64,000 nucleotides of DNA, taken from IMG/VR virus record IMGVR_UViG_3300043467_001216; one strand, given 5' to 3'. The stretch is from a virus (lineage: Duplodnaviria; Heunggongvirae; Uroviricota; Caudoviricetes). Positions 1 through 64,000 of the stretch are shown piece by piece (positions within the stretch are counted from its first letter, which is position 1; every line of letters starts with the position of its first letter). The notes under the pieces were generated by a model. The model had not been told where the DNA came from, ran no database searches, and saw only the letters and a list, made by a program, of their open reading frames with translations. Made by a program: the position numbers and the translations under genes.

Positions 1-1
1 T

Positions 2-67
2 ATTGAGGATGATGAAGATTACTACGAAGATGGGTATGAAGATGATGAGGACGAAGATGATTATTAA
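2..67 (+). CDS. 3' end of acidic protein (partial)
   Basis: Open frame IEDDEDYYEDGYEDDEDEDDY* running in from the window edge. Confidence 0.7.
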   Translation: MEDDEDYYEDGYEDDEDEDDY

Positions 68-100
68 TCAATAAACGATATTTATAAGAAAACAAAAATT

Positions 101-664
101 ATGAACCAATATTTTTTTAAAGTAACAAACGAAGAACGTGAAAATATTTTAGATAAACATAAAACAATCTACGATGGTTATGTTACTGAATACGGACAAG
201 GTAATACATACCCAATTACAGTTCAAGACCTGGCAAATGATAAACAAGGTATAACCGTTAACAGTAGAGGTGAAGTTAGTGGGTATAAAAACTTTGGAAT
301 TAATGAGTCAATCAATGAAATGAGACATGATGGTAAATCAACAGGTTTATTTCAAGAAGAAGAAAACAACTATATGAGTGTGGGAGCACCTTTGGATATG
401 ATTGCCGATAGACAAGATGATGTTAAACACGGAACTGTAGATTTTGAAGATGATATCGAATTTTTTGATTTAGGTGATGTGTTACCGTTTGAGGATGAAG
501 ATTATGAGGGTAGTTTTGATATTTATTTTCCTGAAGATGAAAATGACGATGAAGAAGTTGTATTACATTTAGATAGTGATTTTGATGAAGATTTAATTGA
601 ACCTTTACAGGAACAATTAGATAAAACTCGTGAAATGTTCTTACGTTTTAATAAATATAATTAA
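101..664 (+). CDS. hypothetical late/virion protein
   Basis: 187 aa ORF; TATTTAT at 79-85; N-terminal VTNEERENILDKH motif shared with other late ORFs. Confidence 0.8.
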   Translation: MNQYFFKVTNEERENILDKHKTIYDGYVTEYGQGNTYPITVQDLANDKQGITVNSRGEVSGYKNFGINESINEMRHDGKSTGLFQEEENNYMSVGAPLDMIADRQDDVKHGTVDFEDDIEFFDLGDVLPFEDEDYEGSFDIYFPEDENDDEEVVLHLDSDFDEDLIEPLQEQLDKTREMFLRFNKYN

Positions 665-717
665 TTGTTTTCTTAACTTTTAATTGATATTGTTATATAT
701 ATGTTATAAAATAACTT

Positions 718-1032
718 ATGGAAATTAAAGAACTCGTAGGATATTATGTAAATGACACAAGTCAAACATTAGATGTGACGTTTAGACTTATTACAGATAA
801 TGAAGATATCATAAGAACAGACCAAATTGATTTAGATGAAGCAGAATCGTTTGGTTTAGGTTTAGAAAACAATAATACAGACCCATTTGATTCTGATGAC
901 GATGATTATTTTGCGGAAATGATTAGAAGTTATGAAAGTGATTTAGAAGTCGATGAGGATGAGGTTATCAGTTTTTTAAATGAATATTATATGGTAAACC
1001 CTAAAAGACTACCAAAACCTGAATTATTTTAA
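718..1032 (+). CDS. hypothetical acidic protein
   Basis: 104 aa ORF followed by terminator. Confidence 0.8.
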   Translation: MEIKELVGYYVNDTSQTLDVTFRLITDNEDIIRTDQIDLDEAESFGLGLENNNTDPFDSDDDDYFAEMIRSYESDLEVDEDEVISFLNEYYMVNPKRLPKPELF

Positions 1033-1035
1033 ATT

Positions 1036-1068
1036 AAAAACCCCCAATTAAGGGGGTTTATTTTTTTT
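1036..1068. terminator. bidirectional intrinsic terminator
   Basis: AAAAACCCCC-AATTAA-GGGGGTTTATTTTTTT between convergent genes. Confidence 0.8.
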
Positions 1069-1408
1069 ACCATTTTCGTTTGTCAATTAGATGACCTTCA
1101 TCATCCCATTGTTTACCCTTTCTTTTTTCACCGTTGATATAAAGGACTTCAAAGACTTTTCTACCATTGTCATTATAACAATACCAATAACCATTTTTAA
1201 CTCCATGTGAATAAGAACCTTCACCAACGACTTTTCCTGATTCATTGTATTGAGTCCATATCGAATCCTTTTTACCGTTTTGGTCTAAATAACCAACTTG
1301 TTCAATTGTGTTATTATCATATTTTAACACAACCATTGTTATTTCTTCTTGTGCCAATAAAACATAACTGATTAGAAGAAACATTACTGAGATAATATAT
1401 TTTTTCAT
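1067..1408 (-). CDS. secreted MORN-repeat (YwqK-like) protein
   Basis: Signal peptide plus repeats resembling G.W..Y...G.....G.Y..G.K.G.W. Confidence 0.75.
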   Translation of the reverse strand: MKKYIISVMFLLISYVLLAQEEITMVVLKYDNNTIEQVGYLDQNGKKDSIWTQYNESGKVVGEGSYSHGVKNGYWYCYNDNGRKVFEVLYINGEKRKGKQWDDEGHLIDKRKW

Positions 1409-1495
1409 AATGCTACTTTATTATTAAATATATTAATAAAACGTTAACAAATCAAATTTAACCTTATTTGAGTAAAATTTAATATACGTATTGAT

Positions 1496-1732
1496 ATGAA
1501 AACAGTATTATTTGCGTTGATGATTAAAATTTGGTTTTTAGATGTTCAAACCAAAGAAACTTTACCAGCCGTTAAAGTAACCACAGATAAAAAAGTTTAC
1601 TACTCAAATTTTGATGGTTATGTTACCATTCCAAATGATGAGAAAGTGTTGAAGGTAACTTATAACACCTATAAGACGGTAGAGAATGTTAATGTTGGTA
1701 ACGACACAACAATTATGTTGGTTCAACACTAA
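1496..1732 (+). CDS. small carboxypeptidase-regulatory-like domain protein
   Basis: D..TKETLPAVKV...YSNFDGYVTI...LKVTYNTYKT resembles the Bacteroidota CarboxypepD_reg-like domain. Confidence 0.55.
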   Translation: MKTVLFALMIKIWFLDVQTKETLPAVKVTTDKKVYYSNFDGYVTIPNDEKVLKVTYNTYKTVENVNVGNDTTIMLVQH

Positions 1733-1737
1733 TAAAT

Positions 1738-2247
1738 TCACGGACCTATTCTTGTTAAATAAATGGTTGCGGATTGAGCGGGACCTGAACCACCGTAGAC
1801 ACCCCAATTATTAGTAGTTCTTAATACTAAACTTTCAACACCATCGTCAATAATTTTAAAGATACGTCTTCCACCATTATCCATAGTAATATCTATATAA
1901 CCTAAATCGTAGTTAGTGTAGTGATTAATCACCGAATAAACGTATCTATCACCCCATATCACAGTTCCACTTGGTAATATATTAGGATTAAAAGAAATGA
2001 CACTATAATCTAAATGCCATCTAGTAAATCCAATTGCAATACTATCCATTGGGAATGATTCATTTGGGTTTATAAAAATATCCCCACTATAATAAACCTG
2101 TTCGTTAGGGTTTGAATTTTCAATGTTAGAATAGGTTATCTTATCTATAATATACTCACCACTTAATGATAATGTCTTTGGTTGTGAGTATTGTTTATAA
2201 CAAGATGTTAAAATAAGTAATAATGGAATTATTAATAGATGTCTCAT
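1738..2247 (-). CDS. lipoprotein (lipocalin-like)
   Basis: Lipobox LTSC after hydrophobic leader; LSGEYII motif. Confidence 0.7.
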   Translation of the reverse strand: MRHLLIIPLLLILTSCYKQYSQPKTLSLSGEYIIDKITYSNIENSNPNEQVYYSGDIFINPNESFPMDSIAIGFTRWHLDYSVISFNPNILPSGTVIWGDRYVYSVINHYTNYDLGYIDITMDNGGRRIFKIIDDGVESLVLRTTNNWGVYGGSGPAQSATIYLTRIGP

Positions 2248-2309
2248 AATTTTATTGTTTACACAAAAATATGAAAATTTTCGAATATTTATAAATAAAG
2301 TCTTCGGAT

Positions 2310-2570
2310 ATGAATAAAATTGATAAAATCATAGATATATTAAATTCCCATACATTTTTTAATGACGAATCTGATTATGATGAATTAGGGGAACAGGAGG
2401 AAGCTGCGGCCGCCCCCTCTAGTTCAAGTGGTGGTGGAGGTAAACCACCGTACCCAACAGTTACTAAATGGGAGTCAGGTGTGACAAGAGGACCTGCAAA
2501 TCAAATAGGGTTAACTAAATGGGCCGACATTGTTAAAATAAATAGAGGTAAAGCCAACACTTTATTATAA
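2310..2570 (+). CDS. hypothetical late protein
   Basis: 86 aa; TATTTATAAATA at 2286; internal repeat TKW...RG.AN. Confidence 0.75.
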   Translation: MNKIDKIIDILNSHTFFNDESDYDELGEQEEAAAAPSSSSGGGGKPPYPTVTKWESGVTRGPANQIGLTKWADIVKINRGKANTLL

Positions 2571-2609
2571 TTTTTTTGTTTTTACTAATATTTATTTATA
2601 AAAATTCAG

Positions 2610-3824
2610 ATGGGTAAATTATTAATTACAGAATCGGAAAAGAAAAATATTTTATCATTATATAATAACCAAATTATAGATGAAAGTATCGTGTTTACCG
2701 ATTGGTTATCACCTGACGAAAAATACGCAATCTTTCTTGACGAACTTTACGATATTGAAACTAAAACTAAATTAGGTAATATTTGGGAAAACTTTGATAA
2801 TTTTAAATTATTCCTTAAACATTCATTTGACGTATCTAACTTACCAAAACAAATTAAAGAAGATTTTAACCTGTCTTTTGATAAAGTATTAATTACCGAG
2901 AACATTCAAAACATTATTGAATTAAAAAATGATTTTAAACAATTAATGACTGAAGGGTTATGGAGTAGTTTTAAAAATTGGGCGGTAGAAACAGGTAAAT
3001 CAAGTTGGGAAGGGTTTAAAGAATTTGGGAAAAGTGTTTATAAAGGAACTGGTGATTTTTTTGATAAAATCTCTAAAGGTCAATGGAAAGAAGCGTTTTC
3101 AATTATAGGTAAGGGTGTTCTTTATTTAGCCAGAAAATTGAGAAGTGCAATGTATAACCCAATAGGTATGATTTTAGACGCTATATTAATAGCATCTCAA
3201 ATTGGTATTGGTGTTCAAAAAGTGGTTTGGGGTATTATTGTAGCATTAGATGTTTATGAAATAATTACAGGTAATTACGAAGAACAATTACCAATATGGC
3301 AAAGACTTTTATTTTTAGGTGTCGATATCTTAGGACTAGTATTTGCAGGTGCCGCAGCAAAATCAGCTAAAGCACCACTTAAAACCGCCCTTCAAGGTTT
3401 AGAAACCACCGAACAAGTTGCGGTTGCCGTAACTAAAAATTCTTGGTTAAAGAATCTTTTATTAAAAATTAAAAGTGGTTTAGATAGTGTTCCAGGTTTG
3501 TTGAAACAAGCCTCAGAATATTTATCAAAAAAGTTTAAACCGGCAGCCAAATTTATTGACGGAATCCTTAATGGTCTTGGTAATGTTATTAAACAAATGA
3601 CTGATTTTTTAGCGAAAGTGTTTGGTTCAACTTCTAAACTCGCTAAAGGAACTAGAGCTGGTGTTGGTACTGCCGCATTAGTTGGTGGAATTGGTACTTA
3701 TGATGAATATAATAAAGAAAAAGTTACTAACACAAAAATTCAACTCGCTGATAAAATTGTTAGTAATCCTAATCTAGCTAATAGTATAAATAACAATTTA
3801 TTACAACAATTAAATAACGTATAA
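2610..3824 (+). CDS. putative virion-packaged membrane-inserting protein
   Basis: 404 aa; LITESEKKNILSLY N-terminus; several hydrophobic helices. Confidence 0.7.
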   Translation: MGKLLITESEKKNILSLYNNQIIDESIVFTDWLSPDEKYAIFLDELYDIETKTKLGNIWENFDNFKLFLKHSFDVSNLPKQIKEDFNLSFDKVLITENIQNIIELKNDFKQLMTEGLWSSFKNWAVETGKSSWEGFKEFGKSVYKGTGDFFDKISKGQWKEAFSIIGKGVLYLARKLRSAMYNPIGMILDAILIASQIGIGVQKVVWGIIVALDVYEIITGNYEEQLPIWQRLLFLGVDILGLVFAGAAAKSAKAPLKTALQGLETTEQVAVAVTKNSWLKNLLLKIKSGLDSVPGLLKQASEYLSKKFKPAAKFIDGILNGLGNVIKQMTDFLAKVFGSTSKLAKGTRAGVGTAALVGGIGTYDEYNKEKVTNTKIQLADKIVSNPNLANSINNNLLQQLNNV

Positions 3825-3825
3825 T

Positions 3826-5016
3826 ATGAAAAATAATGAATTTATAACCAACTTTAAACTTTTAAGTGGTTATCAACCAAATAAAACTTTAACTGAAAAT
3901 ATTGAATCAATATTAGTTGTTGAAGGTATGGCGGAAACTGCAATGTCAGTTGCCCAAACTTTTAAAGACATTTTATCAAGTGAGAAAGGTTTATTTTCAC
4001 AATTTAAAAATGATATACCTGCATTTAGTAGATTTAAGAATGCTGATGAATTACTAAAAGCTCTTGAGACAGTAGGTAAAGATGGTTCAGTATTAAAAAA
4101 TACTGATATGATTAATATCGCAGCAAAGTTAAAAACAATTTCACCTGAAATTGCTTCGAAATTAAAAGGTATGATTGGTAAGTCAGATGCTATTTTAGAT
4201 ATTGCTAAAAAAGTATATCCAAATGGTGCGGTTATGGGTGCCGAAGCTAAATCATTAGAAATCGCCCAAAGATATTATAAAAAATTTGGAATTGAAGCTA
4301 AAGAAGTTGAACAAATGTTAAAGGATTCACTTCAAAAAAGTCGTGATATTAAAATAAACCCAAAAATAAATATTAAAGCAACTGAAGAAATTGTTGCAGC
4401 ATCAGGAAAGTCGGAAAAAGAAATTAAACAATTAATTAAACAAGATTCTTTCTTCGCTAAAAAGAAAAAATACTTCACTGATTTATACAGTAGATTAAAA
4501 AGTGGTGGTATCTCAAAAGAAACACTTCAACGATGGAAACAAAAAGGGTTTTTAAATAGTGCGGGAAAAATTTCTTGGAAAAAAGTTGCACTTTGGGCGG
4601 TAGCTATTGGTGTTGGATATAACGTTTTAAAAGATTTGTTAAATAAAAATGGAGTACCAATTGATAATACTGACACAGGTGGTGGAACAGGAGGTTCTGG
4701 AGGTGGAACAGGAGGTTCTGGAGGTGGAACAGGAGGTTCTGCTTTTAAAGAATGTACTGATTTCCCATATAAAAAAGGATGTAGTAGTTCTGTAGTCTCT
4801 GAAGTTCAAAAATGTTTAGGTTTAAGTGCTGATGGTAAATTCGGTTCAAAAACAGAACAAGCATTAACTGCTGGTGGATACGGTACTGAAATAACTAAAG
4901 AAGTTTACGATAAAATAAAAGAAAAATGTGGTACAGGTGGTACAACCACGACAACAACAGTACCAGCTCCTGAATTCCAACAATTGGACGTTAGAGCGAA
5001 TGAAATAACTTGGTAA
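3826..5016 (+). CDS. virion protein with TM helix and peptidoglycan-binding domain
   Basis: TM helix, Gly-rich linker, then VSEVQKCLGLSADGKFGSKTEQAL (PG_binding_1-like). Confidence 0.7.
   Translation: MKNNEFITNFKLLSGYQPNKTLTENIESILVVEGMAETAMSVAQTFKDILSSEKGLFSQFKNDIPAFSRFKNADELLKALETVGKDGSVLKNTDMINIAAKLKTISPEIASKLKGMIGKSDAILDIAKKVYPNGAVMGAEAKSLEIAQRYYKKFGIEAKEVEQMLKDSLQKSRDIKINPKINIKATEEIVAASGKSEKEIKQLIKQDSFFAKKKKYFTDLYSRLKSGGISKETLQRWKQKGFLNSAGKISWKKVALWAVAIGVGYNVLKDLLNKNGVPIDNTDTGGGTGGSGGGTGGSGGGTGGSAFKECTDFPYKKGCSSSVVSEVQKCLGLSADGKFGSKTEQALTAGGYGTEITKEVYDKIKEKCGTGGTTTTTTVPAPEFQQLDVRANEITW
4681..4740 (+). repeat. 21-nt coding tandem repeat (GGTGGSG linker)
   Basis: About 3 copies of GGTGGAACAGGAGGTTCTGGA. 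Confidence 0.9.
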
Positions 5017-5027
5017 TAAAAAAAAAT

Positions 5028-6713
5028 ATGAGAAAAATAATTTTAAAAGAAACCACAGACGTAGGTGGTACTCCAGTAACAGCTTCAGGTGATTTGAAAT
5101 CATTTTTAAGTTTATGTCCTGAAGATGCACAAGGATTATCCTTTGTATCTATGAATGGACAAGAAGTCTTAAAAAAAGAATTTCCTGGTCAAGGTTATAT
5201 GATAATCAAACCTGATTTTACTTTTGTTAAATATAACTTACCTGATAACACCGAGAAAAAAGAAAACGGTAGAGGTAGATTAGCAAAATGTCAAGCATTT
5301 ACTGAGAAAGTAACCGCACCTATGGGTCCCGATATGGCAGCTGCGGTTAATGGTTTAATTGCTAAAGACAAAACTTTAATGAGAATTGAAGATAAGGGTG
5401 TTAGAGAAGGTATTGTAACCGGTACATTTGTACCTGTTGATTTGAATACTTTGAATGCCGAAAGTAAAAAAATATTTACTGTACCAAACAAATACTTTTT
5501 ATATAGACAAAAAGGTATTGGAGGTGTTGTAGCAAATGTTAGTCCTCAAATCGCAAATTGGTTATCGGATAATAATTTTACATTAGACGAACCAACAGGT
5601 GAAAAAAAGGATGATATTGAAAGATGGAAAACTCAACAACCTTTAGTTGTTGCATTACAAAATGTACCGGGTAGTGCCGCATTTATTCCAAAAATTGAAG
5701 GTGAGTTAGGTAAAAAGAGAAGTGAGATTAATGTATATAACATCAAACTTCAAAATTTAGGAGGTATAAAACCTTTGGATAAGTTTAATAAACTTGCGGG
5801 TGAATTAGATTCTCAAAAAATTGAAAGACAAACGTGTAGAAGTGTTGTTAAGTCTTTGTCCGAAATGTCACAGTTATTTAGAAAAAATCCTGTTTTAGTA
5901 CAAAACATTAATTCAACATTATTAAATAAAATGACAGATTATGCAATGAATTGTGATTTGAAAAAGTTTTTAACAGGGGCTTTAGGTGTTGGAGATGAGA
6001 TTGCTAGATTGAAACGTGATTCTTCACCGTTTGGTTTATTAAATAAAGTTAATACGGCTCAAAATCAAGGAAATATGAACGAATCAGTTGATGATTATTT
6101 AAAATCCGTGTTACGAAAAAAATTATTTGTCTTATCTGAGAGTAAAAAAAAAAGCGTAATAACAACTAAAGAATTTAAAAATTATATAAGAACAATTGAT
6201 GAGGCGTTTGAATCATTAAATTCAGGTAAAAAAAGAATTAATGAAGATGGTCTTAAAGATATGTTATCAGGAGCGTTAGGTTATGGGGGTGAAGGTATTA
6301 TAAGTTATTTTAAAGAAAAATTAGTTAAAAGTATTATTGACAAATTTGTCCCTGGTGGTTCAAAAACTTGGTTAGGTGGTGTTGTATCAACAACAATAGG
6401 TAACATTAAAATAGGGGATTTTTTAAATGGTAACGTTTTAAAATGTGAATTTTTAGTTCCTGAATTAGCAAAAGGTATTGGTGAAAATGCTATCAACCAA
6501 TTTGCAGATAAAAAAGGATTAACAGGTGGGTTTTACGACGTATTGAGAAATTCAGTGATTGAAGTTGTTGATGACGTTCCATTTGTTGATAGTATTCAAA
6601 ATGGGTTATCAACTGTTTTATGTCCGACATTAGGTAAACTTAAAGGTGCTTTAGGAGGACTTTTTGGTAGTTTAGGTTCTGAACTTAAACAAGAAATAAT
6701 ACCAAGTAAATAA
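5028..6713 (+). CDS. hypothetical virion-associated protein
   Basis: Long ORF; ATG 5028 (MRKIILKE) preferred over TTG 5010; A10 run at 6144-6153. Confidence 0.8.
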   Translation: MRKIILKETTDVGGTPVTASGDLKSFLSLCPEDAQGLSFVSMNGQEVLKKEFPGQGYMIIKPDFTFVKYNLPDNTEKKENGRGRLAKCQAFTEKVTAPMGPDMAAAVNGLIAKDKTLMRIEDKGVREGIVTGTFVPVDLNTLNAESKKIFTVPNKYFLYRQKGIGGVVANVSPQIANWLSDNNFTLDEPTGEKKDDIERWKTQQPLVVALQNVPGSAAFIPKIEGELGKKRSEINVYNIKLQNLGGIKPLDKFNKLAGELDSQKIERQTCRSVVKSLSEMSQLFRKNPVLVQNINSTLLNKMTDYAMNCDLKKFLTGALGVGDEIARLKRDSSPFGLLNKVNTAQNQGNMNESVDDYLKSVLRKKLFVLSESKKKSVITTKEFKNYIRTIDEAFESLNSGKKRINEDGLKDMLSGALGYGGEGIISYFKEKLVKSIIDKFVPGGSKTWLGGVVSTTIGNIKIGDFLNGNVLKCEFLVPELAKGIGENAINQFADKKGLTGGFYDVLRNSVIEVVDDVPFVDSIQNGLSTVLCPTLGKLKGALGGLFGSLGSELKQEIIPSK

Positions 6714-6773
6714 AAATCTTTTAGATTTGTCTAAAAGGCTTAACACTTCAAAAGAAAGGAGAGCAAATCTAAC

Positions 6774-6800
6774 AAAAGGGTGTCGTGAGACACCTTTTTG
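6774..6800. terminator. bidirectional intrinsic terminator
   Basis: AAAAGGGTGTC-GTGA-GACACCTTTTT. Confidence 0.8.
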
Positions 6801-6802
6801 TT

Positions 6803-7294
6803 TTAATAGAAAGTTTTTTGAAATTCAACCCAAATTTCTTCAATATTAGGATTAATTACATTAGAAAATATTGATGGTTCAAATGGTTTAATTAATAATT
6901 TCATACCCGCTTCATCAGGTGTTTTATTATCCTTAACTCGATTACAACTTTTACAACAAGTAACTAAATTACTCCAAGTATTTCCCCCACCTCTTGATTT
7001 AGGTAATACGTGGTCAATGGTTAAGTTTTTAGAACTACCACAATACGCACATTTATGATTATCACGTCTAAAGACCCTGTGTCTATTTATTTTTAAAGTC
7101 CGTACTCTAAATCTAACATAAGATAATAATCTAATTATCAAAGGTCTAACAAGAGTAGTTGACCCGGCAATAATAGGTGATTCACCTGATTTCAATATTT
7201 CGGCTTTACCTTTAGTAACTAAATTAAAACCTCGTATTGTTGTAGTTACATTAATCGGTGTGTAATCAGCATTTAATACTAATACTTTGTCCAT
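6803..7294 (-). CDS. HNH endonuclease (McrA-like)
   Basis: [40 protein letters not shown]; start moved to MDKVLVLN. Confidence 0.9.
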
Positions 7295-7402
7295 TCTAAA
7301 TAATTTTACAACTAATATAGACAAAAAAAAATAAAACTCAAATTTTGTTTTTATGTGGATTTATATTTATGTTTGTCCTATAACTTTTTAAAACAAAAAA
7401 AT

Positions 7403-7579
7403 ATGTACGTAATAATTAAGAATGTAAAGAACAAAAAAGGAATCTCAATTCCTGTTATTATTTTGAATTCAGACCACGAAGTTTGGGAATTTGATACTTA
7501 CGAAGCAGCCGAAAAAATGAAAGATATTTTCGAAACTAACTCAGATTCAGGTCATACATATTTAGTTAAAAAAATCTAA
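7403..7579 (+). CDS. hypothetical protein
   Basis: MYVIIK start after A-rich leader and TATGTTTG promoter element (7368-7375). Confidence 0.7.
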   Translation: MYVIIKNVKNKKGISIPVIILNSDHEVWEFDTYEAAEKMKDIFETNSDSGHTYLVKKI

Positions 7580-7580
7580 G

Positions 7581-7778
7581 ATGGGAAGTTTTCACGAAAT
7601 GTTAGAAGAAGAACACAGAAAATTCTGTAATTCATTAGATGGTCAATCATATATGAATATGATGAGTGAAATTAATGATTCGGAAGAATATGTTTCAGTT
7701 CCTAAAAAATTTATTGAGGACCTAAAAGATTTTGATTATTGGAAAGAATGGAAAAATAGTGATAACAATTTGGTGTGA
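7581..7778 (+). CDS. hypothetical protein
   Basis: 65 aa ORF directly after the previous one. Confidence 0.65.
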   Translation: MGSFHEMLEEEHRKFCNSLDGQSYMNMMSEINDSEEYVSVPKKFIEDLKDFDYWKEWKNSDNNLV

Positions 7779-7822
7779 TTGAATTATAATTAGTATCTTC
7801 GTTAAAATTAAAAAAAAGAGAT

Positions 7823-8371
7823 ATGAAAAAATTATTAATGTTTGGTTTGATTGGTTTATCGTTATTTAGTTGTGAAAATAATTCATCTAATTTAGATGTG
7901 TTTGATATGAAATGTATGAGTGATGGGGACACAATTGTAATACAAGGTTTGGGTGATTTCAATCAATTAGAGGTGTTAAGAATTAAAGACATTCTTGAAA
8001 GAAGATGTCACATCCCAACTAAAATTGGTGAACCACTCGAATTAACACCTGACAAATGTTATGAAGGTAAACTTAATATTGAAAAGTCTTTAATGGATTT
8101 TGACGATAACACAAATAAAATTTTGGTAACCAACACCAAGTGTTATTCAACGGTAGAAAAAAGACCTGTTGGTGGTGTTGGTGAATTGGGTGGTAATCTT
8201 ATTATAATTGGTAAAAACCCAGCTAACACAACTGAACGAGTATTAATACACGAAATGGGTCACTGTTATGGTCTTGACCACTGTGAAAACCCAACGTGTG
8301 TTATGTCACAAACTCGTGAAAATGATAACTTAAAATTAAATTTTTGTGACGATTGTCAAAAAAAGTTTTAA
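7823..8371 (+). CDS. lipoprotein zinc metalloprotease (archaemetzincin/M54-like)
   Basis: Lipobox LFSC; HEMGHCYGLDHC..PTCVM and C-terminal FCDDC. Confidence 0.85.
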   Translation: MKKLLMFGLIGLSLFSCENNSSNLDVFDMKCMSDGDTIVIQGLGDFNQLEVLRIKDILERRCHIPTKIGEPLELTPDKCYEGKLNIEKSLMDFDDNTNKILVTNTKCYSTVEKRPVGGVGELGGNLIIIGKNPANTTERVLIHEMGHCYGLDHCENPTCVMSQTRENDNLKLNFCDDCQKKF

Positions 8372-8377
8372 AAAAAC

Positions 8378-8407
8378 TTGACTACTAAAGAACTTTTACT
8401 AAATTTG
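8378..8407 (+). promoter_or_regulatory. Bacteroidota-type sigma-A promoter for leader 1
   Basis: TTGA (8378) about 18 nt upstream of TAAATTTG (8400-8407). Confidence 0.6.
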
Positions 8408-8433
8408 TTGATATATATTAAAAGAATTAAAAA

Positions 8434-8553
8434 ATGAGAACAACTGAACAACATATTAAACAAGTAAGTCAATCGAAACAGATTCGCGTGTGTAGCGTAT
8501 CGTATCCGATGTGGTTTATCACGTCATATGGTTCAGAAAACATATTAAGTTAG
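8434..8553 (+). CDS. leader peptide 1 of tRNA operon 1 (MRTTEQHIKQVSQSKQIRVCSVSYPMWFITSYGSENILS)
   Basis: 39 codons after A-rich start; codons 6-29 all read by operon-1 tRNAs; contains antiterminator strand. Confidence 0.8.
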   Translation: MRTTEQHIKQVSQSKQIRVCSVSYPMWFITSYGSENILS

Positions 8554-8612
8554 TTATAAACGTATAACAATTTGATAAGACCCCTGAACCAAAAGTTCGG
8601 GGGTTTTTTTTT
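8529..8612 (+). terminator. attenuator 1 (terminator/antiterminator)
   Basis: Terminator AGACCCCTGAAC-CAAAA-GTTCGGGGG-T9 (8578-8612); TGGTTCAG 8529-8536 complements CTGAACCA 8584-8591. Confidence 0.85.
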
Positions 8613-8621
8613 GAAATAAAA

Positions 8622-8688
8622 TTTGGAAGTTACGAAATGAAATTCGTACCTTTGACAACAGAAAAGTTCATTGACATATTGGTTTAGA
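8622..8688 (+). promoter_or_regulatory. sigma-A promoter plus boxA-like element
   Basis: TTTG 8622, TACCTTTG 8647-8654, GTTCATTGACATATTGGTTTAGA 8666-8688. Confidence 0.75.
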
Positions 8689-8695
8689 TAAATAA

Positions 8696-8782
8696 GGAGA
8701 GTATCTGGCAGGATGAAGAGCTACTCTTGAAAAGTAGTAAGACGTGTAATGGGTCTTGTGGGTTCGAGTCCCACACTCTCCT
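8696..8782 (+). tRNA. tRNA-Ser(TGA)
   Basis: GGAGAGT/ACTCTCC acceptor; CTACT-CTTGAAA-AGTAG; long variable arm; TTCGAGT. Confidence 0.9.
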
Positions 8783-8797
8783 CAAAAAAATAGAGTT

Positions 8798-8923
8798 ATG
8801 GTAAAAAGAGAAGTATTGACGGGAACATTTGAGTCAAGTAAAAGATTTTTAAGACAAGAGCCTAAAGAGGTTAAACTAAAATTCAGATTAATTAGAAAAT
8901 TAATCAAAAGGTTACATAAGTAA
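8798..8923 (+). CDS. small basic hypothetical protein (41 aa)
   Basis: MVKREVLTGTFESSKRFLRQEPKEVKLKFRLIRKLIKRLHK* fills the inter-tRNA gap. Confidence 0.5.
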   Translation: MVKREVLTGTFESSKRFLRQEPKEVKLKFRLIRKLIKRLHK

Positions 8924-8930
8924 CCATTAT

Positions 8931-9005
8931 TGTCCTGTAGGCGACGTTGGCAGAGCCACCACACTTTGAATGTGGATATCGCAGGTTCGATTCCTGCCGG
9001 GACAA
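8931..9005 (+). tRNA. tRNA-Gln(TTG)
   Basis: TGTCCTG/CGGGACA; CCACA-CTTTGAA-TGTGG. Confidence 0.92.
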
Positions 9006-9088
9006 CAATAAAACAATTAGTTATTTCACGTTAAAAGATGGTCTTATAGGCTCACGAAGGCCGTGTCAACATCAATAACTAATAAATT

Positions 9089-9161
9089 GGGTCAGTTGCC
9101 AAGTTGGTCAAGGCACTTGTCTGAAGAACAAGCAATGGGGGTTCGATTCCCTCCTGTCCCA
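9089..9161 (+). tRNA. tRNA-Phe(GAA)
   Basis: CTTGT-CTGAAGA-ACAAG; GGGGG-TTCGATT-CCCTC. Confidence 0.9.
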
Positions 9162-9241
9162 CGAGGTCCTGAATTAACAGGATACCCCCACCTCCGATAT
9201 GGCAGTCAGTCCGTTAAGCTGATGAAGTGGGGTTTTTATAT

Positions 9242-9318
9242 GGTGGCTATAGTGTTAGTGGTCGAGCACGTAAGTTTGTGGTTCTTATAGGTTGGGTTCG
9301 AATCCCAATAGTCACCCA
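9242..9318 (+). tRNA. tRNA-His(GTG)
   Basis: G-1 present; anticodon loop TTGTGGT; TTGGG-TTCGAAT-CCCAA. Confidence 0.88.
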
Positions 9319-9572
9319 ATTAATTTTTAAAACTTAGAAATCACAGAGACAGAAAAAACATTTATCAGTTCCGACTTAGAAAATGGTCGATGGTTATCTC
9401 CAATCGTAAGTGAAAGGAAATGGCAAGAAGAAAAATTAGTTGAGATATTCGGTCATTATCCGAACGCAAGTCCTAAATGGCTATATCTCAATGGTTTGAT
9501 ACACATTGCATTAGATTACATTAAACAAAATGAAGAAAAAATTTGACAAGTTGTAGGTTAAAAACCACAACT

Positions 9573-9770
9573 ATGAGTACAAACATCAACAGAGCAAAAC
9601 TGAACAAAGCACAAAATGGTAGAGAATACCGAAATAGATTGATAAATGACTTTTATCCAATTTATTGGGATGACGGAATTACTTTCTACGGAAACAAAAT
9701 GAGTTATCAAGTTAGAATGTATAAGACTTGGAAACACTACAGAAAAACTCAATATAAGGTAATAACCTAA
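9573..9770 (+). CDS. small basic hypothetical protein
   Basis: MSTNINRAKLNKAQ...MYKTWKHYRKTQYK; ATG 9573. Confidence 0.7.
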   Translation: MSTNINRAKLNKAQNGREYRNRLINDFYPIYWDDGITFYGNKMSYQVRMYKTWKHYRKTQYKVIT

Positions 9771-9865
9771 TAATGGGTGAATATTAGGTTAAAACCTAAT
9801 AATTGATGAATATAAGGCTGGAACCTTATAATGGTCGATTATAAGTCTCCAACCTTATTATTTGG
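9751..9865. repeat. four tandem 29-nt palindromic units
   Basis: Units at 9751, 9780, 9809, 9838; approximate consensus AATATAAGG-N4-AACCTWATAAT. Confidence 0.85.
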
Positions 9866-9935
9866 TTCCTTGGTGTAATGGATAGCACCTATCGCTACGG
9901 ACGATAATGTCAAGGTTCGAGTCCTTGGGGGACTA
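9864..9935 (+). tRNA. tRNA-Arg(ACG)
   Basis: TATCG-CTACGGA-CGATA; CAAGG-TTCGAGT-CCTTG. Confidence 0.92.
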
Positions 9936-9975
9936 CGTATCCGATGTGTGATACCGAGCTAGGTCGGTGTAATTT

Positions 9976-10063
9976 GGAAGATTACCCAAGTTGGTGAAGG
10001 GGTCACATTGCTAACGTGATAGGTCTGAAATATGACGCGTGGGTTCGAGCCCCACATCTTCCG
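9976..10063 (+). tRNA. tRNA-Ser(GCT)
   Basis: GGAAGAT/ATCTTCC; loop TTGCTAA; long variable arm. Confidence 0.92.
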
Positions 10064-10070
10064 CAGAAAC

Positions 10071-10140
10071 ACCGAGGCTTAGAGGAAAAGAACTATCTCT
10101 CATAAGGATGGTCAAGTGGGTTCGAAACCCATACTCGGTA
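10071..10140 (+). tRNA. tRNA-Met(CAT), atypical D arm
   Basis: ACCGAG/CTCGGT acceptor; loop CTCATAA; GTGGG-TTCGAAA-CCCAT; weak D arm. Confidence 0.7.
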
Positions 10141-10161
10141 CAAAAAAATATTACAAAGGTA

Positions 10162-10230
10162 TTGTGAGAATGGAAATGATTACTTATCTTTGTTAGACAA
10201 AAGAAAAGGTCTTTGACATATTGGTTTAGA
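10162..10230 (+). promoter_or_regulatory. internal sigma-A promoter plus boxA-like element
   Basis: TATCTTTG 10185-10192; GGTCTTTGACATATTGGTTTAGA 10208-10230. Confidence 0.75.
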
Positions 10231-10239
10231 AAGAAATAA

Positions 10240-10314
10240 CGGGGTGTAGTCTTGGGGTGAGACGCTTGGTTTGGGACCAAGAGGCGGCAGGTTCGACACC
10301 TGCCACCCCGACCA
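10240..10314 (+). tRNA. tRNA-Pro(TGG)
   Basis: CGGGGTG/CACCCCG-A-CCA; CTTGG-TTTGGGA-CCAAG. Confidence 0.95.
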
Positions 10315-10322
10315 AAAATTAA

Positions 10323-10396
10323 CGGAATGTAGCTCAGCTGGTAAGAGCATTCGCCTGATACGTGAAAGGTCGTAGGTTCGAACCCTACCATTCCGA
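10323..10396 (+). tRNA. tRNA-Ile(GAT)
   Basis: CGGAATG/CATTCCG; TTCGC-CTGATAC-GTGAA. Confidence 0.92.
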
Positions 10397-10522
10397 CTAC
10401 TTAATACCGAATCGGGTTTGTCAGTAAAGTGGGACCCTGCGACTATGACACTTAGGTGTAATTAGAGAAAATGACATTAAATAACCCACCACGGAAGGTG
10501 TTATCGGTGACCTTCTATTTTT

Positions 10523-10597
10523 GACTTCGTAGCTCAGTTGGTTTAGAGCAGTACACTTTTAATGTACGGGTCGTGAGTTCGATTCTCACCGGGGTCA
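10523..10597 (+). tRNA. tRNA-Lys(TTT)
   Basis: GTACA-CTTTTAA-TGTAC. Confidence 0.95.
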
Positions 10598-10605
10598 CAA
10601 TAATT

Positions 10606-10677
10606 AGCCCTTTAGCTTAAAGGTGAAGTACTTGTTTTACATACAAGATAGTGTAGGTTCGAGTCCTACAGGGGCTA
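10606..10677 (+). tRNA. tRNA-Val(TAC)
   Basis: CTTGT-TTTACAT-ACAAG. Confidence 0.9.
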
Positions 10678-10787
10678 CAAAATGTTAAGTTGGGTTTCCT
10701 AGTGGTAACGGTATGAACTATAGTAAGTAAGCCACAAGATTCTAGTAATAAGCGACAGATGGATTACTCGCGACTTAATATTTAATT

Positions 10788-10861
10788 GGACAGATGCCTG
10801 AGTGGTTTAAAGGGGTGGACTGCAAATCCACTATCCGGGGGTTCGAATCCCTCTCTGTCCT
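10788..10861 (+). tRNA. tRNA-Cys(GCA)
   Basis: GTGGA-CTGCAAA-TCCAC; U73 discriminator. Confidence 0.95.
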
Positions 10862-10887
10862 CAATGAAATATATTGTTTCATTATTT

Positions 10888-10959
10888 GCATCATTGGTGT
10901 AATGGCTAGCATAAATGGTTCCAACCCATTTGGTCAGGGTTCGAGTCCTTGGTGGTGCG
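10888..10959 (+). tRNA. tRNA-Trp(CCA)
   Basis: AATGG-TTCCAAC-CCATT; G73. Confidence 0.9.
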
Positions 10960-11030
10960 CAAATATCGTAGGAGAGTTGATTAAGTTCAAACCCGCCGTT
11001 AAATTGTGAAGGACAATCTACGATATATTC

Positions 11031-11113
<83 letters not shown>

Positions 11114-11191
11114 CAATAAAAAAAAATTTAAACCAATTGTTGACACTTTTCAAAACTTTGATATATTTAATTAGTAAAGAATAACAAAATT

Positions 11192-11266
11192 ATGCAAAAC
11201 TTGAATAACATACTAATAGCGAGAACGGAGGGAGACAATCCTTGTGTATCGGAGAAGGTGTGTTAA
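11192..11266 (+). CDS. leader peptide 2 of tRNA operon 2 (MQNLNNILIARTEGDNPCVSEKVC)
   Basis: 24 codons after A-rich start; codons 3-16 all read by operon-2 tRNAs; contains antiterminator strand. Confidence 0.8.
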   Translation: MQNLNNILIARTEGDNPCVSEKVC

Positions 11267-11322
11267 TTCATTAAACATAAAATTTAAATGAAACCCTTCT
11301 CCAAAAGAGAGGGGTTTTTTTT
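11251..11322 (+). terminator. attenuator 2 (terminator/antiterminator)
   Basis: AAACCCTTCTC-CAAAA-GAGAGGGG-T8 (11291-11322); GGAGAAGG 11251-11258 complements CCTTCTCC 11295-11302. Confidence 0.85.
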
Positions 11323-11332
11323 GTTACCTACG

Positions 11333-11404
11333 TTTGGTAAATCAAAATAAAAGCATTAGATTTGTCAGACAAAAGAAAAAAGTTCTTTGACATATTGGTT
11401 TAGA
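11333..11404 (+). promoter_or_regulatory. sigma-A promoter plus boxA-like element
   Basis: TTTG 11333, TAGATTTG 11357-11364, GTTCTTTGACATATTGGTTTAGA 11382-11404. Confidence 0.75.
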
Positions 11405-11411
11405 AGTTAAT

Positions 11412-11484
11412 ATCCTCGTGACGGAAAGGTATACGTCCTTGTCTTAGAAACAAGGTTTTGTGGGTTCGAATCCCACCGAGGATA
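11412..11484 (+). tRNA. tRNA-Leu(TAG), short variable loop
   Basis: ATCCTCG/CGAGGAT; CTTGT-CTTAGAA-ACAAG; 5-nt variable region. Confidence 0.88.
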
Positions 11485-11490
11485 CATAAT

Positions 11491-11564
11491 GGTTCAGTAG
11501 CTCAACAGGTGAGAGCAGGACGCTTATATCGTCAAGGTTGGGGGTTCAAATCCCTCCTGAACTA
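11491..11564 (+). tRNA. tRNA-Ile(TAT)
   Basis: GGTTCAG/CTGAACT; GACG-CTTATAT-CGTC. Confidence 0.85.
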
Positions 11565-11595
11565 CTGAAAAAATAAAAAATAAAAAATAAAAATT

Positions 11596-12111
11596 ATGTC
11601 AATATATAGTGTTGGTAGAAAAACTTACGGTTCTGAAAATATTAAAATTTACGAATGGGGTGAAGGTAAAACAATTAAAATAGGGTCTTTTTGTTCAATA
11701 GCAACAAATATTCAAATTTTTATTGGGGGTAATCATAGACCTGATTGGATTACAACATTCCCATTTCCACATTCGTTTAGTGTGGGTCATCCGTCATCTA
11801 ATGGTGATGTTATAATTGGTAATGATGTTTGGATTGGTGCTAATGCAACAATAATGTCAGGTGTTATTATTGGTGATGGTGCCGTTATTGCAAATAATTC
11901 TCACGTAGTAAAAAATGTTGAACCTTACACTATTGTTGGAGGTAATCCAGCTAAACCTATCCGTAAAAGATTTGATGATGAAACAATTCAAAAACTTTTA
12001 AAATTAAAATGGTGGGATTTTAATGATGATGAGATAAATAGAATAACCCCAATTTTATGTTCTAGTAATATAAACGAATTGTTTGAATTATATAAGGATA
12101 AATTACTTTAA
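11596..12111 (+). CDS. CatB/Vat-like hexapeptide-repeat O-acetyltransferase
   Basis: IGSFCSIA, GGNHRPDWITTFPF, IGNDVWIG, VGGNPAKPIRKRF, LKWWD. Confidence 0.9.
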   Translation: MSIYSVGRKTYGSENIKIYEWGEGKTIKIGSFCSIATNIQIFIGGNHRPDWITTFPFPHSFSVGHPSSNGDVIIGNDVWIGANATIMSGVIIGDGAVIANNSHVVKNVEPYTIVGGNPAKPIRKRFDDETIQKLLKLKWWDFNDDEINRITPILCSSNINELFELYKDKLL

Positions 12112-12142
12112 AAAAAGTCTTGTATAATCAAAAGTAAATACT

Positions 12143-12193
12143 TAGATTTGTAAGACAAAAGAAAACAAAAGGTCTTTGACATATCGGAATAGA
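12143..12193 (+). promoter_or_regulatory. internal sigma-A promoter plus boxA-like element
   Basis: TAGATTTG 12143-12150; GGTCTTTGACATATCGGAATAGA 12171-12193. Confidence 0.7.
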
Positions 12194-12204
12194 AAAAATA
12201 AAAT

Positions 12205-12278
12205 GTCGCGTTAGACGAGTGGTTTAAGTCGTCACCCTTTCAAGGTGAAAATCACGGGTTCGAATCCCGTACGCGATA
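12205..12278 (+). tRNA. tRNA-Glu(TTC)
   Basis: TCACC-CTTTCAA-GGTGA. Confidence 0.95.
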
Positions 12279-12283
12279 CATAT

Positions 12284-12355
12284 CGCGGGATGGGGGAGTG
12301 GTCACCCCGCTGGGCTCATAACCCTGAGACACAGGTTCGAATCCTGTTCCCGCTA
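12284..12355 (+). tRNA. initiator tRNA-fMet(CAT)
   Basis: C1 mismatch; GGG/CCC in anticodon stem; loop CTCATAA. Confidence 0.92.
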
Positions 12356-12361
12356 CTAAAT

Positions 12362-12546
12362 AAAACAAGTGAGGACGGTGAGTAAACCCTCACTGTCTAT
12401 AAATCCCAAGACGGTACTTGATTCGCGGTAGTAAAGTTATTGAGGGTAGAATTACTATAAGTCTGGGATTAGCTACCCAAATGACGAAAATGTAATCACC
12501 GAGTAAAATTGGTTATGATGTGTAATGGTCACGAAAAACTTGTTTT
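12362..12546 (+). ncRNA. structured inter-tRNA RNA (~185 nt), family unknown
   Basis: Closing stem AAAACAAGT/ACTTGTTTT; hairpin GACGGTGAG/CTCACTGTC; AATCCCA/TGGGATT; possible pseudoknot GGGTAG/CTACCC. Confidence 0.6.
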
Positions 12547-12554
12547 TTTAAAAT

Positions 12555-12626
12555 GGTCTATTAGTGTAGTGGCTAACATACATCCCTGTCACGGATGTGC
12601 CGCGAGTTCGATTCTCGCATAGACCG
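12555..12626 (+). tRNA. tRNA-Asp(GTC)
   Basis: CATCC-CTGTCAC-GGATG; G73. Confidence 0.95.
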
Positions 12627-12847
12627 CGGGAGTGTACACAGTAGAGTTCTGTTTGAGAGAGGATTGTAACACGCACTTTAAAATGAGGTTACAAGGTATC
12701 AAACCGTTTATTCAGTTTTGACCGATAAAAACTGACGATTTTTTGAGAAATTTTAAGTCGATATAAAATTTCTTCGTGATATTAGTAGGTTTGGCCGCCT
12801 CATCACGTTAATGTGATGAAACATACCCAATGGAGTAATCACAACTT

Positions 12848-12920
12848 GCGGTAGTCGTATAATGGTTTATTATATAACCTTGCCAAGGTTAGGACGGAGG
12901 TTCGATTCCTCTCTACCGCT
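12848..12920 (+). tRNA. tRNA-Gly(GCC)
   Basis: TAACC-TTGCCAA-GGTTA; U73. Confidence 0.93.
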
Positions 12921-12969
12921 CAAAATAAAGGAGTTATAACCCTTTATATGGATGGTTCGAAACATCCGA

Positions 12970-13043
12970 TTGAGTATGGTGTACGGTGCACGGATGATGG
13001 TAATACGGATTCAAGATTAAGGTTCAATTCCTTATTATTCAGC
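12970..13043 (+). ncRNA. tRNA-like element lacking a canonical anticodon arm
   Basis: TTGAGTA/TATTCAG acceptor-like stem; GTGT/GCAC D stem; TAAGG-TTCAATT-CCTTA T arm; no 5-bp/7-nt anticodon arm. Confidence 0.5.
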
Positions 13044-13066
13044 AAAGAGAAATAACACTCTTAATT

Positions 13067-13139
13067 GGTCTCTTAGTATAATGGCTTATTATTCTGGCTT
13101 TGTAACCCAGAGATAACGGTTCGAATCCGTTAGGGACCT
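13067..13139 (+). tRNA. tRNA-Thr(TGT)
   Basis: CTGGC-TTTGTAA-CCCAG (C:C mismatch at the pair closing the loop). Confidence 0.88.
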
Positions 13140-13145
13140 CACAAT

Positions 13146-13217
13146 GGACTATTAGCTCAGCGGTAGAGCAATCGGCTGTTAACCGATAGGTCGTAGGTTC
13201 GAATCCTTCATGGTCCG
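13146..13217 (+). tRNA. tRNA-Asn(GTT)
   Basis: ATCGG-CTGTTAA-CCGAT. Confidence 0.95.
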
Positions 13218-13276
13218 CAAAAAAGAGGAAAAACTTGTGTAGGTGCCTCAAGGGACTGCTGCCCTACTACACTCAA

Positions 13277-13356
13277 GGACCTGTGGTGAAATTGGTATAC
13301 ACGCTTTCTTTAAGCGGAAGTTCTTAGGATTGTGGGTTCGACTCCCACCAGGTTCA
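13277..13356 (+). tRNA. tRNA-Leu(TAA)
   Basis: CTTTC-TTTAAGC-GGAAG; variable arm. Confidence 0.9.
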
Positions 13357-13442
13357 CAATAGTGTCTCAGAACGCTCTGATAAGGTAACTTATTAACGAT
13401 GAGGTCTCGGTAGACAGAACGCGTCTGATTCTACCCAAATTA

Positions 13443-13515
13443 GCGGGTGTCGTATAGTGGATTATTATATTAGACTTCCAATTTAAAGACGAGGGTTCGA
13501 TTCCCTCCACCCGCT
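13443..13515 (+). tRNA. tRNA-Gly(TCC)
   Basis: GCGGGTG/CACCCGC; loop CTTCCAA. Confidence 0.93.
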
Positions 13516-13630
13516 CAAAATAGACAACAAACTCTTCACCGAGGAAAACCTTTAAAACAGATTCACAACTATAAAGGTCGTTGAGTTGGGTAATAATAAA
13601 TGTGAGTATTACCTGTTGTCTTTTTATTAT

Positions 13631-13706
13631 GGGGGTATCGTATAATGGCTTATTACGGTAGATTTGCAATTTACAAATCTGGTTTCGATTACCAGTACCT
13701 CCACCA
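13631..13706 (+). tRNA. tRNA-Ala(TGC)
   Basis: G3:U70 identity pair; loop TTTGCAA; encoded ACCA. Confidence 0.93.
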
Positions 13707-13712
13707 TATTTT

Positions 13713-13785
13713 GGTCCTATGATGTAACTGAATAGCATAAGCCCCTTCTAAGGGTTTCGTTGGGGTTTGAATCCCTGTAGGACTA
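13713..13785 (+). tRNA. tRNA-Arg(TCT)
   Basis: AGCCC-CTTCTAA-GGGTT; T loop TTTGAAT. Confidence 0.88.
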
Positions 13786-14145
13786 CTCGTTGTGATGACG
13801 GATACGATGACAATTTGAACAAAGTAAATCACATTTATCAAGTTCTTTAATTATTTTATCCCAAGAACGTTTTCGTAAGTGAGTCCATTCAACATCTTTT
13901 TGTGATGGGTCACGATGATGAAAATCAAAAATAACATATGGTGATTTAGGGTATGAATTAGAACAATCTAAACATTTACCACCTTTATACTCAATAGCTT
14001 TTATTTTTGTTTTAATCCAACGTTCAGAACAATATTTATTGAAGCAGACTTTACATTTTGATTGTTTTGAAGGTCTATCGTTTTGTTGATAGAATTCAGT
14101 TACTGATTTTTCTTCATTACACGAAGTACAAATTTTAGTTTCCAT
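13783..14145 (-). mobile_element. free-standing HNH homing endonuclease gene
   Basis: METKICTSC..CKVC zinc finger; GGKCLDC, FDFHHRDP, LLCSNCHRIRH; ATG 14145 preceded by TATTTAT; tRNA 3' fragment on the far side. Confidence 0.85.
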
Positions 14146-14189
14146 AACAATAAATATGTGGATAGTATCAAAAAGACTAATTCCATAAT

Positions 14190-14214
14190 CAGGGTTTGAA
14201 TCCCTGTGGGGCAA
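14190..14214 (+). pseudogene. orphan tRNA 3' fragment (T arm plus acceptor strand)
   Basis: GGGTTTGAATCCCTGT at 14192-14207 is identical to 13763-13778 in tRNA-Arg(TCT). Confidence 0.75.
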
Positions 14215-14216
14215 CA

Positions 14217-14420
14217 ATGAGTTCGAGAAACTCAATGGGTTTTTAAGAGTCCCTCAAAACTTAACGGAACTGATACCATCCACGTTACGGGGTATTCATT
14301 GGGAATCGGAAGGAAGACTCTCCTATCCCCCAAGTAAGAGTTGATTTTTAAGCGGTAAGACGCGTTGGGTTTTGCATAAGAAAACTGTGAATATCTACTC
14401 TCCGTAATCTCAGGAGGGGT
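14217..14420 (+). ncRNA. structured non-coding RNA (~200 nt), family unknown
   Basis: No long plus-strand ORF; raised GC; multiple hairpins; terminal hairpin CTCTCC-GTAATCTCA-GGAGGG. Confidence 0.5.
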
Positions 14421-14421
14421 T

Positions 14422-14528
14422 TATTTATTGACCGAGTGGTTTAAGGTTGAGCATACATAAAGTCTGGGAATGTGGTATGTATGATACCTATACACGGGGA
14501 CTCACAGGTTCGAATCCTGTATTGATAA
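14422..14528 (+). ncRNA. tRNA-like RNA with enlarged central domain
   Basis: D arm ACC-GAGTGGTTTAA-GGT and T arm ACAGG-TTCGAAT-CCTGT flank ~53 nt with a CATACATA/TATGTATG stem and 16-nt loop. Confidence 0.6.
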
Positions 14529-14592
14529 CGTAATTCTAAACCAATATGTTTTTTTTTTCATTTAAGAATATTTATTAATAAACAATTTTAAG

Positions 14593-15861
14593 ATGAAAAA
14601 AACAATTCGTTTAAAAGAAACAGATTTAATAAATGTTGTTAATTCAATAATCAAAGAAAATAACTATCTTTTTGAAGATTCTGTTGAACAAATATTTGAC
14701 AATATTGATAGAAAATACGATTACAAAATATCAAATAACACTTGGTACGCTAAACTAAAAAATGGAACTGAATGGGTGGATTTATCAGGATATCCTAAAG
14801 CCATAACTATATTAAATAATAAAACAGGTATTAATGTTGTACCTGATGTTGAACCTACTCCAAAACCTATTCCTGACCCAAGACCTATTCCTGACCCAAA
14901 ACCAAAACCTATTCCTGAGCCAAAACCAAAACCAAAACCAAAACCTATTCCTGAGCCAAAACCAAAACCTGAAGATGACACTAAATTAACCCCACAACAA
15001 AAATTAATGAGAGCGAAATCTTGTGGGTTCAATTCTTGGATTGAATATAAATCAAGTGGGTTTAAATGTGGTGAAAAACCTGTTCCAAATCCAATTGATA
15101 AATCAGACACTATTGTTAGTAAAACAACTAATCCTAATTTTTTATCAAAAATAGTTAAAGTTGGTCCTAAAATTAGTACGGGTAAATCAACACCTGTCTT
15201 TGGTGCGGGTCAACGTGAATGTGCTCAGTTTGTTAACGATTTTGATACTAAACTTGAATCCGTTGGGGATGCTTGGTTAGCTCATAGTAAAGACCAAATA
15301 GGTCCACGTATTTTTACGTCATTTAGAGGTTTATCACCTGATGATGTTAAAAGAATCACTGATTTATGGGTTAAAATAGATAAATCAGGTGGTGCTAAAG
15401 GTAATTATATTAATGATGCTAGAAATTTAGTAAGAAGTTTGATTAAATCAGCACCGCCTAAATTACAACTTAATGATGTTGTTGGTATATACTACCCAAC
15501 TTCAGAAAATCACGAAAAAGCTTTTTATCTTGGGGGTAAAAACGCCATATCAGGTAATAAACCATATATTCTAAAAAATAATGGTAAATACGTTCCAGGT
15601 AATACTCTTAAATCAGGTAATGCTTGGGGTATGAATACTCACGTAGGTATAGTAGGTGCGATTAAAGATGGTGTTCCAATTATATTCCATAACGTTCACG
15701 GACAAGTTTATGCCGACCCTTATAATAGGTTATTAGATGGTGGTAAAATTGCTTGGGTTAGACGTGCGGGTAACTCATCACCAATAGCTTTAAATAAAGT
15801 TAAAGGTCCTGGGTCAATTACTGAAGAAATCACAAACAGTGGATTAAAAAAAAAACTTTAG
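14593..15861 (+). CDS. virion-associated CHAP/NlpC-P60-like amidase with Pro-rich linker
   Basis: KTIRLKETDL N-terminal tag; PKPIPD/E repeats; ECAQFV..GDAW...THVGIV Cys/His pattern. Confidence 0.65.
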   Translation: MKKTIRLKETDLINVVNSIIKENNYLFEDSVEQIFDNIDRKYDYKISNNTWYAKLKNGTEWVDLSGYPKAITILNNKTGINVVPDVEPTPKPIPDPRPIPDPKPKPIPEPKPKPKPKPIPEPKPKPEDDTKLTPQQKLMRAKSCGFNSWIEYKSSGFKCGEKPVPNPIDKSDTIVSKTTNPNFLSKIVKVGPKISTGKSTPVFGAGQRECAQFVNDFDTKLESVGDAWLAHSKDQIGPRIFTSFRGLSPDDVKRITDLWVKIDKSGGAKGNYINDARNLVRSLIKSAPPKLQLNDVVGIYYPTSENHEKAFYLGGKNAISGNKPYILKNNGKYVPGNTLKSGNAWGMNTHVGIVGAIKDGVPIIFHNVHGQVYADPYNRLLDGGKIAWVRRAGNSSPIALNKVKGPGSITEEITNSGLKKKL

Positions 15862-15881
15862 TTGAACAGAACGACAATTTA

Positions 15882-16640
15882 ATGCCGGGACAAAGTGATA
15901 ACTATTATAACATATATAAAAACGCTCAAGAAGAAAACATAAAATATAAACAATATTCTTGTGTTCCTAACGGATTTAAACCATCAATATCTCAATTAAT
16001 TAAAAAAGGTTATAACCCTTTATTATTAAAGGCGGCATTGGGTATGATTGGTCGTGAAACATCATACGGTAATAGTCTTCGTTATAAAATATTATCACCT
16101 TTAAAAAATATAGGTGCTTACTTAGGGTTTGATACTTCTGCAGGATTAGCACAAATGAAAAATAGTACTAAGGAAAGTCTTAACATTAAAGAAGATATTA
16201 ATACGGTTACAGGTGCGTTAATTGCGATATATAAGTTTTTGGACCGAAGTTACAAAAAGGCAATTCAAGAAGGTTATTCAACATCACAACCTTCAACAAC
16301 CCCAAAAACAAGTACAGGTAACGCAGCTTTAGATATTTCAATTGCGTCATATAATATTGGATTTGGTAGGATTGTTAAATATTGTAAAACTGATGACCCT
16401 AATATTAAAAGACCTTGTTCTAAGGCAGGAAAAATCGTAGAACAATCAGTAGTCGGAGCACCAAATATGGGGGTTACCGGACAAAAAAGTAACCCCAATG
16501 ATAATGTTAAAAAAACTAAGTTTAAAGTTTCAAATCAATTAGTTAAAAACTATTTACCAAATATTCCGATTAATAAATTAACAACTTACGGATATGTTGA
16601 TGAGGTTGCTAACAGAATAAAAGGGTTTAATTGTTTTTAA
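15882..16640 (+). CDS. lytic transglycosylase (SLT-like)
   Basis: IGRETS, SAGLAQM, IASYNIG motifs; frame open upstream to the A10 run at 15846-15855. Confidence 0.7.
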   Translation: MPGQSDNYYNIYKNAQEENIKYKQYSCVPNGFKPSISQLIKKGYNPLLLKAALGMIGRETSYGNSLRYKILSPLKNIGAYLGFDTSAGLAQMKNSTKESLNIKEDINTVTGALIAIYKFLDRSYKKAIQEGYSTSQPSTTPKTSTGNAALDISIASYNIGFGRIVKYCKTDDPNIKRPCSKAGKIVEQSVVGAPNMGVTGQKSNPNDNVKKTKFKVSNQLVKNYLPNIPINKLTTYGYVDEVANRIKGFNCF

Positions 16641-17334
16641 AGTTACCGTAGATATAAGTTGTTGGTTGATTAATATCCATTGCTGATTTAACAATGTCAG
16701 GAACTGATTGAAAAACTATTTCATCAGAATCATCTGAGAATTTATAATCAACTGACGACCCACCATCTAATAATATACCTTCAACCATACCTTGATTTTC
16801 GGCAAACTCAACAATTTCTCTAATAGTAACTAAACCAACTCTATTAGATGATATAATCATAATGTCCCCGTCACGATTTTCACCCATAATTGTTCTATAT
16901 GCGGTTTCATTAGCGTGTCTTGTATTAAGTAAACCTTCATTTTTAATACCGTTATCAATCGCCCAAAGAATACTTTGTGATGCGTAATCGGTCATTAAAG
17001 GACAAAACCCTGACGCTACGTGAGGTATGCCATTAACAACATAAAAATAACCACCACCACGTTGTCTTTTACTATGTCTTAAACGATTAATAACTACAAG
17101 ACCAATTGAGGTATTACTTTTAGTGAAAAAATTACTGTTAACATAAAAATCAGCATCACTTGGTTTTTCAGTTGAAACTCCAAAAGACATCTCATCTTTT
17201 TTAAGAATTAAAACGTTATAATTCTCATTTGATTGAATTTGAGACATATGAATTGATTTGGGTAATCCACATCCGACAATACTCATAATTAATAATCCTA
17301 CAATTACTAAAGAAAATTTATTTACATTTTTCAT
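16627..17334 (-). CDS. lipoprotein, phosphodiester glycosidase (NAGPA) family
   Basis: Lipobox IVGC; NSNFF, RTIMG, LLDGGSS. Confidence 0.8.
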   Translation of the reverse strand: MKNVNKFSLVIVGLLIMSIVGCGLPKSIHMSQIQSNENYNVLILKKDEMSFGVSTEKPSDADFYVNSNFFTKSNTSIGLVVINRLRHSKRQRGGGYFYVVNGIPHVASGFCPLMTDYASQSILWAIDNGIKNEGLLNTRHANETAYRTIMGENRDGDIMIISSNRVGLVTIREIVEFAENQGMVEGILLDGGSSVDYKFSDDSDEIVFQSVPDIVKSAMDINQPTTYIYGNFKNN

Positions 17335-17403
17335 AACACCAATATTTCTTACAAAGATAAATAAAGATTTGACAATACAAAAACCATTTATTATTATTTT
17401 TTT

Positions 17404-17748
17404 ATGAAAACAATTATAGCTGGAGGTAGAGATTTTGAAGATTATAATCTACTACGAGAAAAGTGTGATAAGTTGATTAATTCAAACCTAACAGAAATTG
17501 TTAGTGGTCGTGCTAAAGGTGCTGACACATTAGGTGAGAGATATGCCAAAGAACGAGGATTTGACGTTAAGTTGTTTCCTGCGGATTGGAAAACTCACGG
17601 AAGAAAAGCGGGGCATATTAGAAATAAACAAATGGCCGATTATGGTGAAATGTTGATAGCATTTTGGGATGGTAAAAGTAGTGGTACTAAAAATATGATT
17701 GAGAATGCCAATAAATTAGGATTAATAGTTCATATTGTTAATTACTAG
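17404..17748 (+). CDS. SLOG-family (DUF2493/YspA-like) protein
   Basis: IIAGGRDF, IVSGRAKGAD, FPADW..G..AG..RN, AFWDGKSSGT. Confidence 0.85.
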   Translation: MKTIIAGGRDFEDYNLLREKCDKLINSNLTEIVSGRAKGADTLGERYAKERGFDVKLFPADWKTHGRKAGHIRNKQMADYGEMLIAFWDGKSSGTKNMIENANKLGLIVHIVNY

Positions 17749-17760
17749 ATATTTATTAAT

Positions 17761-18066
17761 ATGATTAACGAAGAAATTGATAAAATTAAATATTTGTTCG
17801 GTTATAAACCCGGTGTGGTTATTAGTGAACAAACAACAGGTACAACAACACCCACGACGGGTACGACTACACCAGCAACAACACCACCTGCTGAGACTAA
17901 AATAACACAAAAAGACCTTGACAAATTAAGAGATTGTGCCGACTATAATTCAACAGGTTCTAAATCAACAAACAAACTTACTAAAGGTGAAGAAACTAAA
18001 GAATTTCTAGTCTTTAAAGGAAGTGACGGTAAACCGGCGTGTAAGAAACCTAAAGAGAAAAAATAA
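17761..18066 (+). CDS. hypothetical late protein
   Basis: INEEIDKIKYLFGY...VISEQ; Thr-rich; TATTTAT at 17750. Confidence 0.7.
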   Translation: MINEEIDKIKYLFGYKPGVVISEQTTGTTTPTTGTTTPATTPPAETKITQKDLDKLRDCADYNSTGSKSTNKLTKGEETKEFLVFKGSDGKPACKKPKEKK

Positions 18067-18128
18067 AATTTAATAGATAATAAGTTAAGAGGGGTTTTTA
18101 AATCCCTCTTTTTTTTTATATTTGTGGT

Positions 18129-18587
18129 ATGGAAAAAGTAAGAATATATTTAGATGATGTGAGAACACCGGTTGATAAAGATTGGTTAGTTGTTAGAAAT
18201 TTTCACGAGTTTATTAATTTGGTAAATAAAGTTGGTTTAACTAATATATCATTAATCTCATTGGACCACGATTTAGGTGATACTGCGATGAAAGAATACT
18301 TCAATAACGTATCTAAAAATTATAAATTAGATTATGAAAATATTGAGGAAAAAACCGGATATGATGCTGCTAAATGGTTAGTAACAGAATTTTACGAGAT
18401 AAACGAAAACCGTATTAATATGTCAAGATTTGATAAGAAACAAAAACCTATCAAATTTCCTGATGTTGTAGTTCACTCGGCAAATCCGATTGGGTCAGCA
18501 AACATTATGGGTTATATCAATAACTTCCTAATGAATGAGGGACAAGAACAAACTTGCGTTAGAGTTAAAATAGAACACACTGTTTAA
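18129..18587 (+). CDS. cyclic-phosphate processing receiver (cREC-like) domain protein
   Basis: IYLDDVRTP, ISLDHDLG, TGYDAAKWL, VHSANPIG. Confidence 0.8.
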   Translation: MEKVRIYLDDVRTPVDKDWLVVRNFHEFINLVNKVGLTNISLISLDHDLGDTAMKEYFNNVSKNYKLDYENIEEKTGYDAAKWLVTEFYEINENRINMSRFDKKQKPIKFPDVVVHSANPIGSANIMGYINNFLMNEGQEQTCVRVKIEHTV

Positions 18588-18609
18588 TTTTTTTTTATAT
18601 ATTAGCCTT

Positions 18610-19092
18610 ATGAACGTTTTTATATTAGATTTCGATGTTAAGAAATGTGCTGAATATCATTGTGATAAGCACGTAGTTAAAATGATACTTGAGACTGCAC
18701 AACTTTTATGTGGTGTTCATCACGTAATTGAGACTCAAACTGAGATACCTTATAGGTTATCTCATAAGAACCACCCAAGTGCGATATGGTCGAGAGAGTC
18801 GTTATCTAATTATCTATATTTGTGTGAGTTAGGTTTAGAGTTATGTTATGAATACACATACAGATATGGTAAACGTCATAAATCACAAGATGTTATTGAG
18901 TGGTGTTTAGATAAAAAACCAAATATCGTTGACAAAGGATTTACTGAACCCCCAAAGGCAATGCCTGACGAATATAAAGTTGACAGTGTTGTCGATTCGT
19001 ATAGAAATTATTATAAAGGAGCCAAATCAGGATTTGCGGTATGGAAAAACAGAGAAGTTCCTGAATGGTATAAAGAATTAGAATTAGTATGA
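18610..19092 (+). CDS. pyrimidine-dimer DNA glycosylase-like protein
   Basis: MNVFILD, CDKHVVKMILETAQLL, HKNHP, EYTYRYGKRH, AMPDEYK. Confidence 0.75.
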   Translation: MNVFILDFDVKKCAEYHCDKHVVKMILETAQLLCGVHHVIETQTEIPYRLSHKNHPSAIWSRESLSNYLYLCELGLELCYEYTYRYGKRHKSQDVIEWCLDKKPNIVDKGFTEPPKAMPDEYKVDSVVDSYRNYYKGAKSGFAVWKNREVPEWYKELELV

Positions 19093-19757
19093 TAAAAATT
19101 GAAAAAGATAGAAAAGGAAATTTACCTGATGTTTGGATAACATCAGATACTCACTACAATCACTCAAACATTTGTCGTGGGACTACTAATTGGAGAAAAC
19201 CTGATGGTTCAGTTCCAATCAAAGAAACTCGTGACTTCAAATCGTTGGATATAATGAACGATATGATTGTGGATAATATAAACCAATATGTTAAACAAGA
19301 TGATGTGTTAATTCACTTGGGTGATTGGTCATTTGGTGGTTTTGAATTCATTAGAAAATTCAGAGAAAGAATTATATGTAAAAACATACACTTAATTTTG
19401 GGTAACCACGACCACCACATTGAGAATAACAAAGAAAACATTCAATCGTTATTCTCAAGTGTTTCACAATATAACACATTGGTATTGGGTAAAATTAATA
19501 TTAGATTGTTTCACTACCCGATTGATTCTTGGAATGGATTGAATAAAGGTGAAATACATCTACACGGTCACTGTCACTTACCTAATGATATTAAATTAGG
19601 GAAAGGAAAACGAATGGATGTTGGTATGGACGGACATCCTGAATTTAGACCATACCACATTGTTGATGACATTCTACCAATAATGTCAAAACAACCAATT
19701 CATTCACATTTGGAACACGACCACCATACAGAAGAAATGTTAAACGTAGTAGGATAA
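19089..19757 (+). CDS. calcineurin-like metallophosphoesterase
   Basis: TSDTH, HLGD, GNHD, HYP, HGHCH. Confidence 0.9.
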   Translation: MIKIEKDRKGNLPDVWITSDTHYNHSNICRGTTNWRKPDGSVPIKETRDFKSLDIMNDMIVDNINQYVKQDDVLIHLGDWSFGGFEFIRKFRERIICKNIHLILGNHDHHIENNKENIQSLFSSVSQYNTLVLGKINIRLFHYPIDSWNGLNKGEIHLHGHCHLPNDIKLGKGKRMDVGMDGHPEFRPYHIVDDILPIMSKQPIHSHLEHDHHTEEMLNVVG

Positions 19758-19763
19758 AAGATT

Positions 19764-20114
19764 ATGGAAGATTACGACAAAAGAGATTTATTTTTAGAGT
19801 CTATCAAAATGTTAGAAGAACTAAGAAAAATACAAGAAGAAAACAAAGACAATAGAGTCAAAGAAATTGGTGATAGAGTTATTGTTTGGGATGGTAGTTA
19901 TAACATAGATAAAAACACCTCAAAACATCGTAGTGGTATTGATAAATTATTTCAAAACCCCGGTATTGTTATTCAAACAAACTGTGATATAAACCATTTT
20001 GAACCATTGATTGAAAAATTAGTGATTCTTGATTTATTGATTAGATTTGAAACGGGTGAAGAAGTATACACTAGTTCAGATATGGTTAAACGAATTGATA
20101 AAGATAATGTATGA
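19764..20114 (+). CDS. hypothetical protein
   Basis: 116 aa ORF in operon. Confidence 0.75.
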   Translation: MEDYDKRDLFLESIKMLEELRKIQEENKDNRVKEIGDRVIVWDGSYNIDKNTSKHRSGIDKLFQNPGIVIQTNCDINHFEPLIEKLVILDLLIRFETGEEVYTSSDMVKRIDKDNV

Positions 20115-20311
20115 AAAAATTTAATTACAAAAAATATCAGTTATTAGATTGTTTAGATGAAATATCATCAACACAAAAAATGATTGATTTACATAGTGAT
20201 AATTCAGATAGAATTAGTAATTTTATGATGTCTCAATATAGAGATATGAGAAAACAAAGTATTATAGAATTTAATAAAATATCATATGGAAAGAAAATTA
20301 GCAACGATTAG
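20111..20311 (+). CDS. hypothetical protein
   Basis: 66 aa; ATGA overlap with previous gene. Confidence 0.6.
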   Translation: MKKFNYKKYQLLDCLDEISSTQKMIDLHSDNSDRISNFMMSQYRDMRKQSIIEFNKISYGKKISND

Positions 20312-21320
20312 ACAAATTGACAACATCCAACCAATCGAAGGTGCGGATATGATTGAATTAGCAACCGTTGGGGGGTGGAAAGTCGTAGTTGCAAAAAATG
20401 TTAACCACAAAGTTGGGGATTTAGTTGTTTACTGTGAGATTGACTCTTTTTTACCAATCGAACCTGAGTTTGAATTTTTACGTAAAAGTTCTTACAAGAA
20501 AATGGCCGACGGTACTGAAGGTTTCAGATTAAAAACTATTAAATTAAGAGGACAAGTTTCTCAAGGTTTAATTTTACCATTAAAAGATGCTTACGAAGTT
20601 TTCAAAAGAAACACTCCCAATATAGATATGGATTGGTTTGAAGGTTTAGAAGTAACTGAAATGTTAAACATTGTAAAATACGAACCACCTGTTCCTGCAC
20701 AATTATCAGGACAAGTTAAAGGTATGTTCCCATCTTTTTTAAAGAAAACTGATGAGGAAAGAATTCAAAACTTGACAAGAGAGTTTGAAGGGTACAAGAA
20801 CGAAGTGTTTTATGTGACTGAAAAGTTAGATGGTTCTAGTGTAACTTACTACGTTAAAGACGGTGTGTTTGGTGTATGTTCTCGTAACTTAGATTTAGTT
20901 GAGAGTGAAGGTAACTCAATGTGGAAATTTGCAATCACAAGTGGATTAAAAGAACGTTTACTAGCGTTAGATAGAAACATTGCGGTCCAAGGGGAAATCA
21001 TTGGTGAGGGTATTCAAGGTAACCCATATAAAATCATCGGACAAACTGTTAGATTGTTTAATGGTTTTGATATTGATAAGTATGAATATTTATCTTTGGA
21101 TGATTTACTTAAATTATCTAAATGGTTAGAGGTAAAAACAGTTCCAATCTTAGATTTAGAATTTAGATTACCTGACACAATTGATGAGTTATTATCTTAT
21201 GCCGATAGTAAATCAGTATTGAATGAAAAGTTCGATAGAGAAGGAATTGTAATTCGTTCTCACGATAGAAAAATCAGTTTTAAGGTGATTTCTAATAAAT
21301 TTTTATTAAATGAAAAATGA
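20286..21320 (+). CDS. RNA ligase, Rnl2-like (DRB0094 family)
   Basis: RKLATI..I..I.PI.GAD N-domain; TEKLDGSS, QGEIIG, REGIV, SFKVIS. Confidence 0.9.
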   Translation: MERKLATIRQIDNIQPIEGADMIELATVGGWKVVVAKNVNHKVGDLVVYCEIDSFLPIEPEFEFLRKSSYKKMADGTEGFRLKTIKLRGQVSQGLILPLKDAYEVFKRNTPNIDMDWFEGLEVTEMLNIVKYEPPVPAQLSGQVKGMFPSFLKKTDEERIQNLTREFEGYKNEVFYVTEKLDGSSVTYYVKDGVFGVCSRNLDLVESEGNSMWKFAITSGLKERLLALDRNIAVQGEIIGEGIQGNPYKIIGQTVRLFNGFDIDKYEYLSLDDLLKLSKWLEVKTVPILDLEFRLPDTIDELLSYADSKSVLNEKFDREGIVIRSHDRKISFKVISNKFLLNEK

Positions 21321-22258
21321 AATTTTTAATATTTTTATTAATGTTATGTTTGTCTGTGGTTGTTCACGGGCAAACATATCTTGTTGACCAACACTTTTCA
21401 AATGTATCACCAACAGGGTGGTCGTCAACCTCTAATGTGTGGGTGTTTAACCGAAATGAGACGGCCACAGGTAATTATCGAGGTGTGTTTGACGCGACAA
21501 AATATTCGGCAAGATTTTCATCGGCAGCTAATGGTAATTCAATTTATATTTACATACCTATTAATTTTGTTAATAGTAATAGTTACACAATTACTTTTTA
21601 CACTAAAAGAGCCTGCTCAGTTACGGTTAACACTAATGAATTACCAAATCAAACAACATTATTAACAACTGATACTCAAACTAACTCAAACTGTAATTCA
21701 AATTGGAACACCTGGTATAAATGGTCATTTACTGTAGTTCCATCTTATACAGGTTCAGGTTATTTTCAAATATGGATTAAAACTGTGTATGGTGGTCCAA
21801 CATCGGTATATTTAGATGATTTATCAATATATGAGTCACCACCGGTATCCTTACCGATTGATTTGTTATACTTTAAAGGTAAACAAACTGAAGAAGGTAA
21901 TTTACTTGAATGGGCAACTGCAACTGAAACTAATAATCAATATTTTACAATCTATAAAACGTATTATCCAATTAATTGGAAAGAAATTGCTAAAGTTGAT
22001 GGTGTTGGAACTTCACCATTTCAACATTATTACAAGTATTTAGAAAGAGATTATTTTAATGACATTTCATATTATTATTTAACTCAAACCGATTTTGACG
22101 GTAAAACTAAAAATTTTGAAATTATATCTATAGACAATCGTAACATCACACCAGTATTAATTAAGATAACAAATCTTTTAGGTCAAGAAGTTACATTAGA
22201 TTCACCCGGTGTTAAATTTTTTCACTATTCAGACGGTACTATTATAAAAAGAATTTAG
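21317..22258 (+). CDS. secreted Bacteroidota-type protein (T9SS-cargo-like)
   Basis: Signal peptide; LPIDLLYF..LEWATATETNN..YYYLTQTDFDG Ig-like module; C-terminal NLLGQEV...YSDG. Confidence 0.75.
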   Translation: MKFLIFLLMLCLSVVVHGQTYLVDQHFSNVSPTGWSSTSNVWVFNRNETATGNYRGVFDATKYSARFSSAANGNSIYIYIPINFVNSNSYTITFYTKRACSVTVNTNELPNQTTLLTTDTQTNSNCNSNWNTWYKWSFTVVPSYTGSGYFQIWIKTVYGGPTSVYLDDLSIYESPPVSLPIDLLYFKGKQTEEGNLLEWATATETNNQYFTIYKTYYPINWKEIAKVDGVGTSPFQHYYKYLERDYFNDISYYYLTQTDFDGKTKNFEIISIDNRNITPVLIKITNLLGQEVTLDSPGVKFFHYSDGTIIKRI

Positions 22259-22270
22259 TATATTTGTTGT

Positions 22271-23326
22271 ATGAAAGCAACGTTAGAAAAATATTACAAC
22301 GATGGATTATTGTACAAACAAGTACATTCAACTTTACCATTAACTATATGGAATTACACTGAGAAAGTTCAGTTTGAAGACTTATGGGATGAGGTAACCT
22401 TGATGTGCCGTGGTTTAGTAACTGACGATAACGGTAATATAGTTGCAAGACCATTCAGAAAATTCTTCAATATGGAAGAAGGGAAACATACTTCAACTGA
22501 TGAATTCAAAGTCTATGAAAAAATGGATGGTTCATTGGGTATATTTTTCCACTATGAAGGTGAATGGGTGATGGCAACTCGTGGGTCATTTACTTCTGAC
22601 CAATCGGTAAAAGGTATGGAAATGTTATCTAAATACGACTACAACAAATTACATAAAGATTTCACTTACTTATTTGAAATAATATATTCTGACAACAGAA
22701 TAGTTTGTTCTTATGATTTTGAAGATGTTGTTTTACTTGGTGCGGTAAACACTAAAGACGATTACGAAGTTAGTTTACACGGTGACTCAGATATAAGAAT
22801 ACAAAACTTAGTGAAAAACATAGGTCTTAATGTAGTTAAACGTTATGATGGTATATCAGACTATTCAGTGTTAAAAGAGATGGTTAGAGACGATGCTGAG
22901 GGGTTTATAGTTCACTTCTCAAATGGTAATAGAATGAAAGTTAAAGGTGTTGAATACTTACGTCTACACAAAATAATGACTAACGTATCAACTACTGGTA
23001 TATGGGAATGTTTAAAAAATGGTGATGATGTTTTAGAATTGATGAAAGAAGTTCCTGACGAATTCTACAAAAAAATAAAATCTTACGTTAAAGACTTGAG
23101 ATACGCTCACTACTCAATATCCGAATACTGTGGTAAAATGCACGACGGATTTAGATACGGAAAATATGGTGACGTTGACCCTGAACCATCTAAGAAAGAA
23201 TACGCAGAGTTTGTTATGAAAAACATAAAAGAAGGTCTTAGAGGTGTAATGTTTCAGATGTGGGATAAAAAAGATTACGATGAAACTATATGGAAACTAA
23301 TAAGACCGGAATTCAAAAAGTTATAA
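22271..23326 (+). CDS. RNA ligase 1 (T4 Rnl1-like)
   Basis: CRGLV, ARPFRKFFN, EKMDGSLG, TRGSF, FEII, EGFIV, KVKG..Y. Confidence 0.9.
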   Translation: MKATLEKYYNDGLLYKQVHSTLPLTIWNYTEKVQFEDLWDEVTLMCRGLVTDDNGNIVARPFRKFFNMEEGKHTSTDEFKVYEKMDGSLGIFFHYEGEWVMATRGSFTSDQSVKGMEMLSKYDYNKLHKDFTYLFEIIYSDNRIVCSYDFEDVVLLGAVNTKDDYEVSLHGDSDIRIQNLVKNIGLNVVKRYDGISDYSVLKEMVRDDAEGFIVHFSNGNRMKVKGVEYLRLHKIMTNVSTTGIWECLKNGDDVLELMKEVPDEFYKKIKSYVKDLRYAHYSISEYCGKMHDGFRYGKYGDVDPEPSKKEYAEFVMKNIKEGLRGVMFQMWDKKDYDETIWKLIRPEFKKL

Positions 23327-23384
23327 AAGTGGGGAAACCCACTTTTTTTTATAACCTAACTATTTATATGATATAGAAAATCAT

Positions 23385-24038
23385 ATGAAATTAGAATTTC
23401 CATTAGAAAAAAAATTCCCATTAGGTTCAGGTTTTGGTCCGAGAGGTTCTTTAGCCGGTGGTCGTATAAAAGCTCACAATCATAAGGGGCAAGATATTGC
23501 AGCACCGACAGGAACTAAAGTTAAATCAGTTGATGATGGTGTGGTTGTTAGGTCATCACCTGTTGCTCAAGGTGGTGGGTATGGTAATTTTATTGTTATT
23601 AAACATAAAGATTTTTATAGTGCCTATGGTCACTTATCAAAAAGAGAAGTTAATAAAGGTGATACGGTTAAAAAAGGTCAATTAATTGGTTTAGTTGGTA
23701 GCACAGGTTTATCAACAGGTCCACATTTACATTTTGAAATACGTAAATCTGAAAATGGGTCTCAAATAGACCCAAAACCATATTTGACAGGTAGCGAACT
23801 TTCATCAACCATTTTAGGGAAAGAAACTAATGATGAAAAAACTGACGGTGAAAAACCTGATGATGAAAAACCTGATGATGAAAAAACTAACAGTGAAATA
23901 GAAAAACCTGAAGAACCTGAAGACTACGGATTAATGGGTCAATTATTAAAAATGGTAGGGTTTAAAGAAAATTACACAACAGAAAATCAAAATACCATTA
24001 TGGAAGATATTAAACGTATTAAACAATTACTAAAATGA
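23385..24038 (+). CDS. M23 family peptidase
   Basis: HKGQDIAAP.GT, YGN, YGHL, G.VG.TG.STGPHLHFE. Confidence 0.92.
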   Translation: MKLEFPLEKKFPLGSGFGPRGSLAGGRIKAHNHKGQDIAAPTGTKVKSVDDGVVVRSSPVAQGGGYGNFIVIKHKDFYSAYGHLSKREVNKGDTVKKGQLIGLVGSTGLSTGPHLHFEIRKSENGSQIDPKPYLTGSELSSTILGKETNDEKTDGEKPDDEKPDDEKTNSEIEKPEEPEDYGLMGQLLKMVGFKENYTTENQNTIMEDIKRIKQLLK

Positions 24039-24727
24039 TAAAGTTCGATAACTTAACCAATAGTTCAAACCCTAATGGTGATTATTCACTTAAAACTAAA
24101 AAATCGGTAATTCAATCAAAAAGTATGGGTAAATTATTTTGTCCGTATGATGGTGTTGTTATTGGTACGTACAGTACTAATTGTTCCGGATATTTGTTAA
24201 TTGGTCATAAAATTAATAACGATATGTATTATTCAGAATTTTGTGGTATTCCAAAAGTATTTGTTGGTAAAAATGATACGATTAGAAAAGGTCAAACTAT
24301 TGGATATTTTTTAAATGATACTGATAATGTTGAATACACATTATATAGTTTAAATCATAATAAACTTGACCCAAGACCATTTTTTAAAGGATTTAGTGTT
24401 AAAAATACAACACCAAATAACACCACATCAAATAACACACCTAACTATTCTACACCTAAAAAACAGTCAAAAGAAAAAAAATCATCAAATGATGATAAGG
24501 ATGATTATAAAGAAAGAAATGTTGTACCAGCCGATAATAATCTATTTTTGAGTTTAGCGTTATCACCATTTGACTTTATTAGTAAACAAACAAAAAAAAT
24601 AGCCAAAAATGCTGGTAAAGAAATTAAAAAATCAGCAAAAGGTATTTTCGATTTTAAAACCACTAAGAATAAAGAAGATGAAGAAACTCTTAACGAAGAT
24701 ATTAAAAGAATCAAAAAATTATTGTAA
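24035..24727 (+). CDS. degenerate M23-like protein
   Basis: PYDGVV, V..NDTIRKGQTIG, LDP; lacks HxxxD/HxH. Confidence 0.65.
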   Translation: MIKFDNLTNSSNPNGDYSLKTKKSVIQSKSMGKLFCPYDGVVIGTYSTNCSGYLLIGHKINNDMYYSEFCGIPKVFVGKNDTIRKGQTIGYFLNDTDNVEYTLYSLNHNKLDPRPFFKGFSVKNTTPNNTTSNNTPNYSTPKKQSKEKKSSNDDKDDYKERNVVPADNNLFLSLALSPFDFISKQTKKIAKNAGKEIKKSAKGIFDFKTTKNKEDEETLNEDIKRIKKLL

Positions 24728-24786
24728 CCACCTGTTGACTGTTCAAGATTAAATATTTAGATTTGTAGAGTAATTAAAATTTAAAT

Positions 24787-24954
24787 ATGGAAAACGAAAC
24801 AAACCCAATTGAATTAATCTATTCTTATAAGAATAACAAAGGTGGTGTATTATTCACACCTAACGCTAAATTAGCTGAGGCTAGAGCGTATTACTTCGGA
24901 ACTGACGATGTTTACGCACACAAAGTAGATACATTGTTATCTGAAAACAACTAA
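24787..24954 (+). CDS. small hypothetical protein (55 aa)
   Basis: MENETNPIELIYSYKNNKGGVLFTPN...; preceded by TAGATTTG 24758. Confidence 0.65.
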   Translation: MENETNPIELIYSYKNNKGGVLFTPNAKLAEARAYYFGTDDVYAHKVDTLLSENN

Positions 24955-24972
24955 AAAAGTTTTAAAAAAGAC

Positions 24973-25047
24973 TTGACAAATCAAAAAGAAAGTCTTAAAT
25001 TTGTAAAACAAAATCGGAAAAGTCCGAAAGAGTTCTTTGAAAAATTG
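24973..25047 (+). promoter_or_regulatory. sigma-A promoter plus boxA-like element for the large ncRNA
   Basis: TTGA 24973; TAAATTTG 24996-25003; GTTCTTTGA 25032. Confidence 0.7.
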
Positions 25048-25926
25048 AATTATCCGTTCAGAATGTTTGATGATGAGACCCTTGTGGTTGATTTTGAGTA
25101 ACAAACTGATAAAGATATTTGGCCGTGTATGGTCATTAAATAAACTACGAAAGTAGGATAAAGTGGACCCCCAAGTGTAACGGGTCTGCGTCTTGGGAAA
25201 CTGAGGTCGAGTACACAAGCGGGATACCGTATAACCTTTAGTATCGAGGTCAACGATGTAGAGAAAGTGGTTATATGATTTGGTGATGTGGGTCATCAAA
25301 TTGAGGTGGGAACACCAATAGGAATAACTCGTAGGAATTATGTGAGAAATAGTGTTATCCGATATTATTATTACGAGTTCCAATATAAGAGGTGACTTAA
25401 AACCGAAAGGTATGAAAACAAACAGGTGGTGCTGACATTTTCCTTGATTATTCTTTACCAAAAGAATTTTCTCGAAGTAATCTTAAAATATTGAGGTAGG
25501 GATACTTCACAGAGTAGTTTGGTATTTCGTTGTTCAAAAGACGACGAATCTAAAAGACGGACCACTACTTTGATTCATCCACAACACAAAAACTTTAATT
25601 TACAAGGTTAATGTAAAAATTAAATTATAAATTTAAGCAAAAGTGTTCGTCAGGTAATAGTGAAAGGTGACTACATAGTAATGAGCAGTTCATTGCCTAG
25701 GAAGACCGCAAGTCGACCTAAATTCTTACCAAAAACCTCTAATCTCGCAAGGATTAATTGGGAAGGCATTCTCGAAGAGAGTTGAGTAATGAGAGAGTAA
25801 CTATTATCTCAAGGAGTGGTTCACCTAAAAAACCGTCACTGAGGAATACTTCTCAAAAGGAAGTGGATAAGAAGGGAAACAATAATCCTTCAAAAGGTTC
25901 TCAATAATACGTATAATCTCAGCGTT
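25048..25926 (+). ncRNA. large ornate ncRNA, GOLLD-like (~880 nt)
   Basis: No long plus-strand ORF; raised GC; many GNRA hairpins (CTAC-GAAA-GTAG, ACC-GAAA-GGT, GCAA loops); own promoter/boxA; next to a tRNA. Family inferred from size and context; ends approximate. Confidence 0.65.
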
Positions 25927-25937
25927 TTTTTATATAT

Positions 25938-26010
25938 AGCAGGGGGGAGGTAAGGTATCTCATCGGTCTCATAAGCCGACCCAAGCTGGTTCGATTCCGG
26001 TCCGTTGCTA
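25938..26010 (+). tRNA. tRNA-CAT (Met or Ile2), bulged acceptor stem
   Basis: TCGGT-CTCATAA-GCCGA; GCTGG-TTCGATT-CCGGT. Confidence 0.8.
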
Positions 26011-26019
26011 CGATACAAT

Positions 26020-26046
26020 AAGGGAAAGTTATCTTTCCCTTTTTTT
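26020..26046 (+). terminator. intrinsic terminator
   Basis: AGGGAAAG-TTAT-CTTTCCCT followed by T run. Confidence 0.85.
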
Positions 26047-26073
26047 GTTTCATAAACTTTTAATCTTAAAAAT

Positions 26074-26334
26074 ATGGAAACAGTTTATTTTGGTTTAGGG
26101 GCTCTAACGGTGATGGTTGTAATATTAATTACAGTTGTTGTTATAGGTGCAATTAGGTTAAAGAATGTTCTACAAGATTTACGTGAAGAACGTGAAGTTA
26201 GGAGACATGTTAATGATGATTTTAGACGTGATATTGAGAATATCTATAGAAACATCCAAGATGAGGTCTCAGGGTTAAATCGACAAATAGATAGTCGATA
26301 CGACCAATTAAGAAATTACGTTGATAAGAAGTAA
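26074..26334 (+). CDS. single-TM coiled-coil protein
   Basis: N-terminal hydrophobic helix then coiled coil. Confidence 0.75.
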   Translation: METVYFGLGALTVMVVILITVVVIGAIRLKNVLQDLREEREVRRHVNDDFRRDIENIYRNIQDEVSGLNRQIDSRYDQLRNYVDKK

Positions 26335-26398
26335 TTAAAACCACCATAATTGGTGGTTTTTTTTTTTCTATAACATATTTATTAATAAAATTAAATTT

Positions 26399-27085
26399 AT
26401 GAAAAAAGTAATAAGATTAACAGAATCGGATTTGGTTCGTATAGTTAAAAGAGTTATTAGAGAACAAGAAGGTGGACTTGACCCTCAAGACCCATCAACA
26501 CATTTTGATACAGTTATAAAGGCCTTAACACCTAAAGGTTTTAAAAAAGATACTAGTATGACAAAATCAATGGGTGTTATACAATTAACTAAAGGTGATG
26601 TTGATAGTCATAAAGGTATTCTTGTTCGTTATAATAGTCCTATGCACCAATTAAGTAATAAAAAAAATGTGGTGGAATTAATTGTTAACAACAAACTTGT
26701 TAAATCGTGGAGCCCATCTAACGCTAATATGTATGACGTTATTAAAAGTGTTGAGAAATATTTTAATAGGGTCGTGATGAATGAACAAGATAATACCAAA
26801 AACATACCCCAATTAAAAGTTGGTATGAGTATTGATGTTATTAATCAAGAACGTAGAACCGGATTTATGCCGGTAAATGACCCAAGTGAAGTTGTTACAT
26901 TTTATGGGACCGTTTGTAAAATAGGTAGATTCATCACAATTAAAAATTCTAAAAATGAATGCGTGGAAGTTCTTAATGACCCTAAAAAATTCTATAAAGC
27001 GGGTAGTAATACTTTAGGTGTTGTTTCTTTTTCATTAGATAAAAGTCAGATACAAAAATGTAGTTCTTTTTCTTGTCAAAAATAA
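26399..27085 (+). CDS. putative head-packaged protein
   Basis: MKKVIRLTESDLVRIVKRVIREQ tag; internal VMNEQ; TATTTAT 26376. Confidence 0.75.
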   Translation: MKKVIRLTESDLVRIVKRVIREQEGGLDPQDPSTHFDTVIKALTPKGFKKDTSMTKSMGVIQLTKGDVDSHKGILVRYNSPMHQLSNKKNVVELIVNNKLVKSWSPSNANMYDVIKSVEKYFNRVVMNEQDNTKNIPQLKVGMSIDVINQERRTGFMPVNDPSEVVTFYGTVCKIGRFITIKNSKNECVEVLNDPKKFYKAGSNTLGVVSFSLDKSQIQKCSSFSCQK

Positions 27086-27130
27086 TATAAATAAAAAAAC
27101 CCCATTCCTAAAAAGGTGGGGTTTTTTATT

Positions 27131-27519
27131 TGGTGGAGATAGAGGGACTCGAACCCTCGTGTCGTACATTTTAAGTATTAAGGACTACACGCTTAGGTCA
27201 ACATTTTCTAATGTTCCGAAAATAGTTATTTTTGTTCTTCACCATCGTAAAAATAACAACCAATGGACGATTCGATTTACGGACTCAATCGTTTTTCCGT
27301 CTTTTTAAAGACTTCTGTTCCTGGGTTATATGTCCATCGACCCGCGTCGTCGTAACTTCTTAAGCTACAACAACTTCTTCTTCACGGATTAATCCGATTT
27401 TAGAAAGAGTATTTAAAACGTTGCCGTTTGTACTTCGATACCATAGATTTAAGTGATAGATATCGTCTCACTGCGTGCCCCGAATAGTTAACCATGTCGG
27501 TCAATTCCAAGTTATCCCC
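27131..27519 (-). ncRNA. ssrA: tmRNA
   Basis: 5' GGGGATAA..GGAATTGAC; 3' GAGGG-TTCGAGT-CCCTC-TATCTCC-ACCA with G3:U70; tag frame GNVLNTLSKIGLIREEEVVVA* (27425-27360); upstream TATATTTG and boxA. Confidence 0.92.
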
Positions 27520-27616
27520 ATAAATCAAAGAACTTTGTTTGTTTCTCTATACAAATATAGAATAAATATTGATATATATCAAGAAGGTCTAATATTTATA
27601 ATAAAAGTTTTTAGAA

Positions 27617-28972
27617 ATGAGTGAAATCCTATATCAAGATGACCTATCAAAAGTTATATTAGTAGATAACGTAGAAGATATTAAACAATACACAGATGTT
27701 GAATTTGTTGATAATGTAGTTGAGTACTTTGAGGATTATAAAGATGATGGTGATTTGTATTTAATACATAAGAATCGACAACATCAATATTACATTTTCC
27801 AACAATCAATCTCTAATATGGATTACTTTGATGAAGAATTTAATAAGGTAAGTGTGGTTGATTTCAAGACAAATTTGAAAGATGCTGGATTTACAGGTGC
27901 TCTTAGATATATCAATGAGAATATAGGTAGTGATAATACTGATATTTATGATGCCGTTTTAAAACTATCTAAAAACATACCTATTAATAAAAGTTATCTG
28001 AGACTGTATAACGATAACATTAGTGATGTTAAAATATCTGAAAAAAATCCTAGTAGGTCTATTTTTGTGTTAAAATTTGACGATGACGAATACTTTCAGA
28101 TATTAAATTTAGATGAGGATGAAAGATATTTTTTAAATAGTGTTTATTCTTATTACGGGTATCAATGGTCCGAATCTGCGGATTTACAATCTGAATGGGA
28201 TGAGGGTTATATAATGGGAGGTTTAAATGTTGAAAATTTGAATAAGATTAAAACGGTATTAATAAATAATGGTGAAGAAGAATTATCACAATTAATTGAT
28301 GACGATGCGGTTCGTAAAGCTGTTAGAATGTTGGAGGATTTATATCCTGATGAGGTCGATAGGATTATTCGTGAATATGGTTATGCTATGGATGAGGAGT
28401 CCGATAAGGAGGCTAAAGCAGATATTAATAAGTATTATTGTAATCCATTATTTAGATACGGTATTATTATGTCTAGTTGTATGAGTAAATATCTTGTATC
28501 AGTAACTAAATTGAAACAAATATATGATGAGGTTGGTATCCCTGAATTATCACTTCCTGAAGTATTACAAAAATATTTTGAAGACCGTGGTGTTAGTTTT
28601 GACCAAAATCTTCAAGAATATAGATACGAATATCAACAGGTTGATACCGAACAATTTAACCGTAATGCTAGTTCGGAATTAGATAAAATGGTTTCGGATT
28701 CTGAATCTGAAATGGATGAAAATTCTGGAAAAATTAAAGAAATTATTAAAAAATACGGAGTAAGAAAGAATGTTAAAACACCAAAAGGTGCGTTCCGTAT
28801 TAATAGTTATGATTTAAATAATGGAACTATTGATTACACTTTTAGTAAAGGGGAAGACTATGTTGGGTATAGACCCGAAAGAAGACGAGCAACATTGGAT
28901 GATTTTAACACATTCTTAAATAACTACGAATTATTCGAAAATAAAATAATTCAATTATTGAAACGATTATAA
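27617..28972 (+). CDS. hypothetical acidic protein
   Basis: 451 aa; TATTTAT 27593. Confidence 0.8.
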   Translation: MSEILYQDDLSKVILVDNVEDIKQYTDVEFVDNVVEYFEDYKDDGDLYLIHKNRQHQYYIFQQSISNMDYFDEEFNKVSVVDFKTNLKDAGFTGALRYINENIGSDNTDIYDAVLKLSKNIPINKSYLRLYNDNISDVKISEKNPSRSIFVLKFDDDEYFQILNLDEDERYFLNSVYSYYGYQWSESADLQSEWDEGYIMGGLNVENLNKIKTVLINNGEEELSQLIDDDAVRKAVRMLEDLYPDEVDRIIREYGYAMDEESDKEAKADINKYYCNPLFRYGIIMSSCMSKYLVSVTKLKQIYDEVGIPELSLPEVLQKYFEDRGVSFDQNLQEYRYEYQQVDTEQFNRNASSELDKMVSDSESEMDENSGKIKEIIKKYGVRKNVKTPKGAFRINSYDLNNGTIDYTFSKGEDYVGYRPERRRATLDDFNTFLNNYELFENKIIQLLKRL

Positions 28973-28995
28973 AAAAGTTTTCATACATTTACAGT

Positions 28996-29781
28996 ATGGA
29001 AACAAATTTTTTAAAATCAGTATTGTCAGTTCCGACAAAAACATATCAGGAAAAACTTATGATTGAGTTTTTGGTTAATTATTTAACTGAAAAACAATAT
29101 GACTTTTATCTTGATGAACATCAAAATATCTACATCACAAAACAAACTGATGAAGTGAAATATTTCCCCTGTGTAGTCGCACATACTGATACTGTCCATA
29201 ATTTGGATATAATCAATATTCGTGAAGAAATGTTACCTAACGAACAAGATGAACTCAAACTATCATTAAAAGCCTACAATAACGATGGTAAACCAACAGG
29301 TATTGGTGGTGATGATAAATGTGGGGTATTCGCTTGTTTGACATTATTAGAGGAATTACCGAACTTAAAAGTTGCGTTCTTTGTGTCGGAAGAAACAGGT
29401 TGTCACGGTTCATTAAAAGCTGACCCTAAATTTTTTGAAAACGTCGGTTACGTAATTCAATTTGATGCACCTGGTAACTCAATGGTTACTGAATATTGTT
29501 GGGGAACTCAATTATTCAAAAAGAATAGTAAATTCTTTAAAACTTGTGATAAAGTATTAACTGAGAGTTTTAATGGTAGAAATCATTATGAATCACACCC
29601 TTATACTGACGTATACGCATTAAAGAAACAGTTTGATTTTTCTTGTATCAATTTCGCAATTGGTTATTATGATTATCACACTAAAAATGAGTATGTCGTG
29701 ATAGAAGATGTGTTTAACGGTATTAATGCGGGTAGAAGGATTATCGAATCATTAGGTTGTGATTTGTACAAAACAAAATAA
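28996..29781 (+). CDS. M20/M28-family zinc peptidase
   Basis: AHTDTV, GGDDKCG, SEETGC.GS, QFD, H..NE. Confidence 0.85.
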   Translation: METNFLKSVLSVPTKTYQEKLMIEFLVNYLTEKQYDFYLDEHQNIYITKQTDEVKYFPCVVAHTDTVHNLDIINIREEMLPNEQDELKLSLKAYNNDGKPTGIGGDDKCGVFACLTLLEELPNLKVAFFVSEETGCHGSLKADPKFFENVGYVIQFDAPGNSMVTEYCWGTQLFKKNSKFFKTCDKVLTESFNGRNHYESHPYTDVYALKKQFDFSCINFAIGYYDYHTKNEYVVIEDVFNGINAGRRIIESLGCDLYKTK

Positions 29782-29807
29782 TAATATATTTATTAAAAAA
29801 AAATATT

Positions 29808-30209
29808 ATGAATCCAAAGATTAATAAAATTAAACATATACAAGAATCTAATAAACTATTAGAAAAACGATTAATTAACGAAAAAGAAGAAGTTGATGAA
29901 GGGTTATTTAGCAGTGTTAGGGACGCATACAACGGATTAAAAGGTGTATGGAGAGGTTATGGTTATGATTTCTCAAAACATGCTAGTACATTACGTGGTT
30001 TAGTAAGAAGATTACGTAAATTAGATGAACCTAACGCTGGTATTATGACTGAATTATCCGTATTAAGAACTAAAGTTCAATCGTCTTCAATGCCACCTGA
30101 TAGAAAAAAAGAATTAATAGATAATATTGACGGAGCAATCTATAACTTCAATACCTATTCAAGTTATATAGTCAACATAGAAAATATCACTAACAATATT
30201 TTAAGTTAA
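29808..30209 (+). CDS. hypothetical late protein
   Basis: IQESNKLLEKRLINE..VDEGL; TATTTAT 29787. Confidence 0.75.
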   Translation: MNPKINKIKHIQESNKLLEKRLINEKEEVDEGLFSSVRDAYNGLKGVWRGYGYDFSKHASTLRGLVRRLRKLDEPNAGIMTELSVLRTKVQSSSMPPDRKKELIDNIDGAIYNFNTYSSYIVNIENITNNILS

Positions 30210-30221
30210 AAAAAAAAGGGG

Positions 30222-32273
30222 TTATTCAACCCCTTTTTTCTTTCTACCTCTTTTAGGTTTTTCTTCAATTACATCAATTGTTTCAATCTTCACCTCTTTA
30301 TCCACCGCAATTAATTTATATGGTGTATTCTCAGATAAAGAACCTTTAAGAACTTCTTCAGATATAAAATCTTCAATTTTATCTTGTATTGCTCTTTTTA
30401 ATGGTCTAGCACCATATAATTCATCATAACCCACTTCTGAAATTAATTCAATTACTGAATCATCAAATGTGAAATCATATTTAAGACCTGACAATCTTGT
30501 TTTTAATCTATCAATTTCAAGATTAACAATTTTCTTAACGTTTTCTCTACCTAATGTTTTGAAGACAATCACCTCATCAATACGGTTTAAGAACTCAGGT
30601 GCGAAAAACTTTTGAAGTTCTTTTTTCAACATATCTCGTTTTTGTTCTTCTTCAACATAGGATTTTGCCGTTGTTCCAAATCCAATACCAGTTCCAAAGT
30701 CTTGTAGTTTTCTAACCCCAATATTAGATGTCATAATAATGATACAGTTTTTGAAGTTAATTTTTCTACCTAAACTATCTGTAAGATGTCCGTCATCCAA
30801 CACTTGAAGTAATGTTGAGAAAATGTCTTTATTCGCTTTTTCAACCTCATCAAATAATATAACAGAATATGGTTTGTTTTTAACTTGTTCAGTTAATTGA
30901 CCACCTTCTTCGTGACCAACATACCCCGGAGGTGAACCGATTAATCTTGAGATATTATGTTTCTCTTGATATTCAGACATATCAATTCTAATTAACGCAT
31001 CTTCAGTACCAAATATTTGTTTAGCCAATTGTTTTGCCAAGTGTGTTTTACCAATACCTGTAGAACCTAAGAATATAAACGAACCAATTGGTTTGTTAGG
31101 GTCTTTAATACCTAAACGATTACGTCTAATTGATTTAGCAATTTTTGAAACAGCTTCTTCTTGACCAATAACTTTTTCATTTAAGTTCCCCTCCATTTCA
31201 CTCAATGATTTTGTTTCATCAGCGTTTAATTTGGAGATTGGAATTTTTGTCATATTTGACACTACATCGTAAACAAGTTCGATATTAATTTCTTTACGTT
31301 GAGAGTTTAATGATTCTTCAAATTTCTTTTTCTCTTGTTCAAGTTTATTAAGTACTCGTTTTTCTTTATCACGTAAATTAGCAGCCTCTTCATAATCTTG
31401 TTTTTTAACAACTTCAAGTTTATCTAATTTAATTTGTTGAGCCTCAGCTTTTAAAGTTTCTATTTCTTCGGGGATTTTAACATCCACTTGACTACGAGCA
31501 CCTACCTCATCAATAATGTCAAATGCTTTATCAGGAAATTCTCTATCTGTAATATATCGTTCCGCTAAATCAACACATAGATTTAGTACTTCTTCTGAGT
31601 ATATAACTTTATGGAAATTTTCGTATCTATCTTTTGCGTTTTTAAGGATTTGTAATGTTTCATCTTTAGTTGCAGAATCAACTATCACTTTTTGGAAACG
31701 TCTTTCTAACGCTCCATCTTTCTCAAAGTTTTTACGGTATTCATCTAATGTTGTTGCTCCGACACATTGAATCTCACCTCTTGCTAATGCGGGTTTAAAG
31801 ATGTTAGACGCATCCATAGAACCTGATGAGTTACCAGCACCAACAATTGTGTGGATTTCATCAATGAATACGATGATATTGGAGTTGTTTTGTAATTCTT
31901 CGATAATTACCTTCATTCTCTCCTCAAACTGTCCTCTATATTTAGTGCCGGCAACAATTGATGTCATATCTAATGATACTATTCTTTTATCCATTAAATT
32001 TCTTGGACATTCCCCATTATAAATTTTGATAGCCAAACCTTCTACGATTGCGGTTTTACCACAACCTGGTTCACCAATAACAATTGGGTTATTTTTCTTA
32101 CGTCTTGATAATATTTGAGCAATACGGTTAATCTCACGTTCACGTCCAATAACAGGGTCAATTTTACCTTGTTCCGCTAGTTTAATTAAATCTTTACTAA
32201 AATTATCTAATACAGGTGTTGAGGAATCAGCTGATTTTTTTCCTTTACCTTCGTTGTCTACAGATTCAATCAT
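30222..32273 (-). CDS. clpC: ClpC-like AAA+ ATPase lacking the N-terminal domain
   Basis: Two AAA modules ([16 protein letters not shown]); UVR middle domain; IGF loop. Confidence 0.92.
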
Positions 32274-32347
32274 AATCTTTCTTTTTTAATTAAGTATATG
32301 ATAATTATATTTAAAACTCAACGAATATTTATATTTAAAAACTCTAA

Positions 32348-32821
32348 ATGAAAAAAGTCATTAAACTCACGGAAGGTGATTTAATTAAAATAGTTAAACG
32401 AGTTATTAATGAAAATTTATTAATTACCGAGTCATTGTCTATTGAAATAGGTATTGACACTAATGAACTTAAATTTGCAACCCCTAATAGTAAAAATATA
32501 TTAAACATATCTAAAAACACAAAATACTCAAAAAATAAACATAGTGTAATTTCGGTTACAAATAATAAAGGGGTTGTGAATGATTATTTGGTTTATTTGT
32601 TAGGGAAACCATTTAATATTAATTTTATTAAACCTAGTGATAATAATGAAATATTAATTTCGTATTTTACAGGTGAAAGAGATGAGTTAACTAAAAAAGC
32701 GAAAACTAAAAACAAACTTATCAAATTAGAAAAATTAAAAGATTACGTACAGGATTTATTAAAAGGTGAAAAAGAGATTTCAAATTTTTTTGACCCTGTG
32801 AAATTAATTAAAGTAAACTAA
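32348..32821 (+). CDS. putative head-packaged protein
   Basis: MKKVIKLTEGDLIKIVKRVINE tag; TATTTAT 32326. Confidence 0.75.
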   Translation: MKKVIKLTEGDLIKIVKRVINENLLITESLSIEIGIDTNELKFATPNSKNILNISKNTKYSKNKHSVISVTNNKGVVNDYLVYLLGKPFNINFIKPSDNNEILISYFTGERDELTKKAKTKNKLIKLEKLKDYVQDLLKGEKEISNFFDPVKLIKVN

Positions 32822-32825
32822 AATT

Positions 32826-33068
32826 ATGGCAATTACAAAAGAAGAAATAAAGGGGAGTAAAATTATTTGTGAAATTAAATCAAGTAATTTAAAAAAGTCG
32901 GAATACGATACTGAATCTAAAACATTAATGGTGGAATTCAATAACGGTCATAAATACGAATACTATGACGTTCCCCATCAAGTATTTACCCAAATGAGAA
33001 TAAATGAATCTCAAGGTAAATTCTTTAGTACTAAGATATCAAAATCATACAAATACAAAAAAATATAA
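32826..33068 (+). CDS. KTSC domain protein
   Basis: SSNL...YD....L.VEF.NG..YEY.DVP.......SQGKFF...I. Confidence 0.88.
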   Translation: MAITKEEIKGSKIICEIKSSNLKKSEYDTESKTLMVEFNNGHKYEYYDVPHQVFTQMRINESQGKFFSTKISKSYKYKKI

Positions 33069-33088
33069 GTATTTAGGTATTTATTATT

Positions 33089-34453
33089 ATGGATGATTTA
33101 AAGAGTATTCTAAAAAGTTTTAAAGTTCAAGGAAAATTAAATCCTAAGATTTGGAAAAAATCTGAAAGGACTATAGTTATGGATTCTAAAGTTAGAACTC
33201 GTTTATTAGAGATTGCCAACGATTTTATTGAATTTTTAAATCTTGATATTTTAATATCTGACATAGTAATGACAGGTTCATTAGCCAATTATAATTGGTC
33301 GAAATATTCCGATGTTGATATTCATATCTTAATTGATTTTAACCAATTTAGTGAAATTGAAAAACCTTTATATGAAGAACTATTTTATTTGAAAAAATCC
33401 TTATATAATGATAAACACGACTTGAAAATTTTTGGGTATGATGTTGAAAATTATGTTGAGGATGGGTCAACACAAAAAAATGTTAAAGGTATTGGGATTT
33501 ATTCATTATTAAATAATGAATGGTTATCAAAACCTAGTCGTGAACTAGTTGATATTAACTACGAACAAATTTCATCAAAAGTAAAACAATGGATGAAAAT
33601 TATTGACGGTATTGTTGATAATACTAAAGATGAAGATGTTGAAACCTCTAAAAATATCATTAAAAAATGTAATGAAAAATTAGGTAAGTATAGGGAGAGT
33701 GGATTACACGATGGTGGTGAGTATTCTGAAGAAAATTTGGTATTTAAAGTTTTAAGACGTAACGGTTATTTACAAAAAATAAGAAGTTTAAGTGACAAAA
33801 TAGTTGATAAAAAACTATCACTTAAAGAAAGTTTAAATAACGGTAGTAAGTTAGGACAGTTTACTATTATATCCGACAATACTTTAAAAGGTCATGGAGG
33901 TAGAAAATTAAAAAATTGGGAATCTGACAATGCTTGGGATTTAAAAGCACCTATTGGGACTTCTATTTATTCTTTTACAAATGGTATTGTAAGTCACATT
34001 AAACAATCATCACCTGGAAATCCAAAAATATTTGGTACACAAGTTAGTATAAAAGGCGTTAATGGTAATCCAAATATTTTTTACACCCACTTAGAAGGTG
34101 TAAAAATAAAAGTAGGTGATAAAGTGAAAGTTGGTGATTATATTGGTAAGATAACTAGATGGCCAGCAAGTCCATCAGGTAGTCACGTTCACATAGGTTT
34201 ACCGTATGGTAAAGATTTAGGTGAATTGGTAAGTCAAAATAAAATTAATATGAAGAAATTTGAGACCGGTTCTCACAACAATAATAAGGAAACTGATGAT
34301 ACCAAAGTTGATACCAAAATTGATAGTGATGATATCAAATCTAAAATTGACTCTGTTTTAGACTCAGGTAATACTGAAACATCAAAAATTCCTGATGAAC
34401 CTGAAGATTACGGTATGATGGGTCAATTATTAAAAATGGTAGGATTTAAATAA
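33089..34453 (+). CDS. Pol-beta-like nucleotidyltransferase fused to M23-like domain
   Basis: TGSLANYNWS..SDVDIH; C-terminal DLKAPIGT, YTHL, V..GD.IG, HVHIG. Confidence 0.8.
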   Translation: MDDLKSILKSFKVQGKLNPKIWKKSERTIVMDSKVRTRLLEIANDFIEFLNLDILISDIVMTGSLANYNWSKYSDVDIHILIDFNQFSEIEKPLYEELFYLKKSLYNDKHDLKIFGYDVENYVEDGSTQKNVKGIGIYSLLNNEWLSKPSRELVDINYEQISSKVKQWMKIIDGIVDNTKDEDVETSKNIIKKCNEKLGKYRESGLHDGGEYSEENLVFKVLRRNGYLQKIRSLSDKIVDKKLSLKESLNNGSKLGQFTIISDNTLKGHGGRKLKNWESDNAWDLKAPIGTSIYSFTNGIVSHIKQSSPGNPKIFGTQVSIKGVNGNPNIFYTHLEGVKIKVGDKVKVGDYIGKITRWPASPSGSHVHIGLPYGKDLGELVSQNKINMKKFETGSHNNNKETDDTKVDTKIDSDDIKSKIDSVLDSGNTETSKIPDEPEDYGMMGQLLKMVGFK

Positions 34454-34519
34454 AAAAAAGACATTTTTTTTTATCTATATATTTATAAATAAAAATAACT
34501 TAATAACTAAAATTATAAA

Positions 34520-35959
34520 ATGGGAAATTTAAGACCAATTGGTAGTGAAAAACTACAAGGAATGGATAAAATTAATCGTATTATTGAAATATCTCGTTAT
34601 AACGAAAATAGACCAAACCCTATTAACGAAGATAAATCAGTAGAATATACTAAAACATTAGCCGATGGTAAAACTTATCGTATTGATAAAGAAAAAAATG
34701 GTTATGTAATTAAAAAAACTATTTCGGAATCTACAAGTGAATTTGACTATGTTGAGCCGATGAAAAATAGAAAATATTATTCATCATATTCTCAAGCATT
34801 AAAACGATTAAATTTAATTGTTAAAGAAGTTAATACTAATTCAGGTTATTCTAATGGTATGTCACTTTTTAATGAGGATGAGAAAAAAGACACGACTAAA
34901 TACGTTTTAAGTGTTGGTGAAACAAACGAACAAGCGGCTCCCGCTCCTGCTCCCGCACCTGCTCCCGCTCCCGCTCCTGCACCCGCTCCTGACGCTACGG
35001 CAGCTCCCGCTCCCGAACCAACAGATGATTTAGGTTTGGATGGTGATATGGGTATGGAAGATGAGGAACAAGATGATGAACCAATCACATTAAAAGTTAT
35101 TCAAAAGTTAACAGGTAAATTAGCTCAGAAATTAAGAGGTTTTGAAGAAAACAATGAAGAACCTATGACATCTAAAGATATTAAATATGTAATTAATTCT
35201 GTATTATCAGCTGTTGATATTGAATCAATAGATGAAGAAGATAGAGAAGATATTATGAATAAGCTTGAAGGTGTTGAAGACGAAGAAGGTATGGGTGATG
35301 AAATGGGTGACGAAATGGGTGACGTAGAAGGTATGACACCTGAAGAACCAACAGGTGAAGTTGCTGAAGAATCTGAATTCAACTTTGGTGACGATGAATT
35401 TGATGTTGATTATGAAGATGATTATGGATTCATCGACGATTTTGATACGGACGCACCAACAAGAGAAAGAGAACGTATTAAAACACCTGAGAGAGAACGT
35501 GAAAGAGAACGTGAAAGAGAAACTGAAAAACCTATCAGAAGAGTTCCAAATCCTTACAAACCAGGTAAGAGAGAAGAAGAATTACCAAACCCTGAAGCTA
35601 GACGAGGTAGAAACACCCCTGAAGTTCACGGTGGAGGTGAGAGACAAAAACATTTTTATGAAGTAGGTATCGAAAATCGTAAAAGACCTTATGATGTTGA
35701 GGATTTAGAGATTAATGAATCTAAAGTTGATAAAGTACTATCTAAATATTTTATTAATGAAAATAAAACTAATACAAAAAAACCAGTCAATGAAAATTAC
35801 AGAAACTATTCAGTTAATGTAATTCAAGAAATGATGTCGGTTAAATTTAAGAAAAAATATCCAAACTCTAAATTTGTTGGTAAAACAAATAAAGATAATT
35901 TAGTTTTCGAACATAATAATAGAACAATACGTATTACACCTAAAGGTGATATTATATGA
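34520..35959 (+). CDS. acidic low-complexity head/morphogenesis protein
   Basis: 479 aa; AP repeats; several INE/FNE motifs; in terminase operon. Confidence 0.75.
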   Translation: MGNLRPIGSEKLQGMDKINRIIEISRYNENRPNPINEDKSVEYTKTLADGKTYRIDKEKNGYVIKKTISESTSEFDYVEPMKNRKYYSSYSQALKRLNLIVKEVNTNSGYSNGMSLFNEDEKKDTTKYVLSVGETNEQAAPAPAPAPAPAPAPAPAPDATAAPAPEPTDDLGLDGDMGMEDEEQDDEPITLKVIQKLTGKLAQKLRGFEENNEEPMTSKDIKYVINSVLSAVDIESIDEEDREDIMNKLEGVEDEEGMGDEMGDEMGDVEGMTPEEPTGEVAEESEFNFGDDEFDVDYEDDYGFIDDFDTDAPTRERERIKTPERERERERERETEKPIRRVPNPYKPGKREEELPNPEARRGRNTPEVHGGGERQKHFYEVGIENRKRPYDVEDLEINESKVDKVLSKYFINENKTNTKKPVNENYRNYSVNVIQEMMSVKFKKKYPNSKFVGKTNKDNLVFEHNNRTIRITPKGDII

Positions 35960-36366
35960 GTTATTTAATCTATGTTAATGAATTAGGTCCAAACTATAAA
36001 GGGGATAACACGTATGAGTTTATTTTCTCTAATAGTTTAGAAGATATTTGGGGGGACAGTTGGGAATCCAATCCTGCGAATGGATACCCTTCCCCACCTG
36101 ATTTAGAATTTATTAACAAGGTTGGGACTTTAAAGAGTAATGAAGTTACGTTATCCGTAATTCAAAAATCAGATTATTTCTCAATGACCGATTGTATGGA
36201 CGACGTAATATCGTTAGCTTGGGAAAATGAATTGGATGAAATTGATTTCACAATTAAAAAACGATTAGTTTTTAGATTTGGTGAAACTGAACAATCAGTA
36301 AAAAATAAATTATATGAACGAGATATCGTTTTAGAATTTGAAAAAAAAATAGTTTATGAAAATTAA
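35956..36366 (+). CDS. hypothetical protein
   Basis: 136 aa; overlaps neighbours. Confidence 0.8.
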   Translation: MSYLIYVNELGPNYKGDNTYEFIFSNSLEDIWGDSWESNPANGYPSPPDLEFINKVGTLKSNEVTLSVIQKSDYFSMTDCMDDVISLAWENELDEIDFTIKKRLVFRFGETEQSVKNKLYERDIVLEFEKKIVYEN

Positions 36367-37093
36367 CGATAAAATATTACGTTTAGTTAAACACGGTCTT
36401 AAAGCAACTAATCTAACTAAATTAAATGAATCACAAATTAATACATTGTATACTCGTTTAGTAGAACAAGTAACAAAAGTACAGGGTAAAACTCAATATA
36501 TGATTGGTAGTCAAGGTGGTAATATTCCCCCAAACACTAAAGGTTACGACATCAAACAAAATAACGATAAAACTGTTACTGCAATCCCAATAGATGAAAC
36601 TGAAGAAATAAATGAAAAATCAGTTTCTAAACAACAACAAAAATTGATGGGGTTAGCACTTTCTGTTAAGAAAGGTGATACACCAAAATCTAAAGTGTCT
36701 AAGTCAGTTAAAGATATGGCGAAAAAAATGTCTAAGTCGGATTTAGAAGACTTTGCATCCACAAAACATAAAGGTTTACCTAATAAAGTTGAGACTAACG
36801 AAGAAGAAAAATATGATTTAGGTGATGCGTTTGAAAAACACGCTGCTAATTATCTAACTAAAGTTGCTCAAAAAAGTGTACCTCGTATTGGTGAAATTGG
36901 TGAATCTCAATTAGAAAAAGAAATTACAAGAATAGTTGAAAAACATTTATCACCAAAGATGACTAAGAAAGATTTTATGAATATAATTGAAAACAATCTT
37001 ATTGTTGCAAGAGAATCTGAAATGAATGAAGAGTCGGAAGACGAAATGGGATTACCATCTTGGTTACGTTGGGAAAATATAACTAAAAAATAA
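36356..37093 (+). CDS. DUF3008-like motif protein
   Basis: KSVSKQQQKLMGLALSVKKG...MSKSDLEDFASTKHKGLP. Confidence 0.7.
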   Translation: MKINDKILRLVKHGLKATNLTKLNESQINTLYTRLVEQVTKVQGKTQYMIGSQGGNIPPNTKGYDIKQNNDKTVTAIPIDETEEINEKSVSKQQQKLMGLALSVKKGDTPKSKVSKSVKDMAKKMSKSDLEDFASTKHKGLPNKVETNEEEKYDLGDAFEKHAANYLTKVAQKSVPRIGEIGESQLEKEITRIVEKHLSPKMTKKDFMNIIENNLIVARESEMNEESEDEMGLPSWLRWENITKK

Positions 37094-37114
37094 TTTTATC
37101 TAAAATAAGTAAAA

Positions 37115-38713
37115 ATGAGTTTAAACAATAAAGTAGAAAAAATATTAAAGATTAAAAATACTTTAGAAAAAAAATTGATGAATGAAGGTTTAACAAGGTC
37201 TGAAAAAACTATTTTAGATAAAGTTAGAATTCAATTAGTTGAAGCACCGATTGATTATACAGGTGCGGGTGGTGCTAGAATGTCACAACAATTACAATCT
37301 AAAATTGAAAGAGGACAAACCGATTTTAATGATTTAGGTATTAGTACTGAAACTATAGAATTTTTAGCGAGTAAAAGTTTTGTTGACTCAGTTAAAAAAC
37401 TACAAAAAGTATTAGGTGATAATTCACGAATTGCCGAGGGTGACCCACGTAGTGCATTTATGGCGTTAATGAATAATGCTATGTCATTAGGTGGTAGAAT
37501 ATCTTCGTTACAACAACGTAGTTCTAAACAAATCGAACAACTAGCGGCTAACTTAGTTCAACAATATTTTAATTTACCTGAAGACGCTATTAGATTAATT
37601 CCACATCTTACATCATTTGGACCACAACGTGCGTTACCAAATATGAGAACTTCACCTAAACAATTTTCTGAAGAAGATATTAAAAAAGCATTTAAAGATG
37701 CCGACAAACACAAAGAAGAATTAGAAAAATTTGCACAAGAGTTTGAAGAAATGGGTGTTGAATTTGACTATTCTAAAGGTGATGAAATTGTTACAAAAAA
37801 AATAGAACAAGAGGCTTTAAAAACATTTGAGGATGAAAAAGCTAAAAGAAGATTTATCAACTCAATTAACAAAGGTTTTGCGTTTAATTTAGGTGAGTTA
37901 TACGAAGAATTAAATGAATATGTTGATAAGATTAATCCTGAATTAAGTCAGTTATACGCTGCGTCACAAGCAATAATGGAACACCTATATTGGTTATATC
38001 CTGATTTACAACAAATGACGAGTGGTGGTGGAGGTCAATTGGCTCAACACGAAATCACTAAACCTGATGGTTCTAAAGAAAGTAGTAACGACGAAGAAGA
38101 AGGTGGTGAAGAAGGTTCTGATGATTTAAACTTTGAAACGGGTGATGAAGAAATCGGTAATGAAGAAGAGTCTGAACCACAAGGTCCTTACACAATTGAA
38201 GCTTACGCCCCAACATTACCATTATTAATTCACGAACTTTTATTAGGAGTTGCTAAGTATTTCAGTTGGTTAGGAGGTATCCAAGGGAAAGAAAAATCAG
38301 AATTAATTATTCAATCGACTGACACAATTGGTAATGAGGTATGGAACTCATATATGGGTAAAGTATTTTTCAAAGAATTGATGTTGAGATTTAAAGCGTT
38401 AAACGATGAATACGCATTACAAGACAAAAAAGTTCAAAATAGAATATTGTTATTCTTACAATTACATTTAGCAACTTTATCTAAAGAAGATTTAGAAACA
38501 TTACTAAATGGAATCCATAAACAAGATGAACGAGTAATTCAAATTATTAATGAACTAGTTGAAGGTGCTATGGAACAATATCAAGAAATACATAAAGATA
38601 TACCGGAACCAACTAAAAACTATGGTTCAGGTGTTGATTTAGGTGATGATGATGACACTGAAGATGATGATTTTGATTTTGGTGACGACGACGATGATGA
38701 CGATATCTATTAA
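37115..38713 (+). CDS. hypothetical protein
   Basis: 532 aa upstream of terminase. Confidence 0.8.
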   Translation: MSLNNKVEKILKIKNTLEKKLMNEGLTRSEKTILDKVRIQLVEAPIDYTGAGGARMSQQLQSKIERGQTDFNDLGISTETIEFLASKSFVDSVKKLQKVLGDNSRIAEGDPRSAFMALMNNAMSLGGRISSLQQRSSKQIEQLAANLVQQYFNLPEDAIRLIPHLTSFGPQRALPNMRTSPKQFSEEDIKKAFKDADKHKEELEKFAQEFEEMGVEFDYSKGDEIVTKKIEQEALKTFEDEKAKRRFINSINKGFAFNLGELYEELNEYVDKINPELSQLYAASQAIMEHLYWLYPDLQQMTSGGGGQLAQHEITKPDGSKESSNDEEEGGEEGSDDLNFETGDEEIGNEEESEPQGPYTIEAYAPTLPLLIHELLLGVAKYFSWLGGIQGKEKSELIIQSTDTIGNEVWNSYMGKVFFKELMLRFKALNDEYALQDKKVQNRILLFLQLHLATLSKEDLETLLNGIHKQDERVIQIINELVEGAMEQYQEIHKDIPEPTKNYGSGVDLGDDDDTEDDDFDFGDDDDDDDIY

Positions 38714-38789
38714 GACACATACTAAATAAACGATAAAGACCTCCAATTTTAATTAATTGGGGGTTTTTTGGTATTTATAAATAAAAACT

Positions 38790-40562
38790 ATGACTAAAGA
38801 ACAATTGTTGTTAGAATACGTTAAGTGTATGAAAGATACTCCATACGCATTAAACACGTATCTACAAACATACGACAACACAGTTTCAAAATACGTTCCG
38901 TTAGAATTATTCCCCGACCAAATAACATTATTACAGGATTACGAGAACTATAATGAAAATATTGCATTAAAATACCGTCAGGCGGGTGTATCGACAGTAA
39001 CATCAGCTTGGGTATCTAAAAAATTAGCATTTGCTAAAAAAGAAAAACCTGAAAAAATATTGATAATCGCCAACAAGTTGGATACCTCAATTGAGATGGC
39101 GAATAAAATTAGAGCCTTTGTGACACAATGGCCGAGTTGGGTTAACGTTCAAATTGACCCCAATAAAAAATCTACCAAACATTGGAAATTAAATAATGGT
39201 TGTGAGGTTAAGGCGGTTGCAACATCAAAGGATGCTTTACGTGGATTTACCCCAACAATATTAATATTTGATGAGGCCGCGTTTATCGAAGCTGACAGTG
39301 ATTTCTGGTCAGCGTGTATGGCATCCCTATCAACAGGGGGTAAAGTAATTGTAGTATCAACACCAAACGGTAATGACCCAATTTACTATGAGATTTACGA
39401 CCAAGCGTTACGTGGAATGAATGATTTCAAAATTACGGAAATGTATTGGTATCGTGACCCTCGTTATACTAAAGATTTATTCTTTGTAAAAACTGATGAC
39501 GCTATTCATTATTTATTAAACAAAGAAGAATACGGACCTGAGAAAATAATAAGTTGGGCGGACAAAGAATTTAAAGACAGAAACTTTGATGAAGCCAAAG
39601 AAATAATTAATAACGGATACAAACCTTGCTCTGATTGGTTTGAAAAAATGGTGAAGAAACTTAAATACGACAAACGTAAAGTTTCTCAAGAGTTAGAGTG
39701 TAACTTCCTTGGTTCAGGTGATAACGTATTCGATTCTAGGTTAATGCAAAAGATACGTGAAAATTATCTGTTAGAACCCCAAAATAAAATGTTAGGTAAT
39801 CAATTATGGATTTGGAAAGAACCGGTAATAGGTCACAAATACATTATGGGTGTCGATGTCAGTCGAGGTGATAGTGAGGATTTTAGTTCATTTCAAATTA
39901 TTGATTTTGATACTCGTGAACAAGTTGCGGAGTTTGTTGGTAAACTTCCTCCTGATACGATGGCCGAAATTTGTTTTAAATGGGCTAATATGTATTCGGC
40001 TTATATTGTAGTCGATATCACGGGTGGGATGGGTGTTTCTACCTCACGTAAACTTCAAGAGTTAGGATATAAAGATTTATATGTTGACGGTGAAGACGTT
40101 AACAACTCTTGGAAATATAATCCAAAATCAGCGGAAAAAATACCCGGTATTAACTTTAACAACAAACGTGTTCAAATTATTGCATCATATGAAGAGGCTA
40201 TGAGACACGATTTCCGTATTTACAGTCACCGTTTATACAATGAAATGGATACATTCATTTATATTAATGGTAGACCTGACCACCAAAAAGGGAGACACGA
40301 CGATTTACTTATGTCTATTGCTATGGCAACATACGTGGGTGAGACTTCGTTCAGTAAATTAAATAAAGTTACCGACCAGGCAAAGGCTATGATTGAGTCG
40401 TGGTCAGTCAATAATAACACATCAGTTGGTAAAGATATGGATTTTAACCCTGTTATTCCAAATTATAATGATATGATGGGTAAAACAAACTCCAATCAGA
40501 GTATTCAAAGAGATGAGTATATGAAGTATGGTTGGTTATTTGGAAATTACGGACAAAGATAA
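38790..40562 (+). CDS. terL: terminase large subunit
   Basis: KYRQAGVST Walker A variant; LIFDEAAF; VSTPNG; GVDVSRG; HDDLLM. Confidence 0.95.
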   Translation: MTKEQLLLEYVKCMKDTPYALNTYLQTYDNTVSKYVPLELFPDQITLLQDYENYNENIALKYRQAGVSTVTSAWVSKKLAFAKKEKPEKILIIANKLDTSIEMANKIRAFVTQWPSWVNVQIDPNKKSTKHWKLNNGCEVKAVATSKDALRGFTPTILIFDEAAFIEADSDFWSACMASLSTGGKVIVVSTPNGNDPIYYEIYDQALRGMNDFKITEMYWYRDPRYTKDLFFVKTDDAIHYLLNKEEYGPEKIISWADKEFKDRNFDEAKEIINNGYKPCSDWFEKMVKKLKYDKRKVSQELECNFLGSGDNVFDSRLMQKIRENYLLEPQNKMLGNQLWIWKEPVIGHKYIMGVDVSRGDSEDFSSFQIIDFDTREQVAEFVGKLPPDTMAEICFKWANMYSAYIVVDITGGMGVSTSRKLQELGYKDLYVDGEDVNNSWKYNPKSAEKIPGINFNNKRVQIIASYEEAMRHDFRIYSHRLYNEMDTFIYINGRPDHQKGRHDDLLMSIAMATYVGETSFSKLNKVTDQAKAMIESWSVNNNTSVGKDMDFNPVIPNYNDMMGKTNSNQSIQRDEYMKYGWLFGNYGQR

Positions 40563-40600
40563 ACTATTTAAAAATTGATATTTATAATTAAAATTCTGAT

Positions 40601-42421
40601 ATGGAAAACAATAAAAATTTAACGGTTTGGCAACGATTATCTCACGCATTTGGACCAAATTCATTATTAAATCAAGACTACCCCACATATAAGTTCGATA
40701 AGAAGGAGTTACTTAAAACAACTTCAAAAGATGAATATGAAAAAGAAAAATTACAAGCTCAACAAACTTTTTATTTAACAAACCAATGGGCGAAAATTGA
40801 GAGTAATTTATATTCTCAAGCAATATATTATGAACCAACTCGTTTAGCATCATTCTACGATTATGAATCAATGGAATATACCCCTGAGATTTCAGCCGCG
40901 TTAGATATATACGGTGAAGAATCAACAACAGTAGACCAAAATGGTTTTATGTTACAAATTTATTCAGAATCAAAACGTATTAAATCGGTATTAACAGATT
41001 TGTTTAATAACAATTTGGATTTAAATACTAACTTACCTATGTGGGTTAGAAATACTTGTAAATACGGGGACAACTTTGTTTACCTAAAATTGGATTCTGA
41101 TAAAGGTGTTATTGGTTGTATGCAATTACCAAACATTGAAATTGAACGTCTAGAAAGAGGTATGGCAGCTAAAATTAACAATGTTGAAGAACCAGGTCAT
41201 AGTAAAGGATTAAGATTCCAATGGAAAGTTAAAGACATGGAATTTAACTCTTGGGAGATAGCTCACTTCCGTTTATTGGGGGATGATAGAAAATTACCAT
41301 ATGGGACATCTATGTTGGAGAAAGCCAGACGTATTTGGAAACAGTTATTACTATCTGAGGATGCAATGTTAATTTATAGAACCTCAAGAGCCCCTGAACG
41401 TAGGGTATTCAAAATTTTCGTAGGTAACATGGATGACAAAGATGTTGAACCATACGTACAACGTGTTGCAAACAAATTTAAACGTGACCAAATTGTTGAT
41501 AGTAAAACAGGTAACGTTGATTTAAGATATAATCAGATGGCGGTTGACCAAGATTATTTTATTCCTGTTCGTGACCCGGCAGCACCTAACCCAATTGAAA
41601 CACTAGCGGGAGCCGCTAACTTAGGTGAAATTGCCGATATCGAATACATCCAAAAGAAATTATTAACAGCACTACGTGTACCTAAAGCGTTCTTAGGTTT
41701 TGAAGAACCTGTGGGTGAAGGTAAGAACTTATCATTAATGGATATTCGTTTTGCTAGAACAATTAACCGAATACAAAAATGTATGATTGCCGAATTAAAT
41801 AAAATTGCGATTATTCATTTATTCCTTTTAGGGTTTGAAGACGAATTGTCTAACTTTACTTTATCATTGGCAAATCCATCAACACAGGCTGACTTATTAA
41901 AAGTTGAAGCATGGAAAGAAAAAGTCGCATTATATAAAGAGGCGGTAACCGCAGTTGAAGGTATAGCACCAACATCAGTAACTTGGGCTAAGAAACATAT
42001 TTTAGGTTTCTCAGATGAAGAAATCAAACTTGATTTACAACAACAACGTGTTGAGAAAGCGGTTGGTGCTGAATTAACAAATACAGCAACAATTATTACT
42101 CACACAGGTGTTTTCGACAATGTTGATAATCTATATGGTTCTAAATCAGGTGGAACACAAACTGCCGCCGCAGGGGCTACACCTCCACCTCCTCCGGGTG
42201 GTGATATGGGAGGTGATATGGGTATGCCATCCCCACCTCCAGGACCTGAACCAGGTGGTGATGCTGGTGTAACACCTGAGTCAGTTGAGAAGAGAGATAA
42301 TTTAAACATATTGTTAGAATCTGATAATATGTATGGTGAAGACGAGTACATTGATTTATCCAAAGGTAAAAATAATTTAGGTGAAATTGAGAATCGTTTG
42401 AATAAACTTTTAGGTGACTAA
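40601..42421 (+). CDS. portal protein (T4 gp20-like)
   Basis: PYGTSMLEKARR.WKQL.L.EDAMLIYR..RAPERRVF; DYFIP. Confidence 0.95.
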   Translation: MENNKNLTVWQRLSHAFGPNSLLNQDYPTYKFDKKELLKTTSKDEYEKEKLQAQQTFYLTNQWAKIESNLYSQAIYYEPTRLASFYDYESMEYTPEISAALDIYGEESTTVDQNGFMLQIYSESKRIKSVLTDLFNNNLDLNTNLPMWVRNTCKYGDNFVYLKLDSDKGVIGCMQLPNIEIERLERGMAAKINNVEEPGHSKGLRFQWKVKDMEFNSWEIAHFRLLGDDRKLPYGTSMLEKARRIWKQLLLSEDAMLIYRTSRAPERRVFKIFVGNMDDKDVEPYVQRVANKFKRDQIVDSKTGNVDLRYNQMAVDQDYFIPVRDPAAPNPIETLAGAANLGEIADIEYIQKKLLTALRVPKAFLGFEEPVGEGKNLSLMDIRFARTINRIQKCMIAELNKIAIIHLFLLGFEDELSNFTLSLANPSTQADLLKVEAWKEKVALYKEAVTAVEGIAPTSVTWAKKHILGFSDEEIKLDLQQQRVEKAVGAELTNTATIITHTGVFDNVDNLYGSKSGGTQTAAAGATPPPPPGGDMGGDMGMPSPPPGPEPGGDAGVTPESVEKRDNLNILLESDNMYGEDEYIDLSKGKNNLGEIENRLNKLLGD

Positions 42422-42444
42422 TATTTATATATAAAATATATAAA

Positions 42445-43164
42445 ATGAAATTTGGAATATTAAAATCAAAAATAGAAAATGTTTTATTAGAATCTTATAA
42501 AGATGGTTCATTTAAAAACGAACTTAAAACATTTAAAAAATTAGTGTTAGAAAATAAAAACATCAATAGACTATTCTACATATATGATGATTTAAGTTCT
42601 AATAAAGGTTTAACTAATGAAGTTGCCGGTGACTACATAAATGAAATGGTAACTCTTTACGAAAACACCATTAATAAAATTATTCCTACTGACTTGAAAA
42701 AAATTAAAGATTGGGTGAATAATTCTTCTGTGGTTAAAAATAACTACGAAGTTATTGATAACTTACTAAGTGGTGGAGTTTTAAACTTAGAGTCAAAAAT
42801 TAATAGTAAAAAAATTATTACTGAAACTATAACTAAAAAATCTGTAACTGAGAAAGAAGTTGTTAATGTTCCGTTGAGTACTATGGTAACAATGGCAAAC
42901 AAAACAATTAATAGTTATATTGATAGTTTAAATGAATCGGATAAAAAAGAATTTAACCAAATGTTATCTGTTGATGACTCTGAGTTAGAATCAAAGTATT
43001 CATCTATTAAAGAAAGTGTGGTTGAAAAATTACAAACGTTGTATAATCAAAACCACGATAGACCAACAAGAAACTCAATTAATGAGACAATTGAAAAGAT
43101 TTCATCTGAAAAATACGATAAATTAAATTACTATAAATTAAAAAGTTTACACGACAACCTTTAG
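42445..43164 (+). CDS. hypothetical head-module protein
   Basis: 239 aa after portal; TATTTAT 42422. Confidence 0.8.
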   Translation: MKFGILKSKIENVLLESYKDGSFKNELKTFKKLVLENKNINRLFYIYDDLSSNKGLTNEVAGDYINEMVTLYENTINKIIPTDLKKIKDWVNNSSVVKNNYEVIDNLLSGGVLNLESKINSKKIITETITKKSVTEKEVVNVPLSTMVTMANKTINSYIDSLNESDKKEFNQMLSVDDSELESKYSSIKESVVEKLQTLYNQNHDRPTRNSINETIEKISSEKYDKLNYYKLKSLHDNL

Positions 43165-43355
43165 TCGTTATTTGATTTAAAGTTTTTCTGAACGTGTTTA
43201 GCCTTGCTAAGCACGTTTCTTTTTATTACAGAAGGTTTAACAAACACTTTACGGTTAACCAATTCAGACATTTGTCTTGTTTTAATTACTTTACTCTTAT
43301 ATTCTTTAAGGGCTTTTTCGATATTTTTATCTTTATTTACTTTTACTACAATCAT
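43161..43355 (-). CDS. rpsU: ribosomal protein bS21
   Basis: NIEKALK.YK.K...T....EL..R..FVKPSV.KR pattern; 64 aa. Confidence 0.88.
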   Translation of the reverse strand: MIVVKVNKDKNIEKALKEYKSKVIKTRQMSELVNRKVFVKPSVIKRNVLSKAKHVQKNFKSNND

Positions 43356-43445
43356 ATTAAAAAAATGTGGATTTATTGTTTTTTTGACTATTAATGTAAA
43401 TATACTTACATTTATTAAAAATAAACTGTTTCACGATGAAAAATA

Positions 43446-43919
43446 ATGAAAAAAGGGAAAACCTCCAAAATCCAAGGATTTAAAACTGCGAAAGTTTTAT
43501 TTGGTACAGTTGATTCTGTTAATCTAAAATCAATATATCTTAACATTCAAACTTGGGTAGAACCAAAAAAAGACGTAGAAAATTGGTCGAGAGTCGTCTT
43601 AAACTTGAGTAGGTCAATTAAACACTCAATTTACGATAAAGTAAAAAATTCATTTTTTGATGATAAATTCATAGTTGACTTAGATTTAAGGTCAAGCGGG
43701 TTATCACTAAATAAAAAATCATTTATGAATTTAGAAATTAATTTCTTCCTTAAAGATAATATCCCATTAACGTTTAAAGATACCGAAATTAAAGATTTCT
43801 TAAAAAATATCACAACTAAAATATTTCAAGATAATTTAAAAAATAACCAATATTTTAAGTTTTATCTTTCTAAAACAAATAAACCAATCAATAAAACTGT
43901 CAAAACCGAAAATATTTAA
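43446..43919 (+). CDS. hypothetical protein
   Basis: 157 aa ORF. Confidence 0.8.
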   Translation: MKKGKTSKIQGFKTAKVLFGTVDSVNLKSIYLNIQTWVEPKKDVENWSRVVLNLSRSIKHSIYDKVKNSFFDDKFIVDLDLRSSGLSLNKKSFMNLEINFFLKDNIPLTFKDTEIKDFLKNITTKIFQDNLKNNQYFKFYLSKTNKPINKTVKTENI

Positions 43920-43940
43920 TATTTATTGTTAAACGAAACA

Positions 43941-44660
43941 ATGAATTTAAAAATATTAAAACCATATGAGTTGGGTAAAGGTATCTTAATCGAACAAGAT
44001 GCCGGATATATTTCCCCAACAACAGAACACAATAAATACATAATGGAGTCTACTAATTTTTTAGACCATTCAAAACCATTTGAATTTTATGCCGTTCTAC
44101 AAAAATACGACACACCAAATAGAAATGGTCGTGTGTATCCTGAAAAGATTTTAAAACGAGAATCTGAAAATTATAAAAAAATGATTGATAAGGGTGTTTC
44201 ATTATCAGAATTGAATCACCCCGAATCATCATTAATTGATTTAGACCGAGTATCTCACATCATCACTAAGATATGGTGGGAAGGTAATGTATTAATGGGT
44301 GTATTAAGATTACTTACAAGTCCAGGTTTCCACGAAAGAGGTATTGTATCAACTAAAGGTGATATGGCGGCAAACTACCTAAGACAAGGTGTTACGTTAG
44401 GTATATCGTCAAGAGGTGTTGGTTCACTTAAAAAAGTAGGAGAACAAAATGAAGTTCAAGATGATTTTGAGTTAATTTGTTTTGACTTAGTATCTTCACC
44501 ATCAACACCTGGAGCTTATTTATTCTTAGACCCAAATGATAGAATGAAATTTGATGAAAACATTGAAGAAGAAAAACAATCAAGACAAGAATTAAATGTT
44601 AAAGATAGTAAAGAAGTTGACCTTATGAATAAATTAAACGCATATTTGGGTAAGAGATAA
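43941..44660 (+). CDS. prohead protease (T4 gp21-like)
   Basis: NRNGRVYP, ELNHP, GISSRGVGS, FDLVSSPS; ATG 43941 after TATTTAT 43920. Confidence 0.92.
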   Translation: MNLKILKPYELGKGILIEQDAGYISPTTEHNKYIMESTNFLDHSKPFEFYAVLQKYDTPNRNGRVYPEKILKRESENYKKMIDKGVSLSELNHPESSLIDLDRVSHIITKIWWEGNVLMGVLRLLTSPGFHERGIVSTKGDMAANYLRQGVTLGISSRGVGSLKKVGEQNEVQDDFELICFDLVSSPSTPGAYLFLDPNDRMKFDENIEEEKQSRQELNVKDSKEVDLMNKLNAYLGKR

Positions 44661-44722
44661 TTTTCACTTGACTTATTGAAAATATTGAACGATTATTTGG
44701 TAAATAGAAAAATTAATTTAAT

Positions 44723-44938
44723 ATGGAACAAGGAGAAAAGTATTTTGTGGCAAAAATTAGTTCTGATTTATTAGACACTGAATCAGGAAAAGTTAAAAAA
44801 ATGAGAGAAGAAAAATTAGTTCTTGGTTATACACCAACTGACGTTGAAGCCAAAGTCACTAAACTTTACGAAAACTATACTATGGATTGGAGAATCACAG
44901 GGATAGTTGAGAGTAAAATAGATGAAGTTATCGAATAA
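44723..44938 (+). CDS. hypothetical protein
   Basis: 71 aa ORF followed by terminator. Confidence 0.75.
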   Translation: MEQGEKYFVAKISSDLLDTESGKVKKMREEKLVLGYTPTDVEAKVTKLYENYTMDWRITGIVESKIDEVIE

Positions 44939-45105
44939 TTTAACTTAAAAATAATACCATTTTAAAAGGGGGAGACATTAGTCTTCCCTTTTTTTTTCAC
45001 TAAAAATTCATTAATAGTTAATTTATTTTACATTGTCAATCTTAAAAATTAGTTTTTTTTAAATTTCTTAATATTTATTTAGAAATAAATGAAACATTTT
45101 TTTAA

Positions 45106-46584
45106 ATGGCAAAAGAAAAAACATTAGTTGAAGAGACTTTTATCCAAATGAAGAATTTGGAAGAAGCCGTTGCACAAAACGCAAAGGGAATACTTGCATC
45201 TACAATGAAGCAAGAAATCAAAGACTTAGTAAAAGAATCTCTATTCGAACAAGAAGAAGATGAGGTTGAAATGGATGCTGATGTGGAAGATTCTGAAATG
45301 GAATTGGACGCAGACGTTGATAATCTTGAAGGTGATGAAGACCTAAGTATGGGTGATGACGAATTTTCTATGGACGACGAAGAAATGGACGACGAAGAAC
45401 CAATTGATTTGACAGGTGACGATGTTACTGACGAAGAGGTTCTAAAAGTATTCCAATTGATGGGTCCTGAAGATGAAGTTATTGTAACTAAAAATACTGA
45501 CGGTAACATTAACTTAAAAGATACAAAAACAAGTAAAGAGTATATGATTGTACAAGAATCGGAAGAAGAATTCGAAAATGAAGAAATGTTCGAATGGGAA
45601 GATTTAGACGAAGAAGAATTTGATGAGGATGAATTAAGTCCTGACGATATTTTCGAAACTGATGATTACGATGGTTTAGCTGAAGAAGATGATGATTTAG
45701 AATCTGAGGTTGACAAAGTATTTAATGATGTTTTCGAACAATCATCTGCTGACCAATGGGAAAATGAAGAAATAGATGAAGACGATAGTTTAATGTATGA
45801 ACTTGAATTAGATGATACTGACGTACCTATGGATGAATTAGAGGAAGATGAATATATGGTTGACGAAATGGATGACTTATATGAATCTAAATCATTCAAA
45901 GCTAAAGGTAAAGGTCTTGGTTCACCTAACAAATTTAAGTATTCTTCAAAACCTAACCAAGAAGGTGGGTTTAAAACTGTTAAGAAATCACCTAACAAAA
46001 CTATGGGTACAGGAAAAGCTAAATTTACTTACAAAGATGGTGAAAATTTAGATGGTGAGTTTAAAATAAATCCTAAGAAAAAAGTTGAGGCTAATGAAGC
46101 GTCAAGAACATTAGGTGCTGGAAAAAGATTTGGTAAAAATAGTTTAGACAAACCTAAAGCAGCTCCAAGACATCTAAGAAAAGAATCTGTTGATGGTGAG
46201 TTAAATTTATTGAGAGAAAAGAATAACGAATACAGAAACGCATTAAACGTATTTAGAGATAAGTTGAATGAAGTTGCGGTGTTTAACTCAAACTTAGCAT
46301 ATGCTACTCGTTTGTTTACTGAACATACAACAACTAAACAAGAAAAAATCAACATATTACAACGTTTTGATTCTGTTGAAACTATTAAAGAATCTAAAAA
46401 CTTATATCAAACAATAAAACAAGAATTAAATAAAGATAATTCTTCAAAACCAATTAACGAATCAATTGAGAGAAATTTTGACAATTCACCTTCTACAGGG
46501 TCAGCAATTAACTTAATTGAATCAAAAACTTATGAAAATCCACAATTCTTACGAATGAGAGATTTGATGAGTAAACTTAAATAA
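45106..46584 (+). CDS. prohead core/scaffold protein
   Basis: Highly acidic coiled-coil protein directly upstream of the capsid gene. Confidence 0.75.
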   Translation: MAKEKTLVEETFIQMKNLEEAVAQNAKGILASTMKQEIKDLVKESLFEQEEDEVEMDADVEDSEMELDADVDNLEGDEDLSMGDDEFSMDDEEMDDEEPIDLTGDDVTDEEVLKVFQLMGPEDEVIVTKNTDGNINLKDTKTSKEYMIVQESEEEFENEEMFEWEDLDEEEFDEDELSPDDIFETDDYDGLAEEDDDLESEVDKVFNDVFEQSSADQWENEEIDEDDSLMYELELDDTDVPMDELEEDEYMVDEMDDLYESKSFKAKGKGLGSPNKFKYSSKPNQEGGFKTVKKSPNKTMGTGKAKFTYKDGENLDGEFKINPKKKVEANEASRTLGAGKRFGKNSLDKPKAAPRHLRKESVDGELNLLREKNNEYRNALNVFRDKLNEVAVFNSNLAYATRLFTEHTTTKQEKINILQRFDSVETIKESKNLYQTIKQELNKDNSSKPINESIERNFDNSPSTGSAINLIESKTYENPQFLRMRDLMSKLK

Positions 46585-46616
46585 AAAATAAACTAAAAAC
46601 AAATAAAAAAAAAACA

Positions 46617-48428
46617 ATGGGTGCATTATTAGAATCAGGTCTTGTTGGTAACATCGGATTAAAACATTTAAAAGTTATCAAAGAAGACACTATTAATAAA
46701 TGGGATAAATTAGGTTTCCTAGACGATTTAAAAGGACACTTAAAAGAAAACGTAGCTCAATTATATGAAAACCAAGCGTCTTTCTTAATTAATGAGGCTA
46801 CTGCAGAAGGTTCAAACGGAGCGTTTGAAACTGTAGTTTTCCCAATCGTAAGACGTGTGTTCTCTAAATTATTAGCGAACGACATCGTATCAGTACAAGC
46901 AATGAACTTACCAATCGGTAAATTGTTCTACTTCGTACCTAAAATCCAAGGATATAACACAAACAACGAACATTTCGCTCCTGTAGGTGCTCCTAACGGT
47001 GCTAACGTTGGTGATGGTTATGGTGCTGGTAGTACTTATGCTAACCAAAACTTGTATGACTTATTCTACGAAGGTTCTGAACCAGGATTAAATCCAGCAG
47101 GTTTATTCGACTATTCTAAAGGACAATTCACAGCAGTAACTGCGTCAACAAGAGTTCAAGTTTGGAATGGTTCTAATTTAGTTGATGAAACAACAGAATT
47201 AGATGGTGAAACTGTAAGAAAAGTTATCATCAAAGTTTCAGGTTTCTCTAACGTTGGTGCTGGTAAATTAATCGGTCCTGATGGACAAGAAATGGATACT
47301 GAAACTTTCTTATCTGATTTAGTTGTAACTAAAGGTGCTGGTTTATCAATTACCGCAACTTCAGCTTGTGAAGTAGCGTCTAACACACCATTATTGTTTA
47401 GAGTTGTGACTCAACAATACGGTAAAGGAATCGTTCAATACGGTGAAAGAAGAAACACTACATTTGGTGCCGCTCAATCAAACACAGGTGGTGGTTCGTT
47501 CCAAGATATTTGTGATGCTGAAGGTTTCATCTATTTAGAAGTTGATTTATCTTGTCCGGCTTGTGTTGGATGTGGTGCTGACACTTTAGATGGTTATACA
47601 GGTACAACAATTACATCAGCAGGAACTGAAAACTCTTTCGTGGCAATTTACAAAAGATATAAAGAATTAGAATTCGAAGACAAAATTGGTGAGGTTTCTT
47701 TCGATTTAGAATCAGTAACTGTTTCTGTAACTGAAAGAAAATTAAGAGCACAATGGTCTCCTGAATTAGCTCAAGACGTTGCTGCTTTCCATAACATTGA
47801 TGCTGAAGCTGAATTAACAGCTTTATTGTCAGAACAAGTTGCGGCTGAAATCGACCGTGAAATTTTACGTGACTTACGTAAAGGGGCGGCTTGGAACCTA
47901 CGTTGGGATTACAACGGATGGAGAAGAATTAACGGTTTAACTACATCTTATACTCAAAAAGATTGGAACCAAACGTTGATTACTGCGATTAACCAATTAT
48001 CAGCACAAATTCACAAATCAACATTAAGAGGTGGGGCTAACTGGATTGTTGTTTCTTCTGAAGTTTCAGCTATCTTTGACGATTTAGAATACTTCCACGT
48101 ATCTAACGCGTCTCCTGAGCAAGACCAATACAATATGGGTATTGAAAGAGTTGGTACATTAGCTGGTCGTTACCAAGTTTACCGTGACCCTTACTTCCCA
48201 CCAAACACAGTATTGTTGGGTCATAAAGGAACGTCATTGTTAGACACAGGTTACATCTACGCACCGTATGTACCTCTACAATTAACTCCAACAATGTATA
48301 ACCCATTCAACTTTACACCTATCAAAGGTATAATGACGAGATACGCTAAGAAAATGGTTAACAACCGTTTCTACGCGAGAATCACAGTTGATGGTGTTCG
48401 TACATTTGACTTGAGAGAATTGAGATAA
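46617..48428 (+). CDS. major capsid protein (T4 gp23-like)
   Basis: FPIVRRV, VSVQAM..P.G, RKLRAQWSPELAQD, AEIDREI, YAPYVP, GIMTRY. Confidence 0.97.
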   Translation: MGALLESGLVGNIGLKHLKVIKEDTINKWDKLGFLDDLKGHLKENVAQLYENQASFLINEATAEGSNGAFETVVFPIVRRVFSKLLANDIVSVQAMNLPIGKLFYFVPKIQGYNTNNEHFAPVGAPNGANVGDGYGAGSTYANQNLYDLFYEGSEPGLNPAGLFDYSKGQFTAVTASTRVQVWNGSNLVDETTELDGETVRKVIIKVSGFSNVGAGKLIGPDGQEMDTETFLSDLVVTKGAGLSITATSACEVASNTPLLFRVVTQQYGKGIVQYGERRNTTFGAAQSNTGGGSFQDICDAEGFIYLEVDLSCPACVGCGADTLDGYTGTTITSAGTENSFVAIYKRYKELEFEDKIGEVSFDLESVTVSVTERKLRAQWSPELAQDVAAFHNIDAEAELTALLSEQVAAEIDREILRDLRKGAAWNLRWDYNGWRRINGLTTSYTQKDWNQTLITAINQLSAQIHKSTLRGGANWIVVSSEVSAIFDDLEYFHVSNASPEQDQYNMGIERVGTLAGRYQVYRDPYFPPNTVLLGHKGTSLLDTGYIYAPYVPLQLTPTMYNPFNFTPIKGIMTRYAKKMVNNRFYARITVDGVRTFDLRELR

Positions 48429-48446
48429 TCAATAATTTCATAATAT

Positions 48447-48478
48447 AAAAAGGGACTTTAATAGTCCCTTTTTTATTT
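48447..48478 (+). terminator. intrinsic terminator after capsid gene
   Basis: AAAAAGGGACT-TTAAT-AGTCCCTTTTTT. Confidence 0.85.
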
Positions 48479-48504
48479 TAACGATATTTATAAATAAAAA
48501 AAAT

Positions 48505-49185
48505 ATGAGAAATTTTAACATCACCGATGAAGAAAGACAATCTATATTAAGATTACACGAAACTTCAACAAAAAAACAATATTTAAATGTTATTTCAGAA
48601 CAAACAGGTACTGCACTTGATAGTTTAGGTAAATTACCGACAAGTACAATTCAAGCACCTCAATCTAAAGTTCCGGCAACACAACAACCAACAACTAATG
48701 CAACTTTAAAAGATGTTCAGTCTTTGCTAATCACTTTAGGGTACAAAATTAGTAAAGATGGTACTGTTGATGGTAAATTAGGTCCATTAACATTAAACGC
48801 ACTAATGACAGCATTAAAATCTGCAACACCAAATGCTGCACCAAATACAACACCAAAAGACGGTCAAACACCGGGTGGCGTTAATGTTGTTGACGAATTA
48901 ATGAAAATCCCTGAAGTTAAAGCAATAGCTGATAAATTAAAAGCTGCAAATATTGATTTATCAAAAATGACGCCAGAACAAATACTTCCAAAAGTTCAAG
49001 AATTGGCTGGTGATATTTTAAAAGCTAACCCAAATTTAATAAATACGGTTAAAACTCAGATTGAGACTTTAATGAATATTAAATTACCTGACTTAACAAA
49101 TGTATCTGCAAGTACACCGGGTAACGCACCTGTTGTTGATGCTAACCAAGAACAAAAAGGTCGTGACGTTCTTTCAAAATTTTAA
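48505..49185 (+). CDS. virion protein with peptidoglycan-binding domain
   Basis: ITDEERQSILRLH..VISEQ tag; VQSLLITLGY...VDGKLGPLT. Confidence 0.7.
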   Translation: MRNFNITDEERQSILRLHETSTKKQYLNVISEQTGTALDSLGKLPTSTIQAPQSKVPATQQPTTNATLKDVQSLLITLGYKISKDGTVDGKLGPLTLNALMTALKSATPNAAPNTTPKDGQTPGGVNVVDELMKIPEVKAIADKLKAANIDLSKMTPEQILPKVQELAGDILKANPNLINTVKTQIETLMNIKLPDLTNVSASTPGNAPVVDANQEQKGRDVLSKF

Positions 49186-49415
49186 TTAGAATCTGATGAG
49201 GTTGTTTCGGTATTATTCAATACACGAATTGATTTAGAAAGGACTTCAGATTCACCCAATGAATACATCCCATTATGATAGGCTAAATTAACTGCGTGTG
49301 TTAAATAATATATCGCAGTTTCTTTAGTCATAGTGTTTAATAACACATCAATGTGGGTCTCATCCATCAAAGGTATCACATTAAATAATTTACCATATAT
49401 TTCTTGTTCTTCCAT
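49182..49415 (-). CDS. hypothetical protein
   Basis: 77 aa ORF. Confidence 0.7.
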   Translation of the reverse strand: MEEQEIYGKLFNVIPLMDETHIDVLLNTMTKETAIYYLTHAVNLAYHNGMYSLGESEVLSKSIRVLNNTETTSSDSN

Positions 49416-49434
49416 AATTTAATATTTATATATA

Positions 49435-49863
49435 ATGAATAGTAAAAAAAAACATATAAGTGAAGCAACTTCTGATAGTTCAGGTGGTAGGGGTTCGTAT
49501 ATCGCACCTTTACAATTGGGGTTGAGACCATTTAAAAAAAATACACTAGCCCCATTTACTGATGAAATATCTGATTATGATAGTCCATTATTACAATACG
49601 ATAGTTATGATGGTAAAATGGATTTGAGAAGGTCTCAAATAAAAAAGATTGAGTCACAAGCAAAGAAAGTTACCGACTACATTAAGAAACATCCTGAATC
49701 AACATTTAGTGATGAAGATGGTAATGTTATTAATCAATACCCTAAAGGTAAAAATAAAAAAGGTATCGTACCTATTAAAGAAAATTACAATAAAAAAATA
49801 ATCAGATTAAGTGAAAATCAATTATTAAAGATTATTAAGGAAATTATTAAAGAGATAATATAA
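49435..49863 (+). CDS. hypothetical late protein
   Basis: C-terminal KKIIRLSENQLLKIIKEII tag; TATTTAT 49423. Confidence 0.75.
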   Translation: MNSKKKHISEATSDSSGGRGSYIAPLQLGLRPFKKNTLAPFTDEISDYDSPLLQYDSYDGKMDLRRSQIKKIESQAKKVTDYIKKHPESTFSDEDGNVINQYPKGKNKKGIVPIKENYNKKIIRLSENQLLKIIKEIIKEII

Positions 49864-49894
49864 AAAAACCCCATCTAAACAGTGGGGTTTTTAA

Positions 49895-50308
49895 TTATAT
49901 CTTCTCAGAAATTTTATGTAGTATTGTTGATAATGACACCATAATTTGAGACATCATTTCGTTTTCAAACTCATTTCTAATTTCTTCCGTTTTATTATCG
50001 TACATATGTACCATTCTATCAAAATCTCTTTGATTTAAAATAACGTCATAATGATATATGTGATTTGTTATAGTAATTTTTTTATCATCTAATATTATAA
50101 AGACTTTTAACACTTCATTTTTAATATAACGTTTTCCTGACAGTGGAGCTATTAAAAACTTAGAGTGTGGGTTGTTTATCATCTTATAACAGATAGACTT
50201 ACAAATCCTCTCATTTTGTGTATTTTCGAGGGTTTGATTAGATGAGTACCTAATATGTCTTAGGTATTTCGCATACAATCGTTTAATAAATCGTTTAATG
50301 TAGTTCAT
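49895..50308 (-). CDS. hypothetical protein
   Basis: 137 aa; minus-strand TATGTTTG near 50330. Confidence 0.75.
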   Translation of the reverse strand: MNYIKRFIKRLYAKYLRHIRYSSNQTLENTQNERICKSICYKMINNPHSKFLIAPLSGKRYIKNEVLKVFIILDDKKITITNHIYHYDVILNQRDFDRMVHMYDNKTEEIRNEFENEMMSQIMVSLSTILHKISEKI

Positions 50309-50448
50309 AATAGTATCTTTTATATACTACAAACATAACGTTTTTTCAGATACAATTCAATAAAGTTAATCGAGAAAAAGTTGTTAAATTGTTAACAAAA
50401 AAAGGGAGTTGTTAATAACTCCCTTATAATTAAATAATACAATTTTTA

Positions 50449-50616
50449 TTATGCGTTTAATCCGTTTTGACCACCTAACTCAATCATATTTAATTGAGTG
50501 ACAGTATTTCCTGATATACCATTATACACAGGATGTGGTGGTGTTATAGTTGCGGTATTACCACTACAATTAACTATACACACAATATTTTCAGTATTTG
50601 CACTTAAATTCGCCAT
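50449..50616 (-). CDS. small hypothetical protein (55 aa)
   Basis: MANLSANTENIVCIVNCSG...PPHPVY...GGQNGLNA*; minus-strand TATTTAT 50633-50639. Confidence 0.65.
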   Translation of the reverse strand: MANLSANTENIVCIVNCSGNTATITPPHPVYNGISGNTVTQLNMIELGGQNGLNA

Positions 50617-50644
50617 TTTAATGTTTTTTATTATAAATATTAGT

Positions 50645-52093
50645 TTATTCTAAATATTTTATGTTAACTATCTGAAATTTGATTTGTTTTTTGTAAGTGT
50701 TTATTTCACCACTACTAATAACTTTCATATCAACATAATATTCGTTAGGTATTTTATCTCTAGTGTCGAATATAAAAAAATACTCATTAGGTGTTCGGTT
50801 AATTTTAGTCCAATCTTGAACCTCAACTTCGGTTTGACCTTCTCTCACATATATTCTATAATAAGCATCGACTTTTTGTAATAATTTTTGTTTTGTGAAC
50901 GCTTGTTTAATTATTACCCCCACTTTACGAATATCCGTGTTATAAATTTTTTCGTCTTGTTTTAAACCATAAAAATCAAATCCATATAATTTTGGGTCTG
51001 CGGATGAGGTTGAACCTATTTGAATTGAATTTTTAGTTGGATAAATTGTAAACTCATTTTGGATATCTAATATCGGGAATCCATTTAGATATAAACCACT
51101 CCATTTATCAAAAAACGTACAAGGTGTTTTATAACCAATTAAAGGCGGTATTGTAACTTCATATATCCCTTTAGTTTTTTTACACGTAGAAAGTGATGTT
51201 AAACCAGGTATAGGAGTGCCTGTTGAGTCACTAATAGTAACTGAGGGGTTAGAATCCAAGTTAGCTGGATTTCCATCGTCATATACATATAAATATAATT
51301 TGTTAGTTTTACCCAACGTGAATAAATTTCTATCATCTTCAATTAAATCATCATATGATGTCTCTAAGTAAGGTTCATAAAATGTTTGGGTATGTCTAGT
51401 GAAGAATTGAACTTCATAGTTTTCAGTCAAACCTGTTAGATTTTCTAATTGAGGTTTAAAAGCAATTCCCCAACCTGAAACGTTAGTTAAAGTCCCATCA
51501 AGAATTGAGTTTATTTCATTTGACATATCAAATGCAATGTTTTCATTTCCAAATTCGAAATGTTGAACATCAAGGATTGTTAAATCCGAATAATTAACAA
51601 CACCTGTACCTTTATTATTATAAATCCCTTGTTGACTCCAATTATCTAATGTTGTTCTTTGAAACCAATTTGTTGGTCTTATCGAATAATTTTTATCGTT
51701 AGCAATTTCATAGATTAAATCTGCGAAATCATAACCAACACCTTCATCCCAAAGTTGTGGTGATGGTATTCTAAATAACACTAAATCAAACGATGTTGCT
51801 CTTTGTCTACCTTGAGATGTACTTGTATTTAAGTAATCATTAAATGTTGAAGTATTAATCATTCTTAACGTGTGGGTTATATTACCACATTGGTCTGAAA
51901 TTGTACCATCTTGGTATTTTTCGATTAGTAAATCTAAGTCAAGGTCGAAAATAAAACGACTAAAACCATACGGATATTGTGTGTTTATTACTGACCCATA
52001 AAATAGTTCGGTAACAGGGTTTCTACCTGTATTCGTATAACTATTTGATATGATGGTGTTGTTCTTACTAAAATATGAATTATTTATTGACAT
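50645..52093 (-). CDS. putative structural protein
   Basis: 482 aa; WDEGVGYD; late motif 52108-52114. Confidence 0.7.
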   Translation of the reverse strand: MSINNSYFSKNNTIISNSYTNTGRNPVTELFYGSVINTQYPYGFSRFIFDLDLDLLIEKYQDGTISDQCGNITHTLRMINTSTFNDYLNTSTSQGRQRATSFDLVLFRIPSPQLWDEGVGYDFADLIYEIANDKNYSIRPTNWFQRTTLDNWSQQGIYNNKGTGVVNYSDLTILDVQHFEFGNENIAFDMSNEINSILDGTLTNVSGWGIAFKPQLENLTGLTENYEVQFFTRHTQTFYEPYLETSYDDLIEDDRNLFTLGKTNKLYLYVYDDGNPANLDSNPSVTISDSTGTPIPGLTSLSTCKKTKGIYEVTIPPLIGYKTPCTFFDKWSGLYLNGFPILDIQNEFTIYPTKNSIQIGSTSSADPKLYGFDFYGLKQDEKIYNTDIRKVGVIIKQAFTKQKLLQKVDAYYRIYVREGQTEVEVQDWTKINRTPNEYFFIFDTRDKIPNEYYVDMKVISSGEINTYKKQIKFQIVNIKYLE

Positions 52094-52114
52094 CTTATCT
52101 TTTACATATAAATA

Positions 52115-53743
52115 TCAATTTAATCTAATATTTTGATTAAGAACTTGATTTTCTGCGTCAGCAAGTATTTGAAATATCTCATCAATAGATTGTCCACTAC
52201 CTGATGATATTGGAACAGGGGGTAATGTTGAGATTGAATGAACGTGTCCTGCTAAGAATTCCACAATTTTTGTTAACAATTCCATCAACTTATCACCCCT
52301 TACCATAGGGTAAGTTTTGGAGTTAATACTATCTTTAGTTCCCGATTTACCTAATCCACCCACAAACATATCTTGTGGGATACCGTATAAAGTATTGGAT
52401 AATGATATCTTACCATTAGGTCCATCTGAGTCGTGAGAAAGTAAATATAATTTTTGAGCACCTAAAGTTGCGTATGTAACATCTTCAGTTTGACTAAATT
52501 TAAAAAGATTAACAACTTCAAATAATGGTTTTATTGGTGGGGTTACAATTGGTGTTCCATCTTTAACACCATAGACAGTAAAAAACCCTCGTTTTGTACT
52601 TAAAAATCCTGGTGTTATACCGGCCATAAATTTGGTATAGTTAGTAACAACTGTCGAATCAGTTTTAAGTCCATTAATGTCAAGAGTGTTATTCGGGTTT
52701 TGAAAAGATTTAAATTTTTGAGATTCCCGAAAAGTTGTCTTTGATGGGGTTACAATTAAAGGGAATGTAGTTTCGGGAGCAGCATTTTTTTTGTTATTTA
52801 CCGGTAATTTATAATTGGTAAATTCATTAATAACACCTTTAATAAAATCATTAATTAAACTAATCGTTTCTTGATATGTTTTACCAACAAACCTTACAGT
52901 TTCTATTGGTCCTGAATAATCAACACCATTTGATAACGTCAAAATACTATCAATGGTAAAATTAAATGTGTTAACATTTTTTGATGGTTTAACGTTATAT
53001 AATCCCACATCACCTGTGAATGAATCTTGTTCATTATCTAAATTTAGAATATTCCAAATAATCGCTTTTTTAACAACTTGAACTTCAGTTTTCACCCTAC
53101 CCTGTGTTTCACTAGGTAGTTGAATTTTCTTCTGCTCAAATCTACTTAATTGTAAAAAAGCCCGATTAGGATTACCGACAGGTAAAACATTTGGGTTTAA
53201 ATTTTTAACTTTTCCAGCACGTAATAAAACTTCATTATCTTTTAATATTAAATCAGAAGTTCCTCTACCCAACATCGCATTATCTTCAGGTTGTGGGAAT
53301 ATACCTTCACTTTCCTTTTTACGATATTCATTCTTATTATCCTTTAAAGATAATGTTTGTTTAATACGGTCACCCCAAGACAAAAACTTTTTACTCCCAA
53401 CATAATTTTCAAATGTTGAAGCCATTGGTGATGACAATACACCCGGAATATAAAATTGGTTTTGAGTTGGGAAATCTTTATTCTGATAAATAATATGAAC
53501 GTACTCATTAGGTTTAGGGTTTACACTTATAAAAAACGGTAATAAAGGTAAATGTAAAATTGGGTCTTTTGAAGTCCAAGGGTCAATTTCTTCATTCCAA
53601 TCGGTAATAGCACGAATCATATCTTCATATTTTTTACCTTCAGGTAAAACTCTAAGTCTACCCAAAACCATTGGGTCATCGTTTTTGTAAACAAACCCAG
53701 GGAACATTATTTGATTTTGTGATGAATTATTTTCTGACCCCAT
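52115..53743 (-). CDS. baseplate hub/spike-like protein (gp5-like)
   Basis: N-terminal DDP..LGRLRV...P...E.V OB-fold pattern; C-terminal HVH. Confidence 0.6.
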   Translation of the reverse strand: MGSENNSSQNQIMFPGFVYKNDDPMVLGRLRVLPEGKKYEDMIRAITDWNEEIDPWTSKDPILHLPLLPFFISVNPKPNEYVHIIYQNKDFPTQNQFYIPGVLSSPMASTFENYVGSKKFLSWGDRIKQTLSLKDNKNEYRKKESEGIFPQPEDNAMLGRGTSDLILKDNEVLLRAGKVKNLNPNVLPVGNPNRAFLQLSRFEQKKIQLPSETQGRVKTEVQVVKKAIIWNILNLDNEQDSFTGDVGLYNVKPSKNVNTFNFTIDSILTLSNGVDYSGPIETVRFVGKTYQETISLINDFIKGVINEFTNYKLPVNNKKNAAPETTFPLIVTPSKTTFRESQKFKSFQNPNNTLDINGLKTDSTVVTNYTKFMAGITPGFLSTKRGFFTVYGVKDGTPIVTPPIKPLFEVVNLFKFSQTEDVTYATLGAQKLYLLSHDSDGPNGKISLSNTLYGIPQDMFVGGLGKSGTKDSINSKTYPMVRGDKLMELLTKIVEFLAGHVHSISTLPPVPISSGSGQSIDEIFQILADAENQVLNQNIRLN

Positions 53744-53945
53744 TTCTTGTGTTATATTCTTTTAATATTTTATTATAAGTCTCTTCTAAACTATCCAAAT
53801 GATAAGTTAATTTTATAATATCATTTTTAACTGTTTCAAAATCTTTTTGAATTACATCCATAGCCATTTGTAAATCACTATTAGACGAATTTGAGGGGTT
53901 ATTTATAACATCAATTGTTTTTTTTGCAACATCTTCTTTAGTCAT
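53727..53945 (-). CDS. small coiled-coil protein
   Basis: 72 aa ORF in operon. Confidence 0.7.
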   Translation of the reverse strand: MTKEDVAKKTIDVINNPSNSSNSDLQMAMDVIQKDFETVKNDIIKLTYHLDSLEETYNKILKEYNTRNGVRK

Positions 53946-53953
53946 AATTTTGT

Positions 53954-55885
53954 TTACATTGAAAGTCCATACCCTGCCGAAGGTATTGTAAATCCAGCCG
54001 GTGTCATCGTTAATGGTGGTATCGCCACTTGTATTTTTGAGTTTGACATTTCAGAACCTTGTCCTTTTATTGACGAATACATACTCAACACTGTTAAATT
54101 AGGACTACCATCCGGCATAGGGCCAGTTGGTATACCCACTTTTTGTAACTCCTGAATTGTATTAATAAATGCTCTAGTTTCTGAGAACCCATCTAATAAT
54201 TGGGCGGCAAACAATAGTGGTAATGGAATATCATTTTGTGCGGATAACCCTCCCCAAGACGAAGTGGCTATCTTGAGTAACCATAATATTTCATCAACCA
54301 CACTTTTACATTCTCTCCAATCACTAATAAACTGACCAATAGTTATTAATAACTGAATCAATTTTAAAATTAGAGTAATTTTTTTAGATGCTTTTTCTTT
54401 TGCTAAATCAACTAAAATTGATTGTATTAAATTACGAATATCTTTTTTAATTTCTTTAAATAATTCTTTAATAAAAATTCCGGCAATTTTAGATACAACA
54501 TTTTTAAAAAATGTGGAAAATCTTTTAACAAAATCTGAAAAAGATTTAATTGATTCTAAAATTGTGTTACCTAACGCTTTTAACATTACGGCTAACGGTA
54601 ATAAAATTTTGGGTGAGAATAAAGATATTGCCAATCCCATTATCATATTTTTTATGAAGTTCAAATCTAATTCGGCTTTTAAACTACCGTCAAGAGCAAA
54701 CCCATTCCAATCAGGGTTATTTACAATATCGTCAGTCAGTTTATCCGCAGCATCAATTTGTTTATCCTCATCCTCAATAAATGTGATATTATCTAACGCT
54801 TCAAAGATTGTATTAGTATCTAATGGTAATGCAACATTATTACAGGTTACAAATTTAACTACACCATTCTTAATATTACTAACTCTTTCTTCTATCTTAC
54901 GTAAATCCATACTATTTAATTCGTAAAATGAATTATCAGTATCGTCAATTTCAGATAATTTAGCAACACCACTAACATCAATAGTTTTTCTATTGTCAAA
55001 ACAGATACCTAAGATTCTTTGAATTATAGCCATTACTTTACTAACATCTTCAACTTGTTTAAGACCAACATCCCCTTGAATTGAGATTGCACCTAACAAA
55101 CATTCTAAAATCCACGCTAATGTTGAATTAAAATCAACAACTTTAATTGTTTTATAATAATCTTGAATAAATTCTCCGACATTATTTAAACGGTTCAACG
55201 TAACCCTTTGTTGTAAAGTTACTTTATAAAAACTACCTGTTTCACCCAAATCATTTACTTCAGTATACTCAATGTCAAATAATGGTTGACCTGACCTACC
55301 CATATATAATGAACCCCCATTATCTGTTGAATATGGGTCGTTACTTTGGATACGTTGGTATAATTGTTTATTCATTGGATATGGATACGATTGTGTTGCA
55401 CTTAATGGTTGTTTTTCATACAACGCTTTACCCGGACTTGTTTGATAATCTTTTCTTAATAATTTACCTAAGTCAATTGAACTAACTTTAATATATAACA
55501 CTTGTGGTGAGAACGCTTGTTGTTGGTCACAACCAACAACCGATAAACATTCCGCCATTAATATGTTAGCAATTTTTGGCTCCACTTTACGTAGAGTCCT
55601 CATTAAAAGTCTTTTTAAATATTTTGTGGTACTACCACCTTTACCCGAAAGAACTTTTTTAATATCAAGCAATTGTTCGAATTGATTTTTTAATTCTTTT
55701 TGATACTTTTTAGCATTCGCCTTTAAATCATTGATTTTTTGTTCCGCTAAATCTTTACGTTCATCAAATGAATTACCCGCACTTTTCTTTAAGGAATCAT
55801 ATTGACTTTTTAAATCAGTATACGCTTTAGCCGAATTAATTTTATCTTTAACTTCTTTATAACTACTATCTAAATCTAACCCCAT
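53954..55885 (-). CDS. hypothetical (probably structural) protein
   Basis: 643 aa ORF. Confidence 0.8.
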   Translation of the reverse strand: MGLDLDSSYKEVKDKINSAKAYTDLKSQYDSLKKSAGNSFDERKDLAEQKINDLKANAKKYQKELKNQFEQLLDIKKVLSGKGGSTTKYLKRLLMRTLRKVEPKIANILMAECLSVVGCDQQQAFSPQVLYIKVSSIDLGKLLRKDYQTSPGKALYEKQPLSATQSYPYPMNKQLYQRIQSNDPYSTDNGGSLYMGRSGQPLFDIEYTEVNDLGETGSFYKVTLQQRVTLNRLNNVGEFIQDYYKTIKVVDFNSTLAWILECLLGAISIQGDVGLKQVEDVSKVMAIIQRILGICFDNRKTIDVSGVAKLSEIDDTDNSFYELNSMDLRKIEERVSNIKNGVVKFVTCNNVALPLDTNTIFEALDNITFIEDEDKQIDAADKLTDDIVNNPDWNGFALDGSLKAELDLNFIKNMIMGLAISLFSPKILLPLAVMLKALGNTILESIKSFSDFVKRFSTFFKNVVSKIAGIFIKELFKEIKKDIRNLIQSILVDLAKEKASKKITLILKLIQLLITIGQFISDWRECKSVVDEILWLLKIATSSWGGLSAQNDIPLPLLFAAQLLDGFSETRAFINTIQELQKVGIPTGPMPDGSPNLTVLSMYSSIKGQGSEMSNSKIQVAIPPLTMTPAGFTIPSAGYGLSM

Positions 55886-55886
55886 A

Positions 55887-56264
55887 TTATTTTAATTTAT
55901 AAGAACCCTTTGATGTGTCAGTATCTTTATCAATCAAACTTTTAATAACATCATCATCTAAATCAATATCTGATAGTGTAAAATTGTCATTGTTTGTTGT
56001 TGTATTAGTTTTTTCCCAAATACTTGATTGTAATTTAGATAGAGAAAGTTTTTTCTCGACACATTCATTTATGATTTTTTGTTGTTTTTCAATAATAGGA
56101 CCAATCAAAGTCATATCCTCAACCTCCTTCATTAAGGACAACATTTTATTTTGTATTCTGATTGCAGTATTTCTTTGTTCCACAAGTTCATTGTAGATTT
56201 CTTGCATTAACGATAAGATAGATTCTTTAGTTAAATTAATTTCTTTTTTTGCCGGTCTTCCCAT
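55887..56264 (-). CDS. hypothetical protein
   Basis: 125 aa; late motif 56271-56277. Confidence 0.8.
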   Translation of the reverse strand: MGRPAKKEINLTKESILSLMQEIYNELVEQRNTAIRIQNKMLSLMKEVEDMTLIGPIIEKQQKIINECVEKKLSLSKLQSSIWEKTNTTTNNDNFTLSDIDLDDDVIKSLIDKDTDTSKGSYKLK

Positions 56265-56278
56265 AATAACATAAATAC

Positions 56279-57025
56279 TTATTTAACCATTTTCTGTATT
56301 AAGCAATAATATATGTTCTTGAACTTTTTCATAGAACTTCTTATTTCTTTTGTTGATAAATTTGTCATCTCTCTTAACGATAGTAACACAATATTTTTAT
56401 TAAATTTATTGTTATCATTACCGATAAAAACTTCATTATAATTATCAAATAAATCATATAGTGCGTGTCCTAATTTAATTTCATTTTCAGATAAATTAGG
56501 TGACTTTAAAAATTCGTCTAACTCAATTAAAAATTGATTTATTATTGTTGTGGCATCAATCACATCACTTTCAATATGATACGCAAAATCATTACTATTT
56601 TCTAAATCATACGATATATCTTCATATGAAATTTTTCGATTAGTCTCTTTTTGGTCTTTAATTATTTGACCCATCAAATAATTTTTACAGATAGTTCCAA
56701 AATAAGAATATGCCTTCTTTTCTTTTGAAGGTTTGAACTTATCTATTTTGGTCATTAAAAAGGAGTGTGTGTCTATATGTATTTCATAGAAATCCATATC
56801 TTTTCTATATAATTTATATCTTCGAATAATTGAAGATATCATCTTATCTAAAGGTTTACGTAAAAAGTCATTGTAAATTTTATTCTTTTCTTCAAATGAA
56901 GAAGCGGTTAAATAATTTATAACCGCTAACTCCTCTCTAACATCAAAATAATTTTCTTGTGTTGGTTTTCTACCTTTCTTTTTTAACTCCGTACTTGTTT
57001 CATTTACTACTTCATTAGTACTCAT
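56279..57025 (-). CDS. late-transcription sigma factor (gp55-like)
   Basis: NYF...E..A...Y N-terminus; KFKP....KAYSYFGTICKNYL sigma region-2-like segment. Confidence 0.65.
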   Translation of the reverse strand: MSTNEVVNETSTELKKKGRKPTQENYFDVREELAVINYLTASSFEEKNKIYNDFLRKPLDKMISSIIRRYKLYRKDMDFYEIHIDTHSFLMTKIDKFKPSKEKKAYSYFGTICKNYLMGQIIKDQKETNRKISYEDISYDLENSNDFAYHIESDVIDATTIINQFLIELDEFLKSPNLSENEIKLGHALYDLFDNYNEVFIGNDNNKFNKNIVLLSLREMTNLSTKEIRSSMKKFKNIYYCLIQKMVK

Positions 57026-57828
57026 TAAATTTCTTGGGGTTCATATTTTATGGCTCTGTCATTAATGAAGAAATATTCTTTCTTAGCCGAATCAACCCAA
57101 AAACTAACCTCATCATCAGTTAACACATTCTCACCATTTTTGTAATTCCAAAAGATAGACCCCTCACGTAAATTTGTGTGTTTGTATCCTATTCTTGGAA
57201 TTGACATAATTTTAACTGAGTTATATGTCATACGTAAGAAAAATTCATAACCAAACGTTAATTTGATTGAAGGTTTAATTAAACCAAAATCAAGAAATTT
57301 ATCTTTTTTAATAACAATACCTGATGGTTGAAAGTTCTGATATGACTGTAACGTTTCGTTAGTTAATACTCCCATTTCACTACTGAAGTTAGCTGCAAAT
57401 GTTGCCTCATTTGTAAACCCCGCAAATATTTCTTTATCTGTAGTATCAACAACTATTGGTAAAAACGCATCATACTCAGGATATGATTCAACATATTTTG
57501 CAACATTTTTAAACCAAATTGATGAATACTCATCATCAAATTCGAATAAAGAAACCCATTTAGAATTTGCTGAACGAGCACCGTAGTTAATTTGTGATGC
57601 GTAATTGGGTTCTTTAGTCCATTCTACTTTCTCAACTTTAATATCACCAAAATCAAATGAGTTTAAATATTCAACTAATGACGTTTCATTTGTATGAACT
57701 ATAATCAATTCATTGATTCCTAATTTTTGATTTTTAATTGATTGAATTGCCTTATTAAAGTATTCATCAAAATTAAGATTTTTTGACGATTTAATAGGTA
57801 AGATTACTGATACATCAAATTTTTCCAT
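57025..57828 (-). CDS. glycosyltransferase family 2-like
   Basis: VSVILPI; AIQSIKNQ; INYG; FEFDDEY. Confidence 0.8.
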   Translation of the reverse strand: MEKFDVSVILPIKSSKNLNFDEYFNKAIQSIKNQKLGINELIIVHTNETSLVEYLNSFDFGDIKVEKVEWTKEPNYASQINYGARSANSKWVSLFEFDDEYSSIWFKNVAKYVESYPEYDAFLPIVVDTTDKEIFAGFTNEATFAANFSSEMGVLTNETLQSYQNFQPSGIVIKKDKFLDFGLIKPSIKLTFGYEFFLRMTYNSVKIMSIPRIGYKHTNLREGSIFWNYKNGENVLTDDEVSFWVDSAKKEYFFINDRAIKYEPQEI

Positions 57829-57829
57829 A

Positions 57830-58891
57830 TTATTCTTCTATTGTTTGTAGTTTAGAGATTTGGTCTTCAAATGATTTTAATCTAATAGAAAAATATTCAT
57901 CAAATAAAGAAACCGATTGTTTATTAAAATCTTCTTTAGATTGTAAAGAATTAACTGTTTCATTCATATTAGTGAATAATTCATCACTAATGTTGTCTTC
58001 TAACCAATTTTGTAAATGGTCAGCAATTACATCAACTAAATGTGTTTTATTGTTAACCCAAATACCGTTATTTTCATTAATCCACGATGGTAATATATTA
58101 GGTACTAAACCAATTACAGGAACATTTGACTTCAATGATTCTAGTGGATATGTGCCATATGAACTTGTTTCATCAATCCAAACAGAAACAAACCCTTCAC
58201 TTAATTTCTCAGCAAATTCATCTTTAGATAAACCTCTTAAATCTCGTAATGTTATCCATCTATATTGTGGATATTTAACATAAAATGTTTTAATTAAATT
58301 AACAGTATCTCTTTGGTCTCTAGAATGAACCGATACAATTGGTTTTGCCGGTAATGAATTAGGTTTAAATTCATCAGAAATAAATGGTTTTAAAATATCA
58401 AAAGAAACATTTTTCATAATTTGTTGAATGTATTCTTTTTGTTCTTCTGACGTAGTAATACATTTTAAAAACCCAAATTGAGCCCAAGTCTCACCTGGTT
58501 TTAAAGTTTCTAAGATATTATCATACGCTTGTGATAATACAATTTTACCGCATGGTAATTGTTTAATTTGTTCCATAACAAAACCAAATAATTCAGGAAC
58601 CACAATGAAATCATCAGGTGCGACTTGTAAAGTACCACCTTCAATTGGTTGATGAGGTAATGATTCATACTTATTACCTAACCAAGATGATACACCTAAA
58701 TAATCCGATTTTTCGTGTAAAATAACGGGGTTGTAATCATTTTCTTGTAATGCTAAAGCAAAATTATATATGTACTCAACAGATGCTTTAGCATTTCCTT
58801 TAGTGTCTTGTACAATAAAATAAATTTTAGATGTTTTGTTTTTTAAGTTTTCAATAGATTGTTCGACCTTTGAAATTTGTTCTTGATTCAT
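57830..58891 (-). CDS. glycosyltransferase (GT-B-like)
   Basis: VVPE; SSYGTYPLESLKSNVPVIG. Confidence 0.7.
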   Translation of the reverse strand: MNQEQISKVEQSIENLKNKTSKIYFIVQDTKGNAKASVEYIYNFALALQENDYNPVILHEKSDYLGVSSWLGNKYESLPHQPIEGGTLQVAPDDFIVVPELFGFVMEQIKQLPCGKIVLSQAYDNILETLKPGETWAQFGFLKCITTSEEQKEYIQQIMKNVSFDILKPFISDEFKPNSLPAKPIVSVHSRDQRDTVNLIKTFYVKYPQYRWITLRDLRGLSKDEFAEKLSEGFVSVWIDETSSYGTYPLESLKSNVPVIGLVPNILPSWINENNGIWVNNKTHLVDVIADHLQNWLEDNISDELFTNMNETVNSLQSKEDFNKQSVSLFDEYFSIRLKSFEDQISKLQTIEE

Positions 58892-58892
58892 A

Positions 58893-59153
58893 CTAGTACT
58901 TATTTATTATTTTTTTATTTATTAGCGTATTAAACGCGAGTTTAAAAGGGATAGATAATTCAGAACTTTTAGCTCCTAATGTTTCGTCAACCTCATCACT
59001 TTCTGTCACAAGAATTTCAACCATAGTTTTATACATTTCATATTTAACTAAGTTAACTTGTGTTTCACCTGTTGACGATGATTTTTCAATGTTAACACAT
59101 TCTTCCAATCTGTCAACATCTAAATAATAATGTTCATTTAATACTTTTAACAT
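58893..59153 (-). CDS. hypothetical protein
   Basis: 86 aa ORF in operon. Confidence 0.75.
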   Translation of the reverse strand: MLKVLNEHYYLDVDRLEECVNIEKSSSTGETQVNLVKYEMYKTMVEILVTESDEVDETLGAKSSELSIPFKLAFNTLINKKIINKY

Positions 59154-59764
59154 TTTAATAGTTGTTTTAATTTATCATCAAACTCGTTTAATGTTTTAAC
59201 GGTATGTTCACAATCAACATTTTTGTTATATTCTGTCTCATACTTAACCACAATCTTATCTGAAGGTTTATCTAATAATAATATAGGATTAGACGTAAGT
59301 AAAACATCTATCTCATCCCACATTGAATTTATTGTTATATTACTATAGAATTTTATTTTTTCAATCTGACAAATAAACTTAGATAGGAAAAATAGTGTTG
59401 CCGGTTTTGATTTACCAATTTCATCAGAAACAATAACTAAATCATTATTGTCCCGATATGTTAAATATAAATTGTGTAAATCATTAAATGTTGAATATTC
59501 AGTAGATTGTGCATGTCCAAAAATTTCCATAGCAAATTCTTCATACAAAAAAGAATAAAGTTCTTCATCGTTTTTAAATTTAAAATGTTCTTTTAACTCT
59601 AACGAAGTTACCGGTAAATTCATTTCATATTCGAAACTTTCATCATCGTCAATACCGTCGGTTTTTGATAAATAATATTTCTCATAGGTTTGTTCTATTT
59701 TACCAATGGTATTTCTTAAAACACCATTAATATCAAATCCGATTCTAAATTTTGGCTTTTCCAT
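59147..59764 (-). CDS. HAD-like 5'-nucleotidase-fold protein
   Basis: IGFDINGVLRN degenerate motif I. Confidence 0.6.
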   Translation of the reverse strand: MEKPKFRIGFDINGVLRNTIGKIEQTYEKYYLSKTDGIDDDESFEYEMNLPVTSLELKEHFKFKNDEELYSFLYEEFAMEIFGHAQSTEYSTFNDLHNLYLTYRDNNDLVIVSDEIGKSKPATLFFLSKFICQIEKIKFYSNITINSMWDEIDVLLTSNPILLLDKPSDKIVVKYETEYNKNVDCEHTVKTLNEFDDKLKQLLKC

Positions 59765-59803
59765 AATACCAATATATTTAGAATATTAAATTTGTAAACA
59801 ATA

Positions 59804-60577
59804 TTATAATTTACCTTTATTTTCTTCGTAATCGTCGAATTTTTGTTCGATGATTTTTATAATCTTGTTTCTTACAATTTCATCAGGATTATTTAATGAA
59901 ACACAACCAAACTCAGACTCGTCTTCAAACATTTTATAGACAATTTCTAATGAAGATTCTTTTTTATTTCTGATGTCTTTTTGTTTTGTATCACCAAGAA
60001 TTACCATTTTAGAATTATCACCAATTCTAGTTAGTAATGTCTTCATATTTTCTAATGTTATATTTTGACACTCATCCGCAATGATAATTGAATTATCAAT
60101 TGAACGTCCCCTAATAAAAGCTAATGGTTGTATTTTTATAATACCGGATTCCCTTAACTTATTAGTAATTTCTTCACCAACAATTTTCTCAAAGTTATCA
60201 ATAAATGAAATCATAAATGGTTCTAACTTTTCTTTAATATCACCGGGTAAGAAACCTGTTTCTTCACCTTTTAATTGTGTTACTGACTTAACTAAAATGA
60301 TTTGTTTAAATTCGTGATTTTTAACCATTTTAAGAGCTTCAGCACACGCTAAGAAAGTCTTACCCGTTCCAGGTAAACCTGAGACGATTGTAATTTCTTT
60401 TTCCTTAATAGTTTTGATTAATTTTTTTTGAGTCTCGTTTTTACATTGGACTCTCACACTGATGTGGTCTAAAAGTTTAGCAGTATCAAATTCTTTTTTA
60501 TCAACTACTAAAACTTTTGTTGGTAATTTCTCAACCTCAGATGTTGGGGTTGTAATTGGTTTTCTACCTCTACCCAT
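59804..60577 (-). CDS. phoH: PhoH-like ATPase
   Basis: GLPGTGKT; GFLPGD..EK; LAFIRGRS; DECQN; LTRIG; GD..Q.D. Confidence 0.93.
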   Translation of the reverse strand: MGRGRKPITTPTSEVEKLPTKVLVVDKKEFDTAKLLDHISVRVQCKNETQKKLIKTIKEKEITIVSGLPGTGKTFLACAEALKMVKNHEFKQIILVKSVTQLKGEETGFLPGDIKEKLEPFMISFIDNFEKIVGEEITNKLRESGIIKIQPLAFIRGRSIDNSIIIADECQNITLENMKTLLTRIGDNSKMVILGDTKQKDIRNKKESSLEIVYKMFEDESEFGCVSLNNPDEIVRNKIIKIIEQKFDDYEENKGKL

Positions 60578-60661
60578 ATAATTTTTTTTTATAACAATAA
60601 ATAGTTAATATATTAAAAATACAATAACTATTTAAATTCATCAATTTTTGATTCTTATTTA

Positions 60662-62176
60662 TTATTGTACAACGTCAATAAATTGTTTAAAATATTTATT
60701 GTTTTTATAAATAAAAGGTAATAACGTATTATTTAAGTCTTTACCCATAGTTTCATTATGATTACTTAATTCTTTTCTTGTCTGACTTTCGTAATGATAT
60801 GCAACTAAAGAACCGTCAAAAACATTTTCAAAACCTAAAATTATTAATTTTAAATTTAATTCAACGTCTTCAAAACAATTATTATAATCTTCATTAAACA
60901 TTCCGGCATTTATAAATGATTTTCTTCTAACACCCAATAATGCACCTGTTGACCCGATACCGTTTTTATTACTAATTGTGTAATTAAAATAATTACCTAA
61001 CCCATAATGTGTTAAACCTAAGCTATTATTTTTTTGATTGAAAAATATTCTTACACCGTCGTGTTGTACTGTATTATCCTCAAAATGTAATCGACAACCA
61101 ATTGTACCGGTTTTAAGTTTTTCTTTAAACGTTTTTAACATACCATAAACAACATTATTTAATAATTTGATATCGTTGTTACAAAACAATAAAAACTCAT
61201 ATTCATCACCAATATGATTTTTAACCACTTCATTATTAATTTTGGCAAAATTATAATAATCAAACTCAAGTAATTTGATGTTACCCATATTTAAAATATT
61301 ATTTCTAATCCAATCTTTTTCTTCGTTAGTTGACCCTGTGTCAGCAATGTAGATATCAAATAAGTCAGAATTACAATACTGATAAAAAGAATTAACACAA
61401 TTAAGTAACATATCAACTTTACCTTTTGTTGGTATAATAACCGCCATTTTACCAATATTTTTTAATGGTTTTTCATTAATTGTTGGTACGAAAATAGTTT
61501 CAGGTTTTAATTCTAAGGGTAGGTTTTTACCATATTTTTTAAGGAATAATTCTTTTGATTGAAAAAATTCTTGATTTGGTTGACCGACTGATTGATGTGT
61601 TATTTCAAAGGACGATGTGACACCAATTTTAACACCTGACAAATAATTTGGTAAACAAAATAAATGGTCGTAGAAATGAAATCTACCAATTGATTCATCG
61701 AATTGATGTTTAATTTTTGTTTTATCAAACGATATAAATAAACCATCAATAGTTACTACTGGAATTAAAAATGGTAATTTTGGAGAGTATTTACTTAACC
61801 ATTTTTTAGACCCATCAGGGTGATGATAAACTTGACCGACCATTGTTTGATTCATCCTTTCCCAATAAACACCTGACTCAGGAAAATAACAACTACCCGC
61901 CTTACCAATAATCCCATAATCGGGATTACTATTGAAATCCTCTAATAATTTTTTACCCCAATTTTTCTCAAGTTTAATGTCATTATGACAACAAACGATA
62001 ATATTATTTTCCGAGATTTCTAACCCTAAATTATAAACTGTCGACAATGAATATTCATTTCGATTTTCGACTTCTAAAATCTGAGGATTTTTAACACCGA
62101 TAGATTCTAAAATATGTTTTTTAAATTTTTTATTATACTCAGAGTCTTTGTGAGTTGAATATATAACAGTTATCAT
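60662..62176 (-). CDS. two-domain glycosyltransferase family 2
   Basis: CHND and FCNNDI motifs; FEDVELNL; HYESQTR. Confidence 0.85.
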   Translation of the reverse strand: MITVIYSTHKDSEYNKKFKKHILESIGVKNPQILEVENRNEYSLSTVYNLGLEISENNIIVCCHNDIKLEKNWGKKLLEDFNSNPDYGIIGKAGSCYFPESGVYWERMNQTMVGQVYHHPDGSKKWLSKYSPKLPFLIPVVTIDGLFISFDKTKIKHQFDESIGRFHFYDHLFCLPNYLSGVKIGVTSSFEITHQSVGQPNQEFFQSKELFLKKYGKNLPLELKPETIFVPTINEKPLKNIGKMAVIIPTKGKVDMLLNCVNSFYQYCNSDLFDIYIADTGSTNEEKDWIRNNILNMGNIKLLEFDYYNFAKINNEVVKNHIGDEYEFLLFCNNDIKLLNNVVYGMLKTFKEKLKTGTIGCRLHFEDNTVQHDGVRIFFNQKNNSLGLTHYGLGNYFNYTISNKNGIGSTGALLGVRRKSFINAGMFNEDYNNCFEDVELNLKLIILGFENVFDGSLVAYHYESQTRKELSNHNETMGKDLNNTLLPFIYKNNKYFKQFIDVVQ

Positions 62177-62832
62177 ATTTTTTTAATTATAAATAAATTA
62201 CTACTTTTTAAATAAGGACAATTTGTTTTTTGTATTAAATCATATTGAATACTACCTATTATTTTATATTCATTTGGATTTAAATTTCTAACAATATCAT
62301 TAACCGCCCCGAAGACTTGAGGACAATACACATTATCCATATAATCATCAAAAACAATATAACCATTTTTTTTAACAATTTTTTCATAATTATTAAAATC
62401 ATTAATAACGTAACTCTCACTATGGTCTCCGTCAATATATAAGATATCAACATTATTTACCTTCTCATTAACTAATTTAACAATTTCATCATTTGCCGAA
62501 TCCCCTTCAATATGTTCATAAACACAATCATTATGTTTAAATCTATTAACATTATTTATTGGGACTTCTTTATTGATTGAGTCTCCGTTATCTAAACTAT
62601 ACGACTTTTTAACTTTAGGGTTACTTGACATTAATGACGCCGAAGCACCTGCATATGAACCAATTTCAAAGTATGTTACATCATCATGTTCAATTGAATT
62701 ACAGATGTCATATAATATATGGTTATGATTATGTAGTTGGTGAGCTCCAATATTATTAACAATATTATTTAATATATTTATTGATTCTTCAGTAATTTGA
62801 AACTCAAGTTCGTTTAATGTTTTATTCATCAT
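62173..62832 (-). CDS. class I SAM methyltransferase (Methyltransf_24-like), copy 2
   Basis: FEIGSYAGAS; IDGDHS; IVFDDY. Confidence 0.88.
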   Translation of the reverse strand: MMNKTLNELEFQITEESINILNNIVNNIGAHQLHNHNHILYDICNSIEHDDVTYFEIGSYAGASASLMSSNPKVKKSYSLDNGDSINKEVPINNVNRFKHNDCVYEHIEGDSANDEIVKLVNEKVNNVDILYIDGDHSESYVINDFNNYEKIVKKNGYIVFDDYMDNVYCPQVFGAVNDIVRNLNPNEYKIIGSIQYDLIQKTNCPYLKSSNLFIIKKI

Positions 62833-62848
62833 TTTTATTTAAGGGTTA

Positions 62849-63508
62849 TTATATTTTTTGAATTATAAATTCATTACTACTTTTTAAATAAGGACAATTT
62901 GTTTTTTGTATTAAATCATATTGAATACTACCTATTATCTTATATTCATCGGGATTTAATCCTCTAACAATGTCATTAACCGCACCAAAAACTTCTGGAC
63001 TATACACTTCATCCATATAATCATCAAAAACAATGTAACCATTTTTTTTAACAATTTTTTCATAATTATTAAAATCATTAATTACCGCATTTCTACTATG
63101 GTCACCATCAATAAATAAAATATCGACATTATTTACCTTTTCACTCACTAATTTAACAATTTCATTATTGGTCGAGTCACCTTCAATATATTCATACACA
63201 CAATCATTATGTTTAAATCTATTAACATTATTTATTGGTATTTGTTTATTAATTGGAACACCAATATCTAAACTATATGACTTTTTAACTTTAGGGTTAC
63301 TTGACATTAATGATGCCGAACCACCACCATACGCACCAATTTCAAAGTATGTTACATCATCATGTTCAATTGAATTACAGATGTCATATAAAATATGATA
63401 ATGGTTATGGAATGTTTTACCGTCCATTGTTGAGATAATCTCGTTTAAATTATTTATTGATTCTTCAGTAATTTGAAACTCAAGTTCGTTTAATGTTTTA
63501 TTCATCAT
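62849..63508 (-). CDS. class I SAM methyltransferase (Methyltransf_24-like), copy 1
   Basis: FEIGAYGGGS; IDGDHS; IVFDDY. Confidence 0.88.
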   Translation of the reverse strand: MMNKTLNELEFQITEESINNLNEIISTMDGKTFHNHYHILYDICNSIEHDDVTYFEIGAYGGGSASLMSSNPKVKKSYSLDIGVPINKQIPINNVNRFKHNDCVYEYIEGDSTNNEIVKLVSEKVNNVDILFIDGDHSRNAVINDFNNYEKIVKKNGYIVFDDYMDEVYSPEVFGAVNDIVRGLNPDEYKIIGSIQYDLIQKTNCPYLKSSNEFIIQKI

Positions 63509-63526
63509 TTTTATTTTTATTTTTAT

Positions 63527-64000
63527 TTAAGGTTTATGATACCCCTCTTCATCATGTCGACATGTTAATTTATTAATAAAGATACTCTTTAAATTTGACG
63601 ATTGTATCACCATTCGACATCTTTCCCATAAATCCGCATCAGCTGGTAACCCAACAAAGTTATTTAATTCAAATAAATCACGATATCTAAGAGGTATTGT
63701 TTTAAAATTCATACAAACTGAAGAATGTATTAATCCCGCATTTTTGGGGAGAAATTCGTGATATAGTTCAGAACTTTCAATGTTTGGTAAATACGAATGT
63801 TCATACGTTGATTTAGTACAAATCCAATCAGCATTTGTTTCTTCAATACATTTATTAATCTCAAATAAATGATTTGATAACCACCAATCATCGTGGTCTA
63901 AATGACAAATGTATTCATAACCATCGTTTAATGCTGCCTCAACCCCAATATTAGTTGCGTTTATACCCCCATATGACCATAATGCCCATTTATTATCAAT
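63527..64000 (-). CDS. glycosyltransferase family 2 (partial, start outside window)
   Basis: Frame open from window edge; YICHLDHDDWW; HSSV; DADLW. Confidence 0.8.
   Translation of the reverse strand: MDNKWALWSYGGINATNIGVEAALNDGYEYICHLDHDDWWLSNHLFEINKCIEETNADWICTKSTYEHSYLPNIESSELYHEFLPKNAGLIHSSVCMNFKTIPLRYRDLFELNNFVGLPADADLWERCRMVIQSSNLKSIFINKLTCRHDEEGYHKP

Follow-up and report, generated by a model that had tools for sequence, protein, structure and literature searches.

The window analyzed here, a 64,000-nucleotide stretch of the genome of a large uncultured phage, contains two blocks of tRNA genes, each preceded by a short leader ORF and a terminator. The features of the two loci are as follows:

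8434..8553, + strand: leader ORF 1 (39 aa), from an ORF search and conserved in relatives
8444..8449, + strand: segment 1 (anti-antiterminator) of candidate attenuator 1, from its predicted pairing with segment 2 in ribosome-free nascent RNA
8529..8536, + strand: segment 2 (antiterminator strand) of attenuator 1, from complementarity and folding
8581..8612, + strand: intrinsic terminator 1 (9-bp stem, CAAAA loop, U9 tract)
8696..11114, + strand: tRNA block 1, 14 tRNAs including a weak tRNA-Met (ARAGORN, Rfam search)
11192..11266, + strand: leader ORF 2 (24 aa), from an ORF search
11251..11258, + strand: segment 2 (antiterminator strand) of candidate attenuator 2, from complementarity and folding
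11294..11322, + strand: intrinsic terminator 2 (8-bp stem, CAAAA loop, U8 tract)
11412..13786, + strand: tRNA block 2, 12 tRNAs (ARAGORN, Rfam search)

Block 1 encodes, in order, Ser-TGA, Gln, Phe, His, Arg-ACG, Ser-GCT, Met (weak, 10071-10143), Pro, Ile-GAT, Lys, Val, Cys, Trp, and Tyr, while block 2 encodes Leu-TAG, Ile-TAT, Glu, Met-CAT (initiator-like by sequence), Asp, Gly-GCC, Thr, Asn, Leu-TAA, Gly-TCC, Ala, and Arg-TCT. A preliminary description of this DNA had reported 26 tRNAs in two operons with nonoverlapping elongator anticodon sets. The two blocks were recovered but the count was not: ARAGORN identified 25 tRNAs in the span (13 and 12) and located the 26th at 25936, such that 26 are present in the span only if the weak tRNA-Met(CAT) of block 1 (Rfam 23 bits, below the gathering score), the counterpart of which is called as a tRNA in one relative (L004), is included. 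The anticodon sets are indeed separate with one exception, an Arg-ACG-like element of sub-threshold score within block 2 (12971-13043), and the estimate that each block reads about half of the sense codons was accurate (50.2% and 51.6% of window codon usage for blocks 1 and 2, respectively). An acetyltransferase gene (11596-12111) is inserted within block 2. The window has a GC content of 31%, capsid genes of T4-like type, and, between the portal and protease genes, a reverse-strand S21-like gene (TIGR00030, E 3.5e-5, 23.6 bits, below the 28.95 cut-off), the position of which fits that of S21 in the bS21-encoding Bacteroidetes phages. The window probably belongs to these phages, for which 5-25 tRNAs per genome were reported with no mention of attenuation in that publication (PMC9723584).

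Both of the tiny ORFs described previously are present, with 39 and 24 codons; such leaders escape standard gene callers. In leader 1, 24 consecutive codons (codons 6-29, 8449-8520) are read by block-1 tRNAs and cover all 14 of them (extra P for coverage 0.0012). In leader 2, 14 consecutive codons (codons 3-16, 11198-11239) are read by block-2 tRNAs and cover 10 of its 11 elongator tRNAs, with only Gly-GCC missed (extra P for coverage 0.025). The own-block runs of 24 and 14 codons noted earlier were therefore confirmed, at P(run) of 5e-7 and 5e-4, and runs as long occurred in 0 of 15270 and 24 of 16215 real ORF windows, respectively. The correspondence extends, as had been proposed, to isoacceptors, with ATT/ATC and CGC used in leader 1 and ATA and AGA in leader 2. 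Codons read by wobble are preferred in the leaders, where NCG accounts for ~55% versus 11% genome-wide (39/74, 51/90, and 5/5 versus 10.6%), a bias that fits codon choice setting attenuator sensitivity (PMC1183508). This wobble-codon preference and the boxA-like motifs located after the terminators (see below) are new in this analysis.

The intrinsic terminators are both supported by folding (z-scores of -5.0 and -5.7), carry the CAAAA loop attributed to them, and each have the expected perfect 8-nt complement near the end of the leader: 8529-8536 pairs with 8584-8591 and thereby overlaps the loop by 2 nt, while the partner of 11251-11258 is 11295-11302, with a loop overlap of 1 nt. Terminator 2 doubles as the first strong terminator after block 1. 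Computed folding energies were -20.3 kcal/mol for the antiterminator versus -17.9 kcal/mol for the terminator in attenuator 1, and -15.8 versus -15.0 kcal/mol in attenuator 2, while the segment 1:2 duplex of attenuator 1 (-9.6 kcal/mol) was equaled by none of 40 shuffles. The modeled switch points, at codons 29-30 of leader 1 and 16-18 of leader 2, coincide with the ends of the codon runs. Equilibrium folding of the ribosome-free nascent RNA favored the antiterminator once the terminator arm is made, suggesting that the untranslated default state depends on kinetics. In attenuator 1, segments 2 and 3 resemble the tRNA-Ile(TAT) acceptor stem, a similarity judged coincidental, as this motif varies in homologues.

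The system is widespread: a partial scan yielded ~150 distinct homologous leaders in related huge phages with reshuffled tRNA blocks. This reshuffling allowed the comparative test suggested in the preliminary description, namely, whether leader codons track the anticodons of the adjacent block, and they do. Across 28 clusters, 86% of core codons match the leader's own block versus 50% when permuted (maximum 69.5% in 20000 permutations), and 277 of 315 block tRNAs are represented in their own leader, versus 53%. The signal resides in the ORF frame only, with matches of 86, 49, and 47% in frames 0, 1, and 2. A blind second set from metagenomes gave 73.5% versus 41.9% (maximum 52%), and blindly selected terminator-plus-boxA sites had a short leader ORF in 79 of 103 cases and a tRNA within 300 nt in 96 of 103. 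Isoacceptors are likewise separated across homologues (Arg 14:0/0:19, Ile 46:2/4:13, Leu 7:1/0:7). Three candidate units (L147, L188, and L169) with no convincing antiterminator or a partial ORF were excluded from the first statistics.

Since the homologues share ancestry and the representatives of the clusters are only partly independent, a single lucky match inherited by many relatives was considered. However, branch-disjoint pairs, defined on a tree built from the attenuator DNA itself, were concordant in 14 and discordant in 0 of 19 cases (p 1.2e-4), the result was replicated blind, and very different blocks (for example, those with Pro/Gln/His, Lys/Tyr, or Ser/Arg only) have matching leaders. 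The independent pairs and the metagenome set already refute chance plus shared ancestry, which retains a negligible probability. The tracking is incomplete: among block differences between paired relatives, 44 were concordant in the leader versus 51 unchanged, leaving about half unmirrored, and one leader (L002) retains codons for Val and Ala although no tRNA for either was detected. Per-class pair tests on well-supported branches comprised 1-4 pairs each, none significant alone.

The RNA architecture is conserved along with the codons. The antiterminator covaries with the terminator arm, as the preliminary description had asked to see, being 98% paired with 25 compensatory cells (compensatory change was also seen in type 2 attenuators), and the 1:2, 2:3, and 3:4 pairings all covary. 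Segment 1 is partner-specific across 149 leaders (-6.1 for own versus -4.2 for swapped partners), and in 126 of 149 nascent folds segment 2 pairs with upstream sequence. Codon matching ends ~13 nt before the antiterminator across homologues; it amounts to 82-90% over the last 10 codons before this edge and is at background level three codons past it. This ~13-nt gap is the size expected of a ribosome footprint, with the matched zone stopping at the point from which a translating ribosome would begin to cover the antiterminator. The loci thus combine a leader ORF before a terminator, mutually exclusive 2:3 and 3:4 pairings, a 1:2 helix, and suitably placed cognate codons.

Codon-anticodon matching is also the principle of T-box riboswitches, which similarly read tRNA status via a codon through a terminator/antiterminator switch, and segment 2 of attenuator 1 begins with UGG, like the T-box antiterminator bulge. 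A ribosome-independent sensor in which tRNAs pair directly with leader codons is nevertheless highly improbable: no Rfam T-box match was obtained even at E 5, the UGG is not conserved in homologues, and the codon matches lie in one unbroken ATG-to-stop frame, with a stop-to-terminator spacing of mostly 22-40 nt. T-boxes differ further in having a single specifier codon, no translation, and a conserved Stem I; neither Stem I with its specifier loop nor the UGGN bulge was found here, and T-box identity was rejected.

Candidate promoter signals, all assigned by motif match, are distributed around and within the two blocks:

8400..8421, + strand: promoter-like signals upstream of leader 1
8622..8677, + strand: host-type promoter (TTGG..TAnnTTTG, -7 box 8647-8654) and boxA-like motif (8667-8677) behind terminator 1
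10185-10192 and 10209-10219, + strand: internal promoter and boxA-like motif of block 1
11163..11170, + strand: phage ATATTTA motif before leader 2
11333..11393, + strand: host-type promoter (-7 box 11357-11364) and boxA-like motif (11383-11393) behind terminator 2
12143-12150 and 12172-12182, + strand: internal promoter and boxA-like motif of block 2

Before leader 1, the signals are a TAnnTTTG sequence (8400-8407), which matches the -7 box of Bacteroidota sigma-A, and, at 8413-8421, a variant form of the phage motif ATATTTA; both motifs are enriched upstream of homologous leaders (28/82 versus 2.8 in shuffled sequence and 40/82 versus 5, respectively). The ATATTTA motif also occurs just upstream of many structural-region genes, and its copy at 11163-11170 is probably a phage (late) promoter for leader 2. 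The boxA-like motif, which we presume to resemble the boxA of rrn leaders, has only four copies in the window, each ~20-30 nt after a TAnnTTTG box and inside the tRNA region; a literature search for a Bacteroidota boxA reference found none. The earlier caveat that host-type promoters lie downstream of each terminator thus holds for this genome, with four modules carrying a boxA-like motif rather than two, such that regulation here would not be all-or-none and the attenuator would only add expression.

These promoters and boxA-like motifs, which follow each terminator by 35-70 nt and recur within each block, are what would be expected if the terminators merely insulated the blocks, with tRNAs transcribed from the host-type promoters and leaders that are vestigial or act on something besides readthrough. 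This appears quite improbable, given that a host-type promoter between the terminator and the first tRNA is missing in 32 of 83 homologues (~40%), that the boxA-like motif is located ≤20 nt from the terminator arm in 25, that the antiterminator is kept by compensatory change, and that leaders keep being rewritten with block changes.

Codon tracking, reading frame, covariation, and the footprint edge together support, at the sequence level, the original proposal of leader-peptide attenuators that sense the tRNA pool. We assign a probability of roughly 0.85 to ribosome-mediated transcription attenuation before each tRNA block, giving negative feedback on tRNA supply. The attenuator design of trp, his, and phe would here be repurposed to watch the tRNAs encoded by the block itself. 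When the sensing zone is read fast, the ribosome would run onto segment 2, the terminator would form, and transcription would stop. If any of the 10-14 tRNAs were scarce, cut, uncharged, or poorly modified, the ribosome would stall at least ~13 nt upstream, allowing segment 2 to capture the terminator arm and polymerase to continue into the tRNA block, where it would probably load Nus antitermination factors at the boxA-like motif. Newly made tRNAs would relieve the stall, closing the loop, and the split of the code over two complementary blocks would let the phage respond to each half of the code separately. Here, the host-type promoters may provide basal or early expression, with the attenuator as an added inducible, probably late, layer.

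Attenuators of this kind could instead be tuned to amino-acid starvation (uncharged tRNA) or to a global slowdown of translation, acting as a switch that responds to nutrients or sets timing. In the model, a stall anywhere upstream of the footprint edge leads to readthrough; charging is what classical attenuators sense (PMC1183508), and the hosts live in nutrient-poor water. However, matching operates at the level of isoacceptors (Arg CGN versus AGR, Ile ATY versus ATA, and Leu) and tracks tRNA gain and loss; an extra tRNA would not make up for an amino acid in short supply, and sensing of general translation speed would not require block-specific codons, making this alternative unlikely. For the feedback on tRNA supply favored here, the most likely trigger would be loss of host tRNA function in infection, through defense nucleases or general host tRNA decay. 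It is conceivable, at somewhat less than even odds, that the leaders are dedicated to the surveillance of bacterial immune systems that attack tRNAs: two series of wobble-sensitive codons, read by ribosomes and together spanning nearly the whole code, would switch on only the block bearing the replacement.

Among bacterial leaders, those of thrL and ilvGMEDA are multivalent attenuators, and the pheM leader of E. coli pheST attenuates an aminoacyl-tRNA synthetase operon. Like the control proposed here, pheM-pheST attenuation adjusts the translation component that supplies the sensed codon, but for one amino acid, with a protein product, and on the host chromosome. Amino-acid operon attenuators (pheL-pheA, PMC3082878; trp and his, PMC1183508) share with the phage leaders the short ORF, the 1:2/2:3/3:4 pairings, the U-tract terminator, regulatory codons that end approximately one ribosome footprint before segment 2, and biased synonymous codons. 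The pheL attenuator also responds to tRNA gene loss, as proposed for the phage leaders, being derepressed 6-7-fold upon loss of one tRNA-Phe gene (PMC3082878), and leader-peptide attenuation has been indicated in Flavobacterium (PMC9723704). In contrast to these attenuators, the phage leaders precede tRNA genes rather than enzymes, would poll 10-14 tRNA species through ~1-4 codons apiece where the classical ones have codon runs for 1-3 amino acids, would resolve isoacceptors, have a product that would close the loop, and are phage-encoded and rewritten as tRNA genes move. No Rfam leader family matches them: His_leader (23 bits against a gathering score of 49) and Phe_leader (25 against 55) align in the terminator region only, and the genes downstream are tRNAs, which sets them apart from amino-acid biosynthesis leaders. 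The Anabaena trn operon, a 26-gene tRNA L-array, is likewise kept low and induced by translational stress, but by a protein repressor, TrcR, acting at initiation without codon specificity, and no attenuation or leader is mentioned (PMC8421152, PMC10272220). Phage tRNAs that counter tRNA-cleaving defenses, such as T5 tRNA-Lys versus PARIS (PMC11464382; PMC10264068; PMC11555353), share the likely purpose of replacing lost host tRNAs, whereas neither their abstracts nor the literature searches gave any description of sensing or regulation of phage tRNA genes.

Literature searches, covering mostly open-access journals, returned no published attenuation control of tRNA genes, and matches among annotated phage records were limited to single tRNAs or acetyltransferases. 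The terminator-plus-boxA pattern, searched in 185,579 prokaryote genomes, matched two short contigs only, probably mis-binned phage, and a covariance model applied to 151 genomes of a Bacteroidota-side phylum gave nine weak hits, of which the readable ones were ordinary terminators with no tRNA behind. Given the limited sensitivity of these searches, a host-chromosome version is "not found" rather than "absent".

The role of phage tRNA genes has been debated for fifty years between codon compensation and replacement of destroyed host tRNAs. A demand-driven switch would mean that these phages treat tRNAs as an on-call supply, and the debate would become directly testable, since readthrough at each leader would report the tRNAs that fail in infection. 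Classical attenuation, which senses 1-3 amino acids and controls enzyme genes, would be extended to tRNA genes and 10-14 isoacceptors, and the leaders could provide compact sensors of tRNA availability that work in vivo and can be rewritten. Should the surveillance reading prove true, they would constitute an inducible RNA-only counter-defense able to detect when any of the host's tRNAs is cleaved or hypomodified, and would offer a genomic readout of the tRNAs attacked in uncultured hosts.

The tRNA genes of the window fall into two blocks, each preceded by a short leader ORF and a terminator:
8434-8553, leader 1, ahead of block 1
8696-11114, block 1, 13 tRNAs called by ARAGORN
11192-11266, leader 2, ahead of block 2
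11412-13786, block 2, 12 tRNAs called by ARAGORN

The preliminary description counted 26 tRNAs in two operons; the two blocks stand, and the count is reached only with a weak tRNA-Met (~10071-10143) inside block 1, for which a syntenic tRNA is called in the relative L004. If wobble is allowed generously, 33 codons are readable by block 1 and 28 by block 2, with ATG the only codon common to both and CGG the only one read by neither, and each block covers half of the phage codon usage, in agreement with the complementary anticodon sets and the roughly equal division of codons claimed initially. Leader 1 carries 24 block-1 codons in a row and leader 2 carries 14 block-2 codons in a row (P = 5e-7 and 5e-4), the run lengths originally reported, and the longest run of other-block codons is four in each. 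Comparable runs were found in 0 of 15270 and 24 of 16215 real ORF windows, respectively, and the runs cover 14/14 and 10/11 tRNAs of their own blocks (further P = 0.0012 and 0.025). Both terminators and their 8-nt antiterminator complements are present as described; among the 12 strong terminators of the window, a short ORF lies just upstream at leader 1, leader 2, and one unrelated gene end only.

Approximately 230 viral loci were fetched via the neighboring HNH gene and two terminator patterns, and a fixed pipeline (terminator ≤500 nt from a tRNA, short ATG ORF ending just upstream of the terminator, block extending to the next leader-terminator unit or to a gap of 2-2.5 kb) yielded 83-85 distinct leaders. 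The tRNA genes of these phages are heavily reshuffled among two or three blocks. The leader's own block reads 86% of core codons (the core runs from codon 6 and stops 13 nt short of the antiterminator), versus 50.4% with permuted blocks (sd 4.5, maximum 69.5 in 20000; 28 clusters at 60% peptide identity), both for the major terminator type (86% versus 57%) and for the minor one (83% versus 65%; n = 5, p 0.016). Conversely, 277 of 315 block tRNAs have a core codon, compared to 53% after permutation, and the effect is limited to the ORF frame (86/49/47% by frame). Because the core was defined after the first data had been seen, the test was repeated unchanged on a blind set of 120 metagenome loci chosen solely by terminator end and a boxA-like motif; its 43 new usable leaders, with many blocks cut by contig ends, gave 73.5% versus 41.9% (maximum 52%). 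Thus, leader codons track the adjacent block in relatives, as the proposal had predicted. Among the extreme cases, a core of Gln, Pro, and His codons precedes a Pro/His/Gln block, a Lys and Tyr core precedes a Lys/Tyr block, and a Ser and Arg core a Ser/Arg block. A different huge phage (L134, IMGVR_UViG_3300009668_000406), whose genes include SmpB-like, ClpP-like, and ECF sigma factor-like ones, has two leaders. One precedes a Glu/Phe/His/Trp/Lys block, behind which lies a probable tryptophanyl-tRNA synthetase gene, and the other precedes a Ser/Arg block (the L134 proteins were named by reading translations).

On a tree of attenuator DNA, leader included and with partly weak branches, there are 19 branch-disjoint pairs whose blocks have different contents; the leader shifted as predicted in 14, oppositely in none, and five were ties (sign test 1.2e-4), with 43.6 class differences concordant, 2 discordant, and 51 unchanged. 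Clean single events include losses of Asp (L146 versus L171), Ala (L124 versus L144), Trp (L107 versus L057), and Phe (L007 versus the window). Per-class tests confined to starred branches are underpowered, and half of the block differences have no mirror in the leader, perhaps because leaders lag behind or some tRNAs were missed. In blocks with only a single isoacceptor class, the core codons go with that class for Arg (14:0 and 0:19), Ile (46:2 and 4:13), and Leu (7:1 and 0:7), the units being non-independent; agreement for Ser was not significant.

In 76 of 85 leaders, the sequence that best complements the terminator arm begins within the final 33 nt of the ORF or immediately after it; the stop-to-terminator spacing is centered on 25-27 nt. 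Covariation between terminator and antiterminator, suggested beforehand as a check, was detected in both terminator types: the type-1 antiterminator helix (42 aligned units) is 98.4% paired and shows 25 compensatory cells, one of its positions is mostly Watson-Crick (AU 23, GC 15, GU 4) where GU is frequent in the terminator, and the type-2 helix covaries too. The antiterminator strand also pairs with the ORF 5′ end in a partner-specific manner (-6.1 versus -4.2 kcal/mol when swapped; n = 149), which probably explains the absence of matching at codons 2-5. In folding models of the window, the antiterminator is slightly stabler than the terminator (-20.3 versus -17.9; -15.8 versus -15.0), and a modeled ribosome masking RNA turns it off at codons 29-30 and 16-18, the ends of the matched runs. 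Over 108 units, own-block matching is 82-90% in the ten codons before the point where a ribosome would begin covering the antiterminator strand, and reaches background level three codons beyond.

Matched core codons favor forms that are read by wobble and are uncommon in this AT-rich genome. NCG codons account for 39/74 (first set), 51/90 (blind set), and 5/5 (window) of the Pro/Ser/Ala/Thr family-box codons, compared to 10.6% genome-wide; GAG/CAG/AAG reach ~40% versus 13%, and 46 of 48 His/Tyr codons are T-ending versus 67%, with relatedness inflating the p-values for codon choice. This bias has the direction expected if, as theory holds, the sensitivity of an attenuator is set by the choice among synonymous codons (PMC1183508), and it would make the sensor respond to loss of U34 modification.

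An ATATTTA motif lies ahead of leader 2 and many structural-region genes of the window; upstream of homologous leaders, it occurs in 40/82 cases versus 5 in shuffled sequence, and TAnnTTTG in 28/82 versus 2.8. The host-type promoters reported downstream of the terminators were recovered: a TAnnTTTG promoter with a boxA-like motif after it stands behind each terminator and once within each block, so attenuation in the window adds to a basal route. This boxA-like motif is otherwise seen in the window only upstream of tmRNA, which also has a TAnnTTTG box. Among the homologues, 32 of 83 lack a TAnnTTTG promoter ahead of their first tRNA; the boxA-like motif begins ≤20 nt from the terminator arm in 25, where readthrough is the likely means of transcribing it.

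Several further features of the window were noted:
6803-7294 (-), HNH endonuclease gene adjoining the tRNA region; many relatives show it in synteny with tRNA clusters
9165-9235, 10410-10515, 12365-12545, and 13365-13435, structured inter-tRNA spacers without an Rfam match, which could be small ncRNAs or processing elements
11491-11565, tRNA-Ile whose TAT anticodon is rare among bacteria; relatives L002 and L225 have a CAT-anticodon tRNA in this slot, probably of the lysidine-type Ile2
11596-12111, Vat/CatB-like hexapeptide acetyltransferase gene inside block 2, below all curated cut-offs; the close relative L001 has no room for it
12971-13043, 14152-14243, and ~14430-14530, sub-threshold tRNA-like elements, the first Arg-ACG-like and kept in place in L001 and L004
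17404-23326, YspA SLOG protein, cyclic-phosphate receiver domain, metallophosphoesterase, and two RNA ligases (one of DRB0094 type that passes its cut-off, one T4 RnlA-like that does not)
25510-26009, GOLLD RNA followed directly by tRNA-Met(CAT)
27131-27519 (-), tmRNA
43161-43355 (-), gene for an S21-like ribosomal protein, within the capsid region and between probable portal and protease genes
62173-63508 (-), two neighboring ORFs of 219 aa whose N-termini are nearly identical, an apparent tandem duplication

The window (31% GC) also encodes a T4-like major capsid protein (Gp23) and ClpB, and its gene layout fits that of bS21 phages infecting Bacteroidetes, which have 293-331 kb genomes (PMC9723584). 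A Bacteroidetes-type host is suggested by the TAnnTTTG boxes, since this is the sigma-A -7 consensus in Flavobacterium (PMC9723704). No leader-terminator unit precedes GOLLD/tRNA-Met(CAT) or tmRNA in the window, and none was found on host chromosomes when 185,579 prokaryote genomes were searched by terminator plus boxA-like pattern and 151 genomes of a Bacteroidota-side phylum by covariance model. Two short contigs, in a Saccharibacteria MAG (L234) and a Melioribacter MAG (L233), have the terminator and boxA-like motif before tRNA genes. In L234 the leader is a clear match and tRNA genes are duplicated; both contigs are probably phage DNA placed in the wrong bin.

Literature searches found no published attenuation of tRNA genes. 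The pheL attenuator is derepressed 6-7-fold by deletion of one tRNA-Phe gene (PMC3082878), so an attenuator of this kind can read tRNA supply. The phage leaders share with pheL every sequence-level hallmark of ribosome-mediated attenuation, but they target tRNA genes, cover 10-14 species, resolve isoacceptors, and would control a product that feeds back. The stress-induced tRNA array of Anabaena, in contrast, is controlled via a repressor rather than a leader (PMC8421152, PMC10272220). Replacement of cleaved host tRNAs by phage tRNAs is established (PMC11464382, among other reports), and genes for two RNA ligases and a phosphoesterase are found downstream, at a distance of 5-9 kb, in a cluster that looks like an RNA/tRNA repair kit. 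A specifically anti-defense role for the leaders is a tentative reading, with odds a little short of even, and a defense nuclease is a candidate trigger only. That the feature is real and under selection is close to certain. We put at about 85% the probability that it operates by translation-coupled attenuation, in which leader translation would be coupled to terminator readthrough, giving these phages feedback on their tRNA supply.

Follow-up and report, generated by a model that had tools for sequence, protein, structure and literature searches.

A candidate ribosome-mediated attenuator whose leader codons match the tRNA block downstream of it in a T4-like phage

Why phages carry arrays of tRNA genes has been an open question for more than 50 years (PMC10264068), and the locus analysed here makes it more specific: what is a short open reading frame (ORF), followed by an intrinsic terminator, doing ahead of a block of tRNA genes when its codons call on the tRNAs of that very block? 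The locus lies in a stretch of 64,000 nt (hereafter the window) that comes from a large T4-like phage, with genes for the Gp23 capsid, Gp20 portal and terminase proteins. The closest capsid matches were those of Flavobacterium phage immuto (39%, the best cultured match) and of an uncultured 484-kb phage (34%). Promoter-like sites fit the Bacteroidota consensus TTTG/TANNTTTG (PMC6847099), from which we infer a host in this phylum. ARAGORN called 26 tRNAs in the window, and Rfam matches added a GOLLD RNA and a tmRNA. The tmRNA, which is phage-encoded (27131-27519, minus strand), was not called by ARAGORN. The GOLLD match (25510-25925) has a Bacteroidota-type promoter with a boxA-like site about 500 nt upstream and a tRNA-Met after it; the RNA of this region probably starts near 25040, and no leader ORF was detected in 24973-26009. 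Metatranscriptome runs had up to 34% of words in common; transcription of the locus is inferred from sequence alone. The features of the locus are collected in Table 1.

Table 1. Positions of the putative control elements and tRNA blocks in the window
Feature	Position	Strand	Description or basis
P1, Bacteroidota-type promoter upstream of leader 1	8378-8407	+	TTG-N19-TAAATTTG; pattern match, activity inferred
Leader ORF 1	8434-8553	+	39 codons; A-rich upstream, without Shine-Dalgarno
Segment 1 (protector; possible 5' arm of a pause hairpin)	8444-8456	+	Pairs with 8526-8536
Sensing zone, codons 6-29	8449-8520	+	All 14 block-1 tRNAs read, zero block-2 tRNAs
Segment 2, antiterminator 5' strand	8529-8536	+	Folding; own-tail versus swapped-tail controls
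Inner AU-rich hairpin with stop codon	8543-8577	+	Fold; compensatory changes versus L002
Intrinsic terminator	8579-8612	+	Hairpin 8579-8603, -18.7 kcal/mol, plus U9
P2, Bacteroidota-type promoter past terminator	8622-8654	+	TTTG-N21-TACCTTTG; pattern match, activity inferred
boxA-like element	8666-8681	+	Repeat family; recurs near 10210, 11382, 12171
tRNA block 1	8696-11114	+	Ser-TGA, Gln, Phe, His, Arg-ACG, Ser-GCT, Met-CAT, Pro, Ile-GAT, Lys, Val, Cys, Trp, Tyr
Leader 2 unit	11192-11322	+	24-codon ORF, antiterminator 11251-11258/11295-11302, terminator
tRNA block 2	11412-13786	+	Leu-TAG, Ile-TAT, Glu, initiator Met, Asp, Gly-GCC, Thr, Asn, Leu-TAA, Gly-TCC, Ala, Arg-TCT
ATATTTA(T), example positions	78, 2285, 2588, 14568, 40578, 42421		

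A first-pass annotation had proposed that codons 6-29 of leader 1 call on every tRNA of block 1 and on none of block 2. The codons are exactly as it gave them, and these 24 codons do sample all 14 block-1 tRNAs and, under standard wobble, are read by no others of the array. The second half of the proposal holds for this zone only, since codons 2-5 and 30-38 call on block-2 tRNAs (Arg-TCT, Thr, Glu, Gly, Asn, Ile-TAT and Leu). The Ile and Arg codons of the zone are ATT/ATC and CGC, while leader 2 uses ATA and AGA, and the zone lacks codons for Thr, Asn and Leu, whose tRNAs belong to block 2 here and to block 1 in other lineages. Could a short AT-rich ORF simply happen to match half of a complete tRNA set? 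The zone was picked post hoc, and 42.3% of phage codons are read by block-1 tRNAs. Given that share, however, the chance of a 24-codon block-1 run is 0.423^24 = 1.1e-9 at the isoacceptor level (4e-7 at the amino-acid level). Among the 15,712 codons of 47 window ORFs, the longest run of this kind was 13, and the maximum in 100,000 nucleotide shuffles was 18; coverage of all 14 tRNAs, given a block-1 run, had a p of 0.002-0.04. The match appears again in leader 2 (3e-5) and in 47 clusters of leaders with different partitions of the tRNAs, and permutation tests refute coincidence, to which we give practically no credence.

The count of 14 tRNAs in block 1 includes one gene that both search programs overlooked. 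ARAGORN and Rfam found 13 tRNAs in it; the 14th, with a CAT anticodon (10071-10140), was missed by both, yet it folds as a tRNA with a short, weak D-arm, and a tRNA at the same place in the relatives L002 and L004 is called Met-CAT. As it is without the initiator's three G-C pairs, we infer an elongator Met rather than Ile2. Block 1 also contains about four tandem imperfect copies of a 29-nt repeat (9751-9862). Degenerate tRNA-like elements that retain a T-arm lie at 12965-13045, 14160-14215 and 14428-14530; with a low threshold, ARAGORN calls the first of them Arg-ACG, and this element is found again in L004 and L028. HNH endonuclease genes are found on both flanks of the array (6803-7324 and 13783-14235, both on the minus strand), and one of them abuts tRNA-Arg-TCT.

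If the ORF senses its tRNAs, the position of the ribosome should decide between alternative structures of the transcript. Both pairings proposed in the first pass are present as written: segment 2 can pair over 8 bp with segment 3 (8584-8591), which is common to the terminator and the antiterminator, and the protector pairing can form as an alternative. The inner hairpin closes the antiterminator loop, bringing segments 2 and 3 together; two double compensatory changes in it between the window and L002 were read from the sequences. In full-length equilibrium folding with ribosome masks, the terminator won at every ribosome position and no switch was seen, the antiterminator fold being 6.4 kcal/mol weaker than the terminator. 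Thus, any switch must be kinetic, and its operation is inferred. We therefore replaced this model with folding of the nascent transcript, in which the RNA ends before the 3' arm of the terminator is free. Under these conditions, antiterminator occupancy exceeded 0.9 with the A site at codons 2-28, was 0.7 at codon 29 and was lost from codon 30-31. Dominance of the terminator regardless of ribosome position had been named in advance as the result that would refute attenuation; it was met at full-length equilibrium, but not for the nascent transcript. The boundary moved by a single codon for ribosome footprint edges from +9 to +15, and it coincides, at codon 29/30, with the end of the matched run. 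A ribosome stalled at codons 2-5 should anti-terminate as well, yet these codons are unmatched. The position of the boundary, together with the comparative tests below, supports the original idea of leader-peptide attenuation that senses the block's own tRNAs.

Support for the protector is more limited. In free RNA, it dominated for 3' ends up to 8585 and, together with the terminator, from 8603, but at 3' ends of 8592-8600 the antiterminator dominated (0.97), so that the protector of leader 1 is only a possible kinetic trap. It beat 99 of 100 shuffles, and it was significant in 15 of the 47 clusters. The claim that it forces termination when the leader is untranslated remains plausible, but weaker than the rest, because the protector loses to the antiterminator at 8592-8600 and is detectable in only about a third of clusters.

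Leader 2 appears to repeat the arrangement for block 2. Fourteen consecutive codons of its ORF (11192-11266), codons 3-16, are read by block-2 tRNAs only, ATA and AGA included, and in folding it switches like leader 1, with the boundary at codons 17-18 and the end of the matched run at codon 16. Unlike in leader 1, the protector wins outright. In 11 homologues, the antiterminator of this family covaries, with 97% of cells paired and double changes in 3 of 8 pairs of the helix (0 of 500 shuffles). Insertions and deletions among the homologues keep the frame, and this and the codon-level match are indirect signs of translation; in the absence of ribosome data, translation of the leaders is inferred.

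To collect related loci, we used a short leader motif, the boxA-like pattern and a terminator-plus-boxA pattern, and all but four loci were chosen without regard to codons. They contained 173 leader-terminator units with 107 distinct peptides. Of 105 viral loci that had upstream DNA and 8 or more tRNAs, 92 carried a leader, but this set is biased by the search. The partition of tRNAs varies between lineages, and the leaders follow the content of their blocks. Where a lineage has its Thr, Asn and Leu tRNAs in block 1, the corresponding codons occur in leader 1; a 636-kb phage (L093) has a leader with Leu/Ser repeats ahead of a Leu/Ser/Cys block, and another locus (L027) has a Lys/Ser/Phe/Trp/His leader ahead of such a block. 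Across the 47 clusters, the match of the zone to its own block was 0.79, versus 0.46 when permuted (maximum 0.57 in 100,000), and 0.77 versus 0.42 with 20 coarser families. Downstream of the boundary there was no match (0.43 versus 0.44), so that the match is limited to codons upstream of the antiterminator. In 24 complete blocks, an amino acid and its tRNA co-occurred for 19 of 20 amino acids, Met being the exception. At the level of isoacceptors, codons matched for Ile (p=0.0013), Arg (p=5e-5) and Leu (p=5e-4); the tests for Ser and Gly were not significant, with the Gly counts in the wrong direction in the single GCC-only unit. As the clusters are related and the pooled p-values ignore this relatedness, these values overstate independence. 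In the leader-controlled blocks of L007, L040, L159, L200 and L214, tRNAs with the stop-reading anticodon TTA were called; these could be suppressors or erroneous calls.

Leader peptides can act in trans, as peTrpL does (PMC7298713), a terminator behind a small gene is ordinary, and some N-terminal residues of the phage peptides are conserved. Alternatively, then, the ORF could be a test of translation whose effect runs via its peptide or some other mechanism, be it a trans-acting peptide, Rho control or processing of the RNA, with the terminator merely ending the transcript. However, the peptides are otherwise unconserved and track block content, and the match reaches the level of synonymous codons, which selection on a peptide cannot give. 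Moreover, the tail of the ORF pairs specifically, and covaries, with its own terminator arm: antiterminator occupancy was at least 0.6 in 46 of 47 clusters with their own tails versus 13 of 47 with shuffled or swapped tails, and the duplex of tail and own arm reached -13.9 kcal/mol, compared with -8.6 kcal/mol for control tails. As the codon match also stops at the antiterminator, we consider action through the peptide or another such route quite improbable, and retain attenuation by the translating ribosome.

Outside these phages, the arrangement was scarcely seen. Most of the tRNA-bearing loci among 52 terminator-plus-boxA hits in bacterial genomes were rRNA spacers; host tRNA operons lay outside this survey. 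The sole hit with a leader (L133) is a 3-kb contig of a metagenome-assembled genome binned as Saccharibacteria, where a leader and duplicated tRNAs (Trp, Ser, His, Ile, Asn) occupy positions 399-3143; it is possibly a mis-binned phage fragment. No leader was evident in Flavobacterium phage immuto, which has 4 annotated tRNAs, and inspection by eye of the array in crAss-like cr111_1 revealed a promoter-like site without a leader-terminator. When the two leader regions were compared with GenBank phages by BLAST, only tRNA or chance matches were returned.

How much of block 1 depends on read-through is a separate question, which turns on the promoters. The predicted start site of P1 is near 8412. 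A gene for a peptidase M54/M10-like protein (7823-8371) has its 3' end 7 nt ahead of P1. No terminator-like site was found in the gap between them, so leader 1 may also receive transcription from upstream. Calls of sigma-70 promoters were no more frequent than chance, so they were set aside and the Bacteroidota consensus was used instead. A further motif, ATATTTA(T), is present within 45 nt upstream of 19 of 73 ORF starts in the window, where about 0.02 would be expected per start, and upstream of 17 of 47 leaders; it is probably a phage-specific promoter element. Leader 2 has it 22 nt upstream, with no TANNTTTG at that site.

The first pass had overlooked the promoter and boxA-like element at 8622-8681. 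P2, if active, would bypass the attenuator: it sits 10 nt after the U-tract and is conserved in L002 and L004. The boxA-like sequence is identical to one found after tRNA-Ala in Bacteroidota rRNA spacers; a role in antitermination is inferred. The array contains four full Bacteroidota-type promoters (8622-8654 and near 10162, 11334 and 12120), all of them with a boxA-like site downstream, and P2 and the promoter at 10162-10192 could drive block 1 without read-through. As P2 follows the terminator, block 1 does not necessarily depend wholly on read-through in this phage. One could go further and regard the attenuator family as real but minor or partly vestigial here, P2 and the internal promoters making the tRNAs constitutively and read-through adding little, which the strength of the terminator relative to the antiterminator would suit. 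Against this, leader 1 retains the 14/14 match and every pairing, with only 2 amino-acid changes and compensatory changes in L002 and L004, and codons for Thr, Asn and Leu, whose tRNAs have their place in block 2 in this phage, are kept out of its zone. We therefore think a merely residual role unlikely. In the relatives, a boxA-like sequence occurs near 42 of 47 cluster terminators, but the full promoter pattern lies in the gap between terminator and tRNAs in 11 of 47 clusters only, in some probably by overlap with boxA. In many homologues, just 12-50 nt without a promoter match separate the terminator from the first tRNA, so that in most relatives the first tRNAs seem to be reached by read-through alone. 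In the present phage, P2 would give block 1 a basal level of transcription, which the attenuator probably supplements rather than gates.

Taken together, these results make it highly probable, in the absence of transcript, ribosome or reporter data, that leader 1 is a ribosome-mediated transcription attenuator with tRNA genes as its output. RNA polymerase would start at P1, a ribosome would load on the leader, and the two would race. If codons 6-29 were cleared fast, the front edge of the ribosome, from codon 30 on, would cover segment 2, so that the 3:4 terminator could form and transcription would stop near 8610. If any of the 14 tRNAs were scarce, cut, uncharged or under-modified, the ribosome would lag within codons 2-29, segment 2 would pair with segment 3, and polymerase would read through past the boxA-like site into the tRNA block, supplying the slow tRNAs; leader 2 would do the same for block 2. 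The output of such a sensor would be the total time spent over about 24 codons that cover every tRNA of the block, which amounts to negative feedback for each block. This direction of control is inferred, as is the physiological trigger, which could be starvation, plain demand, cleavage of tRNAs or loss of their modification.

More tentatively, the leaders might be the phage's alarm for host attack on tRNA, an inducible, block-by-block counter-defence that spans nearly the whole genetic code. Replacement tRNAs would then be deployed only once host tRNA decay, or a defence that targets tRNAs, takes effect. G-ending codons are over-used in the zones (131 of 303 versus 48-50 expected), with no enrichment of C-ending codons, and such wobble-read codons should be the first whose decoding slows once anticodons are cleaved or left without their modifications. 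We regard this as possible but doubtful. More generally, the codon-by-codon match of a sensor to each block implies production of the tRNAs on demand, in response to slow decoding. This speaks for the replacement of depleted tRNAs and against steady codon compensation. The question of phage tRNA arrays thereby becomes testable with a 180-nt cassette and a reporter. The leaders also allow the prediction of tRNAs in a block that are odd or have been missed, and a tRNA feedback cassette could help to balance translation in engineered cells.

Control by charged tRNA of parts of the translation machinery is known from pheST under the pheM leader. Aminoacyl-tRNA synthetase genes under a leader peptide or a T-box (hisS, PMC2965389) likewise let the supply of charged tRNA feed back on this machinery, but in each case the target is a synthetase protein for one amino acid. 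T-boxes bind uncharged tRNA directly, without translation; no T-box match was found at the phage leader with Rfam, and the leader is an ORF. The bmrCD leader (PMC4191407) also relies on ribosome slowing on a short ORF to release a terminator, but it controls a drug transporter and is unmatched to a tRNA set. The cryptic tRNA operon of cyanobacteria (PMC8421152) is an accessory array tied to translational stress, for which no codon-matched leader is reported ("leader" and "attenuat" are absent from the text). Studies of phage tRNAs against anticodon nucleases (PMC10264068, PMC11464382, PMC11555353) give a reason for a phage to replace depleted tRNAs; the parts of these papers available to us concern the action of the tRNAs and do not describe sensing or regulation of the array. 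No publication on leader-peptide control of tRNA genes was found in a literature search that left out most subscription journals; attenuation of this type was found for protein-coding operons only, and a tRNA-gene output appears unreported.

The nearest relatives in mechanism are the attenuators of amino-acid operons (trp, his, leu and pheA, and the multivalent thr, ilvGMEDA and ilvBN; PMC1183508). No trp, his, thr, ilv or phe leader family of Rfam reached its gathering cut-off at the phage leader (His_leader 23.4 versus 49 bits and Phe_leader 16.1 versus 55 bits), and the downstream genes encode tRNAs, not enzymes of amino-acid biosynthesis. What the two share is the design: a short ORF upstream of an intrinsic terminator before the regulated genes, control codons cognate to the downstream product (here tRNAs instead of an amino-acid pathway), and an antiterminator exclusive with the terminator, its 5' strand lying just past the control codons. 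Segments 2:3 and 3:4 are common to both, as are a 1:2 pairing, for which support in the phages is partial, and the prediction that slow decoding gives read-through. A race between polymerase and the first ribosome is known for trp and his (PMC1183508), and the extra hairpin that the phage leader has between the terminator and segment 2 has a counterpart in his. In contrast to these operons, which sense runs of 1-3 amino acids, the phage leader takes 14 inputs of about 1-4 codons each, distinguishes isoacceptors, and lies in a phage as one of two parallel units that partition the code; as read here, it extends attenuation to a non-coding output and to 14 simultaneous inputs.

Follow-up and report, generated by a model that had tools for sequence, protein, structure and literature searches.

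Codon-matched leader peptides as predicted attenuators of two tRNA gene blocks in an uncultured T4-like phage

In the window analyzed here, a 64,000-nt stretch of DNA forming part of the genome of an uncultured giant freshwater phage of the T4-like type, read-through into the second of two tRNA gene blocks is probably controlled by a multivalent ribosome-mediated leader-peptide attenuator of the trp/ilv type, and a twin of this predicted switch stands before the first block. This reading, which draws on sequence comparison and folding models, had been put forward in an initial annotation of the DNA and was supported by the analysis: the leader codons follow the tRNA content of the blocks, the antiterminator and the terminator covary, and the distance from the sensed codons to the antiterminator fits a stalled ribosome.

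No close relative in culture was found: the nearest GenBank records to the capsid gene (at 46617) were 34–42% identical, Flavobacterium phage immuto among them. Promoter motifs of the TAnnTTTG type, the consensus described for Bacteroidetes (PMC9723704), together with leaders almost devoid of Shine-Dalgarno sites, pointed to a host in the Bacteroidetes. Twenty-five tRNA genes were called between 8696 and 13786. Block 1 (8696–11114, plus strand) contained 13 called tRNAs and a weak elongator Met-CAT at about 10070–10141, which scored 23 bits with Rfam and was missed by ARAGORN in the window, while ARAGORN called Met-CAT at the equivalent position in two relatives (L047 and L067). Block 2 (11412–13786, plus strand) contained 11 elongator tRNA types and the initiator Met, in the order Leu-TAG, Ile-TAT, Glu, fMet, Asp, Gly-GCC, Thr, Asn, Leu-TAA, Gly-TCC, Ala, Arg-TCT. 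The two blocks carried complementary tRNA sets. The first acceptor pair of the block-2 tRNA at 12284 was mismatched, and a degenerate, low-scoring Arg-ACG-like tRNA at 12971–13043 was called by ARAGORN only at a relaxed threshold; a degenerate tRNA of this kind was also called in L130 and L067.

Several other elements were observed in the same region. An ORF resembling hexapeptide-repeat acetyltransferases (11596–12111) was inserted into block 2, many spacers between the tRNAs (9016–13621) looked structured and had no Rfam match, and at 14428–14532 a tRNA-like element, which had a long hairpin in its middle and motifs of the D and T loops, received no ARAGORN or Rfam call. Two RNA ligase genes were located near the cluster, at 20286–21320 and 22271–23326, with the domains PF09414 with PF21189 and the T4 Rnl1-type PF09511; their position 6.5–9.5 kb downstream is in keeping with a conflict over tRNAs. 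The window also carried a GOLLD RNA (25510–25925), followed by a tRNA-Met (25936–26009), and, on the minus strand, a tmRNA (27131–27519).

The leader of block 2 was a 24-codon ORF at 11192–11266 (plus strand) with an A at position -3 and no Shine-Dalgarno sequence. Its codons 3–16 (11198–11239) were found exactly as listed initially, each being read by block-2 tRNAs, and they sampled 10 of the 11 elongator types of the block. Nine types fell within the ten codons of the core (codons 7–16), whereas Leu-TAA was sampled by TTG at codon 4 only. The statement that Gly-GCC was the sole unsampled type held for Gly-GCC itself, but the Arg-ACG-like gene was unsampled too, and if that gene is functional the coverage would become 10 of 12. 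The run ended at codon 17, as had been noted; this codon is CCT, a Pro codon of block 1, and the break lies 11 nt before the antiterminator.

Codons read by block 2 made up 49% of the codons of the phage, which puts the chance of 14 consecutive ones at 4.7e-5, or 2.2e-4 if any position in the ORF is allowed. A single one of 150,000 simulations gave the joint pattern, a run sampling at least 10 types, and of the 15,101 14-codon windows taken from real genes not one consisted of block-2 codons throughout. Codons 2–6 partly correspond to a conserved MKNLN-type start that was kept in L092, whose block lacks Asn and Leu tRNAs. In a profile over 20 leaders, the block match at codons 2–5 was only 0.5–0.7, and therefore the working sensor here would be mainly codons 7–16 with their nine types; the first codons would thus double as an AT-rich start. 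Within the family of this leader, indels came in multiples of three inside the ORF, but not in the spacer.

The segment 11251–11258 (plus strand), at codons 20–22 of the leader, was confirmed as the exact complement of 11295–11302, which lies in the 5' arm and loop of an intrinsic terminator (11290–11322, plus strand; 12-bp stem plus U tract, about -16 to -18 kcal/mol). The computed energy of the antiterminator duplex was -12.4 kcal/mol for the core and -15.8 kcal/mol when extended; an 8-nt complement by itself has a P of about 0.017. The region folded with a z-score of about -6, and one compensatory change from A-U to U-A in the antiterminator–terminator pairing was found in the family. A segment of this kind, 6–11 nt long and 4–9 codons ahead of the stop, was present in 45 of the 46 curated leaders. 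Its target was the terminator 5' arm or the loop, and the sequences varied between lineages in step with the terminator.

The arrangement had also been described as the geometry expected if a stall must leave the antiterminator free, and both the positional match profile and a stall model agreed with it. Counted from the antiterminator, the block match over the 20 leaders was 0.85–1.0 for codons -12 to -4 and 0.33–0.58 from codon 0 onward, the drop coming about three codons ahead of it. When the nascent RNA was folded with the ribosome masked, the antiterminator was kept for stalls up to codon 16–17 (with 11–15 nt shielded) and lost later; depending on the footprint chosen, this boundary falls anywhere from codon 15 to codon 18. 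In computations on the full transcript at equilibrium the terminator won at almost every stall position, and hence the decision of the switch must be kinetic, that is, co-transcriptional. In the untranslated leader a fold of -24 kcal/mol, a candidate protector hairpin, covered only part of the antiterminator segment, the antiterminator having a probability of 0.65 without a ribosome. Codons ending in G were enriched in the sensors (44% vs 16%), which could raise their sensitivity or just serve the RNA structure.

The twin before block 1 was a 39-codon ORF at 8434–8553 (plus strand), in which codons 6–29 were all read by block-1 tRNAs and sampled 14 of 14 types, the weak Met-CAT included; an internal ATG codon fits the weak gene as the putative elongator Met of this block. 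Its antiterminator (8529–8536), target (8584–8591), and terminator (8577–8612) were arranged on the plus strand as in leader 2. The sensor regions of the two leaders cross-matched at 0.00.

A first DNA pattern search was dominated by unrelated sequences (35 of 36 matches), L009 being the sole relative. About 100 phage loci were then gathered through the boxA-like motif described below and a neighboring HNH gene. Where these loci had tRNA blocks, most blocks were preceded by an ORF of 22–39 codons and then a terminator; in the curated leaders this ORF ran from ATG to a stop placed 47–66 nt before the U tract of the terminator. The partition of tRNAs among blocks varied by lineage, and in dozens of loci the leader codons tracked their own block. 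Full sampling was observed in the leader of block A in L040 (14/14 types), where the block found from L040 to L056 contains Ala, Phe, Lys, Val, Trp, Arg-ACG, Cys, His, Ile-GAT, Met, Thr, Asp, Ser-TGA, and Glu, in that of the complementary block in L042 (12/12), and in that of the five-tRNA block of L092 (5/5). The leader of L075 sampled 16/16 types, Asn and Arg-TCT having been gained together with their codons. In L075 and L088, Asn had moved to block 1 and the block-1 leader had gained AAT codons, and the block-2 leader of L057 was without the last Asn codon.

Cross-matching of 10 leader–block pairs gave a mean Jaccard index of 0.82 against 0.37 after permutation (0/200,000), with some edits made by hand: in the window, the weak Met was added to block 1 and fMet and the weak Arg-ACG were dropped from block 2, and Ile-TAT was added to block 2 of L056. 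At the level of isoacceptor boxes (AGR/CGN, ATA/ATY, AGY/TCN), 36 of 39 codons matched, with 21.4 expected. A held-out set was built from new loci fetched by the terminator plus boxA pattern only, with the ORF chosen by a fixed rule and no hand edits. Of its 96 scored sites, 92 had a qualifying leader ORF, while two of the other four apparently used GTG starts and two were bacterial chance matches. Clustering at 60% left 15 non-redundant leaders, for which recall was 0.88 (0.555 permuted) and precision 0.82 (0.52 permuted), each with 0/100,000 permutations. Since the leaders are related to each other, they are less independent than the P values from the permutations and the isoacceptor comparison assume, and these values are optimistic; the effect size is not in doubt.

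Among the loci collected, the leader-2 homologues of L212 and L220 appeared to use a GTG start, and ARAGORN called tRNAs with the stop-reading anticodon TTA within leader-gated blocks of L112, L169, and L174. One ORF, in L037, was not counted as a leader: it sampled 9 of 19 types, its antiterminator was misplaced, and the terminator preceded a tmRNA-like sequence. The leader had no match in INPHARED, and in the cultured Flavobacterium phage immuto_2-6A no leader–terminator stands ahead of the 4 annotated tRNAs. The same architecture was found on bacterial DNA at 1286–1570 of L137, a 655-kb contig of Flavobacteriaceae bacterium RhTr2, with a 37-codon ORF in which AGT and Tyr codons occur three times each, an 8-nt antiterminator, a terminator, and a boxA-like motif, followed by tRNA-Ser(GCT), tRNA-Tyr(GTA), and then SPFH and RtcB genes. 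A search of 300 further Flavobacteriaceae genomes for the terminator plus boxA pattern gave no match.

A promoter-like site (TTG ... TATATTTA) was located upstream of leader 2, at 11140–11169 (plus strand). This putative promoter had one mismatch to the host -7 box TAnnTTTG and was also close to the ATATTTAT motif preceding many virion genes, and TATATT/TATTTA was conserved upstream of homologous leaders. A second site, a predicted promoter of the Bacteroidetes sigma-A type at 11333–11364 (plus strand; TTTG, 20 nt, TAGATTTG), had its TAnnTTTG motif at 11357, 35 nt downstream of the leader-2 terminator. It was followed by a boxA-like motif (11382–11393, plus strand), which we take to be a NusB/NusE boxA from its likeness to that of E. 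coli and which was repeated at 8666, 10208, and 12171; another boxA-like motif was seen near 27918 on the minus strand. Each of the four motifs in the tRNA cluster came after a TAnnTTTG promoter and headed a tRNA sub-block, the pairs being located at 8646–8677, 10190–10220, 11357–11393, and 12150–12185. In the window and its closest relatives, host-type promoters were thus present beyond each terminator as well as within each block, and the switch would consequently gate only part of the output here: in these genomes much tRNA may be made irrespective of it, and the attenuator is probably not the sole input to block 2. Our reading is that the host-type promoters would give a basal or early level of transcription, to which conditional transcription through the attenuator would be added. 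About two-thirds of the curated loci had no host promoter between the terminator and the first tRNA, and in several of them the U tract passed directly into a boxA-like motif.

In the mechanism proposed, RNA polymerase would start near 11175 or arrive from block 1, and a ribosome would load on the leader-2 ORF. With all tRNA types of the block plentiful, the ribosome would pass codon 16 and cover 11251–11258, the terminator predicted by the folding computations would form, and transcription would stop near 11320. Scarcity, cleavage, or poor decoding of even a single one of some 10 tRNA types would make the ribosome lag at the corresponding codon and, according to the model, 11251–11258 would pair with 11295–11302 before the 3' arm of the terminator was made. 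The polymerase would then enter block 2, possibly aided by the boxA-like site, and the new phage tRNAs would speed up translation of the leader and reclose the switch, which would make it an OR-gate with negative feedback. The basal or early supply expected from the host-type promoters downstream would be topped up in this way.

Rather than the abundance of tRNAs, the same attenuator could read amino-acid starvation or a general slowing of ribosomes (uncharged tRNA, antibiotics, host shut-off). Classical attenuators do sense charging, a stall at any codon from 2 to 16 frees the antiterminator in the model, and the trn array of Anabaena is turned on by translational stress in general (PMC8421152). 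A general stress sensor, however, would need neither the isoacceptor-level matching nor codons that follow the block, and amino-acid starvation would not be cured by extra tRNA. We consider this alternative improbable as a replacement for a tRNA-supply attenuator, with which such sensing can coexist.

Less probable still is a constitutive insulating terminator, with the tRNAs made from downstream host-type promoters and the ORF being a small protein or the vestige of a switch working only in relatives. The promoters with boxA-like motifs at four sites of the cluster and the dominance of the terminator at equilibrium would suit such an arrangement. Nevertheless, the lineage has kept the ORF, the antiterminator, and the block matching, with indels that preserve the frame; the peptides vary across lineages while the codon-to-block rule stays constant, and the downstream promoter is absent from many relatives. 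Direct pairing of free tRNAs with leader RNA triplets, in the manner of a T-box and with no translation, would account for triplets complementary to the anticodons of the block, but these keep to the reading frame of an ORF that runs from ATG to stop and has indels in multiples of three, the matched run ends where a ribosome footprint would have it end, and no T-box riboswitch was matched in Rfam even at E<=1, all of which leaves this idea very unlikely. A chance codon run beside an ordinary terminator, to which the 49% share of block-2 codons and the P of an 8-nt complement by itself might lend some weight, is scarcely credible, being refuted by the held-out permutation test as well as by the codon-run statistics and the cross-matching.

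The preferred reading, a leader-peptide attenuator gating tRNA genes, has several known counterparts. The E. coli pheST attenuator, with its pheM leader, responds to one amino acid and controls a synthetase; there too a leader peptide governs a component of tRNA supply, which is a synthetase in that case and tRNA genes here. The attenuators of amino-acid operons (trpL, hisL, pheL, and the multivalent ilvB/ilvGMEDA and thr) share with the phage leaders a short uORF rich in the sensed codons, an antiterminator near its 3' end, an intrinsic terminator, and a decision made by translation speed (PMC10272879). However, they control biosynthetic enzymes and not tRNA genes, and they contain runs of codons for 1–3 amino acids, whereas the phage leaders sample 10–14 tRNA types with mostly one codon each, are isoacceptor-specific, and are rewritten when tRNA genes change block. 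The mechanism is therefore classical (PMC10272879), while the target, the valency, and the phage setting are not. In T-box riboswitches (PMC10424219) tRNA status also sets termination, but one uncharged tRNA is bound directly with no ribosome. The trn array of Anabaena PCC 7120, with the phage tRNAs discussed below the closest parallel in function, is, as proposed here, a large tRNA array turned on when translation is impaired, although its description (PMC8421152) mentions neither a leader nor attenuation and no codon-matched sensor. Among the Rfam leader families (Trp, His, Phe, Thr, Leu), the best match was Phe_leader, at 24.8 bits against a gathering threshold of 55 and covering the terminator part only. 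No leader-peptide attenuation of tRNA genes was found in the literature covered, which was thin for subscription journals; leader-peptide attenuation as such has been indicated in flavobacteria (PMC9723704).

Phage tRNAs that oppose anticodon nucleases (PMC11555353, PMC10264068) offer a likely reason for the tRNA supply here; in those cases the supply comes from a strong promoter and no sensing of depletion is described. We give about even weight to the proposal that the switch is triggered when tRNAs are depleted during infection, whether through host anticodon nucleases or through a general decay of RNA. Slightly more tentative is the wider idea of an inducible counter-defense, in which multiplexed codon sensors would detect when any single tRNA type is lost, be it to host anticodon nucleases or to a missing wobble modification, and turn on the replacement block with feedback; the sensor would be re-edited when tRNA genes change block, and the enriched G-ending wobble codons would make it hypersensitive. 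On this view, bacteria may also employ such a device in their responses to tRNA damage, as the copy next to RtcB in a Flavobacteriaceae genome would suggest.

A switch of the kind proposed would extend attenuation to tRNA genes, with a valency far above that of known leaders. In practical terms, leader codons offer a means of assigning tRNAs that were called ambiguously or overlooked, the weak Met at 10070 being one example, and the leaders could be ready-made reporters of tRNA depletion. The purpose that large sets of tRNAs serve in phages has been a matter of debate for 50 years, between codon compensation and the replacement of tRNAs destroyed by the host (PMC10264068). Blocks of tRNA genes gated by codons would imply supply on demand, and a switch responding to slow decoding of the codons of its own block would make this debate directly testable.
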